Positions 1-64,000 of a DNA stretch of 64,000 bases are shown in pieces. This DNA is from a virus. Where the stretch lies: the IMG/VR virus record IMGVR_UViG_3300008108_000016, positions 93,808 through 157,807 of that record; one strand, written 5' to 3'. Position numbers and translations under genes: made by a program. Every line of letters begins with the position of its first letter. The stretch's first letter is position 1. Under the pieces are notes generated by a model that ran no database searches, had not been told where the DNA came from, and worked only from the letters and a program-made list of their open reading frames with translations.

Positions 1-1308
1 TGAATTTCTAACTAAAACAGATGTTTCATTATTATTTGTTGTCGGTGTTGTTGATATATTTAGAGTATTTGCGGTCAAGACATTTGTTAATGTTTGACCT
101 GTAACACTAAAATCACCATTAACCGTAAGTCCTGTCACATCATTAATAGTTGCGGTTAAAGTATTCCCTGAATTATCAGTTAATGTAAAAGTATTATCAT
201 TGTAGGTAAAACCAGTTGTGAATTTATCGTTATCTGTAATACCCGTTGTTGATATTGTGAAATTAGGATATGTTCCTGTAACTGAAATGTATTGTCCGTC
301 ATTTAATGTAACAATTTGATCTGGATCAGTATTTGTTATTGTAAAATTAGGATATGTCCCACCCGTTAATATTCCTGTTCCTCCTGATATTGTAACAACT
401 TGATCAGGGTCAGTATTTATGATATTTATGTTTCCTGTGGTTGTGTTTGCTGATAATCCTGTTCCTGTTGTTAATGAATTAACATAACTTGTTTCACCTG
501 TATAAAATCCTGTTACATTAAATGTTCCTCCTGTATTATTTGTAAACGTTGCAGATCCATTTGAATACGTACCTCCTGTAACAAAAACATCAATCGGTAA
601 ATTTAAATAAGTTGATGCGGAAATTGTATTTGCGGTTAAATTATTAGTGGTTGTATTTCCGGTCACATTTAAATTACCATTAATTGTTAAACCACTAAAA
701 TCATTAATTGTTACCGAAAAATTAGTATTATTATTATTATTAGATATTGTTAATACGTTATTTGAATATGTGTATGCGGTTATAAAGGTGTTTGCATCTC
801 CGGTTAAAGACGTTAAGTCTAAAGTGTACGCCGATAAAATATCATTTCTATCAAAATATGCAAATCCATTTGAATACGTTGCTCCCGTTGTAAATGTATT
901 TGGTATCCCCGTTAAATTTGATCCATCACCATATAATGTTCCTCCACTAATTATTGGTGAATATATTGTATTTGCGGTAAGACCATTTAGAAAAATTGTT
1001 GATCCCGATACTGTTCCACCAGTAAAAGTTCCTCCACCACCTCCTGTATTGAAAATAGACCAATCGGATAATGTTCCGTTCCATGGAGAAGGGTTCAGTT
1101 TATAATAATCTGTTCCACCTGAAACACCAACAACCATTCCCGCTCTTCTACGAAGATCTGGTATGTTATTTAAATCGGAAAGTAAATCAACATTTCGGAA
1201 TCCATCAATACCATATAATGGATCAATAACGGGATACTGATCCGTAGGTTCTGATGGTGAAATAAAACCAAAAACCTCAACACCTCCTGATAAACTAAAA
1301 CTCATCAT
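1..1308 (-). CDS. Gly/Thr-rich tail fibre / virion structural protein (partial, runs off left end; absent from ORF track)
   Basis: Manual translation from ATG at 1308: MMSFSLSGGVEVFGFISPSEPTDQYPVIDPLYGIDGFRNV...RRAGMVVGV...; no stop seen in the stretches translated (5' part and 1-180); repeated GTYPNFTI and TGGTYSNG-type motifs. Confidence 0.75.
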   Translation of the reverse strand, partial: MMSFSLSGGVEVFGFISPSEPTDQYPVIDPLYGIDGFRNVDLLSDLNNIPDLRRRAGMVVGVSGGTDYYKLNPSPWNGTLSDWSIFNTGGGGGTFTGGTVSGSTIFLNGLTANTIYSPIISGGTLYGDGSNLTGIPNTFTTGATYSNGFAYFDRNDILSAYTLDLTSLTGDANTFITAYTYSNNVLTISNNNNNTNFSVTINDFSGLTINGNLNVTGNTTTNNLTANTISASTYLNLPIDVFVTGGTYSNGSATFTNNTGGTFNVTGFYTGETSYVNSLTTGTGLSANTTTGNINIINTDPDQVVTISGGTGILTGGTYPNFTITNTDPDQIVTLNDGQYISVTGTYPNFTISTTGITDNDKFTTGFTYNDNTFTLTDNSGNTLTATINDVTGLTVNGDFSVTGQTLTNVLTANTLNISTTPTTNNNETSVLVRNS

Positions 1309-1321
1309 AATTTATTAATAT

Positions 1322-2107
1322 TTATCCACACATCCAACAATATACTTGACCACTAAACGAGAAGAATGTTCTATATATATTGTATGTTATTGGGAATCCG
1401 TTTATATCTATAACTATCACAGTTCCGATTAAATTAATCGGAATATAATTACCTGAACAACCTGTTTCACTATCCCTAAATTCATTTGGTTGAGGAATTG
1501 TTTGAGGTATTAATATGTAACCATACCCACTTCCAAATTGGAAATCTACATAAGATTCTCTAGGGTCATTTGTGTTTACAAATGTTAATAATGACACATC
1601 ACCTGATGTTATTGTAGTACCACTAAACTTACCAAAATAAATTCCTGGCGGAGCCGGTAATGGAGTTTTTGTCGGTGTCGGAGTTGCGGTAACAGTACAT
1701 ATGAACGTTGATGTTGGTGTAGGTGTCTGTGTTTTTGTTGGTGTAGGTGTTGCCGGAAGAGATTTTGTTGGTGTAGGTGTCGGCGTTAACTTACAAGGAT
1801 CAAAAGTTGGTGTAGGTGTTACAGTCGTTGTTGGCGTAGGTGTTTGAGTCCTTGTAGGAGTAACAGTCGGTGTTGGTGTGGGTGTCGGTCTTGGTACATT
1901 TAAAAAGTACGAACATTTTTGTGAAATAACATAAATTGTGTATGTACCAAAAATTTCAGTTGTTGGTGAAATTGATGAAGAATCAAACGTATATGGCAAT
2001 AGATGATCACCCAAATTATATACATTTTCTTCATTATCGGGCTTAAATATTATGTTGGCAATATTACCATCATAACTAGGGCTACTTATAGTTATAAATT
2101 GTTCCAT
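1322..2107 (-). CDS. Virion-associated protein with long Pro-Thr (mucin-like) linker
   Basis: About 80 aa of (TP)n repeats between two small domains; TATTTATA motif upstream. Confidence 0.6.
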
Positions 2108-2201
2108 TGTGTCATTTATAAATACAATGGAATATCTATTTTTTTAATCTAATGTGTTTATACCAAACTCTTTCGTCTATAAATTAAAAAAATAAATTTT
2201 A

Positions 2202-3008
2202 TCAAAAATAACCAAATTGATCAAACATCCATTTATATCTATTTTTTACCCAGTTGGATGCCTCAATACCTAATACTTCATTGTAATCTTTTTTAATTGG
2301 TTCAATCTTTTGTTTTATTGTATGATCACCATATATACCATATACACTATCATCTTCTGTTGTTATTTGTTCAACATGATCAAAATCGTGACCGTCATAA
2401 TAAGGTAAACCCAAATAATTATATATTCTATCCATTTCAGTTTTTGGACTTGAGGTAAAGTCCTCAAATCTAACAAACAACATTTTATTGTTTAAACCTT
2501 CTTTAAAAATTTGATATAACCTTTCTAAAGCTAACCCAACAGGTTGACCTTGAGACCAAATATCAATTCTTTTTTCCGTTGTTGTGCCAGCCATTTGAGA
2601 ATGGTTTACAATTCCGGCATCCAAATGTTGATTTTTTCTGAAGTTTTTTTCCATTGATGCAAAAATTGCTCTTGGATCTCTAACCATACAAATTATTTTT
2701 GGATTAGGATAAAATGAATTTAAGAAACCGTAATGAACTCCCCATCCTCTACTCTTATCTAAAACATATGGTTTGTCTGTAATCCCGTTATAAAAACCCT
2801 CAAGACCGTTACGACAAAAAGATAAAAAACCATCTTTCATTAAGTTTTGATCTTGGGCTTTAAATTCGGGTGAGTTAGAATAATTTGCTCTTGCGGCATA
2901 AACTAACTCTAATACACCTGAAGTTGGTGTAACATAAAAATCAGGATTTTGTCCCATTACATTTTGTAGTAATGTTGACCCTGCTCTTGGTAAAGAATGG
3001 ACACTCAT
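2202..3008 (-). CDS. PAPS-dependent sulfotransferase (N-terminus apparently truncated)
   Basis: SLPRAGSTLL 5'-PSB loop, DKSRGW, VRDPRAIFAS; close paralogue of 5502-6320. Confidence 0.85.
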   Translation of the reverse strand: MSVHSLPRAGSTLLQNVMGQNPDFYVTPTSGVLELVYAARANYSNSPEFKAQDQNLMKDGFLSFCRNGLEGFYNGITDKPYVLDKSRGWGVHYGFLNSFYPNPKIICMVRDPRAIFASMEKNFRKNQHLDAGIVNHSQMAGTTTEKRIDIWSQGQPVGLALERLYQIFKEGLNNKMLFVRFEDFTSSPKTEMDRIYNYLGLPYYDGHDFDHVEQITTEDDSVYGIYGDHTIKQKIEPIKKDYNEVLGIEASNWVKNRYKWMFDQFGYF

Positions 3009-3825
3009 GTGTCATTCCGTTGAAATTATAATCAAACAGATAACTGTCAGGTAATTTAACATCTGTAGGTAAATCGGCAATAATATTTTTATGAATATCA
3101 TAACCAAATAACTTTGGTGATGTTCCCACCCATAAAACGACCGATGGGAGATTTAATGCTGCCGATGCGTGTTGTAAAGAAGAATCAATTAAAATTCTTT
3201 TTTCTGACATCAACAATAAAGAAAACAATTCCATGTTTGACATTGGGTCTTTAATTACCTCTACATTTTCTAAAGCATTAAATTCATGTCTACAAATTTG
3301 TATTATGTGATAATATTTTGAATAGTGATTAACCAAATGTTGTGATACAGAAATTGGCATATCTCTTGTCCATGAATAAGGATAAGGTTGGTCGTTTAAA
3401 GGTCCTCCGTTTGTTTGAATAACCATAATTGGTTTTTCTCTTTTCCATCTGTTAAACCCAACTTGTTTTTGCCTTAAATTGAATTTTAATTCAGGTTGTT
3501 CCCCGTTGTACTCCAATCCAAATAATTTACACCAATTTAAAATCAATGGTAATTTTTTATGAATGTGGTCATCCGTAAAATATGGTTCGTGTTTAAAAAT
3601 CTTAATATCCTTATCTTTAATAAAATCATCATAAAAATATGGAGTATTACCGATTCTATAAACTCTATCCACAAAATCCAAATTCAAGAATATTTCTGGA
3701 TACGCACAAACAACAATAAGATCCCTATCGGGAAAATTGTTTTTAATACATTTAGCAACTGCGGTTGATGATACGTGTTTTCCTAATCCACCCTCAAGGT
3801 GAAATAATGAATATTTTTTTTCCAT
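2941..3825 (-). CDS. GT9-like (heptosyltransferase-fold) glycosyltransferase
   Basis: EGGLGKHV N-terminal motif, IDSSLQHASAALNLPSVVLW typical of GT9. Confidence 0.7.
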   Translation of the reverse strand: MEKKYSLFHLEGGLGKHVSSTAVAKCIKNNFPDRDLIVVCAYPEIFLNLDFVDRVYRIGNTPYFYDDFIKDKDIKIFKHEPYFTDDHIHKKLPLILNWCKLFGLEYNGEQPELKFNLRQKQVGFNRWKREKPIMVIQTNGGPLNDQPYPYSWTRDMPISVSQHLVNHYSKYYHIIQICRHEFNALENVEVIKDPMSNMELFSLLLMSEKRILIDSSLQHASAALNLPSVVLWVGTSPKLFGYDIHKNIIADLPTDVKLPDSYLFDYNFNGMTHECPFFTKSRVNITTKCNGTKS

Positions 3826-3845
3826 GATTAAATTATAATTTGATT

Positions 3846-4751
3846 TTAACTATTAGTAAATGAGAGAGCTTTGTTAATTTGATCAATAACCATTTGTGGT
3901 GTTATTGTCGTATGACATTCATTTTCTCTATTCGTATTTAAAAAAATTGGGCACTTTGATGATATATTTGGGATTATATTAAAACATCCATTACAAACAT
4001 TTTTATTTATAACTCTAAAACAATCAAACTCATTATGTTCTTTTGTAAATCCCGATATCATCACAACAGGAACATCGTACGCCCAAGCAAGCCAAGAAAG
4101 ACCTGACGACAATCCAATAAATAATCTTGACTCCAATATATGATTTAATGAAACATTAATATCATCAAATCCGTGGTATCCTTTAACATTCTTAAGATTT
4201 AATGTATTTTCATACGAAACATTATATACCTCAAATCCTGATCTAATAAGTTCATCAACAATAATTTGCCATTTATCTTTATCCCAAGTAGCAATTGATT
4301 TTAATGATTCCGGAGCAATTGTTATTTTATTATTAATAATTTTTCTTTCTTTTTTAATAAGAGAAGGTTTGATAGGTTTTGTTGATTGTGGGATCATCAT
4401 TGTATCTTTTGTTGCATACATCATGCCACCCAACGTATGAGAAACATCTTCCTTATCATATCCAACAGAAATATGTTTATCAACAATGATTCGTTTTTTT
4501 TGATTTGCATTTATAAATTCATACTTATCATTATTTGATTTTAATAAATGAGGAAAAAATGTTGAAACCAAAACTTTTTTTGGTTTATGATAATCAACAA
4601 ATTGATCCATAAATGATGCAAAACAAATTGTATCACCCAAACAAAAGGAATTGAAATGTAATAGAATTTCTTTATTTTCTAATGTTTTGGTATTCTTATC
4701 ATTTTCAACATAGTCTAACAATTCCGTATTGTCGTAATGTCTTTTAATCAT
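3846..4751 (-). CDS. Autotransporter heptosyltransferase (TibC/Aah)-like GT9 protein glycosyltransferase
   Basis: SFCLGDTI, FIGLSSGLSWLAWA...PVVMISGFT, Cys cluster VCNGCFN...CP...EC resembling the iron-finger of the BAHT family. Confidence 0.65.
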   Translation of the reverse strand: MIKRHYDNTELLDYVENDKNTKTLENKEILLHFNSFCLGDTICFASFMDQFVDYHKPKKVLVSTFFPHLLKSNNDKYEFINANQKKRIIVDKHISVGYDKEDVSHTLGGMMYATKDTMMIPQSTKPIKPSLIKKERKIINNKITIAPESLKSIATWDKDKWQIIVDELIRSGFEVYNVSYENTLNLKNVKGYHGFDDINVSLNHILESRLFIGLSSGLSWLAWAYDVPVVMISGFTKEHNEFDCFRVINKNVCNGCFNIIPNISSKCPIFLNTNRENECHTTITPQMVIDQINKALSFTNS

Positions 4752-5488
4752 ACTTTTAATTTTAATATTTTTGAGTAATACTCAAACCAATATCTTTCAG
4801 TCCATATGGTTCCTTCTTCCAAAGAAACTAATGGTTTTTGTTGCCAAGGCTTTTTAACAATATAATGAAATATTTTAATATACTTTGGAAGTCCTGTATT
4901 ATGAAAAACTTGTTTGTTATAAGTTTTTAGGAAATTATATTCTATTGGGAATGATGTTATAATATCTTGAAAATAGTAATTTATGATATCCTGATCTAAA
5001 TGTTCCGTGATACCATAAAGTTTTGTTAAATTGATTAGATCGTTTGTTATTTTTTGATTAAGGTATTTTTTACTTATTACCATAACTCCGGTATTATATT
5101 GATCAATATATAATTCTCTAATGGCACCGAAAGAACATTGTGAATCAATTAATTTGTCAATATTACCCAATATTAAAGTATCACAATCTAAAAAAATTAT
5201 TTTGTCCACATCCTCCATTGAAAAAATCTCATATTTGGTATAATCACCAAATGACATTTGTTTCTTTTTTAATTCCTCAATTTCATAATATTTTGACAAA
5301 TCGTAAGTTTTTAACAAAACATTATTGTGTATTTTTCTTGAAGTAATCAAATCATCATGAGTCAAATCGTTACTAATTACAGTGAATGGAATATCTTCTT
5401 TAATTATTCTTGGGTTATTCTCAATTAGAGATTTTAACATAACCTCAAACCCAATTAGATATTCTTTATTACATACGGTTACAAACAT
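4748..5488 (-). CDS. GT8 family glycosyltransferase
   Basis: IIFLDCDTL (DxD), YNTGVMVI, DQDIIN, YN, HY..KKPW motifs. Confidence 0.85.
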   Translation of the reverse strand: MFVTVCNKEYLIGFEVMLKSLIENNPRIIKEDIPFTVISNDLTHDDLITSRKIHNNVLLKTYDLSKYYEIEELKKKQMSFGDYTKYEIFSMEDVDKIIFLDCDTLILGNIDKLIDSQCSFGAIRELYIDQYNTGVMVISKKYLNQKITNDLINLTKLYGITEHLDQDIINYYFQDIITSFPIEYNFLKTYNKQVFHNTGLPKYIKIFHYIVKKPWQQKPLVSLEEGTIWTERYWFEYYSKILKLKV

Positions 5489-5501
5489 AGATTAAAGTTT
5501 T

Positions 5502-6320
5502 TTACAGGTAATTAAATTTTTCAAAAAACCACAAATAGTTTTGAATAATAATATTACAATTTTTTGAACCTAAAATATTCAAATAATCATCCTTTAATGG
5601 TTTTATTTCTCGTTGTATTTTATGATCACCAAATATTCCATGTATTATATCATTTTCGTGTGTTAGTTGATCAACATTTTTAAAATCATGTTTATAGTAA
5701 GGGATTTCCAAATACTTGTAGATTTTTTGAATTTCTATTTCTGGGGTTTTACAAAAATCTTCATATCTTATAAATAAAACATTTGAATCTAATCTTTGTT
5801 GTGTAATATCATACAACCACTCAAGAGCTGGCCCAACGGGAGGTGAAACAGAAAAATGAACCATTCTTGAATCTGTTGTCATGTTTTTTAATTCCGCACC
5901 ATTAACAATTAATGGGTCTTTATGTGGATTTTTTCTGTAATTTTTTTCCATTGACGAAAAAATTGATCTTAAATCTCTAACCATAATTATTACTTTTGGG
6001 TTGGACTCAAAAAAATCTAAAAAACTATAATGTCCTGACCACGCTCTACTTTTATCTAAAACATATGGTCTATCTGTTATTTCATTAAAGAATCCCCATA
6101 AACCACCTTTACAAAATCCTCTAAAACCTTTTTTCATTGTTTCAGCATCTTGAGCCTTAAACGCATCTCCTGTTGAATATATTGTTCTTGCTTGTAATAG
6201 AAACTCAACCACTCCTGATGTTGGTGTTGAGTAAATGTCCGGATTTTGCATCATAACATTTTGTAATAATGTTGATCCTGCTCTTGGTAATGATGCATTA
6301 AAGAATATATTTTTAACCAT
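5502..6320 (-). CDS. PAPS-dependent sulfotransferase
   Basis: IFFNASLPRAGSTLL, DKSRAW, VRDLRSIFSS, IRYEDF. Confidence 0.85.
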   Translation of the reverse strand: MVKNIFFNASLPRAGSTLLQNVMMQNPDIYSTPTSGVVEFLLQARTIYSTGDAFKAQDAETMKKGFRGFCKGGLWGFFNEITDRPYVLDKSRAWSGHYSFLDFFESNPKVIIMVRDLRSIFSSMEKNYRKNPHKDPLIVNGAELKNMTTDSRMVHFSVSPPVGPALEWLYDITQQRLDSNVLFIRYEDFCKTPEIEIQKIYKYLEIPYYKHDFKNVDQLTHENDIIHGIFGDHKIQREIKPLKDDYLNILGSKNCNIIIQNYLWFFEKFNYL

Positions 6321-6376
6321 AATGATATCTTTATATCAAAATACTAAAAAAATATTATAAATAAATTGTGTTTTTA

Positions 6377-7984
6377 TTAAACCAACAATATTTTATAATC
6401 AGCACCATTCAATCGGATTGTTAATGTTTTTGTTGACGTACAAGATTCTGTAGTCACCGGCCCAATAGGAGTTCCCGCAGACCCTAAAACAAACTGAGAA
6501 TTTGCCGTTGCTGTCGCTCCATTACCCAATATAACTGAATTTGAGAAATCCCCTGATTGTACATTGTACCCTAATGCCACGTTAGTGTTTCCTGTTGTAT
6601 TATATCGTAAAGCGTTTGACCCTAAAGCAACGTTATTGTTTCCTTCTGTGTTTGAATATAATGAGTTTTGTCCTGCCGAAATATTATAATTCCCTATTGT
6701 GTTGTTATATAGAGAGCTATTACCTAATGAAATATTGTTTACACCTATAGTGTTTTGTACCATAACACTTTTACCTATTGCAACATTGTATTGTCCTGTT
6801 GTGTTAGAATATAAAACATCAAAACCTAAACCAATATTGAAAAATCCTGTTTGATTATTTTTTAAAGATCTATATCCTAAACCAATATTATTTTCACCTG
6901 TTGTGTTAGTTCCTAAAGAACACCTACCTAATGAAATGTTATTACATCCTTCTGTGTTTTTTTCTAAAGCACTGAGGCCTAAAGCAATGTTATTTGAACC
7001 GGAGGTGTTATATATTAAAGCACTTTGACCTAAAGCAACATTATTGTTTCCTATTGTATTGTTAAGTAAAGCACTGTTACCTAAAGCAACATTATTTGAA
7101 CCGGAGGTATTATATTCTAAAGAGGATTCACCTAAAGCAATATTATTATCTCCTATTGAATTAGCTCGTAAAGCGTTTGGACCTAAAGCAATATTGCGAA
7201 AACCTTCTGTATTATTTTGTAAAGCGTTTGGACCTAAAGCAATATTATAGGTTCCTGTTGTGTTATAAAATAATGATTTGTAACCTTGTGCAATATTATT
7301 TGATCCTGTTGTATTTTGTTGTAAAGATCCATTACCTAAAGCAATGTTATGATTTCCATAACTATTAAGTGAAAGAGAACCGTCTCCCATACCTATATTA
7401 TGAGACCCTGATATATTTGAACTAAGAGAGCTATTACCTAAGGCTATATTTGAATATCCTATGGTATTTAAAAGAAGAGACGATTGACCTATTGATATGT
7501 TATCTACTCCTGATATGTTACTTTGTAAAGCACTTATTCCTATGGCAACGTTACTGGATCCTGAGATATTTGAATATAAAGCAGCGTTACCTATTGCAAT
7601 GTTTTGATATCCTGTTGTATTTGAAAATAATGATTTGTAACCTTGTGCAATATTGTTTGATCCTGTTGTGTTGTTAGATAATGTATTATATCCAATACCA
7701 ATATTTGTATTGATATTACCGGCACCAATACCCAACATTAAACTATTAACAGTATTTGCGGTTAATCCTTGCGTAAAAATAGTATCACCAGTAACAGTAC
7801 CACCACTTAATGGTAAAAAGTTATTATCCGATCCTGTAAAACCACTAAGAATATAACTTTGTAATTGGTTTATTTCTATTTTTTTAGTTTCATCGGTCGC
7901 AATATCAACTATTGGTAATACATCGTTTGATGATACCTCGCCAGATAAAATTTGATTTAATTCGGTTATTTTTGTGATTCCCAT
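6377..7984 (-). CDS. Beta-helix/beta-roll tail fibre or adhesin
   Basis: N-terminal KITELN...DVLPIVD fibre-attachment motif, then about 23 tandem 17-aa repeats NIALGxxSLxxNTxGxN. Confidence 0.75.
   Translation of the reverse strand: MGITKITELNQILSGEVSSNDVLPIVDIATDETKKIEINQLQSYILSGFTGSDNNFLPLSGGTVTGDTIFTQGLTANTVNSLMLGIGAGNINTNIGIGYNTLSNNTTGSNNIAQGYKSLFSNTTGYQNIAIGNAALYSNISGSSNVAIGISALQSNISGVDNISIGQSSLLLNTIGYSNIALGNSSLSSNISGSHNIGMGDGSLSLNSYGNHNIALGNGSLQQNTTGSNNIAQGYKSLFYNTTGTYNIALGPNALQNNTEGFRNIALGPNALRANSIGDNNIALGESSLEYNTSGSNNVALGNSALLNNTIGNNNVALGQSALIYNTSGSNNIALGLSALEKNTEGCNNISLGRCSLGTNTTGENNIGLGYRSLKNNQTGFFNIGLGFDVLYSNTTGQYNVAIGKSVMVQNTIGVNNISLGNSSLYNNTIGNYNISAGQNSLYSNTEGNNNVALGSNALRYNTTGNTNVALGYNVQSGDFSNSVILGNGATATANSQFVLGSAGTPIGPVTTESCTSTKTLTIRLNGADYKILLV
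6560..7710 (-). repeat. Coding tandem repeat, 51-nt unit, about 23 copies
   Basis: Near-identical DNA copies at about 7267-7312 and 7624-7669 (357 nt = 7 units apart) and at 7169/7220 (51 nt apart). Confidence 0.85.
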
Positions 7985-8004
7985 TGTCTTTTATGAATAA
8001 ATAG

Positions 8005-10218
8005 TTATAAAATAATATAATTATTATTTTGTGTTGTAATATAAAATAAATTTTGTGTTACCAAATAATCAACATCAATCAAGACATATACGAAGTCATT
8101 AGGTTCACACACTATTGTATTGCAATTAGGGCAATCAGGATTTAACATATCAAATGTAGACTGAAGTAATAAAAAATTATGTTTTATTTCAGGGGCAGAC
8201 AATGGAGTAACGTACATTCTAAATTGTGATACCCCACCCTCAAATGTTCCTGCAAAATTTTCTTCAAGTAAAATATTTGTTTGTAAACCTGATAATGACG
8301 TTGTGTTTAATAAATCTGTTGAGAATGATTCAGGATCCTGAATATATTTTCCATCTAACGCAGTACATGCCGAGAACGTCAAGTTCTCTCTTAAACCTTG
8401 CGTACCTCCACCCCAAGATATGTTAAAAGGAACACCAAGTTGTTTTTCTTTGTCGGTATTTAACGCTCTTGGAATTATCTCTTCAAAATTTTCAATGGTG
8501 TAGAAGATTTTACCATTAACATAGATTTTTAATCTACCCATTCTAAAGTCGGTTTCATCAAGCCAAGTTTGTTCCAAATTAACAAGTTCAATTTGTTCGG
8601 CAACTTGTTGACCATTCGTATATGGTGGAGCGATTAATTTTGCGGTATCATTTGCCAAAGAATTTAAATACTCAAACTTTGTTATGTCTCCTAATCCACC
8701 TCTCCATTTTAAATCACAAGTGTCCAACCAAGTATACCTTTCCCATACGATATCAACTTGGAACCAATGTTCTTGATCCAAATAATCAGGATTTTCATTT
8801 TCACAATAATCATATATCCCGTTTGGAGAACAATATTCATCAATCGTATATCCTGTAACATATGTTTGACCTGTAGTACAAGTCCCCGTTGTTTCACAAT
8901 TACCCGTCCATCTTAAAACTTTAACACCAATTTTTGGATTTTCTTTTGACCCACATAACTTAACGGCTAAGGCGTTTGACATTGAATCAAATAACGGATC
9001 CGTTTCACAAGTACTTTGAATTGAAGTGAATCCAGTTGGGGTACAATCAACACAATCTTTACATTCCTCACATTTTGTACAAGACGGAGTACATACAGGA
9101 GTTGGAACATCACACGTTGGAGTTGGAGAAGGTGTTGGTGTTGGTGTGGGTTCAATAATAGTTGAGCAAGAATGTTCAAAACATTCCCAACCACAAGTTT
9201 CACAAGGAGTATCATAACATCCGCACCCACAAGTTAATTTTTTATCTTTTATTCCATTACATAAATCACAACCATAATTTAGATGAGGATCATGTTGATT
9301 GTTTTTTGATCGTGGAGGATAAACATAAACACATCTACTATTCGTTACCGTTCTATTACAACACGCACAAGTTTCAACACATTCTTCTAACCCATTTGTA
9401 ACTCTTGTATAACCTGTAAAACAATTTGGTGTCCCATCGGCGTGATGATAAAATTTATTTTCGGCTCTTGTACCAAAATAAAAGAAAATACCCGCATTGT
9501 CAGGATAAACCTCGTTTAATGTTGTTTCACCTGATGATGGAAAAAATTCATTTATTAATCTTGGTTTTAATAACATTTCTACCGCCCATCCTTTATTCAT
9601 TCTTTCAGGTAGGATGTCGTAATCATAACCAAATAATTTATAAAATCCTTGATAAAACCCACCATATAATTCATGATATTTACCAACAGATCCTGTTTTA
9701 CTTACAACCTCATATAATGTTGTTTTTGGTATACCGGAAAATCTTTCATTTTGTGATGTATACCCGGTAACTTGAAACATTTTAAATCTTCTATCATAAT
9801 ATTCTCTATCAAATTTAAATGAATCAGAATATAAACCATTTGTGAAATTTATTGATTCTCCTGTCATTGATGTTACTAGACCATTATCAATTCCTGTTAG
9901 TCCAATATCACAAGCAGTTGATGATGAAAAACAAGAAAGATCTAATTCATCTGGATTATAATAATTTTGAGAAACAAAAACGTTGTTATAATTATATTGT
10001 TTATATAATAAAGTTAAATTTTGAACACTTATTGGGTTATTTATGTCAATATTTATTGGTAATCTATTACCATATGTTTGAGCAATTAAATATGGTGAGA
10101 ATACAACCTCTTGATTAAAGTCAACCTCATCGGACGCCAAAGACATATCTTGACAATCATTTACGATGTTTAACTTTAGTTTTTGGTAAACATATTGATT
10201 AATATTCTGTTGAGCCAT
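8005..10218 (-). CDS. Large virion structural protein with Cys-rich and Pro-Thr insertion, possible LamG-like fold
   Basis: Probable start MAQQNINQY at 10218 behind a TATTTAT motif; many CxxC motifs; LKIYVNG...F.GGVSQFRMY..PLS..EI lectin-like C-terminus. Confidence 0.55.
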   Translation of the reverse strand: MAQQNINQYVYQKLKLNIVNDCQDMSLASDEVDFNQEVVFSPYLIAQTYGNRLPINIDINNPISVQNLTLLYKQYNYNNVFVSQNYYNPDELDLSCFSSSTACDIGLTGIDNGLVTSMTGESINFTNGLYSDSFKFDREYYDRRFKMFQVTGYTSQNERFSGIPKTTLYEVVSKTGSVGKYHELYGGFYQGFYKLFGYDYDILPERMNKGWAVEMLLKPRLINEFFPSSGETTLNEVYPDNAGIFFYFGTRAENKFYHHADGTPNCFTGYTRVTNGLEECVETCACCNRTVTNSRCVYVYPPRSKNNQHDPHLNYGCDLCNGIKDKKLTCGCGCYDTPCETCGWECFEHSCSTIIEPTPTPTPSPTPTCDVPTPVCTPSCTKCEECKDCVDCTPTGFTSIQSTCETDPLFDSMSNALAVKLCGSKENPKIGVKVLRWTGNCETTGTCTTGQTYVTGYTIDEYCSPNGIYDYCENENPDYLDQEHWFQVDIVWERYTWLDTCDLKWRGGLGDITKFEYLNSLANDTAKLIAPPYTNGQQVAEQIELVNLEQTWLDETDFRMGRLKIYVNGKIFYTIENFEEIIPRALNTDKEKQLGVPFNISWGGGTQGLRENLTFSACTALDGKYIQDPESFSTDLLNTTSLSGLQTNILLEENFAGTFEGGVSQFRMYVTPLSAPEIKHNFLLLQSTFDMLNPDCPNCNTIVCEPNDFVYVLIDVDYLVTQNLFYITTQNNNYIIL

Positions 10219-10294
10219 CTTTTTTTTAGATAAATACCACAAAACAAAGTATTTATTGTAAAAAATACGAACGATTAATATTAATCATTTTACT

Positions 10295-11284
10295 ATGAGA
10301 AGCAAAAAAATATTGGATGAAATAAAAAAACCCTCTATTGAGGATATCACCAACAAATTAAAAAAGTATAAATCTATTGCCATAGATGAACTTAAACAAA
10401 CTAGATTGTTGGTTAAGATTATTATGTCTTCAATTAAGCAATATTTAAAAGATAAAGATTTTGAACTTGACGCTGAAGATAAAAAATTTATAAAAGATCA
10501 ATCTTCAGACGTATTAAAATTAATCCCGTTAGTAGTATTCCAAGTTGTTCCAGGGTCATCAATCGCAACACCATTTATAGTAAAGTTAGGTCAAAAATTA
10601 GGTATGAAACTTAATTCCGATATTCCCGAAAAATACAAAGAAAAAGAAAAGAAAGATGGTGAAATGAATGAACTTGTTGATTCTGATGGTAGTTTTGCGG
10701 GTTCTAACATTCCAATTTTAAATCAAGGATTACACCCAAGAAAAACTCAAGATCAAACAGTTATAACAACAAGACAAACTAATAATCCTGTTGTTAGAGG
10801 TTATCGTGTTTATTATGGGGAATCAATTGATAAGAATGATGAGAAACTTTTGGATGAGGTTGATATGTCAGATGCGTTTGGTTATGAGGAAACAGAAGAC
10901 GCTCAAACATACTCAAAGGCAAGTAAAATATTAAAGAAGATGGGGATTGAAGATCCTATTGAAAGAAACGATAGATTAGAGGTTATGGGATTTGACCCAA
11001 GGTTAGATAAAGAATTAAAAAGAGAAAAGAGAAGAGGTAAATGTAAAAATTGTTTTACCAAACGAAGATTGTCTGAAACCGAAAGAGAGATGATGATAAA
11101 AATGATTGATGAAATTTTACTAAAGAAAAAAAATAAAGGGGATGATCTTGTAAAAAAAAATAATGAAGAAGAAACTCCTGTTAGTAGAATTTTAACAAGA
11201 AATTTACAATCAATTAAAAAAGTTGCAGAAAAAGAGGGAATAAGTATTAACCAATTAATTAAAATTCTTAAAAAAGGTGAATAA
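10295..11284 (+). CDS. Hypothetical protein with LETM1-like N-terminal segment
   Basis: DQSSDVLKLIPLVVFQVVPGSSIATPFIVK resembles the LETM1-family motif; remainder charged. Confidence 0.4.
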   Translation: MRSKKILDEIKKPSIEDITNKLKKYKSIAIDELKQTRLLVKIIMSSIKQYLKDKDFELDAEDKKFIKDQSSDVLKLIPLVVFQVVPGSSIATPFIVKLGQKLGMKLNSDIPEKYKEKEKKDGEMNELVDSDGSFAGSNIPILNQGLHPRKTQDQTVITTRQTNNPVVRGYRVYYGESIDKNDEKLLDEVDMSDAFGYEETEDAQTYSKASKILKKMGIEDPIERNDRLEVMGFDPRLDKELKREKRRGKCKNCFTKRRLSETEREMMIKMIDEILLKKKNKGDDLVKKNNEEETPVSRILTRNLQSIKKVAEKEGISINQLIKILKKGE

Positions 11285-11744
11285 GGAATTATACGGACAA
11301 ATTATTAAATTACCTGAAGAACTTGTTGAGTATCTTCAGAAGTGTTTTGAGCAAGTCCCTAACTCTGATTCTACAGTTGAGGGTCATAAGAGAAATATCT
11401 TTTTAAGAGATAAAGGACAAGTAACATTCCAACAACTTGAGAGAATACAAAATTGGTTCAAATATTTTGATGGTAAAAAGGAAGACGCACCATATGTATT
11501 AAATGGTGGTGATTATATGAATAATTGGGTATCAACAACTATTGATGGTTTAAGAAGAGGAACACAAACACCACAAATAACACAAGATGTTATGCCCGAT
11601 GATGTTAATGATGAATTAATTGATAACATGGGATGGTTATCAAATATGAATAGAGAATCAAAAAGTCATAAAGGTTATAATGATGATATCAAAATAACCG
11701 AAAACCTGAAAAGGATAAACGATATTATGAAAAAAATAATTTAA
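11277..11744 (+). CDS. Hypothetical phage protein
   Basis: Overlapping operon ORF, phage-like codon usage. Confidence 0.6.
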   Translation: MNKELYGQIIKLPEELVEYLQKCFEQVPNSDSTVEGHKRNIFLRDKGQVTFQQLERIQNWFKYFDGKKEDAPYVLNGGDYMNNWVSTTIDGLRRGTQTPQITQDVMPDDVNDELIDNMGWLSNMNRESKSHKGYNDDIKITENLKRINDIMKKII

Positions 11745-11745
11745 A

Positions 11746-12033
11746 ATGGCGGTTACAGAAAGATTAAATTTTGATCAACCACAAAATGAGTTAGGTCAAA
11801 TTGCGGAACAACAAAGACAGAGACTTATACCAAAGAATGATTATAAACCAACTAATCAATATTCACAAACAAATAAAGATGCAATATCCGATGGGGATGA
11901 ATTAGGTAAAGGTACTGGAGGATTTTTGGATACAACTAATGGAGGATCTTCAATTGATATTCTTGAAAGAAAGAATGAAATAAAAATTAATGAATATCAA
12001 TCTAATAAACCGTATACAACTCCTTCGGTTTAA
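11746..12033 (+). CDS. Hypothetical phage protein
   Basis: Tightly packed operon ORF. Confidence 0.6.
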   Translation: MAVTERLNFDQPQNELGQIAEQQRQRLIPKNDYKPTNQYSQTNKDAISDGDELGKGTGGFLDTTNGGSSIDILERKNEIKINEYQSNKPYTTPSV

Positions 12034-12437
12034 TGAAACTTTACAACTCTCTGAAAAGTCTTATTCTTGAGATAGCATCAATAGATTCAATTGTTGATGC
12101 AATTAAGAAAAAACAGAAAGTTGTAATTTATTACAAAGGAGATGAACCAGGTGGAAATGGACTAAGAACTATTGAACCCGTTTGTTTTGGGTATAGTAAG
12201 GCAGGTAACCCTGTTTTACGAGCTTGGGATTTAGAAGGAGCTTCACATAGAGCATATTTAGGGAAGAAACCTTTACCAAGTTGGAGATTATTCAGGGTTG
12301 ATAAAATAGTTTCGTTTAGACCAACCGCAGAAAAGTTTGATACACCAAGACCTGGTTATAACCCTAACGGAGATAAAAGTATGACTAATGTAATTGTAAA
12401 CGCTGTATTTGGTGGTACTGAAGAAACTATAACATAA
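12033..12437 (+). CDS. Stand-alone WYL-domain protein
   Basis: VVIYY...RTIEPVCFG...LRAW...WRLFRVDKI WYL signature. Confidence 0.75.
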   Translation: MKLYNSLKSLILEIASIDSIVDAIKKKQKVVIYYKGDEPGGNGLRTIEPVCFGYSKAGNPVLRAWDLEGASHRAYLGKKPLPSWRLFRVDKIVSFRPTAEKFDTPRPGYNPNGDKSMTNVIVNAVFGGTEETIT

Positions 12438-12456
12438 ACAATACAATATTTTTAAT

Positions 12457-13065
12457 ATGTCGGCAGATCAAGATTTAATTAACAAGTTGTTAATATCAAA
12501 AAAAATAATGGAAAGACACGATAGTATGGGTCGTGGAAACCATGCAAATGTCTCAATACCAAACACACCTGTGGTTGAGGACTATAAACCCGTAAGTGGT
12601 AATTACAATATACCTCAAGATTTATTATCTGAAGTGGAAGTACCAACACAAAAGAATTATAATACTTCAGTACCAACGGCAGATAGAATTGCTAGTTCAA
12701 AACTACCTGATGAGATTAAAAGGTTAATGATGGAACACCCAATACAACAACCAAATAACCCATTAACCGCAGGATCATCATTATCACCAGATTTAATTGA
12801 TAAAGCATCAAGACTAATGAATTCAAAAGCAAATGGGGAACCGATTGTAGAAAATGTTAGACCTAAACAACAACCAACTCAATCATCAATTTCTTTTAAC
12901 CCAAACCAAATTAAAGATATTGTAAGAGAAACAGTTGAGGATGTGTTAAGAGAAAATGGTCTAATGGTTGAATCCACAAAAAAATCAAATGAAGTTTTTA
13001 GATTCAAAGTGGGTCAACATATTTTTGAGGGTAAGATTACAAAAATTAAAAAAGTTTCAGAATAA
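12457..13065 (+). CDS. Hypothetical phage protein
   Basis: Long ORF ending before a terminator. Confidence 0.6.
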   Translation: MSADQDLINKLLISKKIMERHDSMGRGNHANVSIPNTPVVEDYKPVSGNYNIPQDLLSEVEVPTQKNYNTSVPTADRIASSKLPDEIKRLMMEHPIQQPNNPLTAGSSLSPDLIDKASRLMNSKANGEPIVENVRPKQQPTQSSISFNPNQIKDIVRETVEDVLRENGLMVESTKKSNEVFRFKVGQHIFEGKITKIKKVSE

Positions 13066-13087
13066 CTTAAGTTATTTAAATTCATAT

Positions 13088-13114
13088 CCCCATTCATAAA
13101 GAGTGGGGTTTTTT
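13088..13114 (+). terminator. Intrinsic terminator
   Basis: CCCCATTC-ATAAA-GAGTGGGG followed by a T-tract. Confidence 0.75.
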
Positions 13115-13148
13115 GTTTTTTTTATTTTACCTTTTGATACAACAGAAC

Positions 13149-13156
13149 TATTTATA
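13149..13156 (+). promoter_or_regulatory. Putative late promoter TATTTATA (representative of about 18 copies)
   Basis: Same motif on the sense strand upstream of many genes, e.g. 35916, 37416 (+); 2117, 39965, 42570, 46702, 47740, 49231, 53099, 57184, 59373 (-). Confidence 0.65.
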
Positions 13157-13172
13157 ATAAAAACAACATATT

Positions 13173-14075
13173 ATGGCAAAAAAAATTGATTTAAATGAAA
13201 CGTTAATTATTAAAGAATATTTGGGAGGTAAAAGTTCATTAATATTGTCAAAAGAATTTGGGGTGTCTAAACCCACTATTTTATCAGTACTAAAAAAACA
13301 TAATGTAACTAGAAAAAGAAATAGATGTGATTCATTAAAAATAATTAAAAATGATAATAAATATGTTATTTTAAGAAAATGCCCTCAATGTGGTTCAGAC
13401 GTTAAGACAACATCAAAAGATAGGATAATTGCCTGTAGAAATTATTTTAATTTGAGGAATTCATTATGTAAAAATTGTAGTATTATAAATCAAAAAGGAA
13501 ATGGGAATCCATTTTACGGTAAAAAACACACTGGGGAGTCCAAACAAAAAATATCAAATAGTAGAAAAGGAAAAGCAACCGGTAAAGAAAATTCTATGGC
13601 AAACCCAAAACATAGGGATAAGGCTAGAAAAAATTTAAAAAAGAAATGGGATGAGGGTAATATGGAGCATGCCAGAAAAATAATGTCAGAAAAGATGAAA
13701 GAAACAAGAAGATTAGGTAAAATAAAATCTGTGATAAGATCTAAAGCTGAATATGAAATAATAAAAAAAATAAAAGAAATAGGATATAAAGTTAAATCAT
13801 CATTTAGAGTTGACACTAAAATATGTGATATATTTATCCCTAAGTTAAATTTAATTATTGAGTATAATGGAGACTATTGGCATTGCAACCCAAAAAAATA
13901 TCCATCGGATTATTTTCATTCCGTTAAAAATATGACAGCAAAAGAATTATGGGATTATGATAAAAACAAGATTGACTTAGTAAGGAATAAAGGTTATAAT
14001 TTAGAAGTAATTTGGGAATCTGAATATAAGAAAAACCAAAACATAATAAATAAACTAATTAAAAAATATGAGTAA
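13173..14075 (+). mobile_element. Free-standing homing endonuclease (HTH + Zn ribbon + NUMOD3 + DUF559/Vsr-like PD-(D/E)xK nuclease)
   Basis: CPQC..CKNC; NPFYGKKHTGESKQKIS (NUMOD3); DIFIPKLNLIIEYNGDYWH...GYNLEVIWE. Confidence 0.8.
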
Positions 14076-15315
14076 AGAAAGCCCCATGAATGGTCGTGAG
14101 AGAATTAGAGTATTAGTTCTCCCAAGTGACCAATCTGGGGTTGGCTGAGGTAAATTCCGTTCAGTTGACCCCCATGTAATGTTACAAAACAAATATCCTG
14201 ATGAATTTCACGTTGATATTGATTACGAACCAAAAATAAATGATCAGAACTATTGGAAACAATATCAAATTGTTCATTTCCACAGAAATATCGGTCAAAA
14301 TTATGAAGATTGCCCTGCACTTATTGAATGGTTAAAAAGTGTTGGTATCGTTGTTATTGCGGATGTTGACGATTATTGGTTACCAACAAAGGAACATCCT
14401 ATTCATCAGTTAATTATTAACAATAAAATTCACGAGAAGATTATTGCAAATCTTAAAGTATCATCATACGTTACAACAACAACAGATATTTTTGCGAATG
14501 AAATTAGAAAGTTCAATAAAAATGTTTATGTTTTACCAAACGCAATTGATCCAAGAGAAGAACAATTTAATCAACCAACTTTACCTTCCGAAAAAATCAG
14601 AGTAGGTTGGCTTGGTGGATCCTCACATTTACACGATTTGAAGTTATTGGATGGTATGGTAAATAAATTAAAACCTCAACAGGATAAATTACAATTTTAT
14701 CTTTGTGGTTTTGATACAAGAGGAACCGTAACAGAAATTAATAAAAATACGGGGGAAGAAGTAAGAAGACCAATTAAACCCGAAGAAACGGTTTGGGTTA
14801 AATATGAATCAATTTTTACTGACAACTATAAAATAATTTCACCAAATTATAAATTATTTTTGGATAGGTTTAATGATGAAGAGTTTCTTGGGTGGGAAAA
14901 TGAAAACTACGTAAGAGTATGGACAAAACCTGCAACATCATACGCAAAGAATTATTCAAGGTTTGATATATCATTATCACCAATTGTTGATCACGTTTTT
15001 AACAGGATGAAATCACAACTTAAAGTTATTGAGGCGGGATTCTATAAAAAAGCCTTAATCGCATCAAACGTTGGGCCTTATACCATAGATCTTAAACATT
15101 CGGTAAGTAATGGTAAATTTGTTGATGGTAATGCCCTATTGGTTGACAAACATAGAAACCATTCAGATTGGGTTAAAAACGTTAAATTGTTGGTAAACAA
15201 CCCAAACATGGTTAAAGATATGGGTGAAAGATTATATGAAACCGTAAAAGACACATATGATCTTAATATTGTTACAAAAAATAGAAGTGAATTTTACAAA
15301 TCTTTAATTAAATAA
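14068..15315 (+). CDS. GT-B (GT4-like) glycosyltransferase interrupted by in-frame TGA at 14146-14148
   Basis: ATG 14068 is in frame with ORF 14179: MSKESPMNGRERIRVLVLPSDQSGVG*GKFRSVDPHVMLQ...; DVDDYW, VGWLGGSSH, FNRMKSQLKVIEAG motifs. Confidence 0.75.
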
Positions 15316-15317
15316 TT

Positions 15318-16019
15318 ATGATTAATATACCAATTACCAAAATTTTATTCCTTGACATTGAAACCGTTGGTGGATGCCCTGATTATGAATCCTGTGAGAA
15401 ATTCAATCCAGATCTTGCCAATCAATTTAACAAATATTTTGATTGGTTTCAAAAAAGATTTCCCGAAGATGAAAGTCTGTTTAGAGAGGAAGTGTTTAAG
15501 AAACGAGCAGCTCTTGTTCCTGAATTTGCAAAAATTATCTGCGTATCAATGGCGTTTGTAATGGACAACGGAGAAGTAAAAAAACAGACATTTTCTGGTG
15601 ATGATGAAAAAGAATTATTGATTCAAGTTAGAAATCTTCTTGATAGATGTAGTAAACTTGATTTCTATCTTTGTGGTCATAATCTAAAAAACTTTGACAT
15701 TCCGATGCTTGCAAAACGTATGATCATAAATGGAATTATGCCATCAAAACTTTTACCATCATATGATACAAAGCCTTGGGAGGTAAAAGCAATTGACACA
15801 AAAGAAATTTGGCAATACGGAGCGTATACATCAATTGGTTCTTTGGATCTTGTTTGTTCAACAATGGGAATACCAACACCAAAAGATGGGGAAATTACTG
15901 GTGATAAAGTTCACGATGCTTATTGGATAGAACAAAAATTAAACTCAATATCTGAATATTGTGAAAAGGATGTTGAAGTTCTTATTGAATTTATAAAAAA
16001 ACTTAAAAACTTGGGATAA
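15318..16019 (+). CDS. PolB-like 3'-5' exonuclease (DEDDy)
   Basis: FLDIET, GHNLKNFDIP, YCEKDV. Confidence 0.85.
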   Translation: MINIPITKILFLDIETVGGCPDYESCEKFNPDLANQFNKYFDWFQKRFPEDESLFREEVFKKRAALVPEFAKIICVSMAFVMDNGEVKKQTFSGDDEKELLIQVRNLLDRCSKLDFYLCGHNLKNFDIPMLAKRMIINGIMPSKLLPSYDTKPWEVKAIDTKEIWQYGAYTSIGSLDLVCSTMGIPTPKDGEITGDKVHDAYWIEQKLNSISEYCEKDVEVLIEFIKKLKNLG

Positions 16020-16020
16020 T

Positions 16021-16608
16021 ATGACTAAAGAAAATGATGATTTTTTTGAACAAATAAAAGATCTTGAAGAAACTTTTGATGGTGATGAACCTGACTATAA
16101 TGCTGTTATGGAACTATTTGGAATCGACATAAATGAAATTGATAGAGAAATGAAATCGTATAACACAAAAGTTGAGGTTAATTATACCACAAAACATGAA
16201 AATTCTGTAGACCCTGTATACGCTTACCCAACAGATTCAGGATTTGACTTGCATTCAACAGAGGAAATAGATATTGATCCATTTGGTAGAACCTTGGTTC
16301 CAACAGGATTGTTTATTGACATTCCCGAACATTATGAAATTCAAGTTAGATCAAAAAGCGGTTTAGCATTAAAACAAGGTTTGATGGTATTAAATTCACC
16401 AGGTACGGTAGATCAAGGGTATACAGGTGAAATAAAAGTAATTATTTTTAATACGAATAATCACAAAGTTAAAATTGATAAAGGTCAAAAAATTGCTCAG
16501 GCGGTTTTTTCTCCTGTTGTTTGTGGTAAGTGGATCAATTTTAATAAAGTAATTAACATTAACGATAAAGACAGATCTGATAAAGGATTTGGTAGTACAG
16601 GGATATGA
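16021..16608 (+). CDS. dut: Trimeric dUTPase with acidic N-terminal extension
   Basis: SGFDL, RSKSGLA, GTVDQGYTGEI, KIAQ, R..KGFGSTG motifs. Confidence 0.95.
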   Translation: MTKENDDFFEQIKDLEETFDGDEPDYNAVMELFGIDINEIDREMKSYNTKVEVNYTTKHENSVDPVYAYPTDSGFDLHSTEEIDIDPFGRTLVPTGLFIDIPEHYEIQVRSKSGLALKQGLMVLNSPGTVDQGYTGEIKVIIFNTNNHKVKIDKGQKIAQAVFSPVVCGKWINFNKVININDKDRSDKGFGSTGI

Positions 16609-18029
16609 TAACAATAGGATACTCAACAAGAAAACATAACCAAGAATACATTGATTATCTTCAAAAAACTTCAATGTACAAAGAAGTGGAAATTATAGAA
16701 AAAATTAATAATGGTGAAAAATCATTGTCTCAAGTTTATAATGAAATTTTATCTGAATCAAAATACGATATAGTTGTTTTATGTCATGACGACTTAGAAT
16801 TTGACACAAAAAATTGGGCAGATAAAATACTTAAACATTTTAATAAAAATCCTGAATATGGTATTTTAGGTTTAGCTGGAACAAAATATTTGGATAATAA
16901 TGGAAAATGGTGGGAAGTTCAGAATACCATGTATGGTATTGTTAATCACAAACATGAAGGTAAAAAATGGACAAGTAATTACTCAAAAGATTTAGGTAAT
17001 AAAATTGAGGACGTAATAATTGTTGATGGATTATTTATCGCAATAAATAAGAAAAAGATTAAACACAATTTTGATGAATCGTTTAATGGATTTCATTTTT
17101 ATGACTTAGGGTTTTGTTTGCCTAATTATTTAGATGATGTTAAAATTGGAGTAATGTTTGATATAAGGGTTACTCATCTTTCCATAGGACAAACTAACCA
17201 ACAATGGGAAGATAATAGAATTCAGTTCGCAATTAAATATAAAGATAAATTACCTATAGACATTAATAATAAAGAATTATCCGAAACTTTCATTTTTGTT
17301 CACGATCAAGATATAGTTCTTGAATTTGAATCGTCCAATAAACTATCTAATTTATATAAATATAAATACGTCTTTTTAGGTAATAGACCTATTGATAAGA
17401 TAGGGTATTTATCTAATTTAATAATTGCAAGAAATTATGAAGACAATATAGAACAATATCCTTTATTTACTTCCTATACTGGTTGGTATTGTCTTTGGAA
17501 AAATAATTTAATTAATACTAAATACATTAATCTTTTTGAGTACGATACCATCTTAAATAAGAATATTGATCAATTTCATACAAAAATTTATGAGAATGAC
17601 GTTGAAATGGTTGGATACGTTCCGTTTCCTGTAAGAAGTTATGAATTTATTTTAAACCCTTCTTGGAATGAAAATGTTATACCGGCAATTAAAGAAATAC
17701 ATAAATTTGATTTAATCTCACACTATAACAAAATTGTACAAAATTCACCAGATTCAGTGTGGTCTTCTACATCAAATACAACATTTAGAAAAGATATTTT
17801 TGATGATTTTATGAAATGGTTTTCTCCTGTTGCCGATAGAATTAAAGATACAAAAACTTGTGGTCACGCGCATGAAAGATCCATAACCTACTATTCTTAC
17901 CATAAGAATAGAAAATTTATGATTACAAAAGGACTACTGCAACACTTACAATTAGACTCACATAAAACTCAAGGTCATTTTGTTGACTTACAAAGTAATT
18001 ACGATAAATTATTAAAAAATAAACTATAA
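16605..18029 (+). CDS. Two-domain GT-A glycosyltransferase
   Basis: VLCHDDL, VDGLFIA, FHFYD N-terminal GT2-like domain plus second domain with FEYD / HAHERS. Confidence 0.7.
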   Translation: MITIGYSTRKHNQEYIDYLQKTSMYKEVEIIEKINNGEKSLSQVYNEILSESKYDIVVLCHDDLEFDTKNWADKILKHFNKNPEYGILGLAGTKYLDNNGKWWEVQNTMYGIVNHKHEGKKWTSNYSKDLGNKIEDVIIVDGLFIAINKKKIKHNFDESFNGFHFYDLGFCLPNYLDDVKIGVMFDIRVTHLSIGQTNQQWEDNRIQFAIKYKDKLPIDINNKELSETFIFVHDQDIVLEFESSNKLSNLYKYKYVFLGNRPIDKIGYLSNLIIARNYEDNIEQYPLFTSYTGWYCLWKNNLINTKYINLFEYDTILNKNIDQFHTKIYENDVEMVGYVPFPVRSYEFILNPSWNENVIPAIKEIHKFDLISHYNKIVQNSPDSVWSSTSNTTFRKDIFDDFMKWFSPVADRIKDTKTCGHAHERSITYYSYHKNRKFMITKGLLQHLQLDSHKTQGHFVDLQSNYDKLLKNKL

Positions 18030-18685
18030 TGAATTATTTAAGTTTTAGTTTATGGGGTGACAATCTTCTTTATAATATAGGAGCCATAAGAAATTCAGAA
18101 CTGATAAAAACCATATACCCCGGATGGAAAATGATCGTTTATTATGATAACACCGTACCATCAGAAACAATTAAAGAATTGGAAAAAAATGATGTTATAT
18201 GTGTTGATAGTTCGGGAGTACCTTATGGGTGTTTTTGGCGTTTTTTCGCTTCTGACATAGAAGATGCCGAATATGTATGTTTTAGAGATTGCGACTCAAG
18301 AATATCTGAAAGAGAATTTTTAGCTGTGCAAGAATGGATGAATAGTAAAAAACTAATACACGTAATGAGAGATCATCCCGCACATGGTGTCCCTTATGGT
18401 GCAAGTGGTTTAGGTATTTTAGCGGGTATGTGGGGTATTAAAGGTAAAATAATGGAAATGAGAAAAACTATAGAATCTTTTTTAAAGGATAAAATAAATT
18501 ATTACGGCATTGATCAAAATTTTTTACAACACATATATAAATTTTTTAAGGATAATAAATTCACACATGATGAATTTTTTGAGAAAAAACCATTTCCAAT
18601 AGGAAGAGTTAATGGTAGATTTGTTGGTGAACGAATTAGTATAAACGAAACCCCTGTAACGGAAGACTACAAAATATTATTATGA
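18029..18685 (+). CDS. Putative GT-A-like glycan-modifying protein
   Basis: SFSLWG, FWRF, FRDCDSR, MRDHPAH, ILAGMWG, DQNFL conserved-type motifs. Confidence 0.55.
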   Translation: MNYLSFSLWGDNLLYNIGAIRNSELIKTIYPGWKMIVYYDNTVPSETIKELEKNDVICVDSSGVPYGCFWRFFASDIEDAEYVCFRDCDSRISEREFLAVQEWMNSKKLIHVMRDHPAHGVPYGASGLGILAGMWGIKGKIMEMRKTIESFLKDKINYYGIDQNFLQHIYKFFKDNKFTHDEFFEKKPFPIGRVNGRFVGERISINETPVTEDYKILL

Positions 18686-19401
18686 AAATAGATTACATAA
18701 TTGTTAGTACCAATGATAATAATTTGTACAAAGATTTTTGGCCCGTAGTAAAAAAATTATGGTATGAATTGATTGGGATAAAACCTATTTTGGTTGAGAT
18801 ATGTGATACAAATGAAATAGTTGATTATGGTGATCATATCATACACAAAATAAAAAAAATAGAAGACATAGATACAGGATTTCAATCACAAATAGCAAGA
18901 ATGTACGTAACTAAGTTTTATCAAAATAGTGTCTGTTTGACATCAGATATTGATATGTTACCATTATGTAAGAATTATTTTGTTAATGATATAGAAGACA
19001 TAGATAATGATAATTTAGTTATTTTTAGTTCTGATGCGTATCAAGGTGTTGTTAGATACCCAATATGTTACAACGCATCAAAAGGAAAGGTATTCAATGA
19101 CATTATGAAATTTGAAGACACTTTTGAGGAGTACTGTATAAAATTAAATGACATGGGGTTAGGTTGGGATACGGATGAGTTATATTTTGGAAAAATGGTT
19201 AACCTATATGAAAATCAATCAATAATTACTAAATTAAATCGTGGTTGGGAGTACGGAAGAGCAAAAAAAAGAATAGATAGAGTTTATTGGACATATGATG
19301 AAAACGAATTAAAATCTCAAAATTATGTAGATTCTCACTCTTTACGCCCATATTCAAGATACAAAAATGAAATAGATAAATTAATAAACTTTTTAATATG
19401 A
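18682..19401 (+). CDS. Putative glycosyltransferase
   Basis: TSDIDMLP DxD motif, W.TDE; glycan cluster context. Confidence 0.5.
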   Translation: MKIDYIIVSTNDNNLYKDFWPVVKKLWYELIGIKPILVEICDTNEIVDYGDHIIHKIKKIEDIDTGFQSQIARMYVTKFYQNSVCLTSDIDMLPLCKNYFVNDIEDIDNDNLVIFSSDAYQGVVRYPICYNASKGKVFNDIMKFEDTFEEYCIKLNDMGLGWDTDELYFGKMVNLYENQSIITKLNRGWEYGRAKKRIDRVYWTYDENELKSQNYVDSHSLRPYSRYKNEIDKLINFLI

Positions 19402-20033
19402 AAATATTAATTTTAGTTCTTTCATATGACGATTCAGGAATATATACTGAATTTTATAAAACACAAAAACAAACGTGGGATAGTTTACCTGTTGAAGGTG
19501 TAGACACATATTACTATTTTGGTAATTCAGACGAGGAAAAAATAGACGGGAATAATATTTTTTTAGGGGTGAGGGAATCACTAATGAATTGTGCTCATAA
19601 AACAATAGACGCATTTAATTTAGTGAAGGATTTTGATTTTGACTTTATATTTAGAACAAATTCAAGCTCTTATGTTGACAAAAAACTTTTAAAAAAATAC
19701 GTAGAAAATAAATCAAATCAGAATTTTTATTCAGGTATCATTGGGAATCACATGGGCATTCCTTTTTGCTCAGGATCTGGTTATTTTTTATCTAAGGACT
19801 TAGTTAAACTTATTATAAATAATAAGTCAGAAATAAACCATAATCTTATAGACGACGTTGCTTTTGGGAATTTTTTAAAAAATCAAAATATAGAATTTAA
19901 ACAATCTGAAAGGTTTGATGTAATAAGTAATGATCACATACCTATGGATTATTTTCATTATAGATTAAAAACATCTCATAGACAAAATGATATAAAAAAT
20001 ATGGAATTAATTTTTTTAAACAAATGCAAATAA
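19398..20033 (+). CDS. GT31-like galactosyltransferase
   Basis: FIFRTNSSSYV, FCSGSGYFLSKD, DDVAFG. Confidence 0.65.
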   Translation: MKILILVLSYDDSGIYTEFYKTQKQTWDSLPVEGVDTYYYFGNSDEEKIDGNNIFLGVRESLMNCAHKTIDAFNLVKDFDFDFIFRTNSSSYVDKKLLKKYVENKSNQNFYSGIIGNHMGIPFCSGSGYFLSKDLVKLIINNKSEINHNLIDDVAFGNFLKNQNIEFKQSERFDVISNDHIPMDYFHYRLKTSHRQNDIKNMELIFLNKCK

Positions 20034-20788
20034 TTACAGGAAATAAATTTAAAAAAATATGTGACTATATCTTGGATGAAAAAGGATTCAATAAAACAGA
20101 AGTCACTAATGAAATACCTATTTATTTTGTAAAAACTGATTACTTACATTCATTTTTTACCACATATAAGCCCAACCATAAATATAAAATTATTACACAT
20201 AATAGTGACTATCCTATTGATATAAAATTTATGAATATATTAGAGGATGTAAATTTAGTGTACTGGTTCGGTCAAAATATTAATTTTGAACACAAAAAAT
20301 TAAAATCTATACCAATAGGGATTGCAAATGAAATGTGGGATCACGGTAATGAAGAGGTTTTATTAAAAATTATTAATCAAGATAATAAAAAAAGTAAAAT
20401 AATTCATTGCTCGTTTGATATAAACACAAATAGATACGAAAGAACCCAATGTGTTAACTCAATGAATAGGAACAATTTAGTTATGAACCAAAGGGAAAAG
20501 TTTGAAGATTATTTAACATCTTTAAGTAATAGTTTTTTTACTTTAAGTCCTAATGGTAATGGTGTTGATTGTCATAAACTATGGGAATCATTATATTTAA
20601 AAACTGTTCCTGTGGTTACTAAAAGTATTAATATTGATTTTTATAGACATTTACCTATCTATGTTATAGACTCATGGAGTCATTTCAATATTAATGATTT
20701 AACAGAAGATTTGTATTATGATATAATAAAAAAACATAATATAGAAAAAATAAGTTTAGATTATTTTCTAAATAAAATAATTAAATAA
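20024..20788 (+). CDS. Exostosin (GT47)-like protein
   Basis: FTLSPNGNGVDCHKLWESLYLKTVPVV. Confidence 0.65.
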   Translation: MQIITGNKFKKICDYILDEKGFNKTEVTNEIPIYFVKTDYLHSFFTTYKPNHKYKIITHNSDYPIDIKFMNILEDVNLVYWFGQNINFEHKKLKSIPIGIANEMWDHGNEEVLLKIINQDNKKSKIIHCSFDINTNRYERTQCVNSMNRNNLVMNQREKFEDYLTSLSNSFFTLSPNGNGVDCHKLWESLYLKTVPVVTKSINIDFYRHLPIYVIDSWSHFNINDLTEDLYYDIIKKHNIEKISLDYFLNKIIK

Positions 20789-20795
20789 AATATAA

Positions 20796-21377
20796 ATGGA
20801 AAAAATAAAGTTAATCTATGAAAATGAGTGTGTAATACCTTCTGATATTAATGAACATTTACCCACCTTACTAAAATACGCCAATGAATGCGATCACATA
20901 ACAGAAATGGGTGTTAGATGGGTTTCATCTACTTGGCCACTATTACTGTCTAACCCCAAAAAAATGATTAGTTATGATATAGTAAAACACCCTAAAATTG
21001 ATGAGGTAATTGAGTTATCAAATGAATATAATTTAAATTATCAATTTATTGAGGATGACGTTCTAAAAACTAATATAGAAGAAACTGATTTACTTTTTAT
21101 AGATACCTTACATACATATAACCAATTAATTTGTGAATTAGAATTACACTCTGACAAATCTAAAAAATATATAATTTTACACGATACTACGTCATTTGGT
21201 AGTGTTGACGAGGTAATATATAACCATGCTAGTTCAGATATTAAAAATTTAGAAACTAAAAAACAAGGACTGTGGACTGCAGTAATTGATTTTTTAGAGT
21301 CGGATAAAGGTAAAAATTGGCAGATTCACGAAAGACATATGAATAACAATGGATTAACAATTCTTAAAAGAAAATGA
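20796..21377 (+). CDS. Class I SAM-dependent methyltransferase (Methyltransf_24-like)
   Basis: EMGVR, LLFIDTLHTY, IILHD. Confidence 0.75.
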   Translation: MEKIKLIYENECVIPSDINEHLPTLLKYANECDHITEMGVRWVSSTWPLLLSNPKKMISYDIVKHPKIDEVIELSNEYNLNYQFIEDDVLKTNIEETDLLFIDTLHTYNQLICELELHSDKSKKYIILHDTTSFGSVDEVIYNHASSDIKNLETKKQGLWTAVIDFLESDKGKNWQIHERHMNNNGLTILKRK

Positions 21378-22195
21378 AAATTTTATTTATAACAAAAGGA
21401 GATAGTCCAGATTATATGTCTGATATGGTTTTCCATGGGGGTAAGTCTATTTACGGTAATGATTTTTACGAATCAAATAAAGTTTGGTATATGTATGACG
21501 ACTTAAAAAATAAACAAAATCTTTATGGAAGAGGGTTTACCATGTACGGTAAAGTACCATTTAAATTATTTAATGATATTTCTCAAAAAATTACAGAAAT
21601 GATTAGTGATAAATATTTTGACAAAATAATTTATGGTTCTGTTTGGAGGTGTATGGACTATTTTGATTTGGTAAAAAAAGTTTACAATAAAAAAGACGTA
21701 TTACTTATTGATGGAGAAGATACTCCAGTCATCAAAGAAGACATTAAAAATTTTGGAAAATATTTTAAAAGAGAACTTTATCGTGATGACAATGAACTTT
21801 ACCCAATTAACTTTGGTGTACCTGAAGAACTCATATTAAATAATGTCGGAGAAAAAGTAAAAAAAATATCGGACATAGTACCAAATACTAATAGAAAGTA
21901 TGTTTTTGATAATGAAAATGATTATTATAAAGAATATTCTAATTCGTGGTTTGCACACACAAGAAAAAAGGGGGGGTGGGATTGTTTAAGACATTATGAA
22001 ATTATGATGAATGGGTGTATTCCATTGTTTGAAAATTTAGATGCCTGCCCAAAAAACACTATGACGGACTTTCCTAAAAAAGAAGTTTTAAAATTTATGA
22101 AAGAAGGGGAAAATATAGAAAATAACCAATATATTTTAGACTATACAAAAAATAGATTAACAACAAAAAAAATAATAAAAAAAATATTAGTATGA
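21374..22195 (+). CDS. GT-B-like glycosyltransferase
   Basis: IDGED, YFKREL, KKGGWDCLRHYEIMMNGCIP. Confidence 0.55.
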   Translation: MKILFITKGDSPDYMSDMVFHGGKSIYGNDFYESNKVWYMYDDLKNKQNLYGRGFTMYGKVPFKLFNDISQKITEMISDKYFDKIIYGSVWRCMDYFDLVKKVYNKKDVLLIDGEDTPVIKEDIKNFGKYFKRELYRDDNELYPINFGVPEELILNNVGEKVKKISDIVPNTNRKYVFDNENDYYKEYSNSWFAHTRKKGGWDCLRHYEIMMNGCIPLFENLDACPKNTMTDFPKKEVLKFMKEGENIENNQYILDYTKNRLTTKKIIKKILV

Positions 22196-22764
22196 AAAAA
22201 ATAGTACAAATAGGAGCAAACAAAGGTAACGATGATTTAAGTCAAATTATAAAAAATGATCAACCTGAGATTTTAATACTTGTCGAACCAATGTTTCTAC
22301 ATAATGATAATTTAAAAAGCCACTATTCTTGGGTTAATAATTTATATATAGAAAATTTAATAATAAGTGACGTAAAATCCAATAATGTTGATTTTTATTA
22401 CCATTTGGATGATGGTCCAGGGTTTGAGGTTGCTAGTGTTGATATTAATCACATAACTAAACATTACCCAAATACGGTGGATAAGATTGTTAAAACAAGT
22501 TTAGAATCTATAACTATAAATGAGTTATTTGAAAAACACAATTTATCAAAAATTGATATCCTTTTTATTGATGCAGAAGGTATTGATGATATCATTATAA
22601 GATCTATAAATTTTTCTAAAGTAGAAGTTAATCAAATTTATTTTGAAAATTTACACATAAAAGATTTTGGAGTGTATGATTACTTAAAAAGTATTGGTTA
22701 CAAATTAACTATGAAAACTGGAAGTCATGGTTGGTGTTCATTAGCAGAAAAAATAAATAATTAA
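22192..22764 (+). CDS. FkbM family methyltransferase
   Basis: VQIGANKG, VEP, IDILFIDAEG. Confidence 0.8.
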   Translation: MKKIVQIGANKGNDDLSQIIKNDQPEILILVEPMFLHNDNLKSHYSWVNNLYIENLIISDVKSNNVDFYYHLDDGPGFEVASVDINHITKHYPNTVDKIVKTSLESITINELFEKHNLSKIDILFIDAEGIDDIIIRSINFSKVEVNQIYFENLHIKDFGVYDYLKSIGYKLTMKTGSHGWCSLAEKINN

Positions 22765-22774
22765 AATATAAAAT

Positions 22775-23386
22775 ATGTCAGCTCAAAATAACATAGATAA
22801 AATAGTTTTAGAAATATTTGGTATTGATAAAACTTTTGTAGAAGCGGGTGGATCACACCCACAAGATCAAAACAACACACATCTTTTAGAAAATCATGGA
22901 TGGGTTGGATTGGTCGTTGAACCAAAAACGGATTTTAATATGATGTATAAAACATATAGATCTAAAACTATATTAGAAAATTATGTCTTAGTGAGTAATA
23001 AATATGAATATGATGAAATTGATGGTGACTTTTCTCACTATATGGTAGGTGGAGTTTTTAATAATCATTTATCTGGTACATGGAACCCAACTAAATATAA
23101 GTGTACAACATTAGATACGTTATTGTCTAAACATAATATTAATGAGGTACATTTTCTAAGTTTGGATGTTGAGGGGTATGAAAATGAAGTAATTGAGGGA
23201 ATAAACTTTGATAATACTTTCATACATCTTATAGTTGTTGAAATCCATAATTTTAATGGTGTGCCTACTAATTTTGATTACCTTACTAACTATGGTTTTG
23301 AAAAGGTTAAATCTGTTGGTAACAACCATCATGATTTCTATATGAATATTAAAAGTGAATTTTACGAAAAATCAAAAACAATTTAA
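22775..23386 (+). CDS. FkbM family methyltransferase
   Basis: FVEAGG, GW.GLVVEP, FLSLDVEGYE. Confidence 0.8.
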   Translation: MSAQNNIDKIVLEIFGIDKTFVEAGGSHPQDQNNTHLLENHGWVGLVVEPKTDFNMMYKTYRSKTILENYVLVSNKYEYDEIDGDFSHYMVGGVFNNHLSGTWNPTKYKCTTLDTLLSKHNINEVHFLSLDVEGYENEVIEGINFDNTFIHLIVVEIHNFNGVPTNFDYLTNYGFEKVKSVGNNHHDFYMNIKSEFYEKSKTI

Positions 23387-23388
23387 AA

Positions 23389-24426
23389 ATGAAAAAAATT
23401 TTAATTTTAGGTGGGGGTGGATTTATTGGAGGACACCTCTCCAAAAAGTTGAGTAACGAAGGAAATTTTGTAAGAGTAGTTGACATTAAAAAACACGAAT
23501 ACTTTAATGAAAAAGAATTTTGTTCTGAATTTATACTGGGAGATTTAAGGGATCCACATTTTGTATCAACAATAATGTTTGCGCCAAATCAAATATCCGT
23601 TGACGATAAAAAAAATTCATTTGATGAAGTTTACCAATTAGCAGCAGATATGGGGGGTGCGGGATATATTTTTACAGGAGAAAATGATGCAAATGTTATG
23701 CACAATTCATCATTAATTAATTTAAATGTTGCTTACTATGCATCTAAATTTAATGTTAAGAAAGTTTTTTATTCTTCATCCGCTTGTATGTATCCTGAAC
23801 ATAATCAGTTAGATACTGAAAACCCAAATTGTGAGGAATCATCCGCATATCCAGCAAATCCAGATAGTGAGTACGGATGGGAAAAATTATTTAGTGAAAG
23901 ATTATATTTTGCCTTCATGAGAAATTATAAATTAGATGTTAGAGTTGCAAGATTTCATAATATCTTTGGACCTTACGGAACTTGGGGTGGGGGTAAGGAA
24001 AAGGCACCAGCCGCTATGTGTAGAAAAGTTGCAGAAACAGAAGATGGTGGTGAAATAGAAGTTTGGGGTGATGGCAATCAAACAAGATCATTTTTGTATA
24101 TTGATGATTGTATTTCGTCAATTTTAAAAATGATGAACAGTGATTTTGTTGGACCAGTAAATATCGGATCAGAGGAAATGGTAACAATAAATGAATTGGC
24201 ACAAATGACAATCTCAATATCAGGAAAAAATATAAAAATTAAAAATATTGATGGAAAAGATTTTTTTAATAAATATGGGTTTAAATGCCCTGTAGGGGTT
24301 AAAGGTAGAAATTCAGATAATAGATTATTTACCGAAAAAATAGGAGACCCTAATTATAATGATTTAATTGTTGGGTTAGAGAAAACATATAAATGGATTA
24401 ATAATGAAATATCTTCATTATCATAA
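23389..24426 (+). CDS. NAD-dependent epimerase, GDP-mannose 3',5'-epimerase-like
   Basis: GGGGFIG, LAADMGG, SSSACMYP, YGWEK, GGKEKAPAAMCRK. Confidence 0.85.
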   Translation: MKKILILGGGGFIGGHLSKKLSNEGNFVRVVDIKKHEYFNEKEFCSEFILGDLRDPHFVSTIMFAPNQISVDDKKNSFDEVYQLAADMGGAGYIFTGENDANVMHNSSLINLNVAYYASKFNVKKVFYSSSACMYPEHNQLDTENPNCEESSAYPANPDSEYGWEKLFSERLYFAFMRNYKLDVRVARFHNIFGPYGTWGGGKEKAPAAMCRKVAETEDGGEIEVWGDGNQTRSFLYIDDCISSILKMMNSDFVGPVNIGSEEMVTINELAQMTISISGKNIKIKNIDGKDFFNKYGFKCPVGVKGRNSDNRLFTEKIGDPNYNDLIVGLEKTYKWINNEISSLS

Positions 24427-24430
24427 TACT

Positions 24431-25264
24431 ATGATAGAAAAAATAATAAATTTCACCCCAACAGGAACTCAAACAACCAGAACAAATTCATTTGCACCAT
24501 TAACTCCTAATGAAATTATTGATGAGGTTCATGAGGCTTATGAGTTAGGTATAACTTTAACTCATATTCATGCTAGAGATCCATTAACTTTAGAAAACAC
24601 ATACAAAAAAAATGTGTATGAGGAAATTATAAATGGTATAAAAAAGTATTGTCCCGAGTTAAGTGTTTGTGTTTCTTTATCCGGAAGACGTTTTCCTGAA
24701 TTTGAGAAAAGGTCGGAAGTACTTGAATTATACCCCGATATGGGATCACTTTCAATGTCGTCTTTAAATTTCCCGAAATCAGCATCTATTAATGAACCTG
24801 ATATGATTATTAAATTAATTAATAAAATGGAAGAATATGGTGTTATTCCTGAAATAGAATGTTTTGATTCAGGAATGTTAAATTATACAAATTATTTAAT
24901 AAAAAAAGAACTATTAAAACCACCATACTATATTAACACAATATTTGGTAATTTATTTAACTCACAATTAGAACCATCAACAATATCAACAATTATTAAT
25001 AACAAACCACAAAATTCACATATGTGTTTTGGTGGGATTGGTGATCATCAATTAAATTCAAATATTATGGGATTAATTTATGCGGATGGAATTAGGATAG
25101 GTCTTGAGGATAATCTATATTTTAAAAACAAAGAAAAAACAACAAACATTGATTTATTAAAAAGAATACATAGAATTATTAATGAAATGGGATTATCTAT
25201 CTTAACCCCATCAAATTTCAGAAAAAATGGATTTAAAAACAAATACAATAACAGTCTTAGGTAA
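24431..25264 (+). CDS. Beta-keto acid cleavage enzyme (BKACE / 3-keto-5-aminohexanoate cleavage family)
   Basis: IINFTPTG, P.TP.EI, HIHARD, PEIECFD, RIGLEDN; start adjusted to MIEK. Confidence 0.85.
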   Translation: MIEKIINFTPTGTQTTRTNSFAPLTPNEIIDEVHEAYELGITLTHIHARDPLTLENTYKKNVYEEIINGIKKYCPELSVCVSLSGRRFPEFEKRSEVLELYPDMGSLSMSSLNFPKSASINEPDMIIKLINKMEEYGVIPEIECFDSGMLNYTNYLIKKELLKPPYYINTIFGNLFNSQLEPSTISTIINNKPQNSHMCFGGIGDHQLNSNIMGLIYADGIRIGLEDNLYFKNKEKTTNIDLLKRIHRIINEMGLSILTPSNFRKNGFKNKYNNSLR

Positions 25265-25877
25265 AAGTGATGCAACAATATCACTAATTTTGAATAATTT
25301 AGAATCAAACAATCTTTTTCCAAAAATTGAAATTATAAATAATTTAAACCTTGAAGTTATCTATGATTTTAATAACCCAAATTTTCAAATAGAGATTAAA
25401 AATTACTTACAAAATACTCCATTGAATTACTGTTTAGGTGGTTATACCCCAAAAGTAAAAAAAACTCTATTTAATTATTTTAATTTACCTATTGATGGTT
25501 ATGTAAATATTATACATAAATCATCTGAGATTGCATCAACAGTATCTTTAGGTTATGGAATTTTAATGAACGCATTGATATCAATTGCTCCTCATACTAA
25601 TATTGGTAATTTTGTCTCTATAAACGGACAAGTATTACTAGGACATCATGTTACTATAGATAATTTTGCAACATTAAACCCTAAAGTGTGTGTTGCGGGT
25701 CATTGTGAAATTGGAGAGGGATCAACAATTGGTATGGGGTCAAATGTGTTAAATGGTGTGAAAATAGGTAAAAATGTTGTGATCGGTGCGGGGTCTGTTG
25801 TTACTAAAGATATACCTGACAATGTTGTTGCCTACGGATCGCCTTGTAAAATAATAAGAGAAAATACTATCACATGA
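25227..25877 (+). CDS. PglD/NeuD-like hexapeptide-repeat sugar N-acyltransferase
   Basis: Left-handed beta-helix hexapeptides, IGAGSVVTKDIP..VVAYGSP. Confidence 0.85.
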   Translation: MDLKTNTITVLGKSDATISLILNNLESNNLFPKIEIINNLNLEVIYDFNNPNFQIEIKNYLQNTPLNYCLGGYTPKVKKTLFNYFNLPIDGYVNIIHKSSEIASTVSLGYGILMNALISIAPHTNIGNFVSINGQVLLGHHVTIDNFATLNPKVCVAGHCEIGEGSTIGMGSNVLNGVKIGKNVVIGAGSVVTKDIPDNVVAYGSPCKIIRENTIT

Positions 25878-26980
25878 TTTCAGTATTTGGTTCAAAATAT
25901 ACTCAAGAAGATATTGACGGAGTAATAGAATGTTTAAAGAATGGTTGGACGGGAATTGGGTCAAATGTTAAAAAGTTTGAGTCAGAATTTAAACAAAGAT
26001 TAAATGTTGATAATTTTCTAATGGTAGACTCAGGATCTAACGCTTTATATTTGGCGTTAAAAAATTTAAACCTCCCTAAAGGATCTGAAGTTATTTTACC
26101 ATCATTTACTTGGGTTAGTTGTGCTCAATCAATTTTATTAAACGATTTAATTCCCGTTTTTTGTGATGTTGATCTATATACACAAAATGTAACAGTTGAT
26201 TTAATACAAGAAAAAATAACAGATAAAACATCAGCAATAATGATTGTTCATTATGCGGGATTACCTGTTGATATTAAACCTATTATTGAATTAGGTTATC
26301 CTGTAATAGAAGATACTGCCCATGCGGTTGACTCTAAAATAGATGATAAATATTGTGGAACATTTGGTGATGTTGGTATATGGAGTTTTGATTCCGTTAA
26401 AAATATTGCCGTTGGCGAAGGTGGGGGGATATATTTTAGAGATAAAAAAATGTCAGAAAAATCATTACAAATGAGGTATTGTGGTATTGGTTTCTCGGGA
26501 TTCAATAATGCGCAAAATGATCCAAATAAAATATGGTGGGAATATAATATAACCACCCCAAATGTTAAAATGTTACCATCTGACATTGAGGGGTCATTAG
26601 CGTTAACACAATTAAAAAACTTACATTTAAATCAAAAAAGAAGAAAAGAAATTTGGGATTACTATCAAGAAAGTTTTAAAAATATAAATTTAATAACTCC
26701 GACAGAGTGTAAAAAAAATGAAACCCATTCATATTTTACTTACTTCATACAAATGAATGAAAATATTAGAAATGAGGTTGCCAAAAATTTATTTGACCTT
26801 GGGATATACACAACTTTAAGATATCATCCTTTACATTTAAATCCAATTTATAAAACAAATGTTAGATTACATAATTCAGAAAAATTAAATAAAACAGGTT
26901 TAAACATACCTTTACATCAAAACTTATCTGATGAGGATGTAAATTATGTATGTGATAAATTAAAAAAAATAATAAAATAA
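25874..26980 (+). CDS. DegT/DnrJ/EryC1/StrS sugar aminotransferase
   Basis: SGSNAL, VHYAG, IEDTAHA, SFDSVKNIAVGEGG (PLP lysine). Confidence 0.9.
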   Translation: MISVFGSKYTQEDIDGVIECLKNGWTGIGSNVKKFESEFKQRLNVDNFLMVDSGSNALYLALKNLNLPKGSEVILPSFTWVSCAQSILLNDLIPVFCDVDLYTQNVTVDLIQEKITDKTSAIMIVHYAGLPVDIKPIIELGYPVIEDTAHAVDSKIDDKYCGTFGDVGIWSFDSVKNIAVGEGGGIYFRDKKMSEKSLQMRYCGIGFSGFNNAQNDPNKIWWEYNITTPNVKMLPSDIEGSLALTQLKNLHLNQKRRKEIWDYYQESFKNINLITPTECKKNETHSYFTYFIQMNENIRNEVAKNLFDLGIYTTLRYHPLHLNPIYKTNVRLHNSEKLNKTGLNIPLHQNLSDEDVNYVCDKLKKIIK

Positions 26981-27588
26981 TGCTACACATAATTACACCT
27001 CTTTATAGATACGAAAATCTAACTCAACTATTTAGTTCAATTTATGCGAATGATGATATAACTTGGCATATCGCACATTCAAATAAAAAACCCTTACCTG
27101 AATTGGAATTTTTAAAAAGTAAAAATATAAAAATATATAGTGTGGATTGTTTAGATACAGATGCAACCAGTAAAAGAAATGAAGTATTAAAAAATATCAA
27201 AAATGGATATTTTTGTTTTCTTGATGATGATACAATTTTCCACGAAAATATGTATATGAAATACCGTGAATGTGTTGATCACAATTTTGTTGGGATGATA
27301 ATCGGAGAACAAATAGATAATGATGGGAAATTAAGATTGGTTGCAAGTAAACCTGTATTCCGTAGGATAGACACTGGAAATGTATTATGTCATCATTCTT
27401 GTTTATCTGAATGTGAATGGCCAAGTGAATACATACCCGAAGTTAATCAGAAAGATTTTCTTTTTTGGGATTCTGTCTATAATTATTACAATAAAAAATG
27501 TGGTATTTGGAATCAACCAATAAGTTACTACAATAAATTATCAAAAATAGAAAATGACAACAAGAAAAAAACCAAGTCAAACAAATGA
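26980..27588 (+). CDS. GT2-like glycosyltransferase
   Basis: IITP, RN, YFCFLDDD, IDTGN. Confidence 0.7.
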   Translation: MLHIITPLYRYENLTQLFSSIYANDDITWHIAHSNKKPLPELEFLKSKNIKIYSVDCLDTDATSKRNEVLKNIKNGYFCFLDDDTIFHENMYMKYRECVDHNFVGMIIGEQIDNDGKLRLVASKPVFRRIDTGNVLCHHSCLSECEWPSEYIPEVNQKDFLFWDSVYNYYNKKCGIWNQPISYYNKLSKIENDNKKKTKSNK

Positions 27589-28294
27589 ACAGGTTGAATC
27601 TAAACCCTTCTCAAGAAAAGATTTCATAAACTCAGTCATTAAGAAAAAACAAAAAAACAAATTTTTATCCACAAATCAAGAAGAATATTATAACATTCTA
27701 AAAGACAATCAAATCACAATTTGTTCAGGACCTGCTGGTGTAGGTAAAAGTTATATATCAATGAAAGCCGCGGTAGATCTTTTATTAGATCCAAATAACG
27801 CATATGAAAAGATAATAATTGTAAGACCTGCAGTTGAGGCCGAAGAGAAATTAGGATCATTACCTGGTAACTTGGAGGAAAAATTGGATCCATATATTTT
27901 CCCATCTTATTATCTTTTAAATAAAATTATTGGTAAAGAAGCAAGAGAAGAATTAAAAAAGGCTGAAATAATTGAGGTGTTTGCATTGGCCTATATGAGA
28001 GGTATGAACATTGATAATTCAATTTTAATATTTGAGGAAGCGCAAAATTCAACACCAAATCAAATGAAATTATTGTTAACAAGAATAGGATTCAACAGTA
28101 AGTTTTTCATATCAGGAGACTTAGAACAAACAGATAGATATAAAGATAAAAAACAATCGGGTCTATATGATGCATTACAAAGATTTAAAAATGTTAATGA
28201 CATTGGAGTATATGATTTTAGAAACGCCAAAAACGTTAGAAATCCATTAATTGGTAAAATACTTGACAAATATGATGAAGAGAATAGGGATTGA
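27554..28294 (+). CDS. phoH: PhoH-family ATPase
   Basis: GPAGVGKS, RPAVE, LG.LPG, AYMRG, EEAQN, LTRIG, GD..Q.D. Confidence 0.95.
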   Translation: MTTRKKPSQTNEQVESKPFSRKDFINSVIKKKQKNKFLSTNQEEYYNILKDNQITICSGPAGVGKSYISMKAAVDLLLDPNNAYEKIIIVRPAVEAEEKLGSLPGNLEEKLDPYIFPSYYLLNKIIGKEAREELKKAEIIEVFALAYMRGMNIDNSILIFEEAQNSTPNQMKLLLTRIGFNSKFFISGDLEQTDRYKDKKQSGLYDALQRFKNVNDIGVYDFRNAKNVRNPLIGKILDKYDEENRD

Positions 28295-28958
28295 GATTAA
28301 CGGAGTATTGAGGGATACAATTGGGAAATTTAAACATTTGTATGAAAAACATTTAATTGAAAATAATGGATTTGATGTAGAATCTATTGACAAAACGTAT
28401 GAGTTAACTTTTTCAGGCGATACTGACGAGTTAGTTGAGATGAATGAGAGTACCAATGTTAATTGGTTTAAATATGAGATACTAAGTGAAGTTGATTCTC
28501 TTGAACTTGATAAACATTTCTCTTTTCAGTCAAAAGAGGAGTTATATTCATTTATGTACGAAGATTATACAATGGAATTATTTGGTCATGCACCATCAAC
28601 GGAAACTCTAACATTTAATTACTTGAATGATTTTTACCTTAATTTAAGAGATGAAAATGATATTATAATATTGTCAGATGAGATTGGTAGATCAAAACCA
28701 TCCTCACTTTTCTTCTTATCTAAGTTTGGATGTTTGGTTGAAAAGATAATTTTTTACTCAAATCAAACAAAAAATACAATTTGGGATAATGTAGACATTT
28801 TACTTACCTCAAACCCTGACTTATTATTAAATCATCCACCAAATAAAATAGTGGTTAAATTTATAACAGATTACAATAAACAAACACCCTCAAAATATCA
28901 GATTGAATCATTGTCTGAATTTGAGAATTTAATTAAAGAATTAAAAGAATATGCTTAA
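28272..28958 (+). CDS. HAD-fold 5'-nucleotidase-like protein with degenerate catalytic motif
   Basis: RIGIEINGVLRD aligns with IGIDxDGVL but lacks both Asp residues. Confidence 0.5.
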   Translation: MMKRIGIEINGVLRDTIGKFKHLYEKHLIENNGFDVESIDKTYELTFSGDTDELVEMNESTNVNWFKYEILSEVDSLELDKHFSFQSKEELYSFMYEDYTMELFGHAPSTETLTFNYLNDFYLNLRDENDIIILSDEIGRSKPSSLFFLSKFGCLVEKIIFYSNQTKNTIWDNVDILLTSNPDLLLNHPPNKIVVKFITDYNKQTPSKYQIESLSEFENLIKELKEYA

Positions 28959-29226
28959 GATCCTTGGTGAATATTATTATGTTGATATGGACATGATTGA
29001 TACATTTACAAAAATTGAAGATACGAGTGAACCAACTGAAGAAAATGAAATGGATGGTACAAAAGTACATATTGTAAAATACGAAACCGTAAAATTTATG
29101 TTGGAAATTGTAATGGATCAACAATCAGAAGTTGATGAAAAATTATTAGGTAGTTCAGAACTTTCTATTCCATTTAAATTGGCATTTAACACTCTTTTAA
29201 ATAAAAAAATAATTAATAAACTTTAA
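28951..29226 (+). CDS. Hypothetical phage protein
   Basis: Operon ORF. Confidence 0.6.
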   Translation: MLKILGEYYYVDMDMIDTFTKIEDTSEPTEENEMDGTKVHIVKYETVKFMLEIVMDQQSEVDEKLLGSSELSIPFKLAFNTLLNKKIINKL

Positions 29227-29230
29227 AATT

Positions 29231-30292
29231 ATGAATCAAGAACAACTATCAAAACTTGAAAAGTCTATTCAAACAATGAAAGATAAACAGTGTAGAATTT
29301 ATCTTGTTGTACAGGACACAAAAGGAAACGCCAAAGCCTCAATAAGATATATATATCAAGTTGGAATGGCTCTTAAAAATAACGGATTTAATCCAATCAT
29401 TCTACACGAAAAACCAGATTACTTTGGTGTGGGTAATTGGTTAGGGGAAGAATATATGACTGAATTACCTCACATGGCAATTGAGGGGACTAATCTTGAG
29501 GTTTCCCCTGAAGATCTAATTATTATTCCCGAAATTTATGGATTTGTTATGGATCAAATCACAAAACTTCCTTGTGGTAAAGTGGTGTTATGTCAGGCGT
29601 ATGATCATATTTTTGAAACATTAAACCCCGGAGACACTTGGTCAAGGTTAGGTTTCTACAAATGTATCACAACATCAGAAAAACAAAAGGAGGTTATTGA
29701 AACGTTAATGAGAGGAGTATCTATTGATGTCTTACCACCTGTAATTTCGGAATGTTTTGAAAAACAAACATTACCACCTAAAACTATAATTTCTGTACAT
29801 ACCAGAGATCAAAGAGAAACTGTTAATCTTATCAAGGCATTTTATGCTAGGTTTCCACAATATAGATGGATAACATTTAGAGATATGAGAGGGTTATCTG
29901 AAAAAGAATTTGCAAACGCAATGAAAGAAAGTTTCTGTTCTGTTTGGATGGATCAAACAAGTGGTTTTGGAACATTCCCTCTTGAATCATTCAAAATGGG
30001 AATCCCTATTATTGGTTTAGTCCCTAATCTAGTACCTGAATGGATGAATGAGGATAATGGTATATGGATTAACAACCCAAATATGATGGTAGACGTTATT
30101 GCGGATTTTACTCAAAACTGGCTTGAGGATAATATTAGTCCTGTTATTTTTGAGGGTATGGAAAAAACAATATCAGAGTATTCTGACATGAATAGATTTG
30201 AATCAAACGTTGTAGAACTTTTTAGTAAAATGATTGACACTCGTTTAGAATCATTTGAAGAACAATTAAATAAATTTGAAACAATAGAATAA
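29231..30292 (+). CDS. GT-B-like glycosyltransferase
   Basis: DLIIIPE, SGFGTFPLES..MGIPIIG C-terminal GT4-like motif. Confidence 0.55.
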   Translation: MNQEQLSKLEKSIQTMKDKQCRIYLVVQDTKGNAKASIRYIYQVGMALKNNGFNPIILHEKPDYFGVGNWLGEEYMTELPHMAIEGTNLEVSPEDLIIIPEIYGFVMDQITKLPCGKVVLCQAYDHIFETLNPGDTWSRLGFYKCITTSEKQKEVIETLMRGVSIDVLPPVISECFEKQTLPPKTIISVHTRDQRETVNLIKAFYARFPQYRWITFRDMRGLSEKEFANAMKESFCSVWMDQTSGFGTFPLESFKMGIPIIGLVPNLVPEWMNEDNGIWINNPNMMVDVIADFTQNWLEDNISPVIFEGMEKTISEYSDMNRFESNVVELFSKMIDTRLESFEEQLNKFETIE

Positions 30293-30293
30293 T

Positions 30294-31097
30294 ATGGAAA
30301 ACAATACTATTTCGGTAATTTTACCAATTAGAAGCGGAAAAACAGGATTTTTTGAGGAGTATTTTGATAAAGCGATTACTTCATTAAAACAACAATCAAC
30401 ACCAATTGATGAATTAATTATTGTTCATTGTAATGAGACTTATCTAAAGAATCATTTAGATAGTTATGATTTTGGTGATCTAAATGTAAAATTTGAGGAA
30501 TGGACTAAAGATCCTAATTTTGCAGGACAAATTAATCAAGGAGTTAGAGTCTCAGCATCAAAATGGGTTTCTATTTTTGAATTTGATGATGAGTATTCAA
30601 ATATATGGATTAAGAATTTTAAAAAATATGCGGAAATATATCCTGAAGTTGATGCATTCTTACCTATAGTTGTTGATGTAGATGAAAAAGGTGTTTTTGT
30701 TGGTTTCACTAATGAAGCAACATTTGCGGCGAATTTTTCACCTGAAATGGGTATCCTAACAAATGACACTCTATTGAACTATCAGAATTTCCAATTATCA
30801 GGATTGGTTATTAAAAAGGATTCATATGTTGATTATGGAATGTTAAAAACATCATTCAAATTAACATTTGGTTATGAATTCTTATTAAGAATGACTCGTA
30901 ATTCAGTTCGTTTTATGACAATCCCTAAAATCGGTTATAAACACACTAATTTAAGAGAAGGATCCATATTTTGGAATTACAAAAATGGTGATGATAGATT
31001 AAGTGAGGATGAGGTTAGATTTTGGATTGATTCGGCGAAGAAAGAATATTTATATATTAATCAACGAGAAATAAAATATGAACCTCAAGAAGTTTAA
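30294..31097 (+). CDS. GT2 family glycosyltransferase
   Basis: ISVILPI, ELIIV, N.GV, FEFDDEY. Confidence 0.75.
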   Translation: MENNTISVILPIRSGKTGFFEEYFDKAITSLKQQSTPIDELIIVHCNETYLKNHLDSYDFGDLNVKFEEWTKDPNFAGQINQGVRVSASKWVSIFEFDDEYSNIWIKNFKKYAEIYPEVDAFLPIVVDVDEKGVFVGFTNEATFAANFSPEMGILTNDTLLNYQNFQLSGLVIKKDSYVDYGMLKTSFKLTFGYEFLLRMTRNSVRFMTIPKIGYKHTNLREGSIFWNYKNGDDRLSEDEVRFWIDSAKKEYLYINQREIKYEPQEV

Positions 31098-31843
31098 TGA
31101 CTGAAAGTGAAAACATTTTAAACGACACGAATGAAGGTAAAAGAAAAGGAAGAAAAGCAAAGTTAAATAATTATTTTGATGAAAGAGAGGAAAACGCGGT
31201 TAGGATGTACCTAACCGCAACCACTTTTGAAGAAAAAAACAAAATATATAATGATTATTTAAAACATCCTTTAGATAAAATGATATCGTCAATTATAAGA
31301 CGGTATAAATTATACAGAAAAGATATGAACTACGATGAGGTTCATATAGATACCCATTCATTTTTAATGACCAAAATTGATAAGTTTAAACCATCAAAAG
31401 AAAAAAAGGCTTATTCATATTTTGGTACAATTTGTAAAAATTATTTGATGGGTCAAATAATGAAAGATCAAAAAGAAATGAATAGAAAAATATCCTATGA
31501 GGATATTTCTAGTGATCTACAACATAGTCCAGATATGATTTATCATATTGATGATGATACTCTTACAACCGAAGAAATTATAAATAAATTTTTAGGGAGA
31601 TTGAGTGAATCAATGAATGATAAACAAATAACTGAACAAGAAATAAAATTAGGTAAGGCTCTTTATGATATTTTTGAAAATTACAATGAAATTTTTATTG
31701 ATATATCAAATAATAAATTTCATAAGAATGTGATCTTATTTGAACTTCGTGAAATGACAAACCTAACGACTAAAGAAATAAGAAACTCAATAAAGAGGTA
31801 TAAAAAAATATATTTCCAACTAGTACAGGAAATGTTAAAATAA
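31097..31843 (+). CDS. T4 gp55-like late-transcription sigma factor
   Basis: YFD...; KIDKFKPSKEKKAYSYFGTICKNYL resembles sigma region 2 of gp55-like proteins. Confidence 0.65.
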   Translation: MTESENILNDTNEGKRKGRKAKLNNYFDEREENAVRMYLTATTFEEKNKIYNDYLKHPLDKMISSIIRRYKLYRKDMNYDEVHIDTHSFLMTKIDKFKPSKEKKAYSYFGTICKNYLMGQIMKDQKEMNRKISYEDISSDLQHSPDMIYHIDDDTLTTEEIINKFLGRLSESMNDKQITEQEIKLGKALYDIFENYNEIFIDISNNKFHKNVILFELREMTNLTTKEIRNSIKRYKKIYFQLVQEMLK

Positions 31844-31863
31844 ATAATTTAATATTTATTGTT

Positions 31864-32232
31864 ATGGCAAGACCTCAAAAAAAACAAATTAATTTAACAA
31901 AAGAATCAATGTTGTCTCTAATGCAAGAGATCTACAATGAACTTGTTGAGCAAAGAAATACCGCTATCAGGATCCAAAATAAAATGCTCACAATGATGAA
32001 GGAACCTGAAGATATGCAATTAATAGGACCGGTTATTGAAAAACAACAAAAAATAATTAATGATTGTGTTGAAAAGAAACTAACTCTATCTAAATTACAA
32101 TCTCAAATGTGGCAAAAATCAAACGAAAAACAAGAAGAATTTACATTGTCTGATATTGATCTTGATGATGATATTATCAAAACTTTAATAGATAAAGACA
32201 CATCCGATGATAAAAATTATAGATTAAAGTAA
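31864..32232 (+). CDS. Hypothetical coiled-coil protein
   Basis: ORF behind TATTTAT motif. Confidence 0.6.
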   Translation: MARPQKKQINLTKESMLSLMQEIYNELVEQRNTAIRIQNKMLTMMKEPEDMQLIGPVIEKQQKIINDCVEKKLTLSKLQSQMWQKSNEKQEEFTLSDIDLDDDIIKTLIDKDTSDDKNYRLK

Positions 32233-34157
32233 TGGCATTAGATATAAGAGATGGATATGGTTTTATAAAAAAAAAGGTCTCAACAACTCAAACTTATGCT
32301 CAAGTTAGTTCTGATATTGAAGATCTAAAAAAAAGGTCTGGTGATTCTTTAGAATTGGCAAATAAAACTTTGTCCGAACAATTATCAAGTCTAAAAACAA
32401 AAACCGATAATTTCCAAAAAGGAACTGAAAATGTTAAATCCCAATTTGAGGAATTATTAGACTTAAGTAAACTAATATCAAGTGATAGTACCACTAAAGG
32501 TAATTCAAAGACTACTAGGTATTTAAAAAAAATATTTGTTAAATCCTTACAAGAGTTGACATCCCAACTCCCAAATCTTATTAATGAACTTGGGGTAAAG
32601 GCAATAGGATGTTCAGAAGATCAAACATATTTACCAAACCAATCAATTTATATTAAAGTTAAGTCTATTGATTTTATGGGTCTACTTAAAGACGATCCAC
32701 AAAGTGTGGTTGGTAAAATTACCTATGAAAAAAATGATATACAATACAATATATTTCCATTTTCAATGAATAGGGAATTATACGGTAGAACACAAGATAT
32801 AAACCAACCATATTCTGTTCCATCAGGATCTGACTATCTTGGGGTCTCAACTCAAAATTTATTTGACATTACTTATGTAGAGTCATATGTGGATCCGGTA
32901 ACATTACAAACAATAACAGGAAACTTCTTCAAGGTTGATTTAAAACCAAGACAAAATAATCTTGTTACTGAATTTTTAAAAGATTATTACGAAACTATTG
33001 AAGTACTTGATTATAAAAATGTTTTCTCCCATTTGATGGATCAACTTACAGGTGCAATATCAATTGAGAAGGGATATGGTGATGCGGATCTATTGGATAT
33101 CAATAAAGTATTACTAATATTTAAAAGATTAATAGGTTTGTGTTTTGACTCAAATAAAGAAATTGATGTCAGTGGGGTTGCCAAAGTTTCTGAAAACGAC
33201 AATATTGATGAATCATTTTTTGAATTTAATGAAATTGATTTAAGAACATTAGATCAAAAAATTTCAGATATAAAACTGGGAGTCGTTGAGTTTGAGGAAT
33301 GTCAATCGGTCAAATTATCCGTTGATAGTTTATCTATTGTTAATTCAATTAACAATCTAAATTTTATTGATGGTGGAAATAATAATAATCAAATTAATGA
33401 CGCATCTAATTTAACCGATGTTGCAACAAATGGTTTCTTTCCTATCTCAGTAAATATTGATTTTAGTTTTTTAAAGGAATTCCCAAAGTCAATTGCAATG
33501 GCGGTTCTTTCACCGAAAACAGTTTTACCAATTATGGTACTTTCAAAATCAATTGGTAATAATGTTGCAGATGAAATAAATTCATTTGTTGATTTTGTAA
33601 AAAAATTAAAAACATATGTAAGTGAACTAATTACAAAAATTACAGAAGTTTTTGTTAAAATTCTTTTTGATATAATTAAAAAAGATATTAAAGCATTGAT
33701 TAGTAGAATTATCAATAATGTAGCAAAGGAGAAAACAAAAAAATATACCGATATGGTATTATCACTTACCGCATTATTAGTTCAGATTGCAAATATAATT
33801 AAAGATTTTAGAGAGTGTAAAAGTATTATTAATCAATTACAGTCTTTATTGAATAACATACAAACAAGAACAAGCTCACTACCATTACCTTTATTATTGG
33901 CATCAAAATTAAGAAAAGGTTATTCAAAAACGGGAGCATTTTTGAGAGTAATAAAAGAATTTGAGGAACTTGGATTACCAACCGGCCCTATGCCTGATGG
34001 TAGCCCTAATTTAATGTTAGCCGCAGCAAAGGCAATAATCAATGGTATTGATGATGAAATGACTGAAAACGGAAGGGTGGATATTGCAATCCCTCCTCTT
34101 AGCATAACACCAGTTTTCATTACAGTACCAAATGTAGGATCAGGAGTCGTAATGTAA
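32232..34157 (+). CDS. Large hypothetical protein (probably structural)
   Basis: Long ORF in late operon upstream of baseplate spike. Confidence 0.5.
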   Translation: MALDIRDGYGFIKKKVSTTQTYAQVSSDIEDLKKRSGDSLELANKTLSEQLSSLKTKTDNFQKGTENVKSQFEELLDLSKLISSDSTTKGNSKTTRYLKKIFVKSLQELTSQLPNLINELGVKAIGCSEDQTYLPNQSIYIKVKSIDFMGLLKDDPQSVVGKITYEKNDIQYNIFPFSMNRELYGRTQDINQPYSVPSGSDYLGVSTQNLFDITYVESYVDPVTLQTITGNFFKVDLKPRQNNLVTEFLKDYYETIEVLDYKNVFSHLMDQLTGAISIEKGYGDADLLDINKVLLIFKRLIGLCFDSNKEIDVSGVAKVSENDNIDESFFEFNEIDLRTLDQKISDIKLGVVEFEECQSVKLSVDSLSIVNSINNLNFIDGGNNNNQINDASNLTDVATNGFFPISVNIDFSFLKEFPKSIAMAVLSPKTVLPIMVLSKSIGNNVADEINSFVDFVKKLKTYVSELITKITEVFVKILFDIIKKDIKALISRIINNVAKEKTKKYTDMVLSLTALLVQIANIIKDFRECKSIINQLQSLLNNIQTRTSSLPLPLLLASKLRKGYSKTGAFLRVIKEFEELGLPTGPMPDGSPNLMLAAAKAIINGIDDEMTENGRVDIAIPPLSITPVFITVPNVGSGVVM

Positions 34158-34159
34158 TT

Positions 34160-34372
34160 ATGGAAAAAATAGAATCATCAAAAATAGTGGAAATTATTAA
34201 AGAACATAAATCAAGTTCTAATAGTGATTTAAAATTAGCAATGGACTTCATTCAAAAAGATTTTGAATTAACAAAAGAAACAATTATAAAATTAACAAAT
34301 CATTTAGATAAATTGGAGGTCAGTTATAATACACTATTAAGAGAATATCAATCAAGAAATGGAACAAAATAA
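34160..34372 (+). CDS. Small coiled-coil protein
   Basis: Operon ORF. Confidence 0.55.
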   Translation: MEKIESSKIVEIIKEHKSSSNSDLKLAMDFIQKDFELTKETIIKLTNHLDKLEVSYNTLLREYQSRNGTK

Positions 34373-35915
34373 AATAATATATTATGGTAAGGTTATTTCA
34401 GTAAACGATCCAAAAGGTATCGGTCGTTTACGTATTGAACCTCAAACCGAGATAATAAAATATGTTTACCCAAATGATTTTGTGTTTGGTGTTGATGAAT
34501 GGACAAATAAAGATCCATTGTGTTTTCTTCCATTAATACCTTACTTTTTTTGGCAAACACCAAAAGTTGGTGAATTTGTTAATATAATTTACGCCAATAA
34601 AGAAGAAAGGTATGATGCAAACAAATTTTACATACAAGGCCCGGTATCAAGACCATGGAACAACAAATTTGAGGATTATACCAACTCACAATCTGTTATG
34701 GCAAGTGGTGAGAATTTTAAACAATCCGAATCAATAATTGATCCACAATCAGGTAAAGTTAGAGTTACTTTAGAAGGGGTATACCCAAAACCAGGAGATA
34801 ACGCTATTCTTGGTAGAGGTAGTAGTGATATTATTTTGGTTGAGAACGATCTTGATGGATCATCAAACGTATTAGTAAGATCAGGTAAATATTTAAGATC
34901 TGGTAATGATAATATTCCTGTGGTTAAAAATGATAAGAGAGGATTCTTCCAATTATCAAGTTATGAGTTAGAAAATATTGATGCGGGAACAAGTACTGTA
35001 ATAAGTGAAAATTATGAAGATATATCAACAAGTATGTACGTTGAGTGGTCAATTGACAATTTATCCTCAACCGCAACCACTTATGATTGTACAATCAATT
35101 TATATAAATTACCTAAAGATAATCAAAATACTAAAGTATCAAATATAAATGAGTCTATTGATGTTTTATCGGGTTTAACAATAAATCCACTTTACACATT
35201 ACAATTCACAGGAAAAACATTAGACGAATCATCCGAAATAGTTAATAACTTTATAAAAGGTGTTAATGAAGGTAAAATACAGATTCTTCCATATGTAAAT
35301 TATCCTGCGGGAAATAGTTTAAAAATGGATAATCAGTTTCCATTTTTTTATGGGCCTAAGAAAGAAACTTATTCTTATTTATTGAGTGATTTATCATTAA
35401 CACAGTTATCGGACTTATCTGCCAAATCAAAAGTTATAGAACTTTACAATAAAATAACTTTAAGTGAGGGTTATAAAGAAAAAGGGTCAGGTTTAGTATG
35501 GACTTATACCCCACCAAAATTAGGGATATTAAAAAATATTAGTATTACCGAAGTAAATAAAAGAGATTATCTTGTTAATCCAGTAACATATTCTGTTATG
35601 GGATCAGATAAGATTTATTTATTATCTCACAGATCTACAGACAAATTCACAATAGATTTAAAAGATACATTATATGGAATACCTCAATCAAAGTTGGCGG
35701 TAGAAATTGAGAACAAAACAAATTCAATGGTTAGAGGTGAAGAACTAATTGATCTTTTAAAACTAATTGTTAGATTTTTAACATCCCATGTTCATGCGTT
35801 TCCTGGTGTACAACCAACGCAGATATCTAAAGACGGGACGCAAATACAAGAGATCCTTTCCAAACTTGCAAATGCTGATAATACGATATTAAATAAAAAT
35901 ATTCGTATTAATTGA
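34359..35915 (+). CDS. Baseplate hub/central spike (gp5/gpV-like)
   Basis: N-terminal OB-fold motif GKVISVNDPKGIGRLRI...PKVGEFV; C-terminal HVH (HxH) spike-tip motif. Confidence 0.7.
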   Translation: MEQNKIIYYGKVISVNDPKGIGRLRIEPQTEIIKYVYPNDFVFGVDEWTNKDPLCFLPLIPYFFWQTPKVGEFVNIIYANKEERYDANKFYIQGPVSRPWNNKFEDYTNSQSVMASGENFKQSESIIDPQSGKVRVTLEGVYPKPGDNAILGRGSSDIILVENDLDGSSNVLVRSGKYLRSGNDNIPVVKNDKRGFFQLSSYELENIDAGTSTVISENYEDISTSMYVEWSIDNLSSTATTYDCTINLYKLPKDNQNTKVSNINESIDVLSGLTINPLYTLQFTGKTLDESSEIVNNFIKGVNEGKIQILPYVNYPAGNSLKMDNQFPFFYGPKKETYSYLLSDLSLTQLSDLSAKSKVIELYNKITLSEGYKEKGSGLVWTYTPPKLGILKNISITEVNKRDYLVNPVTYSVMGSDKIYLLSHRSTDKFTIDLKDTLYGIPQSKLAVEIENKTNSMVRGEELIDLLKLIVRFLTSHVHAFPGVQPTQISKDGTQIQEILSKLANADNTILNKNIRIN

Positions 35916-35936
35916 TATTTATATTAAAAAGTGTAA

Positions 35937-37403
35937 ATGTCAATTAATAATTCTTATTTCAGTAGAAACAATACAATAATATCCAATAGTTATACCAACA
36001 CAGGTAGAAACCCTGTTATGGAATTATTTTATGGTAATGGTGGTATTGCCAATCCTATTGGGTTTAGTCGTTTTATTTTTGATTTAGATTTAGATCTACT
36101 CAAAGAAAAATATAGTGATGGTACAATAGGTGATTGTAATAACAGTGTTGCTCATACATTAAGAATGACAAATACCTCATTCTTTGATAAAGATTTGTTA
36201 AATACATACACATCCACAGGTAGATTAAGAGCAACATCATTTGATTTAATTTTATTTAGAATACCATATAGAGATTTAGATCCTGATCAACCTCAAAATT
36301 GGGATGAAGGTGTGGGTTATGATTTTGCTGATTTATTAACACAAATACCAAGTGATAAGAATTATTCTGATAGACCGTCAAATTGGTATCAAACAACAAC
36401 CATAGGTACTTGGGAACAACCAGGTATATATAGTAATACAAATACAGGTGCATTTAATTACAACCAACTACAAATAGTTGACATTCATCACTTTGAATTT
36501 GGGGATGAAAACATTGAGTTCAATATGACTCAAGAAATAAACAATATATTAAATGGATCATTTGATAATCCTGTTGGTTGGGGTATTGCTTATTTACCTC
36601 AATTAGAAAACTTAACAGGAACAACAGGTACATATGAAGTTGGGTTTTTCACAAGACATACTCAAACATTTTATGAACCATTTTTGGAAACAACATATGA
36701 CGATTTGATTGATGACGATAGAAATACGTTTTCATTGGGTAAATCAAATAAACTTTATCTATATGTTTATGAAGATGGTGAATTTAAAAATTTAGACTCA
36801 AATCCACTTGTAACAATTAGTGATCAAAATGGGGATCCAATAACAGGATTGATTAATTTACCAAGTTGTAGAAAAACAAAAGGTATTTATGAAATTACTT
36901 TACCACCTTTTTCACCTGCGGCTTACAAAACACCTTGTATATTTACCGATACTTGGAGTAGTTTAAGTTTGAACGGGTTCCCAATGCCAACAGTTGAGAA
37001 TGAGTTCACAATATACCCACTAAAGAAATCAGTCCAAATTGGAACTGACTCTAAACAACCTGAAATGTATGGTTTTGATTATTACGGGATAAAACAAGAT
37101 GAGAAAATATTAAACACCGATGTTAGAAAAGTTGGTGTTATTATTAAAAAGGCATATACAACAAATCATATGTTACAACCAAATGTATCTGCATATTATA
37201 GAGTATATGTTAAAGAGGGGTCAACAGAAGTTCAAGTTCAAGATTGGACAAGAATTAATAGAACACCAAATGAATATTATTTCATTTTTGATACAAGAGA
37301 TAAAATACCTAATGAATATTTTATTGATCTAAAGGTTACTTCTTCGGGTGAGGTAAATACTTATAAAAAACAGATTAAGTTTCAAATAGTTAATCGCAAA
37401 TAA
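35937..37403 (+). CDS. Virion structural protein
   Basis: Beta-rich, W.EG.G and FFTRHT motifs, late motif upstream. Confidence 0.5.
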   Translation: MSINNSYFSRNNTIISNSYTNTGRNPVMELFYGNGGIANPIGFSRFIFDLDLDLLKEKYSDGTIGDCNNSVAHTLRMTNTSFFDKDLLNTYTSTGRLRATSFDLILFRIPYRDLDPDQPQNWDEGVGYDFADLLTQIPSDKNYSDRPSNWYQTTTIGTWEQPGIYSNTNTGAFNYNQLQIVDIHHFEFGDENIEFNMTQEINNILNGSFDNPVGWGIAYLPQLENLTGTTGTYEVGFFTRHTQTFYEPFLETTYDDLIDDDRNTFSLGKSNKLYLYVYEDGEFKNLDSNPLVTISDQNGDPITGLINLPSCRKTKGIYEITLPPFSPAAYKTPCIFTDTWSSLSLNGFPMPTVENEFTIYPLKKSVQIGTDSKQPEMYGFDYYGIKQDEKILNTDVRKVGVIIKKAYTTNHMLQPNVSAYYRVYVKEGSTEVQVQDWTRINRTPNEYYFIFDTRDKIPNEYFIDLKVTSSGEVNTYKKQIKFQIVNRK

Positions 37404-37437
37404 AATTAATTAAGATATTTATAAATAAAAAGAAATT

Positions 37438-38043
37438 ATGGGCATTTATTTTGTAACAGATTGTTTTAGTGGTAATACATATGAAGTTGACTTTGGGTCT
37501 TTTGAGGTCAACCCATTAGAGGTGTGGTCATTCTCAGGTGTTGGTGGTACATTATATTGTGGAACTATTAATGAGGGCGAACAACCAACCGTATCCGAAT
37601 ATACCGGTATAACACAATATACTGATTGTTATGATTGTTTTACTGGAAGTGGAATTAGTGTTTTAATGGAAGAATGTAATAGTCTATTTGGTTATTATCA
37701 AAATCCTTCATTTTTCACATCTATTCCTAATATTGGTGATGTTTATAAATTTTGCTCACCGTTTGAGTCGGCCGATTGTTATTGTTTTAAAGTTTTAGGA
37801 TTTGCGTTTGGTGAGAGTATTGATCCTATTTACGCTGGTGGGCCGTTTACCGATTGTTTTACTTGTCAAAACCCACCTACTAGTGCAGGAACAGAGGTTT
37901 TCTTATGTGAGCAAATATGTACAGAATCAGGAACAACAGTAGTAAGTGTGGTTGCTCCTCACCCAGTATGGACTAATGGTTACGGAGGTGAAGTAACTCA
38001 ATTAAATATGATTACCCTTGGTGGTAATGGATTAAACTCGTAA
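37438..38043 (+). CDS. Cys-rich repeat protein
   Basis: Repeated (Y/F)TDCxxC units. Confidence 0.55.
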   Translation: MGIYFVTDCFSGNTYEVDFGSFEVNPLEVWSFSGVGGTLYCGTINEGEQPTVSEYTGITQYTDCYDCFTGSGISVLMEECNSLFGYYQNPSFFTSIPNIGDVYKFCSPFESADCYCFKVLGFAFGESIDPIYAGGPFTDCFTCQNPPTSAGTEVFLCEQICTESGTTVVSVVAPHPVWTNGYGGEVTQLNMITLGGNGLNS

Positions 38044-38047
38044 TAAC

Positions 38048-38527
38048 ATGAAGAAAATAATTAATTTAACCGAATCAGATTTAAATAGGATTATAAAAAG
38101 AGTTCTTAATGAAGGTAATGAAGAAAGCAATCGTTATATGTTTTTCTCAAATCTACAACAAATACGAAGACAATGTGATATGTTATTAGAAATGGATCAA
38201 TCTATGATTGAGGGAATTCTTGAAAACGGTCATGATTGGGCTCAAGACCATATTGCTGAAGCAAAAAACAATATGGATCAGGTATTTGATTTTCTTATGA
38301 ATGAAACTAAAAATGATGATATGTCCATGGATTATGATGATGACATGGTCATGATGGAAGGTCGTAAGAAAACAGGTACAAAGTTGTGTGCTAGAGGTAT
38401 CGCTTCAGCCAAGGCTAAATATGATGTTCACCCCTCTGCCTATAGTAATGGACACGCTGTTCAAGTTTGTAAAGGAAAGATTAAAGGTTTGGACGGGAAA
38501 AAAAGATGTTCAGGTGCTTTTTGTTAA
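38048..38527 (+). CDS. Leader-bearing protein with C-terminal PSAY domain (DUF5872-like part)
   Basis: MKKIINLTESDLNRIIKRVLNE leader; LCARG...AKAKYDVHPSAYSNGHAVQVCKG. Confidence 0.55.
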   Translation: MKKIINLTESDLNRIIKRVLNEGNEESNRYMFFSNLQQIRRQCDMLLEMDQSMIEGILENGHDWAQDHIAEAKNNMDQVFDFLMNETKNDDMSMDYDDDMVMMEGRKKTGTKLCARGIASAKAKYDVHPSAYSNGHAVQVCKGKIKGLDGKKRCSGAFC

Positions 38528-38560
38528 TTTGACTTTTTAACTACAATTTACTTATATTTA
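38528..38560 (+). promoter_or_regulatory. Bacteroidota-type -33/-7 promoter (one mismatch)
   Basis: TTTG-N21-TATATTTA upstream of 38574. Confidence 0.45.
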
Positions 38561-38573
38561 AAACAAAAAAGAT

Positions 38574-39005
38574 ATGAGTAAAGTCGGTAAATGGTTTTCA
38601 AGAGTAGTAAAACGTACAAAAATGAAGTTTTATTTGTGGTCAAAAGGAGTTTCAATTGCCCCACAATATGAAGAGAAACCGTCATTGTACGAAAAAGTAT
38701 CATTCAAAATTTGTTTAAAATGTATCAATCATAAAGACTCTGAATTCATGATTGATCCGATCACCGATAAAAGATACATTAGAAATGATGAATTAAGTAT
38801 TTTTATTACTCTATCAGAGAATAGAGTTGATATAACTAATCACGTTTATCATTATAGTGTAAAATTAACCAATAGAGATTGGTCAAGAATTCTATTCATA
38901 TTTGATAAAGAAACAAATAAAAGAAGAGTTGATATGGAAAATACTGTGAATTCTCAAATTAAGAATTCACTTAATGATGTGTATGAAAGAATATCAAAAA
39001 TGTAA
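38574..39005 (+). CDS. Hypothetical phage protein
   Basis: ORF with own promoter-like element. Confidence 0.6.
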   Translation: MSKVGKWFSRVVKRTKMKFYLWSKGVSIAPQYEEKPSLYEKVSFKICLKCINHKDSEFMIDPITDKRYIRNDELSIFITLSENRVDITNHVYHYSVKLTNRDWSRILFIFDKETNKRRVDMENTVNSQIKNSLNDVYERISKM

Positions 39006-39007
39006 TT

Positions 39008-39946
39008 TTACTTTCTTAATTCAGATAATATTAATTGAATTAATTCTGATTCAGTTATTCTAATTACATTTTCATTTGTACTCTTTTTTGGTTTATAAGA
39101 AGTCATTATTGGTTTTTGACCTTTACCTGTTTGGGTATCCTTTTTCTCGGCTTTTCTTTTTTGTTGGCAAGCAGATCTTTTTTCACTATCACTCATTTTA
39201 CCCGCAACACCAGCGGCACGACATTTAGGATACGCCCCCTTACTTGTATCAGGTCTTCCACAAGGAGGATGTTTTCCATCAACTTTCCTACAAATATTTA
39301 CCCAAGGCCCTTTTGGTTGTTTGGATCCTTTTGGTTTTTTCTTTTTGCCAAACCAAACGGCAAGATCTTCATTAATGGTATGAACGTCATGTTCTTCTTG
39401 TTTAAAAGTCCCATCTGAATTTTTTTCCCAAACACCAACTTGTTTTTTTATATTATTTTTCATTGTTTTTTTCTTTTTTTCATGATTTACTTTAATATCC
39501 ACAAAATCCGTAAATGGTGCTAAAGTATGGTTTTTCCATTTCTTTAAACCCAATTCTATTGGCCCTGTATATTCACCAGCAGAGATTGATGTTGTATTTT
39601 CTTTTAATGGAACTATTTTTTTACCTTTACCCGGTGTTGGGTTTATTATATTACCATCATCATCGGATGAGGTTGATTCAGGATGTTTTTTTATAAAATT
39701 TTGGATTTTTGATGCCTGTTTTTCTAATTTACTAATTTGACCTCTTCTTAAATCCCAACTATGGTCATAACTATCATATTGCACAAGTGGACTTTTATAA
39801 TCTGAAACAGATACATTAAAAGGATCTAATGAAGATTTTTCAAAGGGTCTTAATCCAGCGGTTAAAGGTGCAATATATGTTCCTCTAGATCCGCTAGTTG
39901 ATGTTGCTTCAAACAACACTCTTTTAATAATTTCCTTTATATTCAT
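39008..39946 (-). CDS. Leader-bearing protein with DUF5872-like WF/WV-CGR-YPKC domain
   Basis: Likely start MNIKEIIKRVLFE (39946); EDLAVWF...WVNIC...PCGR...YPKCR. Confidence 0.55.
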   Translation of the reverse strand: MNIKEIIKRVLFEATSTSGSRGTYIAPLTAGLRPFEKSSLDPFNVSVSDYKSPLVQYDSYDHSWDLRRGQISKLEKQASKIQNFIKKHPESTSSDDDGNIINPTPGKGKKIVPLKENTTSISAGEYTGPIELGLKKWKNHTLAPFTDFVDIKVNHEKKKKTMKNNIKKQVGVWEKNSDGTFKQEEHDVHTINEDLAVWFGKKKKPKGSKQPKGPWVNICRKVDGKHPPCGRPDTSKGAYPKCRAAGVAGKMSDSEKRSACQQKRKAEKKDTQTGKGQKPIMTSYKPKKSTNENVIRITESELIQLILSELRK

Positions 39947-39987
39947 AAAATAGTTAACTATACTTATAAATATAAAACTATTGATAA

Positions 39988-40203
39988 ATGGAAGAAAATA
40001 ATATTGAAATATATGGTAATTTATTCGGATCAATTAATCTTTTGTCTGAAGATCACTTAGATATGATATTATCTACTATGGATAAAGAACACTCAATTTA
40101 TTATTTGGTTGAGTCAGTTAAATCGGCTCATAAAAAAGGTGCTTTTACTTTAGGTGAATCTGAAGTAATATCTAAATCAATTAGAATCCTTTCTAAGGGA
40201 TAA
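39988..40203 (+). CDS. Hypothetical phage protein
   Basis: Divergent small ORF with phage-like composition. Confidence 0.55.
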   Translation: MEENNIEIYGNLFGSINLLSEDHLDMILSTMDKEHSIYYLVESVKSAHKKGAFTLGESEVISKSIRILSKG

Positions 40204-40644
40204 TTTCCTTACGTATAACAACATATTTAGATGAAAGAGACATAAGACCTCAATTGACCATGTTTCCATCCAATACATCCCAAAAAAAGACCATATAGGA
40301 ATTGACATTAGATATAATGCGGAATAAAATTTAAATCGTTTGGTCTCAAATAGTGGGAACAAACAAGAAATAAAAAATAATACCGCCAAAACATTATGTA
40401 TATCTTTAAATTGAGACACGGAAAAGGCGGTTAAAAATAATAATAACACCGAAGAAATTTTCCACTTTGGTAAATCAAAAAAGAAATAACTAACACAAGC
40501 ATTTGTTATTATAAATAAAGGTTGGAGAATGGTTTCCCAAGATGATGAAATGGATGGAATATCTCCACATACCCAATAAATTATAAAAGGTTGTAACATA
40601 GCCATTAAAACTACAAACAACCTTCTATAATAATCAAATAACAT
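40177..40644 (-). CDS. Integral membrane protein
   Basis: About 5-6 hydrophobic segments; SISSSW, H..LA.LFF. Confidence 0.65.
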   Translation of the reverse strand: MLFDYYRRLFVVLMAMLQPFIIYWVCGDIPSISSSWETILQPLFIITNACVSYFFFDLPKWKISSVLLLFLTAFSVSQFKDIHNVLAVLFFISCLFPLFETKRFKFYSALYLMSIPIWSFFGMYWMETWSIEVLCLFHLNMLLYVRKLSLRKDSN

Positions 40645-41777
40645 TACCTCATTCTTTTAATTGTTGATCCGTCCTCATAAACTTCAATTATTACTCCAAC
40701 ATAATTTTCATCAATTTCTTGACCCAATAAGTTAATTATTTTAACCAATTTTTTTCCAGTATTTCTGTTATCAATCGCAATAGGTCCGTATATCTTAAAA
40801 TTACCATCAGTATCCACTTGAGTTATTCTATAGTAATTAATATCCCTTTGAAAATTATTATCTAAAAAATTATAACTAATAAGTTGATTACTATTCCCCG
40901 CACCAAGTTTCTGACCAATTACCGAATTCTCATTAAATTCCCCTGTTGTTGATCTCTCAATCAAATAATAATCAGAGTTTTGTTCAGATGCCGTTTTCCA
41001 TGTTAAAAGATTACCGTGATCTGTTGATATACCCTCAAAAGAAATAAGCTCAACAGGTAACGGATCAATTTCAAGTAATTCAATATTATCTATCCACCAT
41101 TCTTCACCAACAGAATTTACCCGACATAAAATATCAATCGCAACTTGTGTAATATTTGGTTGTAAATTTAATGTAATAAAAGTTAATCCATTACTTAAAA
41201 TAGGGGGGTTAGTGGTTGTACCTGCAGGGGATTGATATATATCACCAGCAGGAAATAAAGAATTTGTAAATGATCCGTTTGCGGTATGAATAACCGATCC
41301 CGTGGCGTTATAACCCCAAAGAGCATTAGTGTTACCTCTAATTCTAAGTTCAGAAAAATAATTTACACCTCCGTCTGTTGATACTTGAACCTCAACAAAA
41401 TCCGTTCCATCTACCCCTCTTGATGTGGATGAGGGAGAAAAAAAAGAGTAAGATGCAAGTCTAAATTTAAGTTGATATAATCTATTTGGGTTTAATCCTG
41501 TTACATTTGGTAAAACATACCAGTTTTGCTCAATTCCTGAACTTCCATTTCCATCACCATATAAAAGAGCACTCTCGTTTGATGTCACTGATGCATTTGT
41601 TGCCCATCCTGAAAACCCACCAGCATTAAAAAGAGCACCCCCAATTGGGGTCACTGGGGTTAAAAACGCCCAATATCCTGCCCAATTCCATGTTTCCATG
41701 TAATCATATCTAATTAATGTTTGAGAGTTTGATGTTATTGAAATAAACAAGAATAAATAAAGTAATAAATTTTTCAT
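40644..41777 (-). CDS. Secreted protein resembling Bacteroidota T9SS cargo
   Basis: Sec signal peptide ending SNS-Q; PLPVELISFEG Ig-like domain; C-terminal KIINLLGQEI...IEVYEDGSTIK. Confidence 0.65.
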   Translation of the reverse strand: MKNLLLYLFLFISITSNSQTLIRYDYMETWNWAGYWAFLTPVTPIGGALFNAGGFSGWATNASVTSNESALLYGDGNGSSGIEQNWYVLPNVTGLNPNRLYQLKFRLASYSFFSPSSTSRGVDGTDFVEVQVSTDGGVNYFSELRIRGNTNALWGYNATGSVIHTANGSFTNSLFPAGDIYQSPAGTTTNPPILSNGLTFITLNLQPNITQVAIDILCRVNSVGEEWWIDNIELLEIDPLPVELISFEGISTDHGNLLTWKTASEQNSDYYLIERSTTGEFNENSVIGQKLGAGNSNQLISYNFLDNNFQRDINYYRITQVDTDGNFKIYGPIAIDNRNTGKKLVKIINLLGQEIDENYVGVIIEVYEDGSTIKRMR

Positions 41778-41881
41778 TTTAAAAGATTTTATATTATATA
41801 AGTATAAACGTAAAAATAAAATTTGATAGTTTAAATAGGTTTTAGTTCTTTAATGTTTAAATCCCATTTATTATTTATCAT

Positions 41882-42565
41882 TTATAAAATAACTTTGTTA
41901 GATTTACGTATATTTTCATCACCCCACAAAGGTTGGAGGTTTGATAACGACCAACATTTCATAAATTCACCATCACCAATCTCCTTGATGTCAAAAGATG
42001 ATATGGGTAAAATGTGATCAACGTGCCATTCACCATAGTTGTCCCAAGTCATTTTATCTGTGAATTTATTTTCTAAATGATTAATCAAATCATCGGTCGT
42101 GTATTTTAAAATATCAAAATAGTGTCCATTCTTTTTTACATTATTTTCTTTTAATACTTGATAAATAGCAGTTCTGAAATTGTTTATTAATTTATAGAGG
42201 GGATCGTTTGCTTTTTTTGTTTTTTCATAGGTTCTTTTTACCTCACGGATTCTGTCAATATTTTTTTCACGGTATTCTTTTAGATATTGTTTTCTATGTT
42301 CTTTGTTTTGTTCGTACCAGTTTTTTGATTTCTGAGATAAATATTCTTTATTACTATCTCTCCATTTTTTATCCGCAATTTTTCTACCCCCGATAAATCT
42401 TCTACCATATTGTCCCAATACAACTCCATTTTCTTTTAGTATCCTTAAAATTGTTGGTTTACTTAAACCAGTCCTTAAAGATATTGTATGAGACCCTAAC
42501 ATTTCTTCATTATACATTTTAAGTATAATAGATAATTCTTCTTTAGTAGGGTCGTATTTTTTCAT
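41882..42565 (-). mobile_element. Free-standing HNH homing endonuclease downstream of major capsid gene
   Basis: MTWDNYGEWHVDHILP...NLQPLW..ENIRKSNK; N-terminal HTH. Confidence 0.8.
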
Positions 42566-42622
42566 ATACTATAAATATAAGAAACTTTACCAAAAAAACT
42601 ATAGTTCTATTATAGAAAATAA

Positions 42623-42650
42623 AAAAAGGTTAGATTTCTCTAACCTTTTT
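42623..42650 (-). terminator. Intrinsic terminator after major capsid gene
   Basis: AAAAAGGTTAGA-TTTC-TCTAACCTTTTT. Confidence 0.8.
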
Positions 42651-42672
42651 CTTATTCTATTTTAAGATTTGA

Positions 42673-44583
42673 TTATCTCAATTCTCTTAAATCAAATGTA
42701 CGTACGCCATCAACGGTAATTCGTCCGTAGAAGCGATTATTTACCATCTTCTTCGCGTATCGGGTCATAATACCTTTGATTGGCGTGAAGTTGAATGGGT
42801 TGTACATTGTAGGTGTTAATTGTAGAGGTACATACGGTGCGTAGATGTAACCTGTGTCAAGTAACGATGTTCCTTTGTGACCCAACAAAATTTGGTTTGG
42901 TGGGAAGTAAGGATCACGATACACTTGGTAACGTCCTGCAAGAGTACCAACTCTTTCAATACCCATGTTGTACTGGTCTTGTTCAGGAGATGCGTTAGAT
43001 ACGTGGAAGTATTCTAAATCATCAAAGATTGCTGAAACTTCAGATGATACAACGATCCAGTTAGCTCCACCACGAAGAGTTGACTTGTGGATTTGTGCTG
43101 ACAATTGGTTGATCGCAGTGATCAATGTTTGGTTCCAGTCCTTCTGAGTGTAAGAAGTTGTTTGTGCAATTCTTCTCCATCCGTTGTAGTCCCAACGTAA
43201 ATTCCAAGCCGCTCCTTTTCTCAAGTCACGTAGGATTTCACGGTCAATCTCTGCTGCTACCTGCTCTGACAACAACGCTGTCAATTCAGCCTCAGCATCA
43301 ATGTTATGGAATGCCGCAACGTCCTGAGCCATTTCAGGTGACCACTGTGCTCTTAGTTTTCTTTCAGTTACAGAAACTGTTACAGACTCAAGGTCAAAAG
43401 AAACTTCACCAATTTGGTCTTCAAACTCAAGGTTTGCATAACGTCTCCAAACAGCTGTGAAAGAATCACCAGAAGTTAAAGTATCTGTCAATGTTGTACC
43501 TGTGTAACCATCCAATGATGTGGAATCACAATCAGCACATACAGGACAAGAAAGATCTACTTCAAGGAAGATACATCCATCAGCATCACAGATATCATAG
43601 TAAGAACCACCATTACCTGTTGATGAAAGATCGCCACTTGGTAGGTTACCAGGCCATGAAGTTTGTTTAGTAGAACCATATTTAACGATTCCTTTTCCGT
43701 ATTGCTGAGTAACAACTCTAAACAATAGAGAGTTTGGCCCGTCAGTTCCATAAACAACATTACAAGGAGTTGTTCCTGTTAATGCTGGATTAGCCAAAGG
43801 TGCGAAAATTCTCAAATCAGAAAGGAAAGTTTCTGAATCAACTTCCATACCATCAGGCCCAATTAATTTACCGTATCCTGCTTGTGATGTCCAACCACAA
43901 AGCTTAACAATAATTTTTCTAACATTATCACCCGATGCGTATTCGTATGGTAAAAGATCACCACCTTGCCATGCAACAACTGTAGTGTTGCTAGTAACCG
44001 CAGTCCACTTACCTTTTGAGTAGTCAAACAATCCTGGAGGATCTAATTGACCTTCAGATCCTTCATAGAATAAATCATAAAGATTCTTCTTGAATGGTTG
44101 GTTATTTGGTGCAGTACTTCCAGGATAACCTTGGCTAGGGAAGTTATTACCACTATTTACCGCCTCAGGAGACCCAATAGGTGAATAATGATATGCGTTT
44201 CCTTCATATCCATTTGCTGCCGTTTGCTCCTGAGATGTAGGTGCGTATCCCTGAATACGAGGTACAAAGTAGAACAATTTACCGATAGGTAAGTTCATAG
44301 CCTGTACTGATACGATGTCGTTAGCCAACAATTTAGAGAAAACTCTTCTTACGATTGGGAAAACAACAGTTTCAAACGCTCCGTTAGAAGTTTCTGAAGT
44401 TGCTTCGTTAATCAAGAAAGAAGCTTGGTTTTCATATAACTGTGCTACGTTCTCTTTTAGATGTCCTTTAAGTCCATCAAGGAACCCTAATTTGTCCCAC
44501 TTGTTAATTGTATCTTCTTTGATAACTTTAAGGTGCTTAAGACCGATGTTACCAACAAGACCTGATTCTAATAATGCTCCCAT
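42673..44583 (-). CDS. Major capsid protein (T4 gp23-like)
   Basis: PIVRRVF..L.ANDIVSVQAM..P.G; RKLRAQWSPEMAQD; DAEAEL; EIDREI; YAPYVPL; P.KGIMTRY. Confidence 0.95.
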   Translation of the reverse strand: MGALLESGLVGNIGLKHLKVIKEDTINKWDKLGFLDGLKGHLKENVAQLYENQASFLINEATSETSNGAFETVVFPIVRRVFSKLLANDIVSVQAMNLPIGKLFYFVPRIQGYAPTSQEQTAANGYEGNAYHYSPIGSPEAVNSGNNFPSQGYPGSTAPNNQPFKKNLYDLFYEGSEGQLDPPGLFDYSKGKWTAVTSNTTVVAWQGGDLLPYEYASGDNVRKIIVKLCGWTSQAGYGKLIGPDGMEVDSETFLSDLRIFAPLANPALTGTTPCNVVYGTDGPNSLLFRVVTQQYGKGIVKYGSTKQTSWPGNLPSGDLSSTGNGGSYYDICDADGCIFLEVDLSCPVCADCDSTSLDGYTGTTLTDTLTSGDSFTAVWRRYANLEFEDQIGEVSFDLESVTVSVTERKLRAQWSPEMAQDVAAFHNIDAEAELTALLSEQVAAEIDREILRDLRKGAAWNLRWDYNGWRRIAQTTSYTQKDWNQTLITAINQLSAQIHKSTLRGGANWIVVSSEVSAIFDDLEYFHVSNASPEQDQYNMGIERVGTLAGRYQVYRDPYFPPNQILLGHKGTSLLDTGYIYAPYVPLQLTPTMYNPFNFTPIKGIMTRYAKKMVNNRFYGRITVDGVRTFDLRELR

Positions 44584-44620
44584 TTTTTTGGTTTTTATTT
44601 GTTTTTATTTATTTTTATTT

Positions 44621-45976
44621 TTATATTTTTGACATTAAGTCCTTCATTCTTAAGAACTGAGGATTCTCATAAGTCTTTGATTCAATTAGATTTGTTGCAG
44701 ATCCACTAGATGGTGTCTTTTCAACAGATCTTTCAAAAGATTCAGTGATTGTCGTTTCAGTTCCTTTTGAGTTTAACAACTCATCTTTAATTGTTTTGTA
44801 GAGATTTTTTGATTCCTTAATAGTTTCAACACCATCAAATCTTTTTAAGATGTTTATCTTTTCTTGTTTAGTTGTTGAATGTTCAGTAAACAAACGTGTT
44901 GCGTATGCAAGGTTTGAATTAAATACCGCCACCTCATTTAACTTTGTTCTGAAAAGATTAAGTGCTTTTCTATATTCCTCATTTTTCTCTCTAAGAAGGG
45001 TTAATTCCTTATCTGTTGACTCAACTCTCAAGTGTCTTGGTGCGGCTTTAGGTTTATCCAAACCTTTTCTACCCCATCTTTTACCTGAACCTAATGTTCT
45101 TGAAGCTTCTTTTGTTTCAGCCTTTTTAACAACAGGTTTTTTCTTTTTATCAACATCAGACATATTAACTTCTTCCTTATACTCAAATTTGGCTTTACCC
45201 ATACCAACTCCTCTGGTTCCTTGTTTCATTTTTGTTTTGAACCCTTCTCCTTGATTAGGTTTTTTACCATACTTGAATTTTGAAGCGTTGCCCATTCCAA
45301 CTCCCTTGGCTTTGAACTTAGAAGATTCCATAACATATTCGTCCATTTCAAAATAGTCATCACTCACAGGATCTAATTCGTCTTCCATGTAATCTTCGTC
45401 ATCAAATTCCATTTCTAGTTCATAAATGACTTCTTCGGTTTCCTCGTCATCATCTTCTTCGTCATAAGATTCATCAAGTTCTTCTTCATCTTGATCATCT
45501 TCTTCTTTTGACTCACCAAGTTGGATTATGTACTCAACGTCCTCATTATCATCTGATAAGTGTAACATTTCGTCATCCTTTTTTACAATGATACCATCGT
45601 CATCATTCATAGCTTTAAACACACGAAGAATTTCTTCGTCTGAAGCATTTGTTAGATCAATTGTATCATCCATGTCCATATCCATTTCATCTTCTGAATC
45701 CATATCCATGTCCATATCCATGTCCATTTCATCTTCAGACTCTTCGTCCTCAAAATCCATATCCATGTCATCTGCATCAAATTCTACCTCTTCGGTATCA
45801 TCTTCAACATCTTCAATCTCCTCATCTTCTTGTTCTTTGAGAGATTCTTTTACAAGCGATTTGATTTCTTCCTTCATAGTAGAAGCAAGTATTCCTTTTG
45901 CATTTTCATTGATAGCGTTTTCCAAATTCTTAATTTGGATAAACGTATCTTCAACTAATGATTCTTTTTTACTCAT
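44621..45976 (-). CDS. Prohead core scaffold protein (gp22-like position)
   Basis: Highly acidic, DM repeats, coiled coil LNEVAVFNSNLAY; directly upstream of capsid gene. Confidence 0.7.
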   Translation of the reverse strand: MSKKESLVEDTFIQIKNLENAINENAKGILASTMKEEIKSLVKESLKEQEDEEIEDVEDDTEEVEFDADDMDMDFEDEESEDEMDMDMDMDMDSEDEMDMDMDDTIDLTNASDEEILRVFKAMNDDDGIIVKKDDEMLHLSDDNEDVEYIIQLGESKEEDDQDEEELDESYDEEDDDEETEEVIYELEMEFDDEDYMEDELDPVSDDYFEMDEYVMESSKFKAKGVGMGNASKFKYGKKPNQGEGFKTKMKQGTRGVGMGKAKFEYKEEVNMSDVDKKKKPVVKKAETKEASRTLGSGKRWGRKGLDKPKAAPRHLRVESTDKELTLLREKNEEYRKALNLFRTKLNEVAVFNSNLAYATRLFTEHSTTKQEKINILKRFDGVETIKESKNLYKTIKDELLNSKGTETTITESFERSVEKTPSSGSATNLIESKTYENPQFLRMKDLMSKI

Positions 45977-46073
45977 TATTTTTTAAAGTGTTTTCAAATA
46001 AATACTTGACATTTTCAAAAAATTCATTTTGTAAACACTTTTAGGTAAAAAAAATTAAATTATGGTAATAAAA

Positions 46074-46099
46074 AAAGGATGAACATTTGTCCATCCTTT
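46074..46099 (-). terminator. Intrinsic terminator
   Basis: AAAGGATG..ACA/TGT..CATCCTTT hairpin with A-tract. Confidence 0.6.
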
Positions 46100-46108
46100 C
46101 TAAAATTT

Positions 46109-46456
46109 TTATTTTTTATTTGATAATATATTTTTATATTTACGCCATACATAATATATCTCCTCATTCTTTAGATTAAACATCTTTTTACAATAATTAT
46201 AGAATTCAAAATAATCAAAATCACTTAAAAACTGGTTCATAGGGCTAAAAGGTGTACGATATATTTTTCTATAATACGGATATATAGAACCTTTTATGGT
46301 GCCAACCATCTTCGTTTGCTCAACAAACATAGTAATAACTTTATCTAAAAACTTGGATCTTTTATCATCTTCATTAGATACTTCATCAGATTCATTCATT
46401 ACTCGTTTAACAATTCTTGTTAAATCTGATTCGGTCACTCTAACTATTTTTTTCAT
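46109..46456 (-). CDS. Leader-bearing hypothetical (putative head-internal) protein
   Basis: MKKIVRVTESDLTRIVKRVMNE leader. Confidence 0.6.
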   Translation of the reverse strand: MKKIVRVTESDLTRIVKRVMNESDEVSNEDDKRSKFLDKVITMFVEQTKMVGTIKGSIYPYYRKIYRTPFSPMNQFLSDFDYFEFYNYCKKMFNLKNEEIYYVWRKYKNILSNKK

Positions 46457-46468
46457 ATAATTTTTATA

Positions 46469-46687
46469 TTAAGATTTTATTTCTACCGGTGTTTGGAAAG
46501 TTTTACCACTTTCGGTCTCAACTATAAGTGTATAACCATATGGTTTCCCCATAGATTGTGTCACAAAAGTACCAACAACATTATCACGTTCTCTTGTTTT
46601 TTGTCTTTCTTCAAAATCATCTTCTTTCATTACACTTTTAACGATACGTGATAGATCTTTTTCAGTTAATCTAATTACTTTTTTCAT
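46469..46687 (-). CDS. Leader-bearing hypothetical (putative head-internal) protein
   Basis: MKKVIRLTEKDLSRIVKSVMKE leader; TATTTATA upstream. Confidence 0.6.
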   Translation of the reverse strand: MKKVIRLTEKDLSRIVKSVMKEDDFEERQKTRERDNVVGTFVTQSMGKPYGYTLIVETESGKTFQTPVEIKS

Positions 46688-46715
46688 AAATATTTTTTTA
46701 TTATAAATATATGAA

Positions 46716-46750
46716 CAAAAAAAAACACACTTGTTAGTGTGTTTTTTTTG
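46716..46750. terminator. Intrinsic terminator
   Basis: AAAAAAAACACACT-TGTT-AGTGTGTTTTTTTT. Confidence 0.75.
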
Positions 46751-46769
46751 AATTTAATTTACTTGTATT

Positions 46770-46985
46770 TTACTCAATCACCTCATCAATCTTTGATTCC
46801 GTAATTGATGTGATCCTCCAGTCCATTGTATAATTTTCATAAACTTTGGTAACCTTTGCTTCAACATCAGTAGGACTATATCCCAAAACCAATTTTTCTT
46901 CTCTTACTTTTTTAACTTTTCCCGACTCTGTATCCAACAGATCAGAAGTGATTTTTGCTACAAAATATTTTTCTCCTTGTTCCAT
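46770..46985 (-). CDS. DUF4494-like small protein
   Basis: YFVAKI...GKVKKVREEKLV...TDVEAKV resembles the Bacteroidota DUF4494 family. Confidence 0.5.
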   Translation of the reverse strand: MEQGEKYFVAKITSDLLDTESGKVKKVREEKLVLGYSPTDVEAKVTKVYENYTMDWRITSITESKIDEVIE

Positions 46986-46991
46986 ATTAAA

Positions 46992-47723
46992 TTATTTATC
47001 CAAATAATCGGATAAACGTTTCATTAAGTCAAGGGATTTGTTTCCTGAAGATCCAATATTTCTTTCTATCGCCATTTTTTTATCTTCTTCAAGATTTTCT
47101 TCAAATTGCATTCTATCGTCTTTATTTAAGAAAAGATACGCCCCAGGTGTTGATGGAGAAGAAACCAAATCAAAACAAATTAATTCAAAATCATCTTGTA
47201 CTTCATTTTGTTCACCAACTTTTTTAAGAGATCCAACCCCACGAGATGATATACCAAGAGTAACACCTTGTCTTAAATAGTTTGCCGCAAGATCTCCTTT
47301 GGTGGAACATATTCCCCTTTCATGAAACCCAGGACTTGTTAACAATTTTAACTTACCTAATAATACCGGGCCGTCCCACCATATCTCGGTAATTATATGG
47401 GATACTCTATCAAGATCAATAAGTGAGGATTCAGGGTGATTAAGTTCTGAAAGAGAAGTTCCCTTATCAATCATTTTTTTATAATTCTCAGCCTCCCTCT
47501 TTAATACTTTTTCAGGATATATTCTACCATTTCTATTTGGGGTATTGTATTTTTGTAATACCGCATAAAATTCAAATGGTTTTGAATGATCTAAAAAATT
47601 CTTTGATTCTTTTATAATCTCAGAATTGTATTTATCGTTTGGATTTATATACCCAGCATCGTACTCAATAAGAATTCCCCTCTTATTTGTTTCATTAGGG
47701 CCTAGTATTCTACTATCAGTCAT
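46992..47723 (-). CDS. Prohead protease (T4 gp21-like)
   Basis: NRNGRIYP, ELNHP, SHII, GISSRGVGS, FDLVSSPSTPGA. Confidence 0.92.
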   Translation of the reverse strand: MTDSRILGPNETNKRGILIEYDAGYINPNDKYNSEIIKESKNFLDHSKPFEFYAVLQKYNTPNRNGRIYPEKVLKREAENYKKMIDKGTSLSELNHPESSLIDLDRVSHIITEIWWDGPVLLGKLKLLTSPGFHERGICSTKGDLAANYLRQGVTLGISSRGVGSLKKVGEQNEVQDDFELICFDLVSSPSTPGAYLFLNKDDRMQFEENLEEDKKMAIERNIGSSGNKSLDLMKRLSDYLDK

Positions 47724-47747
47724 ATCAAAAGTTTTTCTATATAAATA

Positions 47748-48215
47748 TCAAACTTTTTCTATTTTTACTTTTTGTTGTCTTACATTTCCATTTTTAGTCA
47801 AATAAAATTTAAAATATTGATTCTTTGTTAATACATCATCATATACTCCTTTTATTATTTCTTTTAATTTTCTTTTTAATTTTATATCTTTGAAATCAAT
47901 TTCTTTTATTAAATAAAGGTTAATTTCTAAGTTTAAAAATGATTTCTTTTTTAGTTGTAGGCCACTTGTTCTTAAATCCATGTCAACAATAAATTTTTCA
48001 TCAAATAATGTTTTATCAATGTGATCATAAATTGAATGCTTAATGGATCTTGACATATTTTGAGTTATTCTGATCCAAGATTCATAATCATCTTTTGGTT
48101 CAACCCAAGTTTGTAAATTAAGATAGAGTGATTTAAAGTCTTTTGAGTCCACCGTTCCATAGGTGATTTTGGAAGTTCTAAAGCCATTTAATTTGGCTGT
48201 TTTTCCTTTTTTCAT
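47748..48215 (-). CDS. Hypothetical phage protein
   Basis: ORF divergent from bS21. Confidence 0.6.
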   Translation of the reverse strand: MKKGKTAKLNGFRTSKITYGTVDSKDFKSLYLNLQTWVEPKDDYESWIRITQNMSRSIKHSIYDHIDKTLFDEKFIVDMDLRTSGLQLKKKSFLNLEINLYLIKEIDFKDIKLKRKLKEIIKGVYDDVLTKNQYFKFYLTKNGNVRQQKVKIEKV

Positions 48216-48315
48216 AAAATATTTTCATATATTCGGTTTATTTTTAAAAAAAATAGATAAATTTGTAATATATATCAAATATAATAAACTAACTAATTAA
48301 AATAAAAAAACATAA

Positions 48316-48504
48316 ATGCTTATTGTTAAAATAAAGAAGACAGGAGACATTGAGAGAGCTCTTAAAGAACTGAAGAGTAAAGTAATTAAAACAAGACAAA
48401 ATTCCTTCCTCAACGAGAGAAAGGAATTTAAGAAAAAATCAGTTTTAAACAGAGAAAATAAGAATAGAGCTATATATCGCCAAAAGATGAAATTAAACGA
48501 TTAA
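48316..48504 (+). CDS. rpsU: Ribosomal protein bS21
   Basis: MLIV.I....DIERALK..K.K..KT.....L.ERKEF.K.SV..R.....AIY matches Bacteroidota bS21, including Tyr54. Confidence 0.85.
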   Translation: MLIVKIKKTGDIERALKELKSKVIKTRQNSFLNERKEFKKKSVLNRENKNRAIYRQKMKLND

Positions 48505-49217
48505 ATATTTTCGTTTAATTTTTGTAATTTGAAATAAGATTCTTTATTGAAACTCTCTTCTTTAACTTTACTTATTGTTTCATTTATTTTTTGGATTGTT
48601 TCATTATCCATTTCATTTTCCTGCAATTTTTCAAGTTTACCCAAGATAGTACCCTTAAGAGTATAGAATGATTCAGTTAGTTGAGATTCATCAGATAAAA
48701 TAATTTTCTTTATTTCTGACTTATCAGATTCGGATAAATTTTCCAAATATGACTCAATTGTTTTATTAGCAATTTCAACCATAGTACTTATTGGAACCTT
48801 AACAATTTCACCATTATTAACAGGAGACTTCATTATATTTTCCAAAATAGTATTCTTACTTTTTATTTTATTTTCAAGGTTCAAAACGCTGTTGGAGAAA
48901 AGATCATCAATTTCATTATATTGATTATCACACTTTACGTGCCCAACCCACATTTCCAATTCTTTAAGTTCCGATGGTTTAATTTTATTTATTGTGTTTT
49001 CATAAACAACAATACTCTGATTAATAAAATCATTTGCAATAGATTCATTTAATCCTTTGTTTGAATTAAGTTCATCGTATAAAAAATATAATTTACTTAT
49101 GTTTTTATTTTTTAAAATTAATTCATCAAAAATGAACATATCCCTTTTTAATTGATTTTCTTTGTATGATTCAATTAACACGGATTCTATTTGTGATTTT
49201 AATATACCAAATTTCAT
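48501..49217 (-). CDS. Hypothetical head-module protein
   Basis: ORF downstream of portal, TATTTATA upstream. Confidence 0.6.
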   Translation of the reverse strand: MKFGILKSQIESVLIESYKENQLKRDMFIFDELILKNKNISKLYFLYDELNSNKGLNESIANDFINQSIVVYENTINKIKPSELKELEMWVGHVKCDNQYNEIDDLFSNSVLNLENKIKSKNTILENIMKSPVNNGEIVKVPISTMVEIANKTIESYLENLSESDKSEIKKIILSDESQLTESFYTLKGTILGKLEKLQENEMDNETIQKINETISKVKEESFNKESYFKLQKLNENI

Positions 49218-49238
49218 AACTTTTTTTATTTATAAATA

Positions 49239-51062
49239 TTAGTCTCTTAACAATTTGCTCAATTCATCTTCAATTGACCCCAAAGAATTTTTTCCCTTAC
49301 TAAGATCAATATAAGAATCTCCTGAGATATCATCAGTTTCTAATAAGATTTTTAAATTGTCTTTTTTATTTCCTTCAGGTAATCCTTCAGGCCCTCCTGG
49401 TGGTGGGGATTCTTCTCCTCCTCCCATTGGTGGTGGAGCTCCCATATCACCTCCACCCATAGGTGGCATTCCTCCTTCAGGTGCCGCTCCTGCGGTTTGT
49501 GTGGATCCTGATTTAACTTTATATAGTTTATCCACAGTATCAAACATACCTGTATGTGTAATAACGGTTGGTGTATTGGCAAGTTCCGCAGCTACGGCTC
49601 TTTCTAATCTCATTTGTTGTACATCCAATTTAATATCTTCATCAGAAAATCCAAATATATGTTTCTTAGCCCAAGTTGCTGATGTTGGTGCAAGTGTGTT
49701 AGGTATTTCACTGACAAGATCTTTATATAGTAAAACTTTTTCTTTCCATACATCAACCATTAATAGGTCAGCTTGTTTTGATGGATTTGTTAAACCTAAA
49801 GTAAAGTTTTGTAATTCGTCCTCAAAACCTAACAAGAATAAATGAATGATTGCGATTTTATTCATTTCGGCAATCATACTTTTCTGAATTCTATTTATTG
49901 TTCTTGCAAAACGAATGTCCTGTAATGATAAGTTTTTCCCATCACCAACAACTTCCTCAAATCCAAGGTATGCCTTTGGGACTCTTAATGCGGTAACCAA
50001 TTTCTTTTGGATGTATTCAATATCGGCAATTTCCGAAAGATTTTGTGCCCCAGGTAAAGTTTCAATTGGCATTGTTTGTGCCGGATCTCTAACAGGGACA
50101 AAATAATCTTGATCCACCGCCATTTGGTTAAAACGTAAGTCAACATTACCTGTTTTTGAGTCAACAACTTGATCTCTTTTAAATTTATTCGCAACACGTT
50201 GTACATATGGTTCAACATCCTTATCGTCCATATTTCCAACAAATACTTTAAACACCCGTCTTTCGGGTGCTCTTGATGTACGATAGATTAACATTGCATC
50301 TTCAGATAACATTAATTGTTTCCATATCCTTCTTGCTTTTTCCAACATAGAAGTCCCGTATGGTAGTTTTCTATCATCACCTAATAATCTAAAATGTGCT
50401 ATTTCCCAAGAATTAAATTCCATATCTTTTGCTTTCCAATGGAACTTTAATCCTTTTGATTTTGGGTCCACTTCGGCATTTATTGATTTTGCCTGCATAC
50501 CTCTCTCTAATCTTTCAATCTCAATATTTGGTAATTGCATACAACCAACAATACCCTTTTCAGGATCAAGTTTTAAATAAACAAAATTATCACCGTATTT
50601 ACAAGTATTTCTTGTCCACATTGGTAAGTTTGTATTTATGTCCAATGTGTTGTTAAATAAATCCGCAAGAATACCTTTTATCCTTTTTGATTCGGAGTAT
50701 ATTTGTAGGATATATCCATCTTGATTTGCGGTGGTTGATTCTTCGGCATATATATCTAATGCTGTTGATATTTCAGGAGTGAACTCCATTGATTCATAAT
50801 CATAAAACGAAGCTAATCTTGTTGGTTCATAATAAACCGCTTGAGTATATAAATTGTTTTCAATCTTTGCCCATTGACCTGACAAATAAAGAGTTTGTTG
50901 TGCTTGTAGTTTTTCTACCTCATACTCTTTTTTATCTGTGGTTTTTAATAATTCTTTTTTGTCTAACTTATATGTTGGTAAATCTTGATTCAATAATGAA
51001 TTTGGCCCAAACGCTTGGGACAGTCTTTGCCATATTGTTAAGTTATTTTTATTTTCTTCCAT
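49239..51062 (-). CDS. Portal protein (T4 gp20-like)
   Basis: PYGTSMLEKARRIWKQL...EDAMLIYRTSRAPERRVF, DYFVPVR, IETLPGAQNL, ALRVP. Confidence 0.95.
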   Translation of the reverse strand: MEENKNNLTIWQRLSQAFGPNSLLNQDLPTYKLDKKELLKTTDKKEYEVEKLQAQQTLYLSGQWAKIENNLYTQAVYYEPTRLASFYDYESMEFTPEISTALDIYAEESTTANQDGYILQIYSESKRIKGILADLFNNTLDINTNLPMWTRNTCKYGDNFVYLKLDPEKGIVGCMQLPNIEIERLERGMQAKSINAEVDPKSKGLKFHWKAKDMEFNSWEIAHFRLLGDDRKLPYGTSMLEKARRIWKQLMLSEDAMLIYRTSRAPERRVFKVFVGNMDDKDVEPYVQRVANKFKRDQVVDSKTGNVDLRFNQMAVDQDYFVPVRDPAQTMPIETLPGAQNLSEIADIEYIQKKLVTALRVPKAYLGFEEVVGDGKNLSLQDIRFARTINRIQKSMIAEMNKIAIIHLFLLGFEDELQNFTLGLTNPSKQADLLMVDVWKEKVLLYKDLVSEIPNTLAPTSATWAKKHIFGFSDEDIKLDVQQMRLERAVAAELANTPTVITHTGMFDTVDKLYKVKSGSTQTAGAAPEGGMPPMGGGDMGAPPPMGGGEESPPPGGPEGLPEGNKKDNLKILLETDDISGDSYIDLSKGKNSLGSIEDELSKLLRD

Positions 51063-51119
51063 ATTCCTTTTAAAAAATTGTTATATATAATTTTAATATT
51101 CAATTCTAATAAGTCCATA

Positions 51120-51308
51120 CTAATTACTTGTTGATCCCGATGAGGGTGTTTGATTAGTATTTTTTTCTCTACTGTTATCTGGTAAAGATCCCTTTTTATT
51201 ATTGAACGATACCTCAAAATTTTTGGCACTTAAAACAGGTTGTCCCGGAACAATAAGGGATGATCCCCCAATTAAGTTTCCTGATTTTTTTCTTCTTTGT
51301 AATCCCAT
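51120..51308 (-). CDS. Small hypothetical protein
   Basis: Fills gap between terminase and portal; TACTTATA variant upstream. Confidence 0.5.
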   Translation of the reverse strand: MGLQRRKKSGNLIGGSSLIVPGQPVLSAKNFEVSFNNKKGSLPDNSREKNTNQTPSSGSTSN

Positions 51309-51320
51309 ATTATATAAGTA

Positions 51321-53084
51321 TTATCTGATACCAAATAACCAACCATAGTTTTCATAATCTTTTCTACTCTGTGAGGAAGTATCTCTCGCTCTATCTTGAT
51401 TATAGTTTGGTATAACAGGATTAAAATCAATTACATTTTTAACCGATTCATTATTATTTACCGTCCAAGATTCTAACATTGCCTTTGTTTGTTCAGTAAC
51501 CTTTTCCAAACTTGAGAAGGATGATTCCCCAACATATAGTGCCATTGATATTGACATAATTAGGTCATCATGATGTCCTTTTTGGTGATCTGGTCTACCA
51601 TTTATATAGACAAACGTATTCATTTCATTATATAAACGAGAACTATAAATTCTAAAATCGTGTCTCATTCCTTCCTCAAACGCTGCAATAATTTGAACAC
51701 GTTTATTATTAAAGTTTATACCAGGAATTTTATCCATTGCCTTTGGATTATACTTCCAAGTATTATTTAAATCAACTCCATCAATATACATATTTTTATA
51801 CCCTAACTCTTGAAGTTTTCTTGATGTCGCAATTCCCATACCTCCTGTAATATCTATAACAATAAATGCAGAATACATATTACCCCATTTATATGCCACC
51901 TCTGCAAGAACATCAGGTGGAATTTTTCCAATATATTCCAATACTTGTTCTCGTGTATCAAAATCAATAATTTGTATTGTTGAGAAATCCTCACTATCCC
52001 CACGAGAAACGTCAACCCCCATGATATATTTATGCCCAACAACTGGTTCTTTGAAAATCCATAATGAGTTTCCCATCATTTTATTTGATGGTTCTTTAAC
52101 CATATTTTCACGGATTTTTTGCATTAACTTAGAATCAAAGACATTATCACCAGATCCAAGGAAATTACATTCCAACTCCTGAGATACTTTTCTCTTATCG
52201 TACTTAAGTTTTTTAACCATACTCTCAAACCAAGCAGAACAAGGTTTATAACCTTTGTCCATTATGTCTTTAAGTTCCACATAATCCCTTGATTCAAATG
52301 GTTTATCTAACCAACTTATTATTTTTTCTTCACCATATTCTTCTTTATTTAGAAGATAGTGAATAATGTCATCTGTTTGGACTAAATATAAATCTTTGGT
52401 ATATCTAGGATCTCTGAACCAATACATTTCAGTGATTTTGAAATCGTTCATTCCACTACTTGCTTGATCATATATTTCATAATATATTGGATCATATCCA
52501 TTAGGTGTTGACACCACGATTACTTTACCTCCTGTAGAAAGGGATGCCATACAAGCTGCCCAAAAGTCACTATCCGCCTCAATAAATGCCGCCTCATCAA
52601 ATATTAATATTGTTGGGGTAAACCCACGAAGGGCATCTTTTGATGTTGCAACCGCCTTAACTTCACATCCATTATTTAACTTATAATGTTTTTGTGAATT
52701 TTTTTCCGCAGCAAAATCAATACCAACCCATTTAGGCCATTGACCCACAAAAGCCCTAATTTTGTTTGCCATCTCTAAAGACGTATCCAATTTGTTTGCA
52801 ATAATTAGGATTTTTTCAGGTTTTATTTTTTTTGCAAATGCCAATTTTTTTGATACCCAAGCTGCGGTTACGGTTGATACACCCGCCTGACGATATTTTA
52901 ATGCAATATTTTCATTGTATTCCTCATAATCATTTAATAATGTTATTTGATCAGGAAATAATTGTAGTGGGACGTATTGTGAAACCGTATTATCGTAAGT
53001 TTGTAAATATGTTTTTAATGCGTATGGGGTATCTTTCATACATTTCACATACTCTAACATTAGTTGTTCTTTACTCAAACTCAT
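51321..53084 (-). CDS. Terminase large subunit (T4 gp17-like)
   Basis: KYRQAGVST Walker A, LIFDEAAF Walker B, VSTPNG, GVDVSRG, HDDLIMS. Confidence 0.95.
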   Translation of the reverse strand: MSLSKEQLMLEYVKCMKDTPYALKTYLQTYDNTVSQYVPLQLFPDQITLLNDYEEYNENIALKYRQAGVSTVTAAWVSKKLAFAKKIKPEKILIIANKLDTSLEMANKIRAFVGQWPKWVGIDFAAEKNSQKHYKLNNGCEVKAVATSKDALRGFTPTILIFDEAAFIEADSDFWAACMASLSTGGKVIVVSTPNGYDPIYYEIYDQASSGMNDFKITEMYWFRDPRYTKDLYLVQTDDIIHYLLNKEEYGEEKIISWLDKPFESRDYVELKDIMDKGYKPCSAWFESMVKKLKYDKRKVSQELECNFLGSGDNVFDSKLMQKIRENMVKEPSNKMMGNSLWIFKEPVVGHKYIMGVDVSRGDSEDFSTIQIIDFDTREQVLEYIGKIPPDVLAEVAYKWGNMYSAFIVIDITGGMGIATSRKLQELGYKNMYIDGVDLNNTWKYNPKAMDKIPGINFNNKRVQIIAAFEEGMRHDFRIYSSRLYNEMNTFVYINGRPDHQKGHHDDLIMSISMALYVGESSFSSLEKVTEQTKAMLESWTVNNNESVKNVIDFNPVIPNYNQDRARDTSSQSRKDYENYGWLFGIR

Positions 53085-53109
53085 ATAATCTATTTTATTA
53101 TAAATATCA

Positions 53110-53140
53110 AAACCCCCAATTAATTTCTTAAAAGGGGGTT
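53110..53140 (-). terminator. Probable intrinsic terminator
   Basis: AAACCCCC...GGGGGTTT inverted repeat. Confidence 0.5.
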
Positions 53141-53160
53141 TATTGTTATTTTACGATTTA

Positions 53161-54513
53161 TTAAATTCCTAATCTACTTAAGATATCATCATCATCTTCT
53201 TCTTCGTCCTCATCATCCTCATTACCATAATATTTATCATAGTCTTTTTTGGCTTTAGACAATATTTCCTCAAATCTACGTTTAACTTTATCATTATCGG
53301 AAGGTCTTTCAGAGATAACATTTGACATTATATCCTTTAAAAATTCTTGTGCCGGAATTCCGTAAAGAATTCTTTCAAAGAAAGGTAAGTATTTTCTTCC
53401 CTCAAGATCAATTGTTAACTCGTCAGGAAGTAAAGATTTTAATTTTCTTACTAATTCACCACCAACCCTAAATTGCATTGGTTCATGTGAAAATACGTCA
53501 GTTTGAGACATTACATCCATAGCCATTCCAGGGTCTACCTCTCTCCATTGTTCTCTTGACGCAACAGATGCAAACCCTTTAACCAATTCGTGTAATAAAA
53601 TTGGAAATATAAGACCATTTGTAACAATCACATCCATTGAGTCTCCTTCACCACCTTCTTCATCTTCTTCATCATCAGACTCCACTGAAGATGATCCCGC
53701 AGCATTACCCCCAAGCATTTCAATTAGTTGATCATTTGTGAAATACAATAAATCATTTCCTGACATGATTTTGTTATAAAGAGGGTATAATCTAGGATCA
53801 ATCTCATCTAGTCTATCTTTAAATGCTTGATAACTAAATTGACCTCTCTTACCTCTACCTTGAATCAGAGCATTTATAATATGTCTTTTTTCTATTTCTA
53901 ATTGTCTTTGTTCTTCCGGTGTTAATTCATCAATGTCAAATGAGAAATTTTTTGGTAATTCCAATTTTGGTAATTTACTTTTTTCCATTCTAAATTGATT
54001 TGGGTCTATTTTCTTTTCATTTAGATATGCAACAACATTTATAAAATCAAATTTATATTTCGTCCCACCATCTTGTGTTTGAGTCTTAACAATTAATCCT
54101 TCATCTATTGCCTCTTGTAGTGTTATACTATATGGTAACCATCCTTCTTCTTTAGATGCAATCTCAACTGCCAAATCTTTTAATTGTTGTTTTTTACTTG
54201 ATTCAATAATTAAAGCCTGTTGAGTCGCTCTCATCATTTCAGTCATTATTGCTTGGGCAACATCAGGTCTTGTTAAATTTTCTGTTGTACCATAATATCT
54301 TTTAACATAGTCAACAACCTCCTTAAATCTTGTACCAGCAAGTCTCTCAACATCAGGAACACCACCAAAAGCTCTTGTTTTTGCAAATATACCTTCAGGA
54401 TCTGAAATCTTTCTTTCAGCACTTGGATCCATTCTCTCAGGATAACTACCGTAATCAATCGGCGCTTCTTTTACTATTCTTCTTATTAATTTTTTTAATT
54501 CCTTATCTCCCAT
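53161..54513 (-). CDS. Hypothetical protein (leader-like N-terminus, HELVK motif)
   Basis: Likely start MGDKELKKLIRRIVKE; acidic C-terminus. Confidence 0.55.
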   Translation of the reverse strand: MGDKELKKLIRRIVKEAPIDYGSYPERMDPSAERKISDPEGIFAKTRAFGGVPDVERLAGTRFKEVVDYVKRYYGTTENLTRPDVAQAIMTEMMRATQQALIIESSKKQQLKDLAVEIASKEEGWLPYSITLQEAIDEGLIVKTQTQDGGTKYKFDFINVVAYLNEKKIDPNQFRMEKSKLPKLELPKNFSFDIDELTPEEQRQLEIEKRHIINALIQGRGKRGQFSYQAFKDRLDEIDPRLYPLYNKIMSGNDLLYFTNDQLIEMLGGNAAGSSSVESDDEEDEEGGEGDSMDVIVTNGLIFPILLHELVKGFASVASREQWREVDPGMAMDVMSQTDVFSHEPMQFRVGGELVRKLKSLLPDELTIDLEGRKYLPFFERILYGIPAQEFLKDIMSNVISERPSDNDKVKRRFEEILSKAKKDYDKYYGNEDDEDEEEDDDDILSRLGI

Positions 54514-54517
54514 GATA

Positions 54518-55393
54518 TTACGATAATGCTTGTTTAATCCAATGGATAAAATCATTCTTCATTTTTTCTTGTTCTCCTCTTGGCTTTTCTTTCACACCAG
54601 GATTAGGATTTTTGAACGGATTTTTTCTTGTTGGGGTTTTTGTCTTTTCTCTCTCTTTTGTTCTTTCCTTTTCTTTGGTTCCTTGTTCTTCCATAGAGGT
54701 TTTTCCCATTGATGTTATTTTACCGATTGGTCTTTTCATTTCAATACCTTCTTCTTCAGAAAACATAGATACCTTTTTTGGGTTTTTCAACATCATTGAT
54801 TCTGACTTTTCAGTAATTGACTTTTTGAGATCACCTTTTGTAATTTTAGGGTTAATATGATTTGACAACATTTCAACAATCATATCTTCAAGTTCCTGCT
54901 CGTAATTTTCTTTTGTTGTTTTTTTCTTGTATTTTACGGTTTTTTCAGGGTGTTTCTTTTCAGGCATTTTTTCATATTGTTTTTTTGACGTACTCTTTGA
55001 GAATTCTTTTGCCATTTTACACCACTTACAATCTTCGGTTTCACATTTATTACAACGAGCCCAAAATAAACCTTGTTGTGCCTTTGATTCAAATTTTTCA
55101 GTCATTTCACCTTCAGCTTGAGTGACTTTTAAATTACCACCCTCAACAGAAACAAGAGTTTTTTTAGATGGATCTGTGGGTGGTGGTACTTGTAAACCTT
55201 TACCACCAGAAACCGCAGATACAGGTGCTTTATATTCCACCTCCTGTTTAACATTTTTTTGCCATTGTTCTTTAGTTTCTTCCTTATCAAATTTCTCCGC
55301 CAACAATTTAATTTGTTTTTCTGACATATTCATTAATGTTGAGAAATGGATCCCATTTTCCAATAATACCAAAGCATGATTCTTATTTTTCAT
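54518..55393 (-). CDS. Hypothetical charged protein
   Basis: KFESKAQQ...MPEKK motif with CxxC-xxx-CxxC. Confidence 0.55.
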   Translation of the reverse strand: MKNKNHALVLLENGIHFSTLMNMSEKQIKLLAEKFDKEETKEQWQKNVKQEVEYKAPVSAVSGGKGLQVPPPTDPSKKTLVSVEGGNLKVTQAEGEMTEKFESKAQQGLFWARCNKCETEDCKWCKMAKEFSKSTSKKQYEKMPEKKHPEKTVKYKKKTTKENYEQELEDMIVEMLSNHINPKITKGDLKKSITEKSESMMLKNPKKVSMFSEEEGIEMKRPIGKITSMGKTSMEEQGTKEKERTKEREKTKTPTRKNPFKNPNPGVKEKPRGEQEKMKNDFIHWIKQALS

Positions 55394-55793
55394 ATACTAC
55401 TTTTTTTTCAAATTCAAGAACGATATCACGTTCATATAATTTATCTTTAACTTCTTCTTCAGTTTGTCCAAACTTAAAAACAAGTCTTTTAATAATTGAG
55501 AAATCAATCCCATCTACTTCTTTCTCCCATCCTAATGCAATAACATCATCTGTTGCGTCTATAATGGAAAAAACATCGGAGTCTTGTACCAACTCCAATG
55601 TTATTTCACCATTTCTTAATACTCCAACTTTCTTAATATATTCAATATCAGGAGGAAGTGGATAACCATTTGCAGGTTTTGATTCCCAATTTTCCCCCCA
55701 TACATCTTCAATTGTATTGGAGAATATAAATTCATATATGTTGTCTCCCTTATAGTTTGGGCCTAATCCATTAATATAGATTAATTTATTCAT
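55383..55793 (-). CDS. Hypothetical phage protein
   Basis: Operon ORF. Confidence 0.6.
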   Translation of the reverse strand: MNKLIYINGLGPNYKGDNIYEFIFSNTIEDVWGENWESKPANGYPLPPDIEYIKKVGVLRNGEITLELVQDSDVFSIIDATDDVIALGWEKEVDGIDFSIIKRLVFKFGQTEEEVKDKLYERDIVLEFEKKVVYEK

Positions 55794-57151
55794 ATAAGTC
55801 TACCTTCAGGTGTAATTTTATATTGTTCACCGTTTAGATTGAAAATCAAATTCTTTTTGTTTGTTATACCAATAAATTCTGAATCTGTATTTTCCTTCAA
55901 AAATTTAATTGCCGATCTTTCTTGTTTAGTAGTTTCTGACAATCTTAAGATTTCGGATCTTGTTTCAAACAATCTTTTTTTGTTTTCTTCTTTTTTAATT
56001 GATTCGTTCAATTTTTTATCACCCTCCTCAACCTCAAAATATTTTGTTATGATCTTATCCACAACTGACTCACTAAATGTTCCATGTAAAAAATGATCAT
56101 CATCATAAGAACGTCTGTGTTTTCTTGCTCCTCTCATAGTGTAATCGTCTTCCTCTTCTTCGTCCTCAAATCCAAATTCATCTTCAAACTCATCAAGACC
56201 AACTTTTTTAGCCACGTTATGTCCATATACACTTGGTATTTTTGATTCCAACGCATCTCCTAATGACATCATTTCCGCCATTTCACCTTCAGGTGATGGT
56301 TCCATATTTTCCATTTCATCACCTTCTTCAGGTGCCATAGGAGATTCAACTTCTCCTTCCATTTCACCACCTTCTTCTGGCATTCCTTCTTCCTCCCCTT
56401 CAAAACGAGCAAATATTTCATCAATATCATCTTCATCCAATACAGAAAGATCCAAAGCCGATAAAATGGAATTTATAACATATTTCACATCATTTCCATC
56501 CAATTTTTCTTCTTCTTCTTTTCCGCTTTCATAGTCACGAATTTTTTGTGCTAATTTACCTGTTAACTTTTGGATAGTTTTGAAAGTAATTTCTTCTTCA
56601 GGAGTTTCATCTTCCATTCCTTCTTCAGGTTCCGGCAACTCATCTTCAGGTGTTAGTTCCATTTCAGGTTCTGGTTCAGGTGCGGGAGATGGTGCAGGTG
56701 CGGGAGATGGTGCGGGAGATGGTGCAGGTGCGGGAGCGGGTGCCGGACTTTGCTCATCTAAAGACTCTTCTTTTGTGGTTTTAAGATAATATTTCTTATC
56801 TCCCTCAAATAAAGAAGTCCCAACAGAATTTTCGTGAAGAGAATTAATCTCTTTTGCCATCAAATTTAAACGCTTAAGCGCTTGAGAGTATGAAGAATAA
56901 TATTTTCTATTCTTCATTGGTTCAATATATTCACTTACGTTTTCACTGATTTGTTGCTTTATAATATAACCCACTTTTTCTTTAACGATCTGATACGTGT
57001 TACCATCAGCCATTGGTACAGAAAATTCGGTTGATTTAGTCTCATTTACAGGATTTGGTAGATGCTCATTATAACGAGCGATTTCAAGTATCCTATTAAT
57101 TTTATCCATACCTTGTAGTTTTTCACTACCAATTGGTTTAAATCCTCCCAT
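55790..57151 (-). CDS. Acidic Pro-Ala-rich hypothetical (probable prohead core) protein
   Basis: PAPAP and Glu-rich segments; TATTTATA upstream. Confidence 0.55.
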   Translation of the reverse strand: MGGFKPIGSEKLQGMDKINRILEIARYNEHLPNPVNETKSTEFSVPMADGNTYQIVKEKVGYIIKQQISENVSEYIEPMKNRKYYSSYSQALKRLNLMAKEINSLHENSVGTSLFEGDKKYYLKTTKEESLDEQSPAPAPAPAPSPAPSPAPAPSPAPEPEPEMELTPEDELPEPEEGMEDETPEEEITFKTIQKLTGKLAQKIRDYESGKEEEEKLDGNDVKYVINSILSALDLSVLDEDDIDEIFARFEGEEEGMPEEGGEMEGEVESPMAPEEGDEMENMEPSPEGEMAEMMSLGDALESKIPSVYGHNVAKKVGLDEFEDEFGFEDEEEEDDYTMRGARKHRRSYDDDHFLHGTFSESVVDKIITKYFEVEEGDKKLNESIKKEENKKRLFETRSEILRLSETTKQERSAIKFLKENTDSEFIGITNKKNLIFNLNGEQYKITPEGRLI

Positions 57152-57241
57152 TGTTTTTTGTTTTATTGAATTATTTTTTATTATATAAATATATCATATT
57201 CATTGTTTGTTAACACAATGAATAATAATTGTTTAGTTTAA

Positions 57242-57976
57242 TTATTTTATGGACAATTTTTTATCTAAAAATTTGTCTCCAAATTTATATAGTTTATCTA
57301 TATATCCGTTTCTTCTCAATATTTTAAAAACCAAATTCTCATAAGAATACTCCCCTTCTTTCTCTAATCCACAAGTTCTATATTTCTTAATTTTTTCTTT
57401 GTATTTCTTCAATATATTTTTTGCAGTATCAATATCCTCATCTTTTACATTATCAATAACACCATCAATAATATCCATCCATTGTTTGGATTTATCTTTT
57501 AATTTTTCTTTATCAATAGTTACTGATTCTTTCTTTGGTTTGTTTGCCCATTGATCAAAAAGAATGGAATAAACCCCACTACTAAAATGTGCCTCAGACT
57601 CATCCTCAACATATAACTCAACATCATAATCATAAATGGTGATATCGTGTTTTTCGTTAAAGATTATTTTTTTCAATGTGAAGAACTCTTTATAAAGTTC
57701 AAGTTGGTTAGATGGGAATTGATTAAAATTGGCAACTATATGTAAATCTACATCCGAATATTTTGACCAATTATAATTAGCCAAGGATCCTGTCATAACA
57801 ATATCTGTGATTAAAATATCAACACCTAAAAAATCAATAAATTCATAAGCAATCTCTAATAAACGATCCCTTATCTCTTTATTTAATTTTGGATCATCAT
57901 CAACATTATCCCAAATTTTTGGGTTTAATGTTTTTTGAACTTTAAAACTAGAAATTATATCTCCGTATGTATCCAT
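57242..57976 (-). CDS. Pol-beta superfamily nucleotidyltransferase
   Basis: TGSLANYNWSKYSDVDLHI (GS...DxD), VELYVED. Confidence 0.8.
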   Translation of the reverse strand: MDTYGDIISSFKVQKTLNPKIWDNVDDDPKLNKEIRDRLLEIAYEFIDFLGVDILITDIVMTGSLANYNWSKYSDVDLHIVANFNQFPSNQLELYKEFFTLKKIIFNEKHDITIYDYDVELYVEDESEAHFSSGVYSILFDQWANKPKKESVTIDKEKLKDKSKQWMDIIDGVIDNVKDEDIDTAKNILKKYKEKIKKYRTCGLEKEGEYSYENLVFKILRRNGYIDKLYKFGDKFLDKKLSIK

Positions 57977-58006
57977 TATTCATAAATACCATACAAAATG
58001 AAATTG

Positions 58007-58249
58007 TTATAGTTTTTTGTATTTGAATGTTTTTGCGATTTTTGAACTAAAGAATTTACCTTGAGACTCTGACATTCTAAATTGAGTGTATAATTGGTGG
58101 GGAACCTCATTATATTCGTACTTGGCACCATTGTTGAACTCAACAACCAGTTTTTTTGTTATTGTGTCGTAAATGGTTTTTTTCAAATTACTTGAATTAA
58201 TCTCGTTTACGATTGTTGTTCCTGAAATTTCTTCTTTTACAATTGCCAT
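58007..58249 (-). CDS. KTSC-domain protein
   Basis: SSNL....YD.....L.VEFNNG..YEY..VP...Y......ESQGKFF...I. Confidence 0.9.
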   Translation of the reverse strand: MAIVKEEISGTTIVNEINSSNLKKTIYDTITKKLVVEFNNGAKYEYNEVPHQLYTQFRMSESQGKFFSSKIAKTFKYKKL

Positions 58250-58278
58250 AATTTTTTTTATAAAAACATAATAATAAT

Positions 58279-58309
58279 TTTGGATAATTCAATAATTTAT
58301 ATATCTTTG
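58279..58309 (+). promoter_or_regulatory. Bacteroidota housekeeping promoter (-33 TTTG / -7 TAnnTTTG)
   Basis: TTTG (58279-82), 19 nt, TATCTTTG (58302-09): perfect consensus. Confidence 0.8.
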
Positions 58310-58333
58310 TATAAACAATTAAAAATAAAAAAT

Positions 58334-58774
58334 ATGAAAAATTTTGTCTTCTCCTTGGTTATGTTGTTCGTTTCTTTTGTTGGGTTTGGTCAAGTGATAA
58401 TTGCAGAAATTGATCAATGGTCAACTTTTGAATGTAAGTTTACTGAAAATTACGATTCAATTGTTGGGGATAAAAATCTAACTGTTTTAGGTTATGGATT
58501 TGGTCGTAATACCCTAAAATTTGACTTGAGTGCCAAAACATACAAATTCTTTTTTCTTGATGATGAATTTTCATCAGGAATTATGGATTATAAAATTAAT
58601 AATGGTGTTTATATTTTTACTTGCAAAACAATTGATAGAAAAACAAATGAACCTATGGATCTTTTTGTAACGGTTAATACAAATAATATGAAATCTAATG
58701 ACCCATACGTTACACAATTCTATTCAGATGTTAACACAAATAAATCATATGGGATTATAAGTTATTTAAAATAA
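58334..58774 (+). CDS. Secreted/periplasmic hypothetical protein
   Basis: Start MKNFVFSLVMLFVSFVGFG-Q signal peptide. Confidence 0.65.
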   Translation: MKNFVFSLVMLFVSFVGFGQVIIAEIDQWSTFECKFTENYDSIVGDKNLTVLGYGFGRNTLKFDLSAKTYKFFFLDDEFSSGIMDYKINNGVYIFTCKTIDRKTNEPMDLFVTVNTNNMKSNDPYVTQFYSDVNTNKSYGIISYLK

Positions 58775-58798
58775 AAAAGGGTCTTACGACCCTTTTTT
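58773..58798. terminator. Bidirectional intrinsic terminator
   Basis: AAAAAAGGGTC-TTAC-GACCCTTTTTT between convergent genes. Confidence 0.85.
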
Positions 58799-59355
58799 TA
58801 TGAGCAAAAATCTTGTTTAAATTCAACTAGGAATGGGTTTGATTTAGTGATAAGTTCAGGACTTAATTGTTTTAATACGTTATTTATGTTTTCAGAACCA
58901 CTGTAAGTTTTATTATTTTCAATAGGGTTTGTAACAAATACTGAGTCGTCTTTAACCACTGATTGAACAAATCTAGCTCCGTACGAACAAGTAAAATCAA
59001 ATCGTAAATCAATACTATTGGATTTTAACATAATAGTGTAAACATCTGATGTTAGTTTACCTGTACTAGGATCCTTCTTACCCGGTGTTTTTGTTACTTT
59101 TGTTGTAAAATTAACTCCATCTGGTTGAGATTTTGATTTAAAAGTTAATTTAGATGTAGGATCATTATTTATTGCAATATTTGCAACCGATTTAACAAAT
59201 GCCGCAGGATCTTTAGTTCCTGGTGCTGTAACAGGAGTTGTGGGTGTAGTTGCCGCTTGTTGCTCCCCTAAATATTGTTTTTTGGTTGCGGTCTCATGCA
59301 TTTCAAGGATTCTTCTTTTTTCAGATTCATCAATATTAAATAAAGTTTTTTTCAT
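58798..59355 (-). CDS. Leader-bearing hypothetical protein
   Basis: MKKTLFNIDESEKRRILEMHE...YLGEQ leader, Thr/Pro linker; TATTTATA upstream. Confidence 0.6.
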   Translation of the reverse strand: MKKTLFNIDESEKRRILEMHETATKKQYLGEQQAATTPTTPVTAPGTKDPAAFVKSVANIAINNDPTSKLTFKSKSQPDGVNFTTKVTKTPGKKDPSTGKLTSDVYTIMLKSNSIDLRFDFTCSYGARFVQSVVKDDSVFVTNPIENNKTYSGSENINNVLKQLSPELITKSNPFLVEFKQDFCS

Positions 59356-59389
59356 ATTTTAAAAGATTTATATATAAATATACGACAAT

Positions 59390-59416
59390 AAAAAAAAATC
59401 CACCGTTTGGTGGATT
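59390..59416 (-). terminator. Intrinsic terminator
   Basis: AATCCACC-GTTT-GGTGGATT with A-tract. Confidence 0.75.
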
Positions 59417-59428
59417 CAAAGGTCAAAA

Positions 59429-59857
59429 TTATTTCAAACTATTTATTCTATCTCTTAACTCAATACATCTTTCATAATCCTGATTTTTAATTGATTCATT
59501 CAATTCCTTATTTAAAGACTCCAATTCTTCTTTGTTTGATTCCAACTTTTTGATCTTGTCTCTTAATTCACAAGCCTTTTCAAATTCTTGATGATCAATC
59601 AAATTATCAAGTCTTAATTTAAGATCTGATATCTCATCACGTTTATTTGGTGGTTTTGAATTTCTGGTTATGATTGTATACGAATAAAGTCCGTCATCAC
59701 TCCTAAAACTTCTTCTTTCCCAATCACTATTCTCATCTTCTCCTGACTCAATTCTTTCCTTATTATTGGTGAAGGAATTATTAATACCCTCAAAAAGACC
59801 ATCAAAAGAATTAAATTCTCTAAACAAACGATTAAGATTGTAAAAATTTCTAAACAT
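59429..59857 (-). CDS. Protein with two tandem UvrB/UvrC (UVR) motifs
   Basis: LIDHQEFEKACELRDKIKKL and SIKNQDYERCIELRDRINSL. Confidence 0.8.
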   Translation of the reverse strand: MFRNFYNLNRLFREFNSFDGLFEGINNSFTNNKERIESGEDENSDWERRSFRSDDGLYSYTIITRNSKPPNKRDEISDLKLRLDNLIDHQEFEKACELRDKIKKLESNKEELESLNKELNESIKNQDYERCIELRDRINSLK

Positions 59858-59922
59858 ATTTTTTTTATTTAAGGTTTATTTTTAACCTCCTTTTTACTAA
59901 AGATATGCTAAAATAAAATTAA

Positions 59923-59966
59923 TGACAAAATGTCATATTTTTGTTAATTTATATGACATTTTGTCA
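59923..59966. promoter_or_regulatory. Dyad operator-like element
   Basis: TGACAAAATGTCATAT-12 nt-ATATGACATTTTGTCA; each arm contains TGACA-N3-TGTCA. Confidence 0.65.
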
Positions 59967-60018
59967 AAATATAGACTTTTATTTATTCATTGATTAGATT
60001 TTTAAAAAATTAGAAAAA

Positions 60019-62079
60019 ATGATAGAAAATATGGATAATGATGACAAAGGTAAAAAAGGTTCTGACAAGAATACTCCCGTTCTTGATAATTTTAGTCGCG
60101 ATTTAAATAAGCTTGCTGAAGAAGGTAAATTAGATCCTGTTGTTGGTAGAGAAAAAGAAATTATGAGGATCGCACAAATATTATCAAGAAGAAAGAAAAA
60201 CAATCCAATTATTGTTGGTGAACCAGGTTGTGGTAAAACAGCAATTGTTGAGGGTCTTGCAATGAAAATTTATGAGGGTGATTGTCCAAAAAATTTATCA
60301 GATAAAAGAATCGTTTCTTTGGATATGAACTCAATTGTTGCTGGAACAAAATATAGAGGTCAGTTTGAGGAAAGAATGAAAGTAATTATTGAGGAATTAC
60401 AGAACAATCCTAACATAATTGTTTTTATTGATGAGATTCACACAATTGTTGGTGCTGGTAGTTCTTCAGGATCATTAGATGCATCAAACATATTCAAACC
60501 AGCCCTTGCAAGGGGTGAGATCCAATGTGTGGGGGCAACAACTCTTGATGAGTATCGTAAGAACTTTGAAAAGGATGGAGCCTTGGAAAGAAGATTCCAA
60601 AAGATCATTGTTGATCCTTCAACAAAAGAAGAGACATTAACAATTCTAAAGAATTCAAAACCAAAATATGAATCCCATCACAAAGTTTTTTATACCGATG
60701 AGATTTTAAATTTATGTGTTGAGTTGGCAGACAGATATATAACAGATAGGGAATTCCCTGATAAAGCTTTTGATATATTAGATGAGGTTGGCGCCAGATC
60801 TCAAGTAGATTTAAAATTACCTGAAAACATTGAGAAATTAAAATATGAGTTATCTCTTATTAAGGTTGAAAAATTGGATGTTATTAAAAAACAAAAATAT
60901 GAGTTGGCGGCAGATTTAAGGGATAAAGAAAGGAAGATTCTAACAAAATTAGATGAAGAGAAAAAGAAGTTTGAGGATCAATTACAACAAAGTAAAAGAG
61001 AAATATCTGAAGAACTTGTTTATGAAGTTGTGTCAAATATGACAAAAATCCCTGTTAATAAAATTACGATAGATGAAACAAAGTCTTTGGTCAATTTGGA
61101 ACAAACATTAAATGATATTGTTATCGGACAAGAAGATGCGGTTAAAAAGATCTCAAAATCAATTAGGAGAAACCGTGTCGGCATTAAAGATCCAAATAGA
61201 CCGATTGGTTCATTTATATTTTTGGGATCAACTGGTGTAGGAAAAACGTTCTTAGCAAAAAAATTGGCAAAAGAAATATTCGGAAATGAAGAAAATTTGA
61301 TAAGAGTTGATATGTCTGAGTTTCAGGAGAAACACACAATATCAAGATTAATCGGATCCCCTCCAGGGTATGTTGGTCATGAAGAAGGTGGTCAATTAAC
61401 AGAACAAGTTAAGAACAAACCATATTCGGTTATTTTATTTGATGAGATTGAAAAGGCAAATAAGGACATATTTGCAACCCTCCTTCAAATGTTAGATGAT
61501 GGTCATATGACAGATGGTTTGGGAAGAAAAATTAATTTCAAAAATTGTTTGATTATCATGACATCAAATATTGGAGTTAAAAAACTACAGGATTTTGGTA
61601 ATGGAGTTGGTTTTAAATCAAACAACAATAGTGAGGCAATTAAAGAAGAATATAAAAGAGATATTCTTAAGAAAGAATTAAGTAAGTTTTTTGCTCCCGA
61701 ATTCTTAAATAGAATTGATGATGTGATCATATTTAATTCTCTTAAAAAAGAACATATTGATAAAATTGTTAAACTTGAAATTGATAAGTTAATTGGTAGA
61801 TTAAAATCAATGAAATATAACATCTCCTACGAGTCTTCGGTTATTGATTTAATATCTGAAGTAGGATTTGATGAACAATATGGTGCAAGACCAATTAAAA
61901 GAGCAATACAAGATAAAATTGAGGATCTTATTTCAGAAAAAATATTACTTGACGAAATTAAAGAGGGTCAAGAACATATGTTATATGTTAAGGTTGAGGG
62001 TGAAAATAAAATTATTGATATTGAAAATAGATCATTAGAACAACCGAAGAAAAAAGGGAGAAAGAAAAAGGAGGTTTAA
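60019..62079 (+). CDS. clpC: ClpC-like AAA+ unfoldase lacking the N-terminal domain
   Basis: [16 protein letters not shown] and [15 protein letters not shown]; UVR M-domain [11 protein letters not shown]; VGF ClpP-docking loop. Confidence 0.9.
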
Positions 62080-62092
62080 TAACCTCCTTTTT
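62065..62092. terminator. Bidirectional intrinsic terminator
   Basis: AAAAAGGAGGTT-TAAT-AACCTCCTTTTT between convergent genes. Confidence 0.85.
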
Positions 62093-62877
62093 TAATGTTT
62101 AGTATAACCAAGTTCTTCAATCATTAGTTTACCCACTTTAATACCATTATAAACATCGTCAACAACAACATATTCATTTTCGGTATGATATCTATAATAT
62201 CCAATTGAGATATTGAAGCAAGATATTTTAAATTTTTGTCTGATCGGATAAATGTCAGTATATGGGTGTCTATGGTATCTTGTATCTTTAGGGAAATGTT
62301 CATTGATCAATCTACCACCAACCTCAAAGAAATCACTTTTACGGTCAAACATATTAACTCCCATCAAAAATTCTGAAATCATATTGTTTTCAGGAGCATC
62401 AAACTGAATAGCATAACCAACATTATCAAAGAATTTAGGATCGGCATTTGAGGATCCCTTACAACCAGTTTCCTCCGAAACAAAAAATGCCGCCTTAACA
62501 TTAGGAAGTTCTTTAAGTAGTTCCAAACAAGCATAAACACCACACTTATCATCACCACCAATACCTGTAGGGTTCCCATCGTTATTATACGCCTTCAAAG
62601 ATAATTTAACATTACCTTGAGCATCTGGTAACATCTCTTCTCTAACATTAATAGAATCAATGGTATGAACCGTGTCCGTATGAGCAATTACACAAGGAAA
62701 ATGATCAACATTTTCATCCGTTTGTTTGGTTGCATAAATATTATAAAGTAGATCAACATAATACGGAATGTTGTTTTCATCCAACCAATCACATATAAAT
62801 TGAATCATTAAATCTTCGTGATACGTTTTTGTCGGAACCGACAAAACTTCTTTCAATAATTGATAATTTCTTTCCAT
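62092..62877 (-). CDS. M28/M20 family zinc peptidase
   Basis: AHTDTVH, GGDDKCG, SEETG, YH; TACATTTG -7 element 4 nt upstream. Confidence 0.85.
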   Translation of the reverse strand: MERNYQLLKEVLSVPTKTYHEDLMIQFICDWLDENNIPYYVDLLYNIYATKQTDENVDHFPCVIAHTDTVHTIDSINVREEMLPDAQGNVKLSLKAYNNDGNPTGIGGDDKCGVYACLELLKELPNVKAAFFVSEETGCKGSSNADPKFFDNVGYAIQFDAPENNMISEFLMGVNMFDRKSDFFEVGGRLINEHFPKDTRYHRHPYTDIYPIRQKFKISCFNISIGYYRYHTENEYVVVDDVYNGIKVGKLMIEELGYTKH

Positions 62878-62895
62878 ACCACAAATGTATGAAAA

Positions 62896-63978
62896 TTAAA
62901 TCAATTTTAAAAACTTTTTTATATTTTTTTTATTTTCTATGAATAATTCATATTGACTCTCAAATCTAATGAATTCATCATAAGTTAAGGATCTTTTAGT
63001 GGTAGAATTAGTTATGTTATTAACAATTTCTATTAACAATTTATTTGTTTTGGGATCCACACTTTTAACTCTGAAGTATAGATTTTTATTTCTTTGTAAA
63101 TTAATCCATTTATCAAAACCATATTTGTTAGCAACAAAACGAATAATACTATAATATTCCTCAACATCATTATACTCTTCAGAATCATATAGTGATTCCA
63201 AAATGTTATCAAAATATCTTGTTATTTGACTATTAAAATATTCATTATCAAAATTATGACATCCAGTATTATAGTATGACTCATTATACATACCATAATT
63301 TTGTTTAGTGTACTTATTAACTATAGAGTGTAATAAGTCCTTCAATGTAGATTCTTCACTACTCCCATTTATAGTTTGAAACAACTTAATTAGTATGTTT
63401 ACAGAAGTAACATATTTGTACATTGAGGATACTTCTCTAATTCCAAAATATTTAAATCTATTCCCTAACTCACTTTCAACCTCTTCCCTACAAGACTGTA
63501 GTTTACATTCATGCTCAATGGTAGCATATTCACCATATACCCAATCAGATTCGTTTGGGAAGTGTTCATAAAAATATTTTGATTTTTGGCGCCAATCTTT
63601 ATTAATTAAATCTTTATTAGTTATATCAACAATCGTATTTAATTTATTTTTGTTATCATTATTTAAAAAATATTCATACAACCACCCTTCGCTCCAAGCT
63701 TCCTCCACATCATATGTGCCATAATCCGCATCCCAATAAGAATCTTCAAACCTCCTTATCCAATATCTATCATCATCATCAAGTTCAAATAAATCAAAAA
63801 AATCATCATCATTATCAAACGTAATAGTTACTTTACTTAAACCCGGATTTTTTTCATTAAAATTAATATGATCTAAAAGATCATCATAACGACTCACATA
63901 CCAACCAGGATTAAACCCCTTTTTAATTGACAATAATAGTTCGTAAATTGGACTATAATCAAGATCTTCGTTTTCCAT
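62896..63978 (-). CDS. Hypothetical acidic/aromatic protein
   Basis: Long ORF, TATTTAT upstream. Confidence 0.6.
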   Translation of the reverse strand: MENEDLDYSPIYELLLSIKKGFNPGWYVSRYDDLLDHINFNEKNPGLSKVTITFDNDDDFFDLFELDDDDRYWIRRFEDSYWDADYGTYDVEEAWSEGWLYEYFLNNDNKNKLNTIVDITNKDLINKDWRQKSKYFYEHFPNESDWVYGEYATIEHECKLQSCREEVESELGNRFKYFGIREVSSMYKYVTSVNILIKLFQTINGSSEESTLKDLLHSIVNKYTKQNYGMYNESYYNTGCHNFDNEYFNSQITRYFDNILESLYDSEEYNDVEEYYSIIRFVANKYGFDKWINLQRNKNLYFRVKSVDPKTNKLLIEIVNNITNSTTKRSLTYDEFIRFESQYELFIENKKNIKKFLKLI

Positions 63979-64000
63979 ACTAAAATAAATATATGTTATA

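Follow-up and report, generated by a model that had tools for sequence, protein, structure and literature searches.

The window, a 64,000-nt stretch of DNA, is part of a 158-kb virus record that is about half complete. It carries a glycosyltransferase (GT) gene interrupted by a TGA between two glycine codons and preceded by a free-standing endonuclease gene. The ORF caller places the glycosyltransferase start at ATG 14179; the initial annotation had extended it to ATG 14068, and this codon does open a frame leading to GGC-TGA-GGT, with the endonuclease ORF (13173-14075) overlapping the ATG by 8 nt and ending 70 nt before the TGA, the distance originally given. From the GGT on, 388 open codons run up to TAA 15315, and a hop between the two glycine codons would yield a product of 413 aa (ORF1 + ORF2). 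The features, in window positions, are as follows:

13088-13116, + strand: terminator-like hairpin of the upstream gene; the 5' boundary of the cassette lies just past it in near-identical pairs with and without the gap
13149-13155, + strand: TATTTAT motif before the endonuclease start, a putative candidate late promoter element
13173-14075, + strand: free-standing endonuclease, 300 aa, with HTH, C4 zinc finger, NUMOD3 and a C-terminal Vsr-like catalytic domain (E-Y-N-G-D-Y-W-H)
13972-14000, + strand: promoter-like TTGACT-17-TATAAT inside the endonuclease 3' end, 96 nt before the glycosyltransferase start
14068-14097, + strand: cassette-encoded N-terminal extension of about 10 codons, found in gap carriers only and forming the 5' strand of the upstream stem
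14068-14145, + strand: GT ORF1, 26 codons from ATG 14068 (first beta strand and Gly loop), its last codon being the proposed take-off codon
14080-14142, + strand: predicted upstream mRNA stem of 25 pairs (-29.3 kcal/mol, z -6.3), its base abutting the take-off codon
14137-14172, + strand: 12-bp hairpin of the initial annotation, contesting 14137-42 (a G-run) with the upstream stem; partly conserved
14143-14145, + strand: proposed take-off codon GGC (Gly); GGY in 71/71 gap carriers
14146-14148, + strand: stop codon TGA, proposed to stand in the A site; a stop in 70/71 gap carriers
14149-14151, + strand: proposed landing codon GGT (Gly), the sole Gly-type triplet within 60 nt past take-off
14152-15315, + strand: GT ORF2, 387 codons, ending at TAA 15315; GT-B fold, GT4-like

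The TGA codon terminates 25 of the 118 long ORFs in the genome and is therefore an ordinary stop in it, as initially noted, and Shine-Dalgarno sequences are nearly unused (2.5% of starts). A gene for ribosomal protein bS21 was found at 48316-48504, on the strand opposite to its neighbours (match E 6e-5, under the Pfam cut-off in the window and over it in three relatives). Freshwater bS21 phages have predicted hosts among the Bacteroidetes (PMC9723584); the bS21 gene and the near-absence of Shine-Dalgarno sequences fit this group, from which we infer a Bacteroidota host. No match to the family was obtained in a scan of genome contigs, so that no prophage-based host could be assigned, and among cultured phages only distant relatives (33% or less) were detected. 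Two genes upstream of the cassette, a stand-alone WYL-domain gene (12033-12437) was conserved in all relatives inspected. The glycosyltransferase is the first gene of a tightly packed run (14068-21377) with a 3'-5' exonuclease, a dUTPase and further glycosyltransferase-like genes; if translation is coupled in this run, the downstream genes could depend on the efficiency of the hop.

The gap in related glycosyltransferase genes

Relatives were collected as 64 loci by protein search, and more by DNA patterns, giving 195 contexts after removal of duplicates, 124 of them gap-less and 71 with the gap, the window included. The same break was present at 114 loci from independent assemblies, corresponding to the 71 distinct contexts, and therefore no sequencing error is involved; this check, for which mapping of reads had been proposed, thus rests on relatives. 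About 120 relatives read GVGKFRS, as had been predicted for those lacking the endonuclease, and two extra sense residues at the site were found in no relative. In this phage, a faulty assembly or a recent mutation by template switching within a quasi-palindrome could be suspected from the complementarity of the inserted CTGA to TCAG at 14161-64; we give it practically no weight, considering the number of independently assembled loci, the lack of such complementarity in most variants, and the extension, stem and endonuclease that accompany the gap.

Gap length, defined as the move from the first to the second Gly codon, was 6 nt in 63 contexts, 11 nt in three, 12 nt in two, and 5, 13 and 44 nt in one each. 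Gaps of 5, 11 and 13 nt shift the frame and that of 12 nt keeps it, all of them at the same codon, and a Gly-to-Gly hop restores GVGK for every one of the lengths 5, 6, 11, 12, 13 and 44 nt. The gap starts with GGC or GGT in 71/71 cases and is followed by GGT, GGA or GGC, its second codon being TGA (40), TAA (29), TAG (1) or GCT (1, the 44-nt case); no sense codon was found inside the 63 gaps of 6 nt. When metagenomes were searched with a pattern leaving the middle codon free, a stop occupied it in 70 of 70 readable matches, and variable-gap patterns with the entire gap free returned Gly plus stop first in 39 of 40 matches. The landing Gly was demanded by the search patterns, so that its conservation is partly by construction, and it is also the parental codon. 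The search reached an upper limit of 44 nt, and between 14 and 44 nt a single gap was found: that of L099 (1309-1352), which reads Gly, Ala, stop, with a strong terminator-like hairpin, beside an endonuclease remnant and an intact ORF2. This case, known from a single 4.9-kb contig, breaks the Gly-plus-stop rule. Single-base shifts at the site were considered too, and all run into stops within 11 codons.

Judged from the sequences alone, what selection maintains is a stop, neither one specific codon nor the frame. Since the stop is kept while codon and frame are not, readthrough, selenocysteine or a changed code cannot explain the gap. Readthrough, in which the UGA would be decoded by a near-cognate, suppressor or selenocysteine tRNA to give a protein two residues longer, is favoured by the in-frame gap of the window, by the leakiness of UGA in bacteria, by the hairpin 3' of the UGA and by a Cys in this loop of one gap-less relative. 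We nevertheless hold it to be improbable, as TAA replaces TGA in 29 of the 71 carriers (and TAG in one), frame-changing gaps occur at the same site, and no 6-nt gap has acquired a sense codon, although this would be an easy fix if two extra residues were tolerated. In addition, loop length did not vary in the 124 gap-less genes, and no suppressor tRNA was found in four relatives. The specific forms of this idea (selenocysteine, a code with TGA as Gly, a suppressor tRNA) were rejected on the TAA and TAG variants, the frame-changing gaps, the lack of a suppressor tRNA in those four relatives and the normal use of TGA as a stop.

The proposal that the two Gly codons are matched and read by the same tRNA-Gly(GCC) fitted 62 of the 71 pairs; the other nine go from GGY to GGA, where a wobble mismatch would be needed. 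GGC makes up 2% of the Gly codons in the window's genome, yet it is the take-off codon in 35 of the 71 carriers. The four relatives mentioned above encode one tRNA-Gly each, with anticodon UCC and as their sole Gly tRNA (L298:7858-7932, L299:1381-1455, L301:7312-7384, L302:10225-10301), which might serve the GGT-to-GGA hops.

The interrupted genes occur in single copy, remain intact and evolve under purifying selection. Each of the 53 complete ORF2s from gap carriers was full length, pairwise dN/dS was 0.065 in gap carriers and 0.053 in gap-less genes, remaining low where the endonuclease had decayed, and pN/pS was 0.24 for the 15 codons before the gap, within ORF1. A complete 309-kb genome with an 11-nt gap had no second glycosyltransferase copy. 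The structure model of a gap-less relative was that of a GT-B enzyme resembling GlgM, PimA and BshA, in which residues 5-10 form strand 1 and residues 16-32 form helix 1; ORF1, in which the initial annotation had seen a likely first GT-B strand, corresponds in the model to strand 1 and the start of helix 1. By these positions, a protein begun at Met14179 would be missing core strand 1 and half of helix 1. We thus regard as very improbable that the cassette inactivates the gene, or that translation restarts at Met14179 and yields an enzyme that is truncated or made of two chains. It is conceivable that glycosyltransferases of such islands are dispensable, and an ATG equivalent to Met14179 stands at +10 in 37 of the 71 carriers; the same count means that the restart codon is missing in about half of them, in line with the earlier remark that it is not conserved. 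Furthermore, none of the ORF2s was truncated, selection extends over both ORFs also after endonuclease decay, and the promoter-like site is retained in all endonuclease remnants.

The endonuclease and the unit that moves

The upstream enzyme had been labelled DUF559/NUMOD3. The NUMOD3 part was recovered by Pfam, together with a sub-threshold match to MTES_1575, and DUF559 was not; NUMOD3 was present in 32/32 endonucleases, and a PHROG homing endonuclease was matched with E 7e-14. The best fold match was the catalytic domain of I-Bth0305I (E 3.6e-3, TM by target 0.76), weak but concordant, and endonuclease activity is inferred. A second short match to its catalytic motif occurs elsewhere in the genome (G000:C1:65405-65506, E 2e-4).

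The expected association between insert and endonuclease was borne out. Among the 70 carriers with enough flank, the endonuclease accompanied the gap in 68 (49 intact, 16 remnants and 3 cut by the contig end) and was lost in two, and among 115 gap-less loci it was present in 10 and absent in 105 (p about 6e-5 on independent tree pairs). In 21 independent pairs, the endonuclease followed the gap about 15 times and never went in the opposite direction. The ten relatives with an endonuclease and no gap imply that persistence of the endonuclease does not need the gap. Six of them (L004, L040, L127, L134, L194, L195) have intact endonucleases upstream of a glycosyltransferase with no gap, extension or stem; these enzymes lack 20-50 residues after NUMOD3, deletions that affect the DNA-binding region, and Thr or Ala stands at position -8 beside five of the six and in only 2 of 105 cases elsewhere. 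This suggests another target and another escape, or second immunity, strategy.

On the glycosyltransferase tree, built from the sequence beyond codon 30, the gap state changes 31 times. In the near-identical pairs L275/L172, L244/L100 and L225/L203, the enzymes are 99-100% identical and the difference is confined to the cassette, with identity up to the upstream terminator and resuming 3 to 27 nt after the landing codon. The mobile unit therefore comprises the endonuclease, the extension, the recoded first 16-17 codons and the gap. Thus, of the initial proposal of a 6-nt insert, the gap itself stands, and the unit is larger: promoter and first 17-25 codons are replaced and an N-terminal extension (9-12 codons across carriers) is added. 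The cassette borders in the window were set by homology because its nearest partner is only 84% identical. No gap-less gene retained extension and stem. Of the replaced tracts, the shortest reaches as far as the landing codon; indirectly, in the absence of cleavage data, this places the cut at the Gly-Val-Gly-Lys motif or upstream of it. Protection against cleavage by the gap itself is likewise an inference.

In 52 of 69 carriers, a TTGAY-17-TATAAT site precedes the start by 96 nt, and the endonuclease deletions end at or before it in 16/16 remnants, although this retention is confounded by protein-level conservation of the same codons. The site appears to replace a similar one of the parental gene. 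In one gap carrier (L033:1049-2488), two unrelated genes (115 and 304 aa) occupy the place of the endonuclease, and the promoter-like site, extension, stem and gap are kept.

RNA structure around the gap

The upstream stem was predicted for all gap carriers and was absent from all gap-less genes, including those with an endonuclease, and it went with the gap in 21/21 independent pairs. Folding of the 75 nt before take-off gave a mean of -28.2 kcal/mol in carriers (weakest, -20.8) against -8.1 in gap-less genes (strongest, -16.6). Stem stability exceeded all 100 synonymous resamples in 70 of the 71 carriers, with a median z of -4.2 against dinucleotide shuffles. RNAalifold returned no consensus pairs on an ungapped 61-row alignment, because bulges shift the register of the stem between subfamilies; folded by register, each of four registers gave 18-24 pairs with 1-4 double-sided changes. 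At the stem base, where third positions are free, the partner follows (C-G, U-A and G-C at -4, six pair types at -7), in a cross-register table that was anchored on predicted partners and thus leans towards structure. These data show that selection acts on the upstream stem, and the conserved RNA signal, as far as sequence comparison tells, is the stem at 14080-14142. The extension also carries a conserved Arg at -16 (57/63) and Arg/Lys at -14.

The 12-bp hairpin described initially (14137-48 with 14161-72, three G-U pairs) does fold in prediction (-18.9 kcal/mol, z -4.6), but it is not the main signal, being complete in 27/63 of the 6-nt variants and without compensation. At equilibrium it is the favoured fold in the window and in 24 other carriers and loses in 46; the segment 14143-14200 alone folds no better than shuffles (z 0.13), and the 3' strand of the hairpin shows a weak excess (median p 0.03 on independent pairs, range 0.004-0.29). 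It would be at most auxiliary because, on a translating ribosome, the 3' half is unavailable while the 5' half is being decoded. An internal Shine-Dalgarno spring, as in RF2, was considered and set aside: GGGG or GGAG stands 8 nt before landing in 66 of the 71 carriers, and the other five have GGCG with a compensating 5' strand, keeping the stem without a Shine-Dalgarno sequence in a phage that does not use such sequences.

A strong helix ending exactly at the gap, GG at both gap ends and an independence of frame like that of splicing would also suit removal of the gap from the RNA before translation, through a micro-intron, trans-excision or a polymerase jump. No RNA reads were available to decide this directly. 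Neither an Rfam match nor a ribozyme core, nor room for one, was found in 12900-14600, group I intron ends (U...G) cannot be placed in any register, and such removal would need neither a stop in frame with ORF1 nor matched Gly codons. We rate it, if anything, a little lower than readthrough.

A proposed hop and its relation to known systems

The reading we prefer is a programmed short translational bypass from GGC to GGT over the TGA, to which we assign a probability of roughly 0.85; the hop is inferred and its efficiency is not known, there being no reads, ribosome profiling or peptide data. The bypass interpretation of the initial annotation is supported, and its main predictions held. The analysis weakened it on three points, namely the take-off hairpin, an exact match of the two codons and an invariable link between endonuclease and gap, and left its core claim standing. 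In the course of events that we propose, a homing-endonuclease cassette would have swapped the promoter and first codons of a conserved glycosyltransferase for its own version, which puts a stop-containing gap into the Gly-Val-Gly-Lys motif. The ribosome would start at ATG 14068 and pause when GGC fills the P site and UGA the A site. At that point the ribosome still covers the final 9-12 nt of the stem's 3' strand. The last 9-12 pairs, blocked there, may then zip up and push the ribosome forward, whereupon the peptidyl-tRNA-Gly would quit GGC, re-pair on GGU six bases on and let decoding resume at AAA, giving GVGKFRS. The calculated gain from closing the stem end is about 16-18 kcal/mol for 12 nt and 6 kcal/mol for the first 6 nt alone, and in all gaps of 5-13 nt the next Gly triplet after take-off is the landing codon; stop pause and stem pull together could favour a forward slide to that triplet. 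The 5-13 nt range matches, by inference, the reach of such a push.

Granted a hop, we infer that the upstream stem probably drives it. Pairing of the exiting mRNA in a 5' stem has been proposed as the driver in T4 gene 60 (10.1101/2024.12.09.627546), where the stem stops 9 nt before take-off, and upstream hairpins promote forward slips on 70S ribosomes, although in vitro such a hairpin raised +1 slips only without RF2 (PMC6321510). Basal stop-hopping is low-level (10.1101/2024.12.09.627546). We lean only slightly towards the wider proposition of an efficient natural stop-hop driven by the upstream stem alone, with no nascent-peptide or take-off-stem signal: a portable 80-nt element, independent of T4 gene 60, with which a homing endonuclease could interrupt an essential motif of its target, and which would function on Bacteroidota ribosomes whatever the frame of the 5-13-nt gap.

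In T4 gene 60, the 50-nt bypass comes with the MobA homing-endonuclease element (Manning and Atkins, 10.1101/2022.08.31.505936; Wills et al., 10.1101/2024.12.09.627546), and the two systems share a free-standing endonuclease overlapping an N-terminal extension, a cassette copy of the replaced host codons, the order Gly take-off, stop, Gly landing, repeated insertion at one site, a bypass that outlasts endonuclease decay, and a 5' stem upstream of take-off, analogous and not homologous. They differ in the host gene (an unsplit GT-B glycosyltransferase here, the split topoisomerase II large subunit in T4), the endonuclease (Vsr-like here, HNH there), the predicted host phylum, the gap (5-13 nt, 6 in the window, versus about 50) and the take-off codon (GGY versus GGA). 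The present family has no KKYK nascent-peptide motif and no conserved take-off tetraloop stem, and its 5' stem, by far the longer of the two, extends to the take-off codon. Gene 60 has a mini Shine-Dalgarno before landing, a position held here by GGGG/GGAG (66/71) or GGCG (5/71) in a genome where such sequences are rare. The glycosyltransferase cassette thus works like gene 60 bypassing and is not a member of the gene 60 family.

Synthetic stop-hops in E. coli, where 9 nt specify one residue (Atkins et al. 2016, PMC5009743), likewise have matched codons around a stop and an in-frame 6-nt hop; they are unstimulated and low-level, whereas the present case is natural, conserved and flanked by selected RNA structure. 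A natural in-frame stop-hop was not known to the 2016 review (PMC5009743). Short blocks are also skipped, between matched or loosely matched codons, in the candidate bypass of the Streptomyces phage Hau3 terminase and in the mitochondrial byps of Magnusiomyces (27-55 nt), which differ in that the A site holds a sense codon that is rare or unused and that an endonuclease cassette is lacking, the byps depending moreover on relaxed mitochondrial ribosomes; given the short-gap candidates of the Streptomyces phage terminase, short bypass as such is not unprecedented. Regarding the enzyme, Vsr-like (EDxHD) homing endonucleases include I-Bth0305I and the free-standing enzymes of fractured genes (Dassa et al., PMC2677866), with which it shares the catalytic fold, NUMOD-type DNA-binding modules and the overlap with the start of the downstream gene; unlike in those systems, there is no intron or intein here, and the target gene would be mended by recoding. 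A literature search, which did not cover subscription journals, found no paper on this family, nor one after the 2016 review on a natural in-frame stop-hop.

Programmed bypassing in phages has been established only for T4 gene 60 and its homologues, and stop-hopping has been shown only in synthetic constructs. For annotation, the family carries the warning that such genes are called truncated and that some apparent readthrough may be hopping. Its relatives make up a natural mutant series (six gap lengths, three stops, six codon pairs and five stem registers) suited to the question of whether pairing of the mRNA leaving the ribosome drives forward sliding. If this is a second, unrelated family, endonuclease-plus-bypass cassettes have arisen more than once and join introns and inteins as a third means of interrupting a gene non-lethally.
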